NCBI GenBank assembly: GCA_000934665.2
Contig: KZ539113.1
Span: forward strand, 1 to 33,098
Reading direction: 5' to 3'
DNA: 33,098 nt
DNA from: Catajapyx aquilonaris
Taxonomy: Eukaryota
The position numbers and the translations under genes were made by a program. Numbering within the stretch: the first letter of the stretch is position 1; each line of letters opens with the position of its first letter. Shown one piece after another: positions 1-33,098 of the stretch. The notes under the pieces were generated by a model. It saw nothing but the letters and a program-made list of their open reading frames with translations, was not told the DNA's origin and searched no databases.

Positions 1-91
1 TATGTAAGATCACTCTTCACAGCATGGTAGTTCTTAAAGTTTGATTTGATCAGCACTGTTAAAATGCCAGTAAGTTAATCGAGACCACGTG

Positions 92-671
92 GTATGGGGC
101 AAAGTGGAACGGGCAAAGTGGAACGCGTACCGCTATGCTCCGTATATGCAAGAAATGGTCGCACGAGGAATGCACATTGTTTGATGCCGAAATAGATGAT
201 GAGGTTGCATACATTTGTGACTTATGCAAACTGTAGACTAGAGTGTAAGATGAGGGGTCTCACAAGTCAGATCAAAGGCGGCTAAAGTCCCAAAAAACAC
301 TGGTCGTAAAATTATGTGCCAAATAAAGTTTAATCGTGGCAGATAATTGTCCCGTAGGACCTGGATCATGAGTGCGCTGGTAGCTTACAAGCATCCAGGA
401 CTGATTGATCTCATTAAAGCAGAGTCGTTCCGCTTTGCCCCACTACGTGTTCCACTTTACCCCGCAGGTGGGGCAAAGTGAAACGGGTTGGTGGGGGGTT
501 CAAAAATAAGGTTCTAACTCCTACGGTAATTGACTTCAGTAATTCATCACTTCAGGTATTACAGAGGAGACATAAAGGTATTGTGCTGTGCACATTTAAT
601 CCCATCAAGTTTTTCATCTGATTGGGAAAAAAATAAACATCCCTGAACCGTTCCGCTTTGCCCCACCTTCC
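92..671. mobile_element. MITE, Tc1/mariner(pogo)-like, with repeated GGGGCAAAGTGGAAC motif
   Basis: TIR TGGGGCAAAG(T/C)GGAACGG at 95-112 and inverted at 648-665. Internal copies in both orientations at about 426-486. TA follows the right end. Confidence 0.7.
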
Positions 672-1871
672 TACTTATTTAACCAGCGCCGGATTTACAC
701 CCCCCGGCCACCCTTAGGCAGTTGATATCCCTTATGTCGCTTAAAAATTACAATTTTCTCCTGTGTACTCGCATTTGTTTTATTTTGATTTATTTCATTT
801 TACTTTGCGTGACGTCAACATTTTTCTAGGATGCAGTGACGTCACCATGTCCTACCGAAAAAACGCCAATATATCTCCGGAATTGAAACTGATTTCTTAA
901 AATGAAATACGCCAAAAAAAATCCCCCCCAAAAATATGGTCGAATTTTTGATGTAGTTTCCAAAATGAAGGCTAGGACCCCATTGCCTACTCTGCCTATT
1001 GGGGCACGACAGTGTACGGAAAGGAAAACTTTCCGCTTTCAACTGTATTTGTTTTGACGAATGTCAAAAGCTCTATACTATAGGTTCATCACGGGGTATG
1101 GAAAAATAAAATTAAAATATAAAAAATGTCAAAAGCTCACAATGCCATAGCTATTTTTCATTCGTATAACCACATTAGCCTATACAGTGGAAAAACCGCT
1201 GCATAATTTGTGTATTACAGATCAAAATCAAATGAACCAGTTTCGCACTCCCGTCTAATGATAATGTTTTGTCTTAGTACCTATACATTGGATTATAATT
1301 ATTCATACTGCCGGCAAATCTATACGTTATCGCCCGAGCACCTCCCATCGCAGGTATATACCACGGTATACCGGCTTATTATAAGATTTATACCGATGAC
1401 TTATCTCCTGATTAGATTTTGAGTCAAGCCCGGCTTTTCCAGAATATGGTCATTGGGGGGAAGAGGTGGATTATGGATCATGAGGCTGTCGATCCTCTCA
1501 GGTTAAACATTCAAGCGTTAATAGATTACTCATGAGTCATTACACCTAGAATGGCATTTGAAAATTCAACTAAATATTCCTTATTTGAACATTGTTGCAA
1601 TCTTTATACATTCAATACAATTTACCTGTAACAATGACTATAGGCATGCGACTAAATTATGCGAAGTATGTGAGTGGGATTCAGATTTAAAACTAGCTGT
1701 ATTAAATTTAGCGAGGAAGTTAGTTGTGCTCTTCGGCATTGAATTCACACTGTACCGTACCATAATATTATGCTTTTTGAGTGCCAGTGGCTTCACTTCG
1801 GGTGCCCGAATATACGTAGGCTAACTGTACCGGTATACCTTACTGATTAATTTCCCTACACAAAATGAGCG

Positions 1872-1893
1872 AGAGAGAGAGAGAGAGAGAGAG
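1872..1893. repeat. (AG)n microsatellite
   Basis: Direct read of a GA dinucleotide run. Confidence 0.9.
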
Positions 1894-1966
1894 AAGGAAC
1901 ATAATTTCATTCACCTAATACTTCAACCATGAAAATATTTTCCCCCTGCGGCGGGCTTTTCGTCTC

Positions 1967-2154
1967 GGGATAGGATAGGGAAGGAAGGAGGAGCTGTGGC
2001 CTTTTTAATTAGGAAGCAATCCCGGAATTCTCCTGGAGGGACCGTGGCAAACCACAGAAAACCACGGTTAGTGGTGCCGGCCCCGGGGCTCGAACCCAGG
2101 ACCTCCCGATTGCGATTAGCAGTCGGACCCTATAGCCACTCCACCAAACTGCTT
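1967..2154 (-). mobile_element. tRNA-derived SINE, family A (partial)
   Basis: Minus strand carries A box TGGTGGAGTGG and B box GGTTCGAGCCC, then the core CCGTGGTTTTCTGTGGTTT...AGGCCACAGC shared with the copy at 15682-16141. Confidence 0.8.
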
Positions 2155-2924
2155 CGGTAACAACAACATATTGCACTACTGTACTCCCCATTATATAGGC
2201 GAGGTTTTTCCGGTCATCGTCAAAACAAAGAGAAACCAATAAAAGTCCGAAAAAATGCCAATATACGATCATCGTATCATGCCAACAAAGAAATAATATA
2301 ACATACTTTTTCCATAAGGCAAATTAAGTGTGTGGAAAGTTTCATTATTTTAATTAAACCTGATTTAAAGCAGCATGCAGTATGTAGCGCTCTGAACCAA
2401 CATTATAGGATTATCCGTGTTTTCCGATTATACGACGACGCCCGTGCAATCATTACCCGGATAATCAGGAGTACAGTGTAATCTTTGGGAGTAACAAATC
2501 CCTATAGTTACTGCCGTTTACTGTTAACTTATTAGCAGTACCAGTGTTGGCAATGATAGGTCTAGTGCTAAGTTAGCAGTAACTAGCAGTGGGACGAAAA
2601 TTCCACCTAGGGTCTTCAACTGTCATTATGGAATGCAGATCGTCCGTGGCATTACGACGGTAGGGTACAATCGTCGTCGTCAAGCAGTCTACCCGTGCAC
2701 CCTTGAAAAAGGCGGGAAAGCAGTGTCCTTCCTCCCTTCCTGCGCAGAGAGGTACATGTGGCAACACTGTCAAAGCGCAAGGATCGCCCGCCTCTTTACA
2801 AAAAAAAGAGGGAGGGGGGAGGGTGGTGACGTCAGTCTATTGATCACCCCCCCCCCTTGGCTGGAGAGGGATGAGGGGGAGGACAGGAGGNGGGGGGAGA
2901 GGGTCCGCTTGTGTGTGGTGCCAG

Positions 2925-3152
2925 CCAGTCGCCATCTTGGGACGTGGAACGATGAGTGGTGTGAGCGCGGAGTGAAGAGAGACCCAGCCCCTGCCCGCAC
3001 CCCCCCCCTCCATCCATCCCCGACTGAGAGAAGTGAGTGCGAGACAGAGAGAGAGAGAGAGGGGAAAGAATCCGGAGCCATCCGACCACTGGAACGAGTT
3101 CCTGACCAAGGGAATCATTTTTCGCCGGGTGTGCCCATCTGAACGGACCGAG
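2925..3152 (+). other. PRRC2: Probable non-coding first exon (5' UTR) of PRRC2; start approximate
   Basis: Ends at a consensus donor GAG|GTAAGG (3153). The next good acceptor is (CT)n-TTTTCAG| at 5011, just ahead of the coding ATG. The TSS is inferred only from the promoter motifs. Confidence 0.6.
2952..2975 (+). other. Short upstream ORF (MSGVSAE*) in the putative exon 1
   Basis: ATG AGT GGT GTG AGC GCG GAG TGA with A at -3. It is the only ATG in 2925-3152. Depends on the TSS lying upstream of 2952. Confidence 0.45.
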
Positions 3153-5048
3153 GTAAGGGTTGCATCCGGGGAAAAGTGCCGTCCCAAGGGTGGTCGGAAC
3201 CACTGGTCTTTTTTTGCACCGGTGGACTCCCACCATGGACTGACTGGTGGTGTTCCAAAATGTTGGGAAAAAGGAGGGGGGATGGGGGCAGCGGGGACGG
3301 GACGTATAGGCCTCCCTCCCTCGGGTTGTTGCTGAGGGTTCGCTCCGGGTTCAGGGACCCCTTGGATCGTGTCGGACGGGCCTGAACACGCACTGTGCGA
3401 GTGACTAGTTTCACCAGGTTTTGTCGACGGTCATTCCCTGCCAGGACTAATTCAGTAGTGGGGGTGGACACTTCTGCAGTGCTGAGGTTGGCAGGGGACA
3501 GGATTTCATGTGAATAAAATTGCAGGCTTAGAATTGGTGACAGCTCCATTGTGGTACCTGCAGTAATGTCAAGTCTTGTGATCCTAAGGTGGTGAAATGC
3601 TTGTGTTAAGGCTAGTGACGGCTAATGAGTCGGTGTCTGCTGCTTCTCGGAACGCGTAGGAAAGGAGCACCGGGTCAGTGCTGTCAACACGCCAGGAACT
3701 AATCTTGGGGTGGCGCGGGGGGAGAAAAGTCTTATCGGCTTCCACTGGCCGGAGGTAAACAGAAGCCTGAAAGCAGTTTTGATGGTGTCGCAACTAGTTG
3801 AACTAGTGATGAAATGTGTTCTCTCGGGCTCTTGGGATAGGTATGTGGTAAAGTTTAGATTGAGCACATGGAGAGTAATTACACGTTACTGAGAGTCCGG
3901 GGTGTGATTTCATTCCACTTGTGGGCAGTGGAGTTGGAATATTTTCTAGGTGACCACTCATCTGTCACGTTTGGGTCATTGTCCTCCATGAGTGCCTACC
4001 TGCCCACCAACTAGTGGAAAAAATTTGGGGTGCTGCAGAGAATCAGACAAAAGGAGGTCAGGGTCAAGCCTAGATGCAGGTTTATTGCTGTAACCTTGAA
4101 ATGTTATGGTACTTGTGTGCCTGCAACCTTCATGATTTGAGCACCGAGACATAAATCTTTCATGTGCCTTGGCATGAATTTCGAAATTGTCGTCTTACAG
4201 TAAGGTTTTACTGTTTGAAATAAACTCTTTTTCTTGTTATGTATCCAAGCGATAAGCCTGCAAAGTTGCCTGCTGAAATTCCTGTACCAGAAAATTAGTG
4301 GTACTTGGATATAACTTGAAACTCAGTGATCTAGAAGTGGTAAAGTATCTGCCGTGATTTAGAATAAAAGGTAGCCAGGTTACAAATGAGACATTACCGA
4401 TAGGCTACATATCTGACTGGAGTAATGCAGCATGCCAATTTTGTTGAAAATTTGACCATTCATTGCATAGGCTTGTGATGTATCTTGTGTTTGTGGTAGA
4501 AGAATAATTTGTGGAGTGTGTATCTCCTTTTCTGAAAATATCCTTTCCATTGCAACTGAGCAAGGGCTTACAGGGAGAAGGGCTTTGAAATAGATCAAAT
4601 TGTACCAACTTTCGTAAAACTGCGAGAAATTTGCCAGGCATGGTGCTATGAATCCAGTGCAGGACGAGGTGTACGACGTGATACCTGAGTGAGGGAATGC
4701 TTTTTTGGAGGGAGGGGGGGGGGGAAGAAGGTTAGAGGGTTTTTTGGTGCAACAGTGGCAATAATGGGTATGCTGTGCCAAGCACCAGTTTTTTAAACTG
4801 GATGTCAGTTCCCATGAACAAAGAACATTGGTGACAACATCCCCAGTGTGGTAGCCTTTGCAGTAGGTCACATGTTGCTTCGTCAGCTGCATGGTTGCCA
4901 GAGTTTGCACACTGTCATGAAGGGCACTTCATGGCCAGAATGGAGGCTGAATACATGGAAGTCAATATCCTCCCAGTTCATAACAATATTTCTCTCTCTC
5001 TCTCTTTTCAGTATAAAGGTTCGTTCTAAGGGTTAGAGCAGTACCTAA

Positions 5049-5141
5049 ATGGTTGCCTGGAGCCAGCATGTCCAGCATATCGGGGCTTGCACCAAAAGGG
5101 GAGAAAGGAAAGGCCAATTTTCAGCGTTTGGATATAAATAA
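5049..5141 (+). other. Out-of-frame upstream ORF overlapping the PRRC2 start (30 aa, MVAWSQHVQHIGACTKRGERKGQFSAFGYK*)
   Basis: ATG at 5049 lies inside exon 2 (acceptor 5011/5012), 19 nt upstream of the main ATG at 5068. Stop TAA at 5139-5141, within the same exon. Confidence 0.7.
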
Positions 5142-5151
5142 CTTGTACAGG
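5068..5151 (+). CDS. PRRC2: PRRC2 first coding exon (exon begins at 5012 as 5' UTR)
   Basis: MSSISGLAPKGEKGKANFQRLDINNLYR resembles the N-terminus of BAT2_N. Donor AGG|GTGAGT, phase 0, joins in frame to GKSLE at 12796. Absent from the ORF track. Confidence 0.92.
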
Positions 5152-8100
5152 GTGAGTTGTGCATTATGTATTCCTTTTGTTGCATGAAGCGAAAGAACGT
5201 ATGATGAATTAGGGCCAGTTCATGCTTGTGATGGATTAAAAACTGCGGGCTTCTGCTTGTTGTCGGGGGCAACAATTAATAATGAAGGACGAGAAGAAAC
5301 CTAAGATTTTGATAAATCACAAGCTGTGCATCTGACTATTAAGTGCTGGTGTTGCGTTGATAGTTATTTTGGATACATTTAATGATTGAAAAAAATGTAA
5401 TTTGTCATGATTAACCATAGATCAGCGAGGGTGAGGTTTTCAAATTAGGGTACCTCATAGTGCTACTCACATTTTATTGATAACATTAATGTTGTGGCAG
5501 TGATGAGACCTGGCTTATGTGTGAGCCTGACAGGATCTAGGAGGTAATTTTATGATTCCAGGTACACTAGTGAAACCTAGGATACGGGATACCTAGGGTA
5601 CATACTTCCTTTGTTTTGCTTTCTGCTTTGCCAAACTAGCGATACTGACACTCCTATGATTACGCTGATCTCGGGCTTACCCCATGGTTATTAAATGTAC
5701 TGCAGTGAGGCCTGTGCCAAGGAGCTAGTTAGCACTTTTAAACATGGTTCGTATAAGGTTTGGTGTCCTTGTATGTATCACATCTGAAGGGAAATGGAAG
5801 GGGTTTGGTTGTCAAGGTCTTTGGCCATGGTGAGGTGATGGTGAATTTTAAGTACAGACCTTGCCCATCAAGTTATTTTTATGGATTTAATGCTAGTAGA
5901 GGAAAAAATGAGAGAAGCCAGGAAAAGTAGTTGACAGGATGGGGTTAGGTTGGCCTATTTTTACTATTCCTATGCACCGTAAGATTTGCAGGTGGAATTT
6001 TCAATTGCCTTGATATTGTGTTGGACTAACAGCATTAGATAGGCAATGGTTCTCAAACTAGTGATCTTAAATTCTATCATATGCCAGTCTAGTGAGTTAC
6101 AGCGCTTGCAGGGATGCTTATTTTAAACAAAACATACAGGATTTCACTAGGCATAGACTTTTATGTTACTAAAGTTTAAAAAAATTGAATGTCTTCATGT
6201 GATCCTCAAAAACATTCCTACAAGCTTCTTTGGATTCTGCTCTTTAAGGCCAACTGACCTCAGGCCCTGCTGTGCCTGATCATGGAGTCATGCTCTACAG
6301 GATGCGAAATTGTAGTCTAGGAAAATAGTTGATCTGGGCTGTCACAGGTTCTTCCTTCACTATTAACCTATTGGGGATTTTTGACTAGCCTACGAGGCTG
6401 TAACCTTTATTCTGTATGAACACAAATGACGAAACTTACAGGGTACATGAGGACAATGGACATCTACTTTACTACATAGTTTCCACACCGAAGAACACAC
6501 TTATCCCATCGCCAGACCAGTTTCTTAATCCCTCCCCAATAGAAAGGGGTGCCCTGTTGACAGCACCAGTCACGCACAGCCTTCTTCACCTCATCGTCGC
6601 TTCGGAGGTGCTGACTTGTCATGTCTGCTTTCAGGGCTCTGAATAAGTGATAGTGTGTGAGGGCTAGGTCGGGACTATAGGGTGGGTGAGGAAGAACTTC
6701 CCAGTTGTATCCATTCAGCAAAGCCATGGTGTTCCTCGATGTGTCCGGACAGGCATTGTCGTGGAGAAGGATGACCCCACAGTGAGCAATCCTGGTTGTT
6801 TCCACCTGATGGCCTTATGCAACTTCGCCAGGGTCACTGCATATCTATCCGAATTGATAGTCGTGACTTCCAGCATTGCTCACTGCTGGGGTCATCCATC
6901 TCCACGACAATGCCCGTCCGCACACATTGAGGGACACCATGGGTTTGCTGAATGGATATGACTGGGAGGTTCTTCCTCACCCACCTATAGTCCCGACCTA
7001 GCCCTCACAGACTATCACTTATTCAGAGCCCTGAAAGCAGACATGGCAGGTCAGCATCTCCGAAGCGACGATGAGGTGAAGAAGGCTGAGCGTGACTGGT
7101 GCTGTCAACAGGGCACCCCTTTCTATTGGGAAGGGATTGAGAAACTGGTCTGGTGATGGGATAAGTGCGTTCTTCGGTGTGGAAACTATGTAGTGAAGTA
7201 GATGCCGATTGTCCTCACGTACCCTGTAAGTTTCGTCATTTGTGTTCATACAGAATAATCGTTACAGCCTTGGTTACAGCCTTACTTCTGATCTTACTTT
7301 ACTTACCTTGTCATTTACCGTTTACCGTCATTTGTGTTTATACAGAATAATCGTTACAGCCTTGGTTACAGCCTTACTTCTGATCTTACTTTACTTACCT
7401 TACTTTCTGATCACTCCTCGTACTTTGGCAGCATTCCCAACCAATTGTGCACCTTATTGGCTGTGATACTCACTGACCACCGAACAGTTAAATTACTTTT
7501 CCATGGCAGTGATTACTCCTCCCATAGATGAGGATGAGTTTTACAACATTACCTAGGGTAGACACTGGTAATACAAGTTTACTTCTATTAGTAAAGTAAT
7601 GGTTCAGTGATTTTGCATGTTGGGCTTCGAGAATCAAGCAAGACTCCCTGATTCTGAACATCTGGTCCATTGTAGTAGCAAATGCACTATAAGGGCCGGT
7701 TGCACCAGTCGCGGTATATGGAAAACGGCGGGTTTTCACTCCGGTATACCGCGAGAAGTGTTGCGCCACCTACGGTTGTTCTGAAACGGCCCGTTCTCCC
7801 TCCCATGTACCGCCCGATCCATCTACCCGCCGATCCTGCAGCACAAGTTGCTTATACCGCGGGTTTATGGGTGTTGTCATGGTTGCGGCGTTTTGTGTAC
7901 TGTGTGACACCAGGTGGCAACCCTGCCACGTGGTTGCCATAGATACTAGACGACTAGCCATACTTCCATGACGTCACGGAATGCGTCACGGGTGCTGCGA
8001 TCCAATCAGCGCTCTCCAAAATTTTTGCCCACTTACGTCTCTCATGAGCCAGCGTACTACCGAAAACGCCGTGTTTATCTGAACCGGTGCAACGCTATGG

Positions 8101-11100
8101 AATAAACCCACGGTTTTTCATGGTATATACCGTGTACCCGCGGTGCAGGGTTCTTCCATATACCGCGACCAGTGCAACCGGCCCTAAGGGTAAAATTTCA
8201 AGTCAAAAGTCGATTTTAAAAAAAATCAGCGCCGAAGAGGCGTTCCATCTAGCAGTGAGTAGGGAAGCTTTGAAGACACTTACAGATGGCGGCCTCCATA
8301 GTGACAAACCACGTCCAAGACAGGTTTTTGTGTTTTCGACCCAAGCAGAACCCACCCCCTGTGCCAAGGGCCATGGGAAGGCAGGGGAGGATGAGAAGGG
8401 GAGGGCGGAGGGGGAGAGAGAGCGGCGCGAGTGATCGGACCATGTAGGCGAGTGATGCCCACAGTGGGATACTTTGAACAGTACTAGTTCGAGACTTACC
8501 AAGATGGGTGTTGTCGCAAGGTATAATCTGGAGGGAGACGAGGAATACATTTCCCACATCTTGGATGCATGTGCTGGCGTCGGAGGAAGAGTCAAGTGAT
8601 CCATCCACTTCCTAGTTCAAAATTTGGCTTCGCGGCTAAGCCAATCTCATTGGGCAGCCGGGTGGCCCAATGGCCTGTGGAGGTTACCGGGATCTCCGCG
8701 GGCAGCGCTAGCTACTCGATGTTACTGTACTGAATACTGTGGTCGTTTCGACTTCCACCTAATGGCATTTGCATACGCGGCGTCAGATTCTAAAACCGAC
8801 GACATTTTTGGAATCAGGGCGTATTCCTTGATCTTTGAAGCCCAACATGCAAACTCACTGAATCCTTCCTTTAAGATTATATACCAGAAGATTGAGGGGA
8901 TATAGCTCATTTTTAAATGCAAAAAATGTCAGTTTTCTCTGGGATGTTAAACAGGATCCACCTGTTTCGTGGATGCACATAATTTCCAGCGATAATATTT
9001 TAAATTGTGATTAAGAGTTAATATTGCACAGGTGTCTGATGTTCATGCTCTACATTTGTAACAATTTCTGTATCTAATAACAGAAGGCCCTGTCGGCAAT
9101 TTTATAATTGCAATGCTTTCCTTCGTTGTATTAGATGAACAATTAATGGGCATATCATAAATGATTTTATAGTCAAATTGGATGGGAGGGGGCTTCACTA
9201 TGGCGGCACTAATGACCTAGGGTATAATAATAATTGGGTATTAGTGCACCGCCCTTCTTGGGCATCTGGCCCGGTACCTTGATTTGCTTTGATATTGCAA
9301 GCTTGTACACGTTGGTCCTTTTCTGTAATGGCCGGGTACCGCGAGCGAAGGGGGGATGTGCAACGTGCAGTGCATTGTCGTTGCTAATGTCGTTTTGTGA
9401 ACTCCCGTGGGGAGTTAGTCTCGAGGAATCCCACCCAAGACGAAGCTAGAGACTACCTAACTCGGCAGAGGTGAAGGGGGGTTTGCCTGGGCTTGGGATG
9501 GAACCCAGGACCCTTATATCCGTGTGCGCATACATTACCGCAGCGCCACTACGCCTCCCCACTAATGACCTAGGGAAAGCAAGGAAGCCCTCAGGGTGAT
9601 GGACAATGCTGTTAGAAACCAAAAGAAATATGCTTGAGTTATGGGCTGAGGGTAATTGTAATTCATTGCCCAGTACATCTATTGCATGTTTGTTACCTGC
9701 TGTAGAATTGAAAACATGGAGATTAATGTCAAAATAATGTATTAGACTGTAATGGGAATATTAACCCTAATTAGACAGGCGTTTTTTTTTGCGTTTTTGC
9801 AAGGATCTGCAAAAAGTTCGCTGGCGTTGTCATTTGAGGGACCACACGTGACAAATCTAGTGATTAACATCTTATAGTGGCTAGGTTTGATCCTGAGGCC
9901 ATCTATGGAACCCTCTTGCCATACCATGCAGTGATGTAAATTCTTACAAGCGCAACAGCTGACGTAGGGGATGTGTTTTGCGCCTACTCCAATTTTTTTG
10001 TCACTCTCTTGCTTGACAAGAAGGATGTGGGTCTGGCGCCCTGGTGCTGCTGAATAGACCAGTACATGACCACAGGGCATGAATTACGTCACAGGACGGG
10101 CATCTGAGAGAGAAACATACACCCCCACCAGAGTGGAAACATGCCTCGCTCCACAGCTGTTCAAAAGCCCCGCGCGGCCCCGGCCCCTGCATCGTGGGGA
10201 AGGCGGGGGTGGGTGTGGCGCCGTGGGTGCCGAGCAACTAACCATACAATACTTTCCATGCAAGCAAAGTGAAGCCAAAGTAAAGATGGCGTCATCGTTA
10301 CTTTGGGCGGGGCAGCAGAAGCTGCGTTAGGGGTGGCCCCTATGCAGATGGCCGGACAGCAGTGGGACGTTTCCAGGGGTGCGGGGCATCCCTTGAAGAT
10401 GCCCAACTACGTACAGGCCACCACGGCAGATCGATCCAAGTCGCCCAAAGCCGCCATCTTTGCTTTGGGTGACTGCAAAAACTCCATGCACAAACTGGCT
10501 TCACTTTTTCTTGGAAGTTATGCATCTAGCAGTATACATAGCAGGTATCTTTGGGTATAACAGACCATTTCTTGGCCCCTTGGTAGGAAAATATAGTTTT
10601 CCAGGTATAAAATTTGCAAAAAGCAGAAGCCAGAAGAATATTTCGGATATTGTGGTCCTGCATAATTTTCGGGTGAGCGGATATTGCACTTTTGACAGAT
10701 CTCATTAATCGGTATGTAGTAGTGCATATTACAGCCATATGGAAAGCAGAAATCTGTTTTCGTTGCAAAAGTGATGATTGGGCTATAACAGACCTCGGGT
10801 ATAACACACTTTTTCAGCAGTCTCTCGAAGTTTGTTTTATCTGGATTCGACCATACTATTAACCCCTTCGTTATACCTGCTACATTGCCATTGCCAGGTA
10901 TTACTGGCCAAGTCTTAAGCTGATTTAATTATGAAATTATGTTACAATATGCAGAATATCTACCTTGAGAAATGTACTAGACGAATTTGCTGAAATTGTT
11001 GCATTTCGCGAAAATTAAATAAACTTAAGTCTGGGTGTTTTCAGATTGACAGAGGCAAGCCACAGATAAATATTGATTTAATTCTCGCAGTGCCACGATT

Positions 11101-14100
11101 TCAGCAAATTTGTCTGGAATGGTTCTCAATGTCGATATTCAGTATATTTTAACGTATGATATTGCAAAATTAAATCAGACTAACAGTTGGCTGGTGGCAC
11201 TCGAATTTCGTTCATTTTACGACGATCTTTGTGAAAATCATTTCAGGGACTTCTATGCGAGGAAAATCTTCTCCAACACAATCATAGTGTAGACTAGAGC
11301 ATAAACTTTCAACTTTGTTGCAATTAAACACACGAGTGTGCCATGAAGGGGTGCATTCTCCTCTGAGGGAAGTGCATGATGACCTGGGGGGAGGGGGGGG
11401 GGGAGGATGTCACTGTTACTTTATAGGACTCTTGTAGTCCTGTGGGCTAAGGAAATTCTCATCATATGATAATAACTTGGTATGACTGACATGATTGTTG
11501 TTATTACAAGTTGCAAGAATGGACAATATTTGAAGAAGTATCAACGTAAAATAACATTTCACTCTGTGGCATGCTTGAGGTAGTTGAGAAATGTGTGCAG
11601 ATCATGTTAAGACTTAGGTAATTAGCTTCCTCCACCTTAAATTGATTAATGATAATTTTTCTGGAAAAGATCATGAACATTGATAATTTATATTTTTAAA
11701 TCATCTGAAGGTGAGCTGATCCTGTATTACATCTCATAAAGCGGCATTACGGTATAAGGCGAGGTCGACTGGCATGCCGGTATAACCCGGGGGATGGCCG
11801 GCATGCCGCAATAACCGAGGTAGATTTCCGTAATTTTGACCCTTGTCATTGTTTAATGAAATGCTTCTAGTACCGTCCTGAAATTATGATGAAAATAGGT
11901 GAGTGTACAGGGGTGTGAGAATACGCAAGTTCTGTTGCACAGTGCATAGTGTGTGACCTATCCCATCATCAGCCTGCTGTGAGAGGGGAAACCCTATTCC
12001 AACACAATGGATGGAGGCCAACTATCACAGTCCTTTGCGCTTTGCCTTGGTCAATAGCTCACAGGCCACAGGTCTGACGGTACAAGTTAAAACCTCGTAT
12101 CTTCGAAAATCAAGTAATTGAAGATAAATGCACCATTGCACTCCTCTTTGCAAGCCACACCTTTTGGTACAAAGCCCGTAACTGTAAGAGCAACCCGTGC
12201 AAAGTTATGGCCAATTGAAATCATGCACTTCCATATATGATAATGGAAACAAAAATCATCAAATGCAAATATCTCAAAATGGCAAAAAGCCGAGATACAG
12301 GGTTTTGACTTGGGCCGTCAGAGGTGTAGTTGATTTTACGGGATACTTCAGACGTGCGTCAGACACACTGGTAGGTATTTATGGTAAGAATAACATCAGT
12401 CATGTTTGAAAAATGAAATGGTTCATTTGAAAAAGTGAAAACCTTGCCTTATACCGGCACACCTTGCCCTATACCGGCATGCCGTTAGAGCCACCCGATA
12501 GTGCATTTTTTTAAACTGGTCGACACCGGCATGCTGCTTTATGTGAGGTAATACGGTAATAATATTGAAAGATGTATGTATATTTACATTCTGCCTCTTC
12601 ACTTGATCAGTGTGCATCAAATCAAGTTTTAAAAGGTCAGACGAATTTTACCTTTTTATTGCCAGTGTTACTTTCTTAGTAATAAGAATATCAGTCAGAA
12701 TTGTCTATATATTGGCTGCTACCAGAATTAGCAAATGGGAACTCATAAATGTGTTACAGTAAAAGGTTGCATTAATTTTTTTTAATGTATCGCAGGGCAA
12801 GTCTCTGGAGCAGCAGCAGAAAACCCTACCACAGAAACATGGCATGCAAAGCCTGGGTAAGGTGCCGTCGGCGCGGCGACCTCCTGCCAACCTTCCTAGC
12901 CTGAAATCGGAGCATTGCGGGAACGACCCCACTATCAGTTTGGTCCCAAGTGGAGGAACAGGATGGGGCAGCAAGCCAGAATCTGCCACCCCTTCGCCAG
13001 CCCAGCAGCCGACACCACCGCAGCAGCCACAACCAGGGCCAACCTCAAGCACCAATACTGCCGCCCCACAACAGCAACCTCCGGCAGCCGCCCCACAGCA
13101 GACCCCAGTGGTACCAGTGCAACCAGCACCGTCTACCACACCTCCAACCACTCAACCACCAGCACCGCCACAACCGCAGCCTCAGCTCTCCCCGGCTGGC
13201 ATCACTGTGGCCGCACCGCCAGTGGCACCAGCCTACAAGCCTCCTCCATTGATACTCCCTTCGCCAGCACCACTGCCAGACAAGTCATGGAGCAGTATAA
13301 CATCGGCGCCGACCGATCCAGCAGCACCCAGCTTTCTGGCACATCAGTCCCCGCTCTTCCAGCAGGAGTTTCCCAGCCTGGCTCAAGGTGGTGGCGAGGG
13401 TGGCGCCGGCCCTGCATCTGGAGGCGCCGCCGCTGGAAGTGGGGCAGTTTCAAAGGGCGGAGAGACCCAGTATGGACCGGGTCCAAGCTTGAGGCCTCAG
13501 ACAGAAGGGAGCTGGATCCAGGGGGGAAGCCGTGGTGCCATACCAAACATCGATGGCACCAATCGCAACTTGGTACTTCCGCCTCACCCTTCTTCGGGAG
13601 CGGCCCAGGGAGGCCAGGCACAGCAACAGTCGGCAGGACCGATGCACATGCCACCTCAGTTTCGTGGTATGATGCCACCGTACATGTACCGGGGTAACTT
13701 CCCTCCACCAGGTTCTGCTGCTGGTGGCGGCTTTCCAAATGCCCCTAATCCAGCTGCTGCTGCTGCAGCTGCAGCTTATCAAAATCAGCTGCAGATGAGG
13801 CCCCCACAGCAACGGTACCCATATCCTGACAGCCGATTGAGGCCGAAGGCCGGAGAGGATGAGGTGTTCTCAAGACCTATTATCAAGGAGGAGGACCTGA
13901 ACCGGCTTGATGATATTGTCAGAGATGATGGATGGGCTGCTACGCATGATGAGATTGACTACAAGTTAGTAAAAACCCTTCTAAATTCTAGAAAGAGCAG
14001 TAGACAAGTTGTGCGGTATTTGCCACAAGGCATTACTCTTTATTTATCTATCTATTTATTAATTTGTTCATTTATACTGTTGGATCTGTTTCTGTTGGTC

Positions 14101-16091
14101 GTAGAAATGCTTGACAATGTGTTTGTGCATTTTAACTCTCAGGGCGCCGGTTGACATACGGGTGAGAACAAGACTTTGCGAATTTTTTTACGGAACTTCG
14201 ACAATGGGTAAATGAATGGCGGTTTTCACCCTCTTCACAAGCACTATAAGTAGAACTTACATGAAAAATGTCAGTGTGTGGGAATGTCCAGTGGCCATGA
14301 TGTGGGGTCATTTGGGTGGCCACTCAGGGAGCAGCGTGAGAACAATTTCAAGAATTAATTTTAAATATTAGCTGTAACCTACATGGTTTTTATCTACATG
14401 AGTCGTGGCGTTTCAAAAATGGCTATCTTCAACTGGCTCAACTTTTCAGTTGTCACTTTTGATCCTACCATGCTCCCGAAGATAGCTACCTTCTGAAATT
14501 ACGACGATTTTCGCAGCAGCAGAATGATGTGAAGATGGTCATTTTTTGTTACTGCTGCTTCAGGAACTAATGTAGTTCCATTCTAGCCAGCAGATGGGGT
14601 GGACATCTCAAAATTCTCATTTTGAAGATAGCCATGTTTGAAACGCCACGACTCATATGTTAATAATACATATACCCGAACAGATTTTGTAAAATTTTTA
14701 CGCTTATGATAATCCATTACGTCACAATTAATTGTTTTTTGCGTCTAATTACCGTGGCCTCATTTTGGTTTGTTCTGCGCAGCCATTGGCTCTCCAGCTC
14801 TCGCACGCGATTGGCTCTTGAATATTTTCGCCTGCGCTAAGCAATCTGCGTATTTATTTACCCTGATGAATTTTAATTATTTTTATGGGTTCTAACTACC
14901 CTATCTTGATGAAATATGTTTTATGTGAAAAAGGAGATGTCAAACTAATTAAAAAAAAAAAATAAACTCAGGCAGCCAATGGCTGGTCCGCACGCTCACC
15001 AAAGATGTTGCTTACATGATGGATTCTGAGAGTTCCGCAGCGCGTTAGACGGCATTCATATTAACTAGAAGAGGCAAAGGCATCCTAGATGGAAAGACCT
15101 GGCCATTTCCTTTCTGACTCACTAGATGTCATGGGAATGGGCCTACGGAGAGTGTAGAAAAAAATTCTTAAAGTAGTCCCCACCCTTCCCGCTGGTCTTC
15201 GCTGGAAAATGGCGGCGCCGTAAGAGTTAAAGGAGCATTTTTACAATGAGTGAATTTGGCTTTTGCAGCAAGAAGCTAGCATTCAGTGATGATGAGGATG
15301 GAGAGGAGAAGGGAGATAAGTCTGACCAGCAGCGAAAGGAGCGTCACCACCATCGAGAGGACATACATGATGTGCAGGAAGGTGGACGCATGCCTCCATC
15401 AGCTTGGCAACAGCAGCAAAATCGCCAAGTCATGGCAATGAACTACCGAGGTCCTCAGCAGCCTCCACATGGGGGACCTGGGGCTCCACCACCAGGACCC
15501 ATGGGGTTCCATCCACCACCTATGCGAATGCCTACACCTCATCAGCAGGTGAGTTAATTTTATGCATGTGGTGATTATCCATAGGGAATGGCAATGATGT
15601 CCTTTTACCGTGTTTCACCTGATTCAGTGTGATTACAACATTTCAATCTGAGCTGCTCCCATGGTAATTATACTGTATATTACTAAAGCAAGTTGGTGGG
15701 CGTCCGACTGCTAATCGGGAGGTCCTGGGTTCAAGTCCCAGGGCCGTCGATCGTGACCGTGGTTTTCTGTGGTTTCCTGTGGTTTCCCACGGTCCTCCCA
15801 GGAAAATTCTGGGGTCTTTTCTGTAAATAATAGGCCACAGCCGCCCCCTTCCTTTCCTATCCTTGACCCATCCATGGGGATGTGCGGTGTTGGTGGGGGT
15901 TGTCTTGCAACCTGACCCCCTGGGGGACTGCACACAACCCCCAACATAAAGACAACGCACTTGCACCAGTGTCCCCTCCTCACAAATCCCTATCCAGATC
16001 TCTGCACCTGAGAGAAAAATGCAAAAGAAAATTCGTCAGAAAAAAATGGCACCCTCCTAAGGGAGCCAATGGCTCCAGCACGGGGTTGCAA

Positions 16092-16143
<52 letters not shown>

Positions 16144-19100
16144 TACTGTATATTTTCTTCTCTGTTGCCAGTTTTTTATCTAATTCATCTTGTATGTAAT
16201 CAGTTACATTTAAAAATAACTACACTAGATGAAAAGCAACTGTAAGATTCATGAAGTTTTAGCTAAAAACAGAATAGCACTGAAGGTAGCTTCAGTGTGT
16301 TCAGTTGTCTTGAAGCATGATTACATGGTGGCAGGTAGTTAAAATTCTCATGAAGCGGTGAACTTGTGCTCATTTTGTGCATTGCTTTGCAAACCAGATG
16401 TACATGAGTGGTGGGCGCATGATAGATGAAGAGGAGGTTGTGCGTGAGAGGGAGAGGCGCAGGCAACAGCAGAGTGATGAGGCAGCCATGGTGGTTATGC
16501 GACAGAGGCAGGAGGAGGAAAAGAGAAGGCTGGAACAGCAGGGCAAGCAGATGTATGGTGGTGGGGGTGGGAGTAACCGCATGGTGGAGGAGGATGACGT
16601 GTGGCGTGAGCGTCGCAGGCAGCAGAATGAAGAGGTAGCCCTTGCAGTGGAAAGGGCAAGGCAGAGGCGGGAAGAGGAAGAGAAGAGGTTTGAGCAGAGC
16701 AAACAGGAAGCTGCTAAGAAGCTACAGAAGCTGGAGGAGAAGCTTGGAGTCAAGGAGCCTGCCCCCAGTGCAGTGGCAGCAGCAGCTCAGGTTCAACCCA
16801 ACCCACCAACCGCTACGGAGAGCAAGGAAGCCTCCCCAGAGGAATCTGACAAGGACAAGGAAAAGGAGAGGCCAACTGAGAGGGAGGCTGGATCCAGGAA
16901 CAACAGTGAGAGCAGTGACAAGGCTACCAGGGACTTCCGGGCCAGTTTCCAGGTAAATACAAACTCAGGCTCATTGTTTAGCAGGTACTTCCTACATAAA
17001 ATGGCAGCAATGATGTCTCCTTATACCGTGTTTCACCTGAACAAACTTGATTAAAAGCTTGTTTCTGAGCTGCCTGGAACCTTGAAATTCATTACTATCA
17101 TTAACAAAATTCTGCATTGAAAAAAGGGGTAGTAATAATAGTATTTATTGACCATTGCACCCTAGATAATTTGGAGGACTTGGGAGAAAAACGTGACAAT
17201 CACCAGTGAAAAATACAAAAAGTTCTCTGCCTGATTTCCCCCCCGTGGAAACAAATGAAGCACAGCGGGTGTCCTTCTGTGTGTAGGTGTGGAGTACCTT
17301 CATGCGTATTCTCGTATATTTTCCTGCCTGTAGAGAGCACCAGTCACTAGCAGTCAGCCTGTGAGCCCACTGCCGCATGCCAGTTAACATGTTTTACACC
17401 CAAGATGTTCAATTCGTGCCAAAGCTATACTACTGATGGAGCTGCAAGTCTTGTAGGACATTCTGGACACCTCAAACAGTGACCCTGACTTCCTGAACAC
17501 TGTGATGACTGGAGACAACTTGTGGGTCGTATGCTGTTCAAATTATGTCATTTTCGTGGGAAATGAAAATTCACCGGGTGCCGATTACCCTTGGTCACTC
17601 ACAAGCTGACCGCCAGCGACCGACTCTCTCTGTAGGTGGGGAAATATTCACGAATCCTCATGAAGGTACTCCACACCTACACACAGAAAGACACCCCTAC
17701 CCCTGTGCTTCATTTGTTTCCGCGGGGGGGAAATCAGGCCGAGAACTTCTTGCGTTTTTCACTGGCAATTATCATGTTTTTCTCCCGAGCCCTTCATTTA
17801 ATACCATGTTAGATAGAGGGGGTAGTTAATTTCCCATTGGGTGTCACATGCCGGACTTTCTGCTGGATTAGATTGTAAAACGTGGACGTTTCATCAAGTC
17901 CCAAGTACCATGACCAAGGAAGGGGTTCTGGGAGGGGCGATGTAGGTGCAAGTGAAATGTCTGAGACATTCATTGGGGCTAGACGTTACATACCATTATA
18001 GCATATCCACCTGGTTATAGTGGTGTTGGAACAGTTTGAATCAGTGGTAAATTAGCTTTTCATTTGCATCTTTTTCTAATATGGTCTGGTCATGTCAATA
18101 TGTACATTTTAAAAACTCACTGTTCCAGGCGGATCGCAATTTCCCACGTGAAAAAGACCGGGAGAGGGAACGTGATCGTGAGCAGCGAGGGGAGAGGGAT
18201 CGTGAAAGGGAGTGGGAAAGGGAAAGGGAAAGGGCAGGGGAGCGTGGTGGTGAGAGGGACCGAGAGAGGGAGAGAGGAAGTGACAGCAGGACTGGAGAGC
18301 GGTTTGAGCAACCACAGTTCTCTCGCCAGTTCCAGAGCAATCTTCCCCCACGCTTCCAGAAACAAGCAGAAATTATGCAGCAGCAGAGGCAGCAGATGTT
18401 TGTGAAGCCCTCATCATCATCAAGTCAGCAAGGCAGTAGCACCACTGCAGCTTCCCCAGGTGGAGGATCTGCTTCAGGTGCCGGGACTTATGATCAGAGG
18501 TGGCTTCCCATGCACGGACCTCCATTTGTCACACAGATGCAAGGTTAGTATTTACACTATACTTGATTTTAACGAGAATAAGTGATCATTTTTAAATGCA
18601 GTGATTGGAGAATTCGTTGTATTTTCAGTCATTTACCAATTTCGCATCCTCTTTTCCGAATGTTATGGGTGCATAACAAAAAAAATGTAGCTGTAGCAGT
18701 ATGTTAAGCAACTTTTCAATTTCAAAAAACTACTGTAGTACCCAAGATTTTGCCATTTTATTAAGGGCATTAAGCTATCCTTCCTTATTCACGGCATGCA
18801 CAACTTTTGTGTTGGTCGTCTGTGACTTGGGATGCATTTACAGGACTGCCTTTGAAAGGAGTGGCGGCCCCTACAGGCAAACGTGGACGCTCTGACAGTG
18901 ATGCGTCAGGCTCTTTGGAGCCCCCTGCAGATGACAAGGATCCCCAGAAGAGACCTCAGCAGAAAGACGGGAGGCATGATGATAGGGACAGAGAAGACTT
19001 CCATGGTGGCAGCGCTCCTGAAGATAGGTTTTGGGCTACAGGAGGCAGGGATGGAAGAGGGAGTGCTTCCTCCTCCTCGGTGGCTTCTGGATACCAGGAT

Positions 19101-22100
19101 GGTTGGGGAGGTGGAAGGAGAAGCTACTATGAAGACTACAGATGTGGCTCAGAGGAAAAAGGAGACAAGCGCCATGAGTTGGAGGCATGGGGAAGGGAGT
19201 CAGATCGACGCAGAAATGACGAGTTTGACCGCCCAGTGGTAAGTTTTGATTGTGTAAGATATGCTATTGAATGTACCTGTTGTCAGGGTTTTCCACTAAC
19301 GTAGAAGCACAGTTGCATGATTGACATTTGTGTTAAATTTTATCATGAAAAGTAATGACTAGTCATTAGGTCACACATGTGTATTTGTAACAGTTTGGAA
19401 AGCATTAATTCTGGGAGTTGCATGAAAAGCACATGTCAAGGTGGAGATGCAGTTTAAAAACAGAAGAAATGATTTCCATTAGCACTGATTTTTTGTTTGT
19501 AAATGAAATTGTCCAATGGAATGCTTTAAAGCAGGGGTTCTTAACCTTTTTGGGCCTCCGCGCCCCTTTGAAGACAGTGGTCCTTGTTGCACCCCCTATA
19601 CCAGGGGTGATTGATTAAGTTCATAGTTAGACGCGCCCCTTTGAAGACAGTGGTCCTTGTTGCACCCCCTATACCAGGGGTGATTGATTAAGTTCATAGT
19701 TAGACTAAGTCCAGAGGTGCACCTTGATCGCACCCCCTGGGGTTGCGGCACCCCAGGTTAAGAACTGCTGCTTTAAAGGGACAGTCCACTATTGAGACAA
19801 GTTGGTCTCTAAAAATTGTCCCAAAAATATTTCCGACGGTGCAGTTCGTATCTCTCTCATCCGAAAGGTAACCCCAGGGTGTAAGCTGGAAGTGTTGTTT
19901 GATAACTGCATCCAGCGTATATGTGTGTGGCACTAATTATGGGTGCTCTGGGTAGCCCACTATTTCCCCCCATCCGGGCTAAGTGATGCCTTCTCTGCGA
20001 GGAAGTGTGACATTCACAATATCAGTGCTAACTCACTGGCTCGTTAAGCCTCCGTATCAGGTTGCACGCTCTCTTTTTCCATGATATTCGGTCACAGAAC
20101 AGAATCACTGGACTACGCCATCTGGAAGAACTGCGACATGTTTGAGAGTAGTAGCTAATATGTGTTAGGGCCCAGAAGATTGCTAATGGCTGTTTCAATG
20201 ACTAATTCCAATTTGAAGCACTATTGGTGTATGCCAGGCTACAACATTAGTCATTTTTGTTAAACAATTATGTGTAGCATGCACTGGCCTAGGCGAAGGA
20301 GGTGTCATTATCAGTTACTTGCTGCTAGAAAATAACGGTTAGGCCCGCACACGTCTGTTGTTTGATGTCTGGCTGCCAGGTTTTTTCTTTTCTTTTCTTA
20401 TTCTTTTTTCTTCTTATTTTTGCCATCATGTGCTGCCACTTGGTGAGCAGGAGACTATGATTTTGCGAGTCTGACCTCTCTCCCTGCGGTTACCGTTCAG
20501 ATGAGAGGAAAATGGACTGTACTGTAGGAAATCTTTTTGGGAAGATTTTTAGAGACCAACATGTCTCAATACTGGACTGTCCCTTTAAGACTAAATTCAC
20601 TCAACATCTAATTGCACGCATGAGGAGAGAGACCTGCTGGATGTGGATGTTCTGAAACATACACAATTTGCCATAGTGTGCTGTACAGTCACACACATAA
20701 TGATGGCAATGGAATGGGTCAAGAGCTCTGAGTTTACTGTAGCATTGGAGGTGTTTCTATTCCAAAGCTACTGCAGTGTTGGATGTCATTATTATGGTTT
20801 ACTCGTACTTGACCACATATGAAAGTGTGATCAGAGAGAAAACCTGTTCGAGGGAGAACTTCCTTGGACGTGACTCAGTCTGCCTCCCATCATTATGCTC
20901 ATGACTCTGCAATGAATTTTCTGACTTCAGTACCATTTGAATTTGTGGCATGACTGCTATTGAGGACACTATTTCTATATCCTGTTTAATGGAACTCAGT
21001 AGCACAGAGACTAAGGAAATTAGTGTGGTCTTTAACTTGGATTTGTTCTGGTAGCCTCCCTTGCAGCAGGATCCATTTGAGGATCGAGATGACCGGAGAA
21101 AGGACCACTCAGAAGAAAAGAAAGAGGACAAAGATGACCGCCCCCAGCGTCCTGATAGTAGGGACAGCCGCCAGTCCAGAGATTCCAGGGGGAGTAGAGA
21201 GTCAACCCATGCACCCAAAGATGATTGGGGATCTGAGAAGGTGGCACCCAAAGAAGATGGAGGTGCTGCCGCTGGGTCTACCTCATCTTGGGCAGATGCC
21301 CCTTTTGAGCCCCAGTATGAGCTCATTTCCAAGGAGACCAGCAGGAGGGATTTCTTCCGAGAAGAGAAGAGAGAGGGGAAGGTAAACCAAGTTTTAAGGA
21401 CTTAATTAGTTTAAATAATTGCCTTGATACATCATGGCCTGTAGTATAGAGGACATCATGGACATGATGGGTGAGCATGGAGGGGGATGGGGGGGGNNNN
21501 NNNNNNNNNNNNNNNNAAGAGAGGACGTTTTTGACTGAAGGAGGCGAAATTGAAATGAAGTGATAAATATCTGACAACTGTGAGTCTACGTTGATGTAAA
21601 AAGGAGAAAGTACTTTGTTACTTGATAGAGTCATGAGGGAACTTTCTAGGTTTAAAGAAATGGGACAGTTTCACTGGCATTAGAAGATGGTGCTGCTAAG
21701 ATCTGATCAAATTGATATGTCGAGCTGCCAAGTTATATATCTTTTGTTTTCAACAGCGTCTTCCACCTGGTCCGATCACCCGTGAGAAGTTGGAGGCAGC
21801 AGAGCAACGGGGTGACACCAAGAGAAGCCTCACTACTCTGAAGAGAAGCAGCAATGTGGACAAGAAATTTGATGGACAAGTTGGTGGAGGTGCTCGTGGC
21901 TTATCAGATGGAAGGAAGAGTGGAGGAGGTGGACTTTCTTTGTCTTCCTTAGATACGAAGGAGAATGTGTGGGCCAGTAGGTCATCCAAAAATGAGGAGC
22001 TGCAGAGGTCAAGGTTGCAAGAAACTAAGGCTGTGGAAGTCAAGGATACTACTGCCAAATTGTCCCCATTGCCACCTGCAAGTGGCCCATCTTCAGAAGA

Positions 22101-24339
22101 GACTGGCAGCAAAGTGCTTGGTAAAGAGGGAGGAAGTTCTCCGGAGAAGGGAAGCTTGCAGGACAAGGAGAGAGGTGAGACAGTCAATGTGATGATTGGA
22201 TGGAGGGAGGATTATACTGTGTATGAATGTGAGTTGACCGGCAATTTATGTGGAAGCCATGCCTTTAGAGTTATACAATTTATTCATTTGTAAGATGGAA
22301 CCTGTTATACTCGTGCATGGCTGGGATTATGTCAAGAAGGATGTGACAGGTAAAAATTTGAACAGTATACCCTCGTGCAAAGTTTCCTCTTCGCTGCCAC
22401 CCTCAATCTCAGATTCTGATACAATGAAGGTTGCTACTTTCTTCTACATGTGCTCTGTTGCATTAGAAGGCAATTTCTCATTGCTTCTGTTCTAAAAATG
22501 GTGGAATTACCAATTATACTGTACATCATCCCTAGCATAGTTGTGCAGTGTCTCTATGTAGTCAGTGTATTTTCCTATTAATGCTTCATATTAGTATTAC
22601 AATTGCATGGGAACTACTTCATGATGTAATGAAGGTAATGAAAGTACCTTTTTTTCTCAAGATGCAAAACCAGACAGCAAGAAGGAAGAGGATGCCAGGA
22701 AAGAAGAGGATGACAGTAAGAAGGATGACAAAAAAGCTGATGATTCCAAGAAGGGTGCAAGGACCAGGGGACGTGGACGTATGGAATCATCTCGTGGGAG
22801 TGCAAGTGGTGGCACTGGTAGTCGAGAAGCAAGGGAGGGTGGTGCTACTGGAGGGAACAATCGAGGTGGGCGTGGAAGCTACTCTGTATACCGTGGAGGG
22901 TGGAGCCGTGGTGAATATCGTGGTAGGAGGGGAGGACCTCGACTTCAGGTTGGTGGACGATGGGGTCGTAGAGATGATGAGAAGGAGGACACTGAGGAAG
23001 ATGGTGAGGAGGTGCCAAAGAGAGAAATGAGGAAGGAACGAGTGAGAGACGATCGTCGTCGTGATGAACGCAAGGATGACAAGAAGCGTAGTTCAAGTGG
23101 CACAGCACCAGCACCACCAACTGGATATGACCCTGGGATGAAGATGGTAGCAGCAGCTGTTGCAGCTGCCAAGGCTGCTGTTGCTGCAACAAGTGTAGCA
23201 GCCAATGCTGCAACATTTGTTCCTCGTGGCCAGCCATCAAGGCGGGGCCGTGGTGGGTTTCGCTCAAGGGGAACTGGACGACGAATGGATGGTTATGGTC
23301 CACCGTCAGGAAAGTCACCTTTTGGTGGCCCAGCTGATGATGAAGATGATGATCTTAAGGCAGTTCTTCCCATGGGTTTTGCAAAGGAGAAAGATGGCAA
23401 AGGCGATGATTTACTAGTACAGCCAGTGTCATCACTTGATAAAGGTGCAGCCAAGGCAAAGTCACCACCAAAAAAGCACATGCGATCTATCCCACCACGA
23501 TTGCAACGCCGCAATGAGTATGAAAATCCAGCTAGGGGTGTCCCGCCTATGCCTCAACGCCGGTCTGGCTCATCCAGAGGACGTGGTGGGTCAGCACTTC
23601 CAAAGCAGAATTCCTCAGACGTTGCAGATGAGTTGTGGGAGACAACATCTGAGAACAGTGAAGATGAGAAGGATGACAAGAAATCTCGTAAGAGTTTCTC
23701 CCGCCAGCGGCCAGGAGGTGACAGGGGCCGTGGGAAAACACAGGGGACTTCAAGAGCTCCAGGTGCTGAAAAGCGTACCCGCCAGGCTGTCAATGGCATT
23801 CAGTCAGATAAGGAGGCAACAGTGAACCGTGTTGATGAGATCAAGCTTACTGACCCAGCCGCTGTGCAACAAGCAATTTTAGATGCCAAACGAAAGGCAG
23901 CTGAAAAGGACGTGAAAGTTCTTGATGGGATTGATCTGAATAACTTTGCTGGTGTAGCCATTGTTGACGACCGCTTTGAGGTAGTCACCCCAGATGCTGA
24001 TGGGTTTCAGGAAGTAGGTTCCAAAAAATCTGGCAAGGAAAGGCGGGGAAGTCCCGAGGAAGGCCACCAATCACCAGCACCCTTGGCGCCTTCACCCACC
24101 CCAAAGAAGAAACCAGATGATCGCAAAATGGCATTAATATGCAACCCGCCCAGTTCCATTGGAATAATGCTGCCTGTCAGTGTTGGCAATCCTCCAGTCT
24201 CAATGGGCATGGGCATGATGCCACCGCCGCCACCCCTGATGGGAAACAGGGGTGGAACCAAAGCTCTGTTTGAGCGTACTCGACAGAACAAACTTCCACC
24301 ACGTCTGGCAAAGCAGCGTGAGAATAATCGTCTTCAGAA

Positions 24340-24370
<31 letters not shown>

Positions 24371-27300
24371 CAACAGCAACAACATCAACATCAACAACAG
24401 CAACACCACCAGCAGCAGCAGCAACAACAACACCACCACCAACATCATCACCACCACCCGCATCTCACCCAGTCGGATGTTGAGGAAATGAACAAGCTGA
24501 ACCAAAACATGAGCCTCTTTCAGGGAGTAGCACCACCTAATGCCTGGGACAAACCAATAGCAGCAGCACTGAGAGCAGGTAGTCCAGGTGCAAGGATGCA
24601 AGGCATGCCGCCATTGGGAGGAATCTCGGGGGAGTCAGACCAGCCAGGAGGTTCTCCTGGTAGCAGCCAAAGGAGCAGCCCTAATAATGATGCTCGGAGC
24701 AAGGTTGCCATGGAGGTCAGTTGAATTTTCTGCTCAATCTATGCAGTGCACGTGTACTATTTGCAGTTATGCTGATTGTACTATTAATTCCTTGTTATCA
24801 GACATGAATGTAATTGTATTCTTTATGTCAGCAGGTGAGAGAAGCAGCAGTGTTGGATGGCACCAATGCACCGGTGCAGACCATAATTTTTGAGAACACG
24901 AACTTCAAAAGCGGTCCACCAGAGGTTAAATCGAAGTTTGGAGAACAGTCCAAGCCGCAGAGGACTGACAGAGTTTCCAGTACGTTTTGTCAAAATCCTG
25001 ACAATTAAAATTAGGGGAAAATGTGGATGCCACATAATGTGATTAGGATGAATGTGTGCCTTATGGAGGACTGTGTGAAACTTTATGTATATCTTTGCAA
25101 CAGAATCCATTTTTAAAGTGATGTGTAACAGTCTTTTGTAATGTACAAGTGGTCTTTATCTTGCATTAACCCTCAGACAGTGACGTGCGAAATGTTCGCT
25201 CTCCGGTGACGTGGGCACTTTTTGTGACCAAGCCATATTTTTTGTTATATCTGGCGAATTATAGCACATTCGGGCTTCACTTTTGAGACAATCATAGCGT
25301 GATTCCTTCTACGACAAATAGCGTTTAGTTTACATTTTTTGAGAAAATAGTGCGATCAGAAAAAAATCGGAAAGAAAATCAGTCGGGGCCAACTCCCGGG
25401 GGTAGGGGGATTCCACCCCTTGGCGGCCTGGGATGCCACCGGGAGCCGCCAGACCGGATCTTGGTTAGGCCCCATTTACGCATTGCTGCCTAATTTATTT
25501 TTTCCTGGTCATGCTATTTGCTCAAAAAATTTAAACTAAACGTTATTCATCACAGAAATAGTCAAACGAAAATGTTCTCAAAGATGAATCTCGAATGTCC
25601 TAAATTTGCCAAGTTATAGCAAAAAAAGGGTCGTTGGTCACAAAACGTGCCCACGTCACCGTCCGAGGGTTAATAAAATATCTCTTGTGAGTTGTCAGTT
25701 AAAAATGGATTCTAATGCACTGCTATGCTTATTTACCATGCTTATGAAGGCCTACTTTCATATGCATGTGTGTAATCATCCAAAATAATTGGCCTTTGCG
25801 GAACATCATGACTGACCACAATTAGCAAGAGAAACTTGCTCATGAAGCATGCACCGTGATGCCATTACCCTATATTTTTCTAATATGACCAGTCAGTCAT
25901 TGCGTGGACCATATGGGATTTGCCCACTTCCCACTCCAGGCACTGGTATTTGTGCAAACTGGAGATAAAATTATAGGAAGGAATAGATATTTGCAGACTA
26001 TGTATATAGGAATGGACTGAAAAGGAAGTTTCAGAAATTGGAGATTACACGTAGTATAGGGCAAGGCCAATTAATGGATTCAACCACATGGGCCCATGCT
26101 TACAGCATAACCTGCCTCAAGTCTGCCACTCCTGCGCATCTCCTATAGGCAAGGGTTGCCCCTGAGATAGCTTACACTAATACGTGCCCTAACCCATAAT
26201 AATTATTCAGCCACCCCCCAAGAAATGGAGTGGTGGGGTTATAAGCAAGATGTGATTAAAAGTATCAATTAAGATTATCTGGACTTGAGAATGGATAATT
26301 ATGAATAGTAACAATAGAGCTAGGAGAATACCGAAGTGGAAGTTAATTTGACAGTTAACAACTGAAATACGATTATATCTTGGATGGTGAGTTTCTGTGG
26401 GACCTGATGAGAATTGCTGCCACTACGTTTATTTAATTTTTAGTGGGATGTGAATGTTTATAACCAAAAACTGGAATGAAATTAATTACAAAAAATGGAA
26501 TTTTTAAAAACATTTACAGCAAGTGGATTTTTTTCTGAAATTGATACACTTTGCTGTATCACATTTAACAGTGTTATTTATTAATAAATGAAAATGTGAT
26601 AGTATTGTTTATTTAGAGCTCAGTCCAATGTACTATGATAAAATATTTCGATTCAATTAATGTCAAATGGCTTTAAAAATTTCTTCATTCAAAATTGCAC
26701 AGAAAATTTCATATCTGCAAGCCACGATAAATGTTTTAAAATTTTGTGTTAGATTTTTTGTGATTAATTTCAATACAGTTTTTGGATATGTGTAGTCCCT
26801 GAGGTTCGTTATAAACATTCACATCCCACTAAAAAATAAATAAACATAGTGGCAGCAATTTTCATCAGGCCCCACAGAAACTCACCATCCAAGATATAAT
26901 CGTATTTCAGTTGTTAACTGTCAAATTAACTTCCACTTCGGTATTCTCCTAGCTCTATTGTTACTATTCATAATTATCCATTCTAAAGTCCAGATAATCT
27001 TAATTGATACTTTTAATCACACCTTGTTTGTAACCCCACCACTCCATTTCTTGGGGGTGGCAGAGTAATTATGGACTAGGGCAAGTAGGTGACCAGACCT
27101 TGGACCAGACACTATGGAAGTTGACCTTGAGGGCACAAATGGCCAAAGTTATTAGTGGCAATGCAGCGTTTATTGAAAATGCATGGCAGAAGTGTTGAGT
27201 GGCTAGATATTATTGAATTCATTACTGATGTAGGCACTAGCATTGGACTTTGTGTAGTTTTACTCATTAGATAATGGGAAATCTAAATATAGCATCTTTC

Positions 27301-29293
27301 ACAGAGGAAGGCCCTTGCTCCCGGGCCATCGCAGCTCCGTTTGGGAAGGACTCAGGTCGTGACCTCAAAGGTGGACCGGACAAGCATGATTCAATCCAGC
27401 TGCCCCTCAGCTTTTCCAAAGGCAGTGAGGATGGTCCTGACATGAAGCTCGATTTCACCTTTGATCCTGACCTGAACTTGGAAAAGGGTGGAGGTGCATC
27501 TGCCGCAATTGTTAGCAAGGGAGGAGGAATGCCTTCATTACCACGTCCTCTCCATATGGGAACTACTGCAGTGCAGTCTTCTATTTCACCATCAACAGCT
27601 GAGCTTAACCTGAAGATTGCTTCGGTCAAAAAAGTGTGGGAGAGCATTCCTGCCATGCCAACTGTACTAGAACACAATAGCGAGGATTCTGGAGTAGGGA
27701 CATCTGCTTCAGCTTCATCATTTCCAACTAGCTTTTCATCAGGCGTGGATTCACCTTTAGATTCAGCACCAAGCTTTGCAAAGCCATGTGGAGTCAGTGG
27801 GGGTTCTGGCGAGGAAGCATCTCCTGAAGTAGTGTATGGGTAAGTGATACTTCCTGTCAGTTTTGGCAGGAAGAAGACTAGTGTTCTTCATAGGTAACTG
27901 GGAAGCAATATGAAGTTAAGAGTCATGAGGGGAATGGCCCCAGCAGCATGCCACAATTATTGTGAAACAATGCTTTGGCTGGCCCATGTCGGGATGGACC
28001 CATACAAATTTAACTAAACAGTTTTCCAGAAAACCAGTTCCCATTTGGTAAGATTATTTTTCTTCCAAAATATGTTTTGTGACATTTTAAATTCTGTGAC
28101 ATAAACTCTTTGCATGTGAATACTTGGTTTTGTTCTGAGAGGTGTGCTTGAAAATACAAGTTTTGAAAAAATTGATCATCCAGTACTAGCCACTTGTGCA
28201 CTCTCATGTTAGCAGTTCCACCCAGCAGATAAAATTTATTGATGGTTACAGAAGCAGCTCGGGTGGTTACAGTAACACAAGTACATCTACCAGCATGAGC
28301 AAGAGTGATCCCACTTCTACATCTAGTAATGTATGCAAAGTAAGAATCTGAACTTGTGGTGTTTCAAAGGTCACATGAAAAGAATGTTTTAACATGATTT
28401 TTCTGAATTGTTAAAGGTGAAACCTCAGCAGCAGACAATGGTATCGACTGGCCCCTCACCAATTGGCCACTCGGGCCCCATGTCTCCACCACCATTCAAT
28501 GCTGCTGCAGCTGCCGGGCAGCAGCAGTCGAGCAGCCAGCACATAAGTTACCAGGCAGCCCCTCAGTTCGGGGGCCTCTCTGCTATCCCTTCCCCACCAA
28601 CCGTTCTGTACAACTCCTCTCAGCAGCTGCCTCCAGGCCAAGGAGGCCTGTACCAACCCTTTCAAATAGACAGCGCTCAGGCTGTGCTGGGAACCCAGAG
28701 AGCATCCCAATTCTCTCAGTATCCTGCATTTGGCCTTTCTCAGGGGCTGGGGCAGACCAGTGCCTTTAACCAGCAGTCCGTGTACCTGCAGACGCCCCAC
28801 CCCCCTCCTCCTAATGCTGCACCACCTCCCCCCGAACTGTACTCGTCCTCAATATCACAGTACAGGATACAGACTGCCGCAGGACCCTTTGGACAGTCAC
28901 CACACGTGACAAGCAACCCAAATACAGTTCTGATATCGTCAAGCACGTCTTCACTCATGTCAGCTGGGGTTAAAGCTTCATCTCAGAGTTATGCCCCACC
29001 TCAGTCGCAACAGATGGGAGCTATTGGTTCCAAGGCAGGTGGATCTCCATACCAGCAAAGTGGATTAGGAGGAGGGCTTACTTCAGCCCCTCCCCCACCT
29101 CCACCGCCGCCGCCACCACCTCCACAGCCCTCGCAACTTTTCATACAGTTTGACCCCAGCCAGACCACAGTGCTCAACATGAACCAGAGCTACCTCTCTG
29201 GTTCACAGCTAGTGCAGAGGGGGGCACCTCCAGTGCAGAACAGCGTGGTGCAGGCCATACAACCACCGACCTCATACTATTCAGGATCACCAG
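5068..29293 (+). CDS. PRRC2: PRRC2/BAT2-family protein (nocte homologue), spliced CDS, 3'-incomplete: join(5068..5151,12796..13964,15269..15548,16398..16952,18129..18543,18844..19238,21055..21381,21757..22174,22662..24715,24832..24979,27305..27839,28252..28339,28417..29293...)
   Basis: The spliced N-terminus [68 protein letters not shown]...DPTISLVPSGGTGW is the BAT2_N domain. Further family motifs: FQQEFPSL, RPIIKEEDL..GWA..DEIDYN|KKLAFSDDE, VWRERRRQQNEEVALAVERARQRREEEE, repeated LPPR(F/L), an RG-rich region and a Q/P/S-rich C-terminal region. All 12 introns between these exons are GT..AG and phase-matched. The last donor (G|GTAGTG, 29294) has no downstream exon recognisable in the window. 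Confidence 0.95.
6393..7420. mobile_element. Mariner-derived fold-back element: two inverted copies of the transposase 3' end (pseudogene)
   Basis: Arms at about 6395-6795 and 6870-7270 are reverse complements. They encode VILLHDNA...WEVLPHPPYSPDLA...GIKKLVWRWDKCV (mariner D,D34D C-terminus). The right end CTTACTTTCTGATCACTCCTCG|TA is a mariner TIR, and the left end starts TA|CGAGG. A 76-bp direct repeat lies at 7234-7309 and 7326-7401. Confidence 0.92.
7595..8870. mobile_element. Old non-autonomous DNA transposon, Kolobok-like (host of a nested MITE)
   Basis: About 60-bp imperfect TIRs (TTCAGTGATTTTGCATGTTGGGCTTC... at 7603-7655 vs 8810-8862). Right end CCT|TTAA; left flank is a degenerate GTAA. 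Confidence 0.65.
7693..8184. mobile_element. PIF/Harbinger (Tourist-like) MITE, nested
   Basis: 31-bp TIR GGGCCGGTTGCAC(CA/TG)GTCGCGGTATATGGAA, flanked by a TAA target duplication (7690-92, 8185-87). Confidence 0.88.
9223..9560 (-). mobile_element. tRNA-derived SINE, family B, full length
   Basis: 15-bp TSD ACTAATGACCTAGGG (9208-9222, 9561-9575). Minus strand has A box TGGCGCTGCGG, B box GGTTCCATCCC and a short (TTA)n tail. Confidence 0.85.
10903..11195. repeat. Degenerate AT-rich palindrome (old MITE-like fold-back)
   Basis: Arms of about 130 bp. CTGATTTAATT..GAATATCTACCTTGAGAA..AGACGAATTTGCTGAAAT pairs with ATTTCAGCAAATTTGTCT..TTCTCAATGTCGATATTC..AATTAAATCAG. Confidence 0.65.
11722..12556. 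mobile_element. MITE, Tc2/pogo-like (CCGTA termini), with subterminal GGCATGCCGGTATA repeats
   Basis: About 30-bp imperfect TIR GTATTAC(A/C)TC(T/A)CATAAAGC at 11724-11753 vs 12525-12554. Right end TACGG|TA. Confidence 0.7.
12073..12322. mobile_element. Unclassified small MITE nested in the previous element
   Basis: Inverted ends TCTGACGGTACAAGTTAAAACCTCGTATCT and AGATACAGGGTTTTGACTTGGGCCGTCAGA. Confidence 0.55.
12796..13964 (+). CDS. PRRC2: PRRC2 coding exon (BAT2_N core, P/Q-rich region)
   Basis: Acceptor CGCAG|GGC. Donor AA|GTTAGT (phase 2). Encodes [22 protein letters not shown] and FQQEFPSL. Confidence 0.95.
14136..15226. mobile_element. piggyBac-like non-autonomous element
   Basis: TTAA at 14132-35 and 15227-30. 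14-bp TIR CTCT(C/T)A(G/C)GGCGCCG (12/14 match). Confidence 0.72.
14400..14654. mobile_element. MITE with GAG...CTC termini (Sola-like), nested
   Basis: 33-bp near-perfect TIR GAGTCGTGGCGTTTCAAA(A/C)ATGGCTATCTTCAA. 4-bp flanks ACAT/ATAT. The superfamily assignment is tentative. Confidence 0.78.
15269..15548 (+). CDS. PRRC2: PRRC2 coding exon
   Basis: Acceptor TTTTGCAG|C completes AAC, giving DYNKKLAFSDDE. Donor CAG|GTGAGT. Confidence 0.93.
15589..15655 (+). ncRNA. Intronic C/D-box snoRNA, copy 1 (predicted 28S rRNA 2'-O-methylation guide)
   Basis: C box ATGATGT 15594-15600, guide CCGTGTTTCA 15608-15617, D' CTGA 15619-22, C' GTGATTA 15629-35, D CTGA 15648-51. Extended flanking stem pairs 15571-15592 with 15652-15671. 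A paralogue sits in the next intron. Confidence 0.82.
15682..16141 (+). mobile_element. tRNA-derived SINE, family A, with (AAT)n tail
   Basis: 13-bp TSD TATACTGTATATT (15669-81, 16142-54). B box GGTTCAAGTCC. The A-box region is shortened relative to the 1967-2154 copy. (AAT)n tail at 16092-16141. Confidence 0.88.
16398..16952 (+). CDS. PRRC2: PRRC2 coding exon (coiled-coil, internally duplicated)
   Basis: Acceptor CCAG|ATG. Donor CAG|GTAAAT. Contains AVERARQRREEEEKRFE...AAKKLQKLEEK. Confidence 0.9.
17003..17074 (+). ncRNA. Intronic C/D-box snoRNA, copy 2 (predicted 28S rRNA 2'-O-methylation guide)
   Basis: Perfect terminal stem GGCAGC (17003-08) / GCTGCC (17069-74). C box ATGATGT 17010-16, guide CCGTGTTTCA 17026-35, D' CTGA 17037-40, C' TTGATTA 17047-53, D CTGA 17065-68. 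Confidence 0.85.
17168..17800. mobile_element. Mariner-derived fold-back element with a transposase remnant in the spacer
   Basis: Inverted arms of about 190 bp (17176-17366 vs 17598-17792). The spacer encodes FVPKL (17413-27) and DPDFLNTVMTGDNLWV (17481-17528), the mariner linker and first catalytic-D motifs. Confidence 0.85.
18129..18543 (+). CDS. PRRC2: PRRC2 coding exon (RE/RD repeats, NLPPRFQK motif)
   Basis: Acceptor TTCCAG|GCG. Donor G|GTTAGT (phase 1). Confidence 0.9.
18844..19238 (+). CDS. PRRC2: PRRC2 coding exon
   Basis: Acceptor TTTACAG|GA (phase 1 match). Donor GTG|GTAAGT. Low-complexity charged ORF. Confidence 0.87.
19532..19770. mobile_element. hAT (Charlie-like) MITE with an internal 73-bp tandem duplication
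   Basis: TIR CAGGGGTTCTTAACCT / AGGTTAAGAACTGCTG. 8-bp TSD CTTTAAAG (19524-31, 19771-78). Exact repeat units at 19559-19631 and 19632-19704. Confidence 0.9.
19777..20584. mobile_element. Kolobok-like non-autonomous element
   Basis: TTAA|AGGGACAGTCCA(C/G)TATTGAGACA(A/T)GTTGGTCTCTAAAAAT... TIRs of about 70 bp. Right end CCCT|TTAA (20585-88). Confidence 0.83.
21055..21381 (+). CDS. PRRC2: PRRC2 coding exon (RPQRPDSRDSR motif); alternative in-frame starts at 21067 and 21070
   Basis: Acceptors TAG (21052-54), CAG (21064-66) and CAG (21067-69) are all in frame. Donor AAG|GTAAAC. Confidence 0.87.
21497..21516. other. Assembly gap (20 N) next to a G run
   Basis: N run in the sequence. A single N also occurs at 2891, within a G run. 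Confidence 0.99.
21757..22174 (+). CDS. PRRC2: PRRC2 coding exon (PGPITREKLE motif)
   Basis: Acceptor TTTTCAACAG|CGT. Donor G|GTGAGA (phase 1). Confidence 0.88.
22662..24715 (+). CDS. PRRC2: PRRC2 large coding exon (RG-rich, FVPRGQPSRRGRGG, ELWETTSE, poly-Q/H)
   Basis: Acceptor TTTTCTCAAG|AT (phase 1 match), in frame with the 647-aa ORF. Donor GAG|GTCAGT. Confidence 0.92.
24341..24457 (+). repeat. Coding CAG/CAA/CAC(T) trinucleotide tract (poly-Q then Q/H)
   Basis: (CAG)7 followed by mixed CAA/CAG/CAT/CAC codons, translating to poly-Q...HHHQHHHHH. Confidence 0.95.
24832..24979 (+). CDS. PRRC2: PRRC2 coding exon (PVQTIIFENTNFK motif)
   Basis: Tandem acceptor CAG|CAG|. Donor A|GTACGT (phase 1), matching the next exon. 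Confidence 0.87.
25170..25669. mobile_element. piggyBac-like MITE
   Basis: TTAA TSD (25166-69, 25670-73). TIR CCCTC(A/G)GAC(A/G)GTGACGTG, plus a subterminal inverted repeat CGGTGACGTGGGCAC.TTTTGTGACCAA. Confidence 0.88.
26183..27085. mobile_element. TA-flanked fold-back element with about 280-bp near-perfect arms
   Basis: 26183-26464 is the reverse complement of 26808-27085, including a perfect run of about 114 bp from 26288. TA on both flanks. AT-rich spacer. Confidence 0.88.
27305..27839 (+). CDS. PRRC2: PRRC2 coding exon (DMKLDFTFD; LNLKIASVKKVWE)
   Basis: Acceptor TTTCACAG|AG (phase 1). Donor GG|GTAAGT (phase 2). Confidence 0.9.
28252..28339 (+). CDS. PRRC2: PRRC2 short coding exon (SSSGGYSNTSTSTSMSKSDPTSTSSNVCK)
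   Basis: Acceptor TTACAG|A (phase 2 match). Donor AAA|GTAAGA. Joins to VKPQQQ to give NVCKVKPQQQ. Absent from the ORF track. Confidence 0.88.
28417..29293 (+). CDS. PRRC2: PRRC2 coding exon (Q/P/S-rich, AIPSPPTVLYNS, poly-P)
   Basis: Acceptor TTAAAG|GTG. Donor CAG|GTAGTG (phase 1). The gene continues beyond the window. Confidence 0.9.
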
Positions 29294-29384
29294 GTAGTGT
29301 AACTGACTTGGTGCTCACAAAAATAGTGCATAGTTTGTGACAGTAAAGGTGCATTATTAATAGGAAAGGAAATGTCAGTCAGAA

Positions 29385-29996
29385 TCTAATATATATAAAG
29401 CCCCACGCCGAGGATATAGGATATAGGATATAGGATGGAAAAGATTTCGCACTTCCCGAGGTCGTAGAGCTGTGGTCGAAATTCCGTTGGATTCCTTGCG
29501 GTCGATATACATTGTCCAAAAATCCTCAAAATGCCAAAATTCCCAGCCGTTTTCGAGATGGCAAAAAGTCGACTTTTGCCCACTCCACAAGGAACATCTG
29601 TTTGTCGTTAAGCCGGGAAAGAACAATGGCCCATTCACCCTCATCTCCCGGTACCTCTCAGCTCACATATGGTTACACCCCCTCCCCCTGGCCCCCACCC
29701 CACTTTTCCTTTTTTCAGCATATACGTCAGCTAGGGCGCATTCTCATACCGTCATACCTTTGTGGACCGTGACGTCACGGGTTCTGTAAACGGATGGATT
29801 TCTGTAACCGGATGGATTAGGCGGAAAATAGGTCACTCCGTTGACGACGAACTCCAGGTTATTATTTCCAGCTCTCTAGCGGTGCTGGGTACGCCCGGGC
29901 GGGAACGCGTAGCGCCGAAGGCGCGCCAATTGGGGCGCAGCCCCAAGGGGGGGTGTGGGGGGGCAGAGCCCCCCCGCCTCGCAAAGCGAGTTCTAA
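29385..29996 (+). mobile_element. Non-autonomous Helitron-like element
   Basis: A|TCTAATATATATAAAG 5' end, (AGGATAT)n microsatellite at 29411-36, GC hairpins GGGGGG-CAGAG-CCCCCC and CTCGC-AAA-GCGAG near the end, and 3' CTAA|T (CTRR). No TSD. Confidence 0.72.
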
Positions 29997-31504
29997 TAAT
30001 ACAACTGGATGTAACAGTTTATTCAAGCTGGGTCTTTGCAATTTAGATACAAATAAATGGGGTTGTAATGAGCTGCAACGGGATTGTGCATTGCATATAA
30101 AGTGATAGTCCAGTGACTATCACCTGCACACATTTTTGAATCAGATTCCAAGAGCATTTATAAAATACAATTGGAGTGGTGGTGGTAATGGAGTGCAAAT
30201 CTGCCCGTTCACTTTGGTTGAAATGCTGAAAAATACCCGACCAAGTTAAGGAGACATACAGGGAATTTAATCATGACCACTTGACAACCATGTGCTCCAG
30301 AAAGTGGAAATAAGATGTTGCAGTTGTTTCTGGCACAAATCCTTTGGTAACTTTGTGTGTTTTGAAACCAAGTGCTAAAACTTGGTTTTGTTTGCAAAAT
30401 GTTCAAATCCTCACTTTCTGGCAGTGGTTCTCAATGTGAAATCAAATGCCCACCATTGGGCAATTAACTGCTGAAAAGTTCAGTTTTTATTTTGGTGTTT
30501 TCTTTGCAAATAACAATGTGCTTATGGGAATAGTGGCTCATGCAGGCAGCAGGTTGCAGTCCAAACAGTTGGAGCAAAATGGCTATATCCTTCTCAGACC
30601 TGGTGTCGACATCTGTCAACATCTGCAAAAAAAAATTTGGCGCCAACAGAACTGTAATCTGTTGGTATCCCATGATTACAATCTGGCCTCAATAGGTGTA
30701 GCCACCTAGTGTCGAATATCTGACTTTGGCCGCGGAAATTAAATCACTGATGAAAATGGCGGATTCTGCTGCTGAAGCTAGACGCTCATCTGTGAAGTTT
30801 TTATTTTTTTACTCGTATTTAGACTGCAATTTTCGCAATGCAGTGAATGTCCTGGGATTCGCAACGAATTTGTATGAAGACATACGAAAAGATGTGTCTG
30901 TGACAATCTTTGTTGTTATATCTAGAGAACTGGTAATTTTCTTTTCTTCGTGAGACCAAATGCCCATTTAAATGGACATCCAAAATTATTTTTATTAGCT
31001 GAATGGGCTGTGGCTTTTCTTTAAGTGCCTGTACCTGTAGACCCATAAGGAAGTGTGCTTTGCACTGTACAGTTCAGTTTTAAAATCTAGAATAGCGAGG
31101 TACCAAGCTAAGGGGTAAGAAGGGAAGGAGCAAGACCCATGCCTGGAGTGGTGGCATTCAAAAATAATTTCATTTATCTTTGTCTTCTGAGAGAAATTGC
31201 TACCATGAATTCCGCAAATGAATTTAAAAAACATTGTTTTGAGGATAGAGCTCAATGTTAGTGATCCATTAAGTGGGATTTAAATTTTCAGCTTTCATCA
31301 GTTCTGCTGTTGTAGCAGCAATTGGGTCCTAAGGTTCTCGTTGCTTGTTTGTCACTATTTTTGTCGATATTTTTAAACTAAATTATTTTTCTCGTTTCTT
31401 ATTGGGAAAATGTTCAGAAGTAAGTAAGTGTTTTATTCTGCTCGGGAAATTCCCATGTACAGGGGAAAGCACCCTGATAGTATAGTACCTTCGTTACAGA
31501 TATA

Positions 31505-32044
31505 CAGGGTGGTCGGTAAATGGCGGACAAGCTTCAGGTAGCGAGATTCCTTGTGAAAAATCAGTATATGTAAGTGAAGGTCATATTGCTCTACGAGGCC
31601 TCCAAAGTTTTGGCCAAATCATGACGTCACGTCCGCCCGCGAAATTCAAGCACTACCGTATCGCTACTGTACGCGGCGTGTTGCTAGGCGTTGCCATGTT
31701 GACATCTACGACATGTTCACCAAACAATGGAACCGTATAAACTCGCCGGGACATTGACAGGAACTCGGCGATGACGGTATGGAAATGCCTGGCAACGTCC
31801 CAGCCAGTTTATATGGTTCCATTGTTTGGTGAACCTGTGGGGGGTGTCAACATGGCAACGCCTAGCAACACGCCGCGTACGGTAGCAATACGGTTGTGTT
31901 TGAATTTTGCGGGCGGATGTGACGTCATTTTTTGGCCAAAACTTTGGAGGCCTCGTAGAGCAATATGACCTTCACTTCCATATACTGATTTTTCACAAGG
32001 AATCTCGCTACCTGAAGCTTGTCCGCCATTTACCGACCACACTG
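31505..32044. mobile_element. Tc1/mariner-type palindromic MITE
   Basis: TA|CAGGGTGGTCGG...CCGACCACACTG|TA. Arms of about 257 bp (31505-31761 vs 31788-32044) with a loop of about 26 nt. Confidence 0.92.
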
Positions 32045-32502
32045 TATATCGAAAACGTTCCAATACATTGACCAAAAATAATTGGTGAAGATATGCTAAC
32101 TGTGGGATGCAAGGGAGGAACAAGAAAGAAAAAAGAAAGAAAGGAAAGTGGAAATGCTATAGTCTAGTATCGTTTGGTAATAAGGCCTCCAAGACGGATG
32201 CTACCTTAGCAGGGGGTGGGGAAGGAGTCCAGGGCCCGTATTTTGGTCGGAGCGTGCGGCTCGCAAGGGCGTACAGTGACGTGTTCACTTAGAAGGGGGC
32301 GTGGACAGGCTCTGAGGGTCGTTCAGGGCTGTTCGAAACATCCTGACACAACTAACCGCATCGGTGAACGAGCTTGGGGCTCTGTACGCAGTGAGCGCAA
32401 GGCCGGGGAGGCAGGGCCTCGAACCGACCAATCACGGTTCACGGGGTAGGTAGCGACATGCGGCCTGACGTCGAACCAGCCTCAATTCCCTCCCTGTGTT
32501 AA

Positions 32503-32893
32503 AAGGTGGGATAAAGGTCCCGGCGCTTATGGAGGTTGACATGTTAAATGTCGGGACTAATAACTCCGTAATTACTGAACAGAATGACATGATTATTTTT
32601 TCCCCATTCGTCACAGCATTCTACATCACTGGTTGGTTGAGCGATTTTGCTCATTTGGTCCTTATTCTTCACGGGACGTTTTTTCCTCACATGCCTTCAA
32701 ATTCCTCTCAGTTTCGTGGTTTTCATAATTAACTGAATCCCTAACACAGGTTTCGCTCAACATAGCCGTGACAAGGGTTGTTGTGTCGTGTTGTGTCAAA
32801 AAATTCATGTCATTCTGTTCAGTAATTACGGAGTTATTAGGCCCGACACTTAACATGTCAACCTCTATAAGCGCCGGGACCTTTATCCCACCC
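32503..32893. mobile_element. TTAA-flanked MITE with about 95-bp TIRs
   Basis: GGTGGGATAAAGGTCCCGGCGCTTAT...GTAATTACTGAACAGAATGACATGA is inverted at 32806-32893. TTAA at 32499-32502 and 32894-97. Confidence 0.85.
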
Positions 32894-32897
32894 TTAA

Positions 32898-33098
32898 CCC
32901 TGGAACCGTGCCGTGGGGTCTTTTTGGACCCCCAGGAAAAAATGCATTAAAATGATCATTACAATGAACTTTTGCCTTTTTATTACAGTATATAACAGTC
33001 AGTGCATGTTTATTTTGAATTAGCGATCATTTAAGGCATTGTTCAAAGACTAATGATTTTATATAGTCAATACATTGAAAAGTATCTGCTCGTGTGAC
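32898..33098. mobile_element. Probable left end of a piggyBac-like element running off the window
   Basis: TTAA|CCCTGG... followed by the subterminal palindrome GGGGTC-TTTTTG-GACCCC. The partner end is not in the window. Confidence 0.5.

Follow-up and report, generated by a model that had tools for sequence, protein, structure and literature searches.

Two short units in consecutive introns of a PRRC2-like gene of Catajapyx aquilonaris are very probably intron-encoded box C/D snoRNAs of the SNORD126/snoRNA:CD43 (Me28S-A771) family, judging from their boxes, guide and position. They lie in a stretch of 33,098 nt (contig KZ539113.1), referred to here as the window. An earlier note on this DNA had proposed an unannotated arthropod family, a proposal that does not hold: SNORD126 is the closest family in Rfam and agrees in guide register and C' box, and an equivalent from the fruit fly, CD43, has been published. 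Fruit fly, frog and human are already known to have the same guide and methylated site, which makes the find an ordinary one, and no new modification site, guide family or mechanism is revealed.

The host gene is of the PRRC2/nocte type, as previously proposed, and is recognised by a BAT2_N domain in an upstream exon. The parts of the gene that frame the two units are:

12850..14082, + strand: upstream host exon with the BAT2 N-terminal domain, PRRC2/nocte type (Pfam PF07001, E 1.2e-20, 75.2 bits)
15549..16397, + strand: host intron 1, 849 nt, GT..AG (a transcript-like contig of run X1 joins 15548 to 16398)
16398..16952, + strand: host exon between the two unit-bearing introns, 555 nt, 185 codons (open frame, contig joint, contig end at 16952)
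16953..18128, + strand: host intron 2, 1176 nt (contig ends at 16952; GT at 16953, AG at 18127-18128)

The intron 1 joint is supported by run X1, whose contigs do not span either unit, a gap that speaks neither for nor against expression of the units. The 555-nt exon is in phase 0 at both ends, and the host reading frame resumes at 18129, after intron 2. Since the introns begin at 15549 and 16953, the units start 40 and 50 nt past the donors, within the 40-60 nt given earlier, and leave 742 nt (copy 1) and 1054 nt (copy 2) to the acceptors. Both are on the sense strand of the gene. Intron 1 also contains a tRNA-derived high-copy element and an (AAT)n run. Elsewhere in the window, a SNORA57-like match at 5734-5869 was not counted as a snoRNA because its alignment lacks a 3'-terminal ACA box. 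As for snoRNAs in related hosts, PRRC2A and SNORA38 are mentioned together in the literature; a literature search found no paper on SNORD62 together with PRRC2B, and the literature on nocte together with snoRNA held nothing relevant by title.

Read directly from the sequence, the units consist of the following elements:

15589..15655, + strand: copy 1, candidate snoRNA, 67 nt
15589-15592 with 15652-15655, + strand: copy 1 terminal stem, 4 bp, two G-U
15594-15600, + strand: copy 1 C box, ATGATGT
15608-15618, + strand: copy 1 D' guide, CCGTGTTTCAC, 11 nt
15619-15622, + strand: copy 1 D' box, CTGA
15629-15635, + strand: copy 1 C' box, GTGATTA
15636-15647, + strand: copy 1 pre-D segment
15648-15651, + strand: copy 1 D box, CTGA
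17003..17074, + strand: copy 2, candidate snoRNA, 72 nt
17003-17008 with 17069-17074, + strand: copy 2 terminal stem, 6 bp
17010-17016, + strand: copy 2 C box, identical to that of copy 1 (7/7)
17026-17036, + strand: copy 2 D' guide, 11 nt, identical to that of copy 1
17037-17040, + strand: copy 2 D' box, CTGA
17047-17053, + strand: copy 2 C' box, TTGATTA
17054-17064, + strand: copy 2 pre-D segment
17065-17068, + strand: copy 2 D box, CTGA

The C, D', C' and D boxes claimed for both units are thus present. A C box (consensus RUGAUGA, here AUGAUGU) and a D box (CUGA) are closed by a terminal stem in both copies, and an internal D' box (CUGA) and C' box ((G/U)UGAUUA) lie between them. The seventh base of the C box is U, not A, in both. 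The claim of a terminal stem in each unit stands for copy 2 but only weakly for copy 1, whose 5' stem arm is three bases shorter. Minimum-free-energy folding did not set either unit apart from shuffled sequences (z 0.61 and -1.59); a weak signal of this kind is usual for C/D snoRNAs.

Comparison of the two copies shows where they have been kept alike. Identity is complete in the C box, guide (11/11), D' box (4/4) and D box (4/4) and nearly so in the C' box (6/7), but falls to 1/6 in the D'-C' spacer and to 5 identical positions in the pre-D segments of 12 and 11 nt. This bears out the earlier description of conservation only in the boxes and guide-CTGA, and such a pattern fits selection on both copies. 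In the 100 nt beyond the units, 57 positions are identical between copies, which is the chance level (shuffles: mean 52.4, maximum 60). The guide-plus-D' 15-mer, CCGTGTTTCACCTGA, has exactly two occurrences in the window, where 0.05 would be expected. A single conserved D' guide in a box C/D snoRNA-type unit, as first suggested, is supported. A second guide before box D was considered and rejected, since the copies agree so poorly there and their relatives have no conserved column at that place; the pre-D segment probably guides nothing. Retroposition of one copy was likewise rejected, as neither unit is followed by an A-run or a repeated flank.

In principle the units need not be snoRNAs: the motifs could have come together twice by chance, belong to a dispersed repeat, or serve as a splicing element of the intron. 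They are known from sequence alone, and the high-copy tRNA-derived element lies only 30 nt downstream of copy 1. However, a 15-mer count of at least two was reached in 0 of 100 shuffles, homology ends at the unit ends, and there is no third copy in the 33-kb window. In run X1 the units have zero depth, while the neighbouring repeat reaches depths in the thousands, so the units are not part of that repeat. In addition, 33 distinct relatives on other contigs share the four-box architecture and the stem register. Taken together, these observations leave a non-snoRNA origin most improbable.

The relatives come from a pattern scan of metagenomes, which gave 92 matches in 91 loci. Two features that were not part of the search pattern recur among them: TGATTA stands 3-22 nt after D' in 47 of the 92 matches, and in 46 of these 47 a D box follows 15-45 nt after D'. 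When a model was built from the 33 relatives only, with the window copies left out, copy 2 scored 66.3 bits and copy 1 55.8 against 13.6 for the next match, although 25 pattern bases are common to the relatives and the window owing to the way the search was set up. Aligned in 35 rows, the terminal stem shows 91% pairing (53.9% when shuffled, 20-42% when slid) and all 6 stem pairs vary on both sides; these figures are biased, as only rows with a stem of at least 4 bp had been admitted. An SF3B3 exon adjoins the loci of 6 of 32 relatives, with about 60-90 nt from the snoRNA-like unit to the next exon, as against 742 and 1054 nt in the window, and two further relatives are hosted by a poly(A)-binding protein gene and a CFAP96-like gene. 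A tblastn search with five exon peptides of the window against the 91 loci, with flanks of 300-400 nt, found no PRRC2-like exon (best E 0.35).

Known families were searched with Rfam, a check that the earlier note had recommended. At the gathering threshold there were 0 matches in the window. Below it, the top match of copy 2 is SNORD126 (RF01168), at 34.1 bits against a gathering score of 55 (E 8.7e-5 in a 1.7-kb search, 0.0017 in the whole window). Copy 1 has no significant Rfam match (best E 2.2) and reaches 17.5 bits with SNORD126 (E 3.1), also against 55. In the cmscan alignment, guide, gap of one nucleotide and CUGA of the window occupy the same SNORD126 model columns as those of the consensus. 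The relatives behave similarly: 12 units in 11 of 20 loci match SNORD126 at 32.5-44.9 bits. Outside vertebrates, the Rfam gathering threshold misses this SNORD126-like family, as it does both copies in the window and each of the 12 relatives that score, so the annotation of this genome probably lacks these genes. It is for annotation that the find is of practical use.

The guide also indicates a target. Its positions 2-11 form 10 contiguous pairs with a conserved 28S segment, as printed in the sense-strand 28S primer 28sa, which is used across arthropods, fungi and nematodes; pairing with the species' own 28S is predicted from this conserved segment. The duplex is limited to 10 bp by an A just 5' of the guide core in both copies, where 31 of 33 relatives have T. 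In box C/D snoRNAs, the nucleotide paired with the fifth guide position upstream of the D or D' box is methylated. Counted from the start of each D' box (15619 and 17037), that guide position is:

15614, + strand: copy 1 guide nucleotide, fifth upstream of D'
17032, + strand: copy 2 guide nucleotide, fifth upstream of D'

By the box-plus-five rule, the predicted target is the second A of 28S GAAAC (equivalent to human A1323), three nucleotides upstream of the U18-type site and directly 3' of the m1A site. The earlier note had arrived at the same A and had set it apart from the U18 register, a distinction that the spacing of guide and box upholds. Could the units nevertheless be U18/SNORD18-type guides for the adenosine three nucleotides 3' (fly Am799)? 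There is overlap between the guide and the segment targeted by U18, SNORD18 gives weak matches (copy 2, 17.7 bits; relative L061, 33.4 bits), and Am799 is a second, low-scoring (12.35) snoscan prediction for fly CD43 (PMC11014333). Yet CAC between TTT and the D' box puts the fifth position on the second A, and the U18 register would require a D' box three nucleotides earlier. SNORD126 also outscores SNORD18 in both copies, and fly Am799 has guides of its own, CD25a/b (PMC11014333). A U18-type function can thus be given very little credence.

A more serious question is whether both copies work. It is possible, though we consider it rather unlikely, that copy 2 alone is functional and that copy 1 is a paralogue in decay, or one that is processed poorly, from which no RNA accumulates. 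The three bases missing from its 5' stem arm, which leave the 4-bp stem with two G-U pairs, would fit such decay, as would its lower scores with both SNORD126 and the relatives-only model, and a scan demanding a stem of at least 5 bp picks up copy 2 only. Short stems are nevertheless common, with 4 bp or fewer in 16 of the 39 distinct relatives that have a TGATTA C' box and a D box. Moreover, copy 1 keeps its four boxes and 11-nt guide amid a diverged spacer and pre-D segment, which is unexpected for a neutral pseudogene of its age. Copy 2 is the better-formed gene of the two, and copy 1 is probably active but weaker.

If both units are SNORD126/CD43-type snoRNAs, their expression, particle assembly and methylating activity would be expected to follow the usual route. 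Splicing of the host pre-mRNA would release the two introns, Snu13, Nop56, Nop58 and fibrillarin would assemble on the C/D and C'/D' motifs, and exonucleases would trim the debranched intron to a particle of about 70 nt. The D' guide could then pair over 10 bp with the GAAAC-containing conserved segment of 28S, and fibrillarin would 2'-O-methylate the nucleotide facing guide position five, the equivalent of yeast 646, fly 796 and human 1323. An additional role is conceivable, as the units are unusually near the 5' splice sites, far from the acceptors, and bracket one in-frame exon. The snoRNAs might tune inclusion of this 555-nt coiled-coil exon, through assembly of both particles or through pairing with nearby intron sequence, but we regard this as a long shot. 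If true, modification of the ribosome would be linked with which isoform of a translation regulator of the PRRC2 type is made.

Counterparts of these units have been described in several organisms. In human, 28S-Am1323 (old Am1310) is assigned to SNORD126 (PMC9941101), a snoRNA that was originally listed as an orphan with restricted expression (PMC1636440). SNORD126 shares with the window copies the 10-nt guide core, the one-nucleotide gap to the D' box, the UGAUUA C' box, a similar length, a similar GC-rich stem beside the boxes and the same predicted target nucleotide. It differs in that its Rfam consensus pairing extends 5' of the core, whereas the window duplex is 10 bp, in its human host (CCNB1IP1, not a PRRC2-like gene), and in the C box, which ends in U in the window.

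In the fruit fly, 28S-Am796 is a high-confidence site with CD43 as its guide, equated with human 1323 and yeast 646 (PMC11014333). It is experimentally methylated, with a MethScore of about 0.97 that is lower after Fibrillarin knock-down (PMC11014333). According to Table S4 of that paper, its guide FBgn0086067 is snoRNA:CD43, or Me28S-A771 (Huang 2005), and the site, methylated in all four organisms, corresponds to human 1323/1310 (SNORD126), Xenopus 960 and Dictyostelium 841. Like the window copies, CD43 guides the homologous site, is intronic in a protein-coding gene and is of similar size (73 nt), and its published C box, AUGAUGC, is without the final A. Its host is Sf3b3, whereas the window has two copies in a PRRC2-like gene. 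Strict syntenic orthology with CD43 (an Sf3b3 intron) is not seen, as the window host carries BAT2_N, and there is no SF3B3-like frame among the window ORFs of at least 90 aa.

For other species, single rows of Table S4 (PMC11014333) are the source. Xenopus laevis 28S-Am960 is listed with '126 (2 different copies)', which resembles the window in the homologous site and in having two differing copies, and Dictyostelium 26S-Am841 is listed with guide CD12, which shares the homologous site. U18/SNORD18 (fly CD25a/b) acts on the same conserved 28S segment with an overlapping guide, in a register shifted by three nucleotides, and yeast and plants, too, carry the methylation at its site, Am799 (its code is DmHYAXDd, that of Am796 DmHXDd; PMC11014333).

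Set against these systems, only the PRRC2-like host gene and the paired copies in adjacent introns are new here. The hosts now include SF3B3 (fly and six relatives), a poly(A)-binding protein gene, a CFAP96-like gene, CCNB1IP1 (human) and the PRRC2-like gene of the window, which neatly illustrates how an ancient guide RNA keeps its target while it switches its host gene.

Two consecutive introns of the host gene each contain a box C/D snoRNA-type unit. At least one of these, and probably both, very likely works as a guide that directs 2'-O-methylation to the second A of GAAAC in 28S rRNA, judging from sequence features. The units and their surroundings are arranged as follows.

15549-16397, plus strand: host intron 1, defined by a contig joint with GT..AG
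15589-15655, plus strand: copy 1, with C box ATGATGT, 7-nt spacer, CCGTGTTTCAC, D' box CTGA, 6-nt spacer, C' box GTGATTA, 12 nt, D box CTGA and a short closing stem
16398-16952, plus strand: exon between both introns, 555 nt, phase 0 at either end
16953-18128, plus strand: host intron 2, defined by a contig end at 16952, an acceptor at 18127-18128 and a frame resuming at 18129
17003-17074, plus strand: copy 2, with the part order of copy 1, a first spacer of 9 nt, C' box TTGATTA and 11 nt before the D box

A transcript-like contig from one public sequencing run (X1) joins 15548 to 16398 over GT..AG, and a second X1 contig stops at 16952. The upstream exon encodes a BAT2_N domain (Pfam, E 1.2e-20), which identifies the host as a PRRC2/nocte-type gene. 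Since the 555-nt exon has phase 0 on both sides, its skipping would preserve the reading frame. Both units lie on the sense strand, starting 40 nt (copy 1) and 50 nt (copy 2) past the donors and ending 742 nt and 1054 nt, respectively, upstream of the acceptors. Intron 1 also holds a tRNA-derived, SINE-like element directly after copy 1 (15687-15860; Rfam tRNA 26.8 bits, gathering score 29), where X1 contig depths in the thousands and many loose ends indicate a high-copy repeat, and a long (AAT)n microsatellite (16084-16150) that was set aside as a repeat when X1 was mapped.

The guide and D' box form a 15-mer that occurs twice in the 33 kb, against 0.05 expected occurrences, and none of 100 shuffles contained two or more. 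Identity between the copies is kept in the C box (7/7), guide (11/11), D' (4/4), C' (6/7) and D (4/4). It drops to 1/6 in the D'-C' spacer and to 5 of 12/11 in the segment before box D. Beyond the units, likeness of the introns is at shuffle level (57/100 identical; shuffles mean 52.4, maximum 60). The terminal stem has 6 bp in copy 2 and 4 bp in copy 1, two of them G-U, and copy 1 lacks three bases of the 5' stem arm. Copy 1 may be inactive, although this is the less likely case.

Guide positions 2-11, counted from D', pair with the ten bases TGAAACACGG of a conserved 28S segment that corresponds to the sense-strand 28S primer 28sa, and position 5 partners the second A of GAAAC. The duplex spans 10 bp, positions 1 and 12 being unpaired, against a possible 11 bp in 31 of 33 relatives. 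In a U18 (SNORD18) register, the same units would address a different nucleotide, but the box would have to stand three nucleotides earlier, making this very improbable. Direct reading of the sequence thus agrees with the earlier note on both the layout (boxes, guide and closing stem) and the target, the second A of GAAAC rather than the U18 site. The weak stem of copy 1, the 10-bp duplex and the remoteness of the units from their acceptors count against a working guide. The sequences show the layout of the units and their likeness to the family, and we infer that the units are expressed, assembled into particles and used for methylation.

Relatives were sought in metagenome contigs with a pattern in which a C box, a gap and the guide core are followed by one base and CTGA, giving 92 matches in 91 loci, some of which are bacterial coding sequence. 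TGATTA lies 3-22 nt past D' in 47 of the 92 matches and CTGA 15-45 nt past it in 68, and in 41 a D box is accompanied by a stem of at least 4 bp. Leaving out identical duplicates and matches without D box and stem, 33 distinct units were aligned with the window copies. In this alignment, stem pairing in the shared register was 91%, against 53.9% when shuffled and 20-42% when slid, a statistic that is not unbiased because rows were pre-chosen for having a stem; both-side changes occur at 6/6 stem pairs. The aligned relatives show that a common stem register exists, with many stem sequences. When distinct units were picked by C' and D boxes alone, 23 of 39 had a stem of at least 5 bp (maximum 15 in 2000 permutations). 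A covariance model made without the window copies, from just the 33 relatives, scored copy 2 at 66.3 bits and copy 1 at 55.8, with nothing else in the window above 13.6, 25 bases being common to relatives and window copies by construction of the scan. Including the window copies in the model likewise revealed no third copy in the window. That the units are something other than snoRNAs is very improbable. The same snoRNA type occurs twice on each of two relatives' contigs, L031 (401-432 and 977-1008, ~576 nt apart) and L047 (222-250 and 807-835, ~585 nt apart), which shows that this guide has been duplicated locally in other organisms too.

Rfam gave no match in the window at gathering thresholds. 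At relaxed thresholds, the top match of copy 2 is SNORD126 (34.1 bits, gathering 55; E 8.7e-5 in a 1.7-kb search, 0.0017 over the whole window), and its guide core, the one base that separates this core from CUGA, and its C' box UGAUUA sit on SNORD126 consensus columns of the Rfam alignment. Copy 1 reaches 17.5 bits for SNORD126 and has no significant Rfam match at these thresholds. Among 20 relatives' loci (E <=0.01), SNORD126 was matched by 12 units in 11 loci (32.5-44.9 bits, all below 55), L061 matched SNORD18 and 8 loci had no match. A weak SNORA57-like H/ACA match at 5734-5869 (plus strand; 25.1 bits, gathering 40) is probably no snoRNA, as its 3' end has no ACA box in the alignment.

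SNORD126 is the guide assigned to human 28S-Am1323, formerly numbered Am1310 (PMC9941101). In the fly, MethScores for 28S-Am796 (formerly 771) are 0.97-0.98, falling to 0.82-0.89 under Fibrillarin knock-down, and the site is also Nanopore-supported; its guide is FBgn0086067, i.e. snoRNA:CD43 or snoRNA:Me28S-A771 (Huang 2005), of 73 nt, with C box AUGAUGC and hosted in Sf3b3 (PMC11014333). Table S4 of that study aligns Am796 with human 1323/1310 (SNORD126), Xenopus 960 ("126, 2 different copies"), Dictyostelium 841 and yeast 646, the last listed as unmethylated (PMC11014333). Yeast 646 adjoins m1A645 and human 1323 adjoins m1A1322. Both the predicted site and its guide family have been described before, in an arthropod as well as in vertebrates. 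The earlier note's observation and D' guide register stand, but not its proposal of an unannotated arthropod family, as SNORD126 and fly CD43 were already tied to the homologous site. There is no new site, family or mechanism here; the value of the pair lies in annotation and in illustrating host switching.

Human SNORD126, first listed as an orphan (PMC1636440), lies in CCNB1IP1. To survey the hosts of the relatives, 106 open frames taken from 32 loci were searched with Pfam, and PDB sequence searches were added. SF3B3-type propeller or CPSF_A segments adjoin the unit in six loci (L011, L034, L037, L049, L061 and L084), three of which were confirmed as SF3B3 by PDB sequences (E 1e-46, 4.5e-35 and 5.5e-29). 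The units occupy no fewer than two distinct SF3B3 introns. The L008 unit adjoins a CFAP96-like frame and that of L048 a poly(A)-binding protein exon. This L048 unit (363-436, minus strand), directly downstream of the exon and so in another translation-factor host, is the relative closest to the window copies around the guide, with A preceding the guide core, C preceding D' and also CTTGATTAAA. No PRRC2-like exon was found beside the relatives within their short flanks. The spread of hosts among relatives, fly and human shows that the family is old and that its hosts have changed.

Particular to the window are the PRRC2-like host and the two copies in adjacent introns. In the SF3B3-hosted L011, L034, L037, L049 and L084, the unit ends ~60-90 nt upstream of the open frame of the exon that follows, as is usual for intronic C/D snoRNAs, whereas the window copies sit by the donor.
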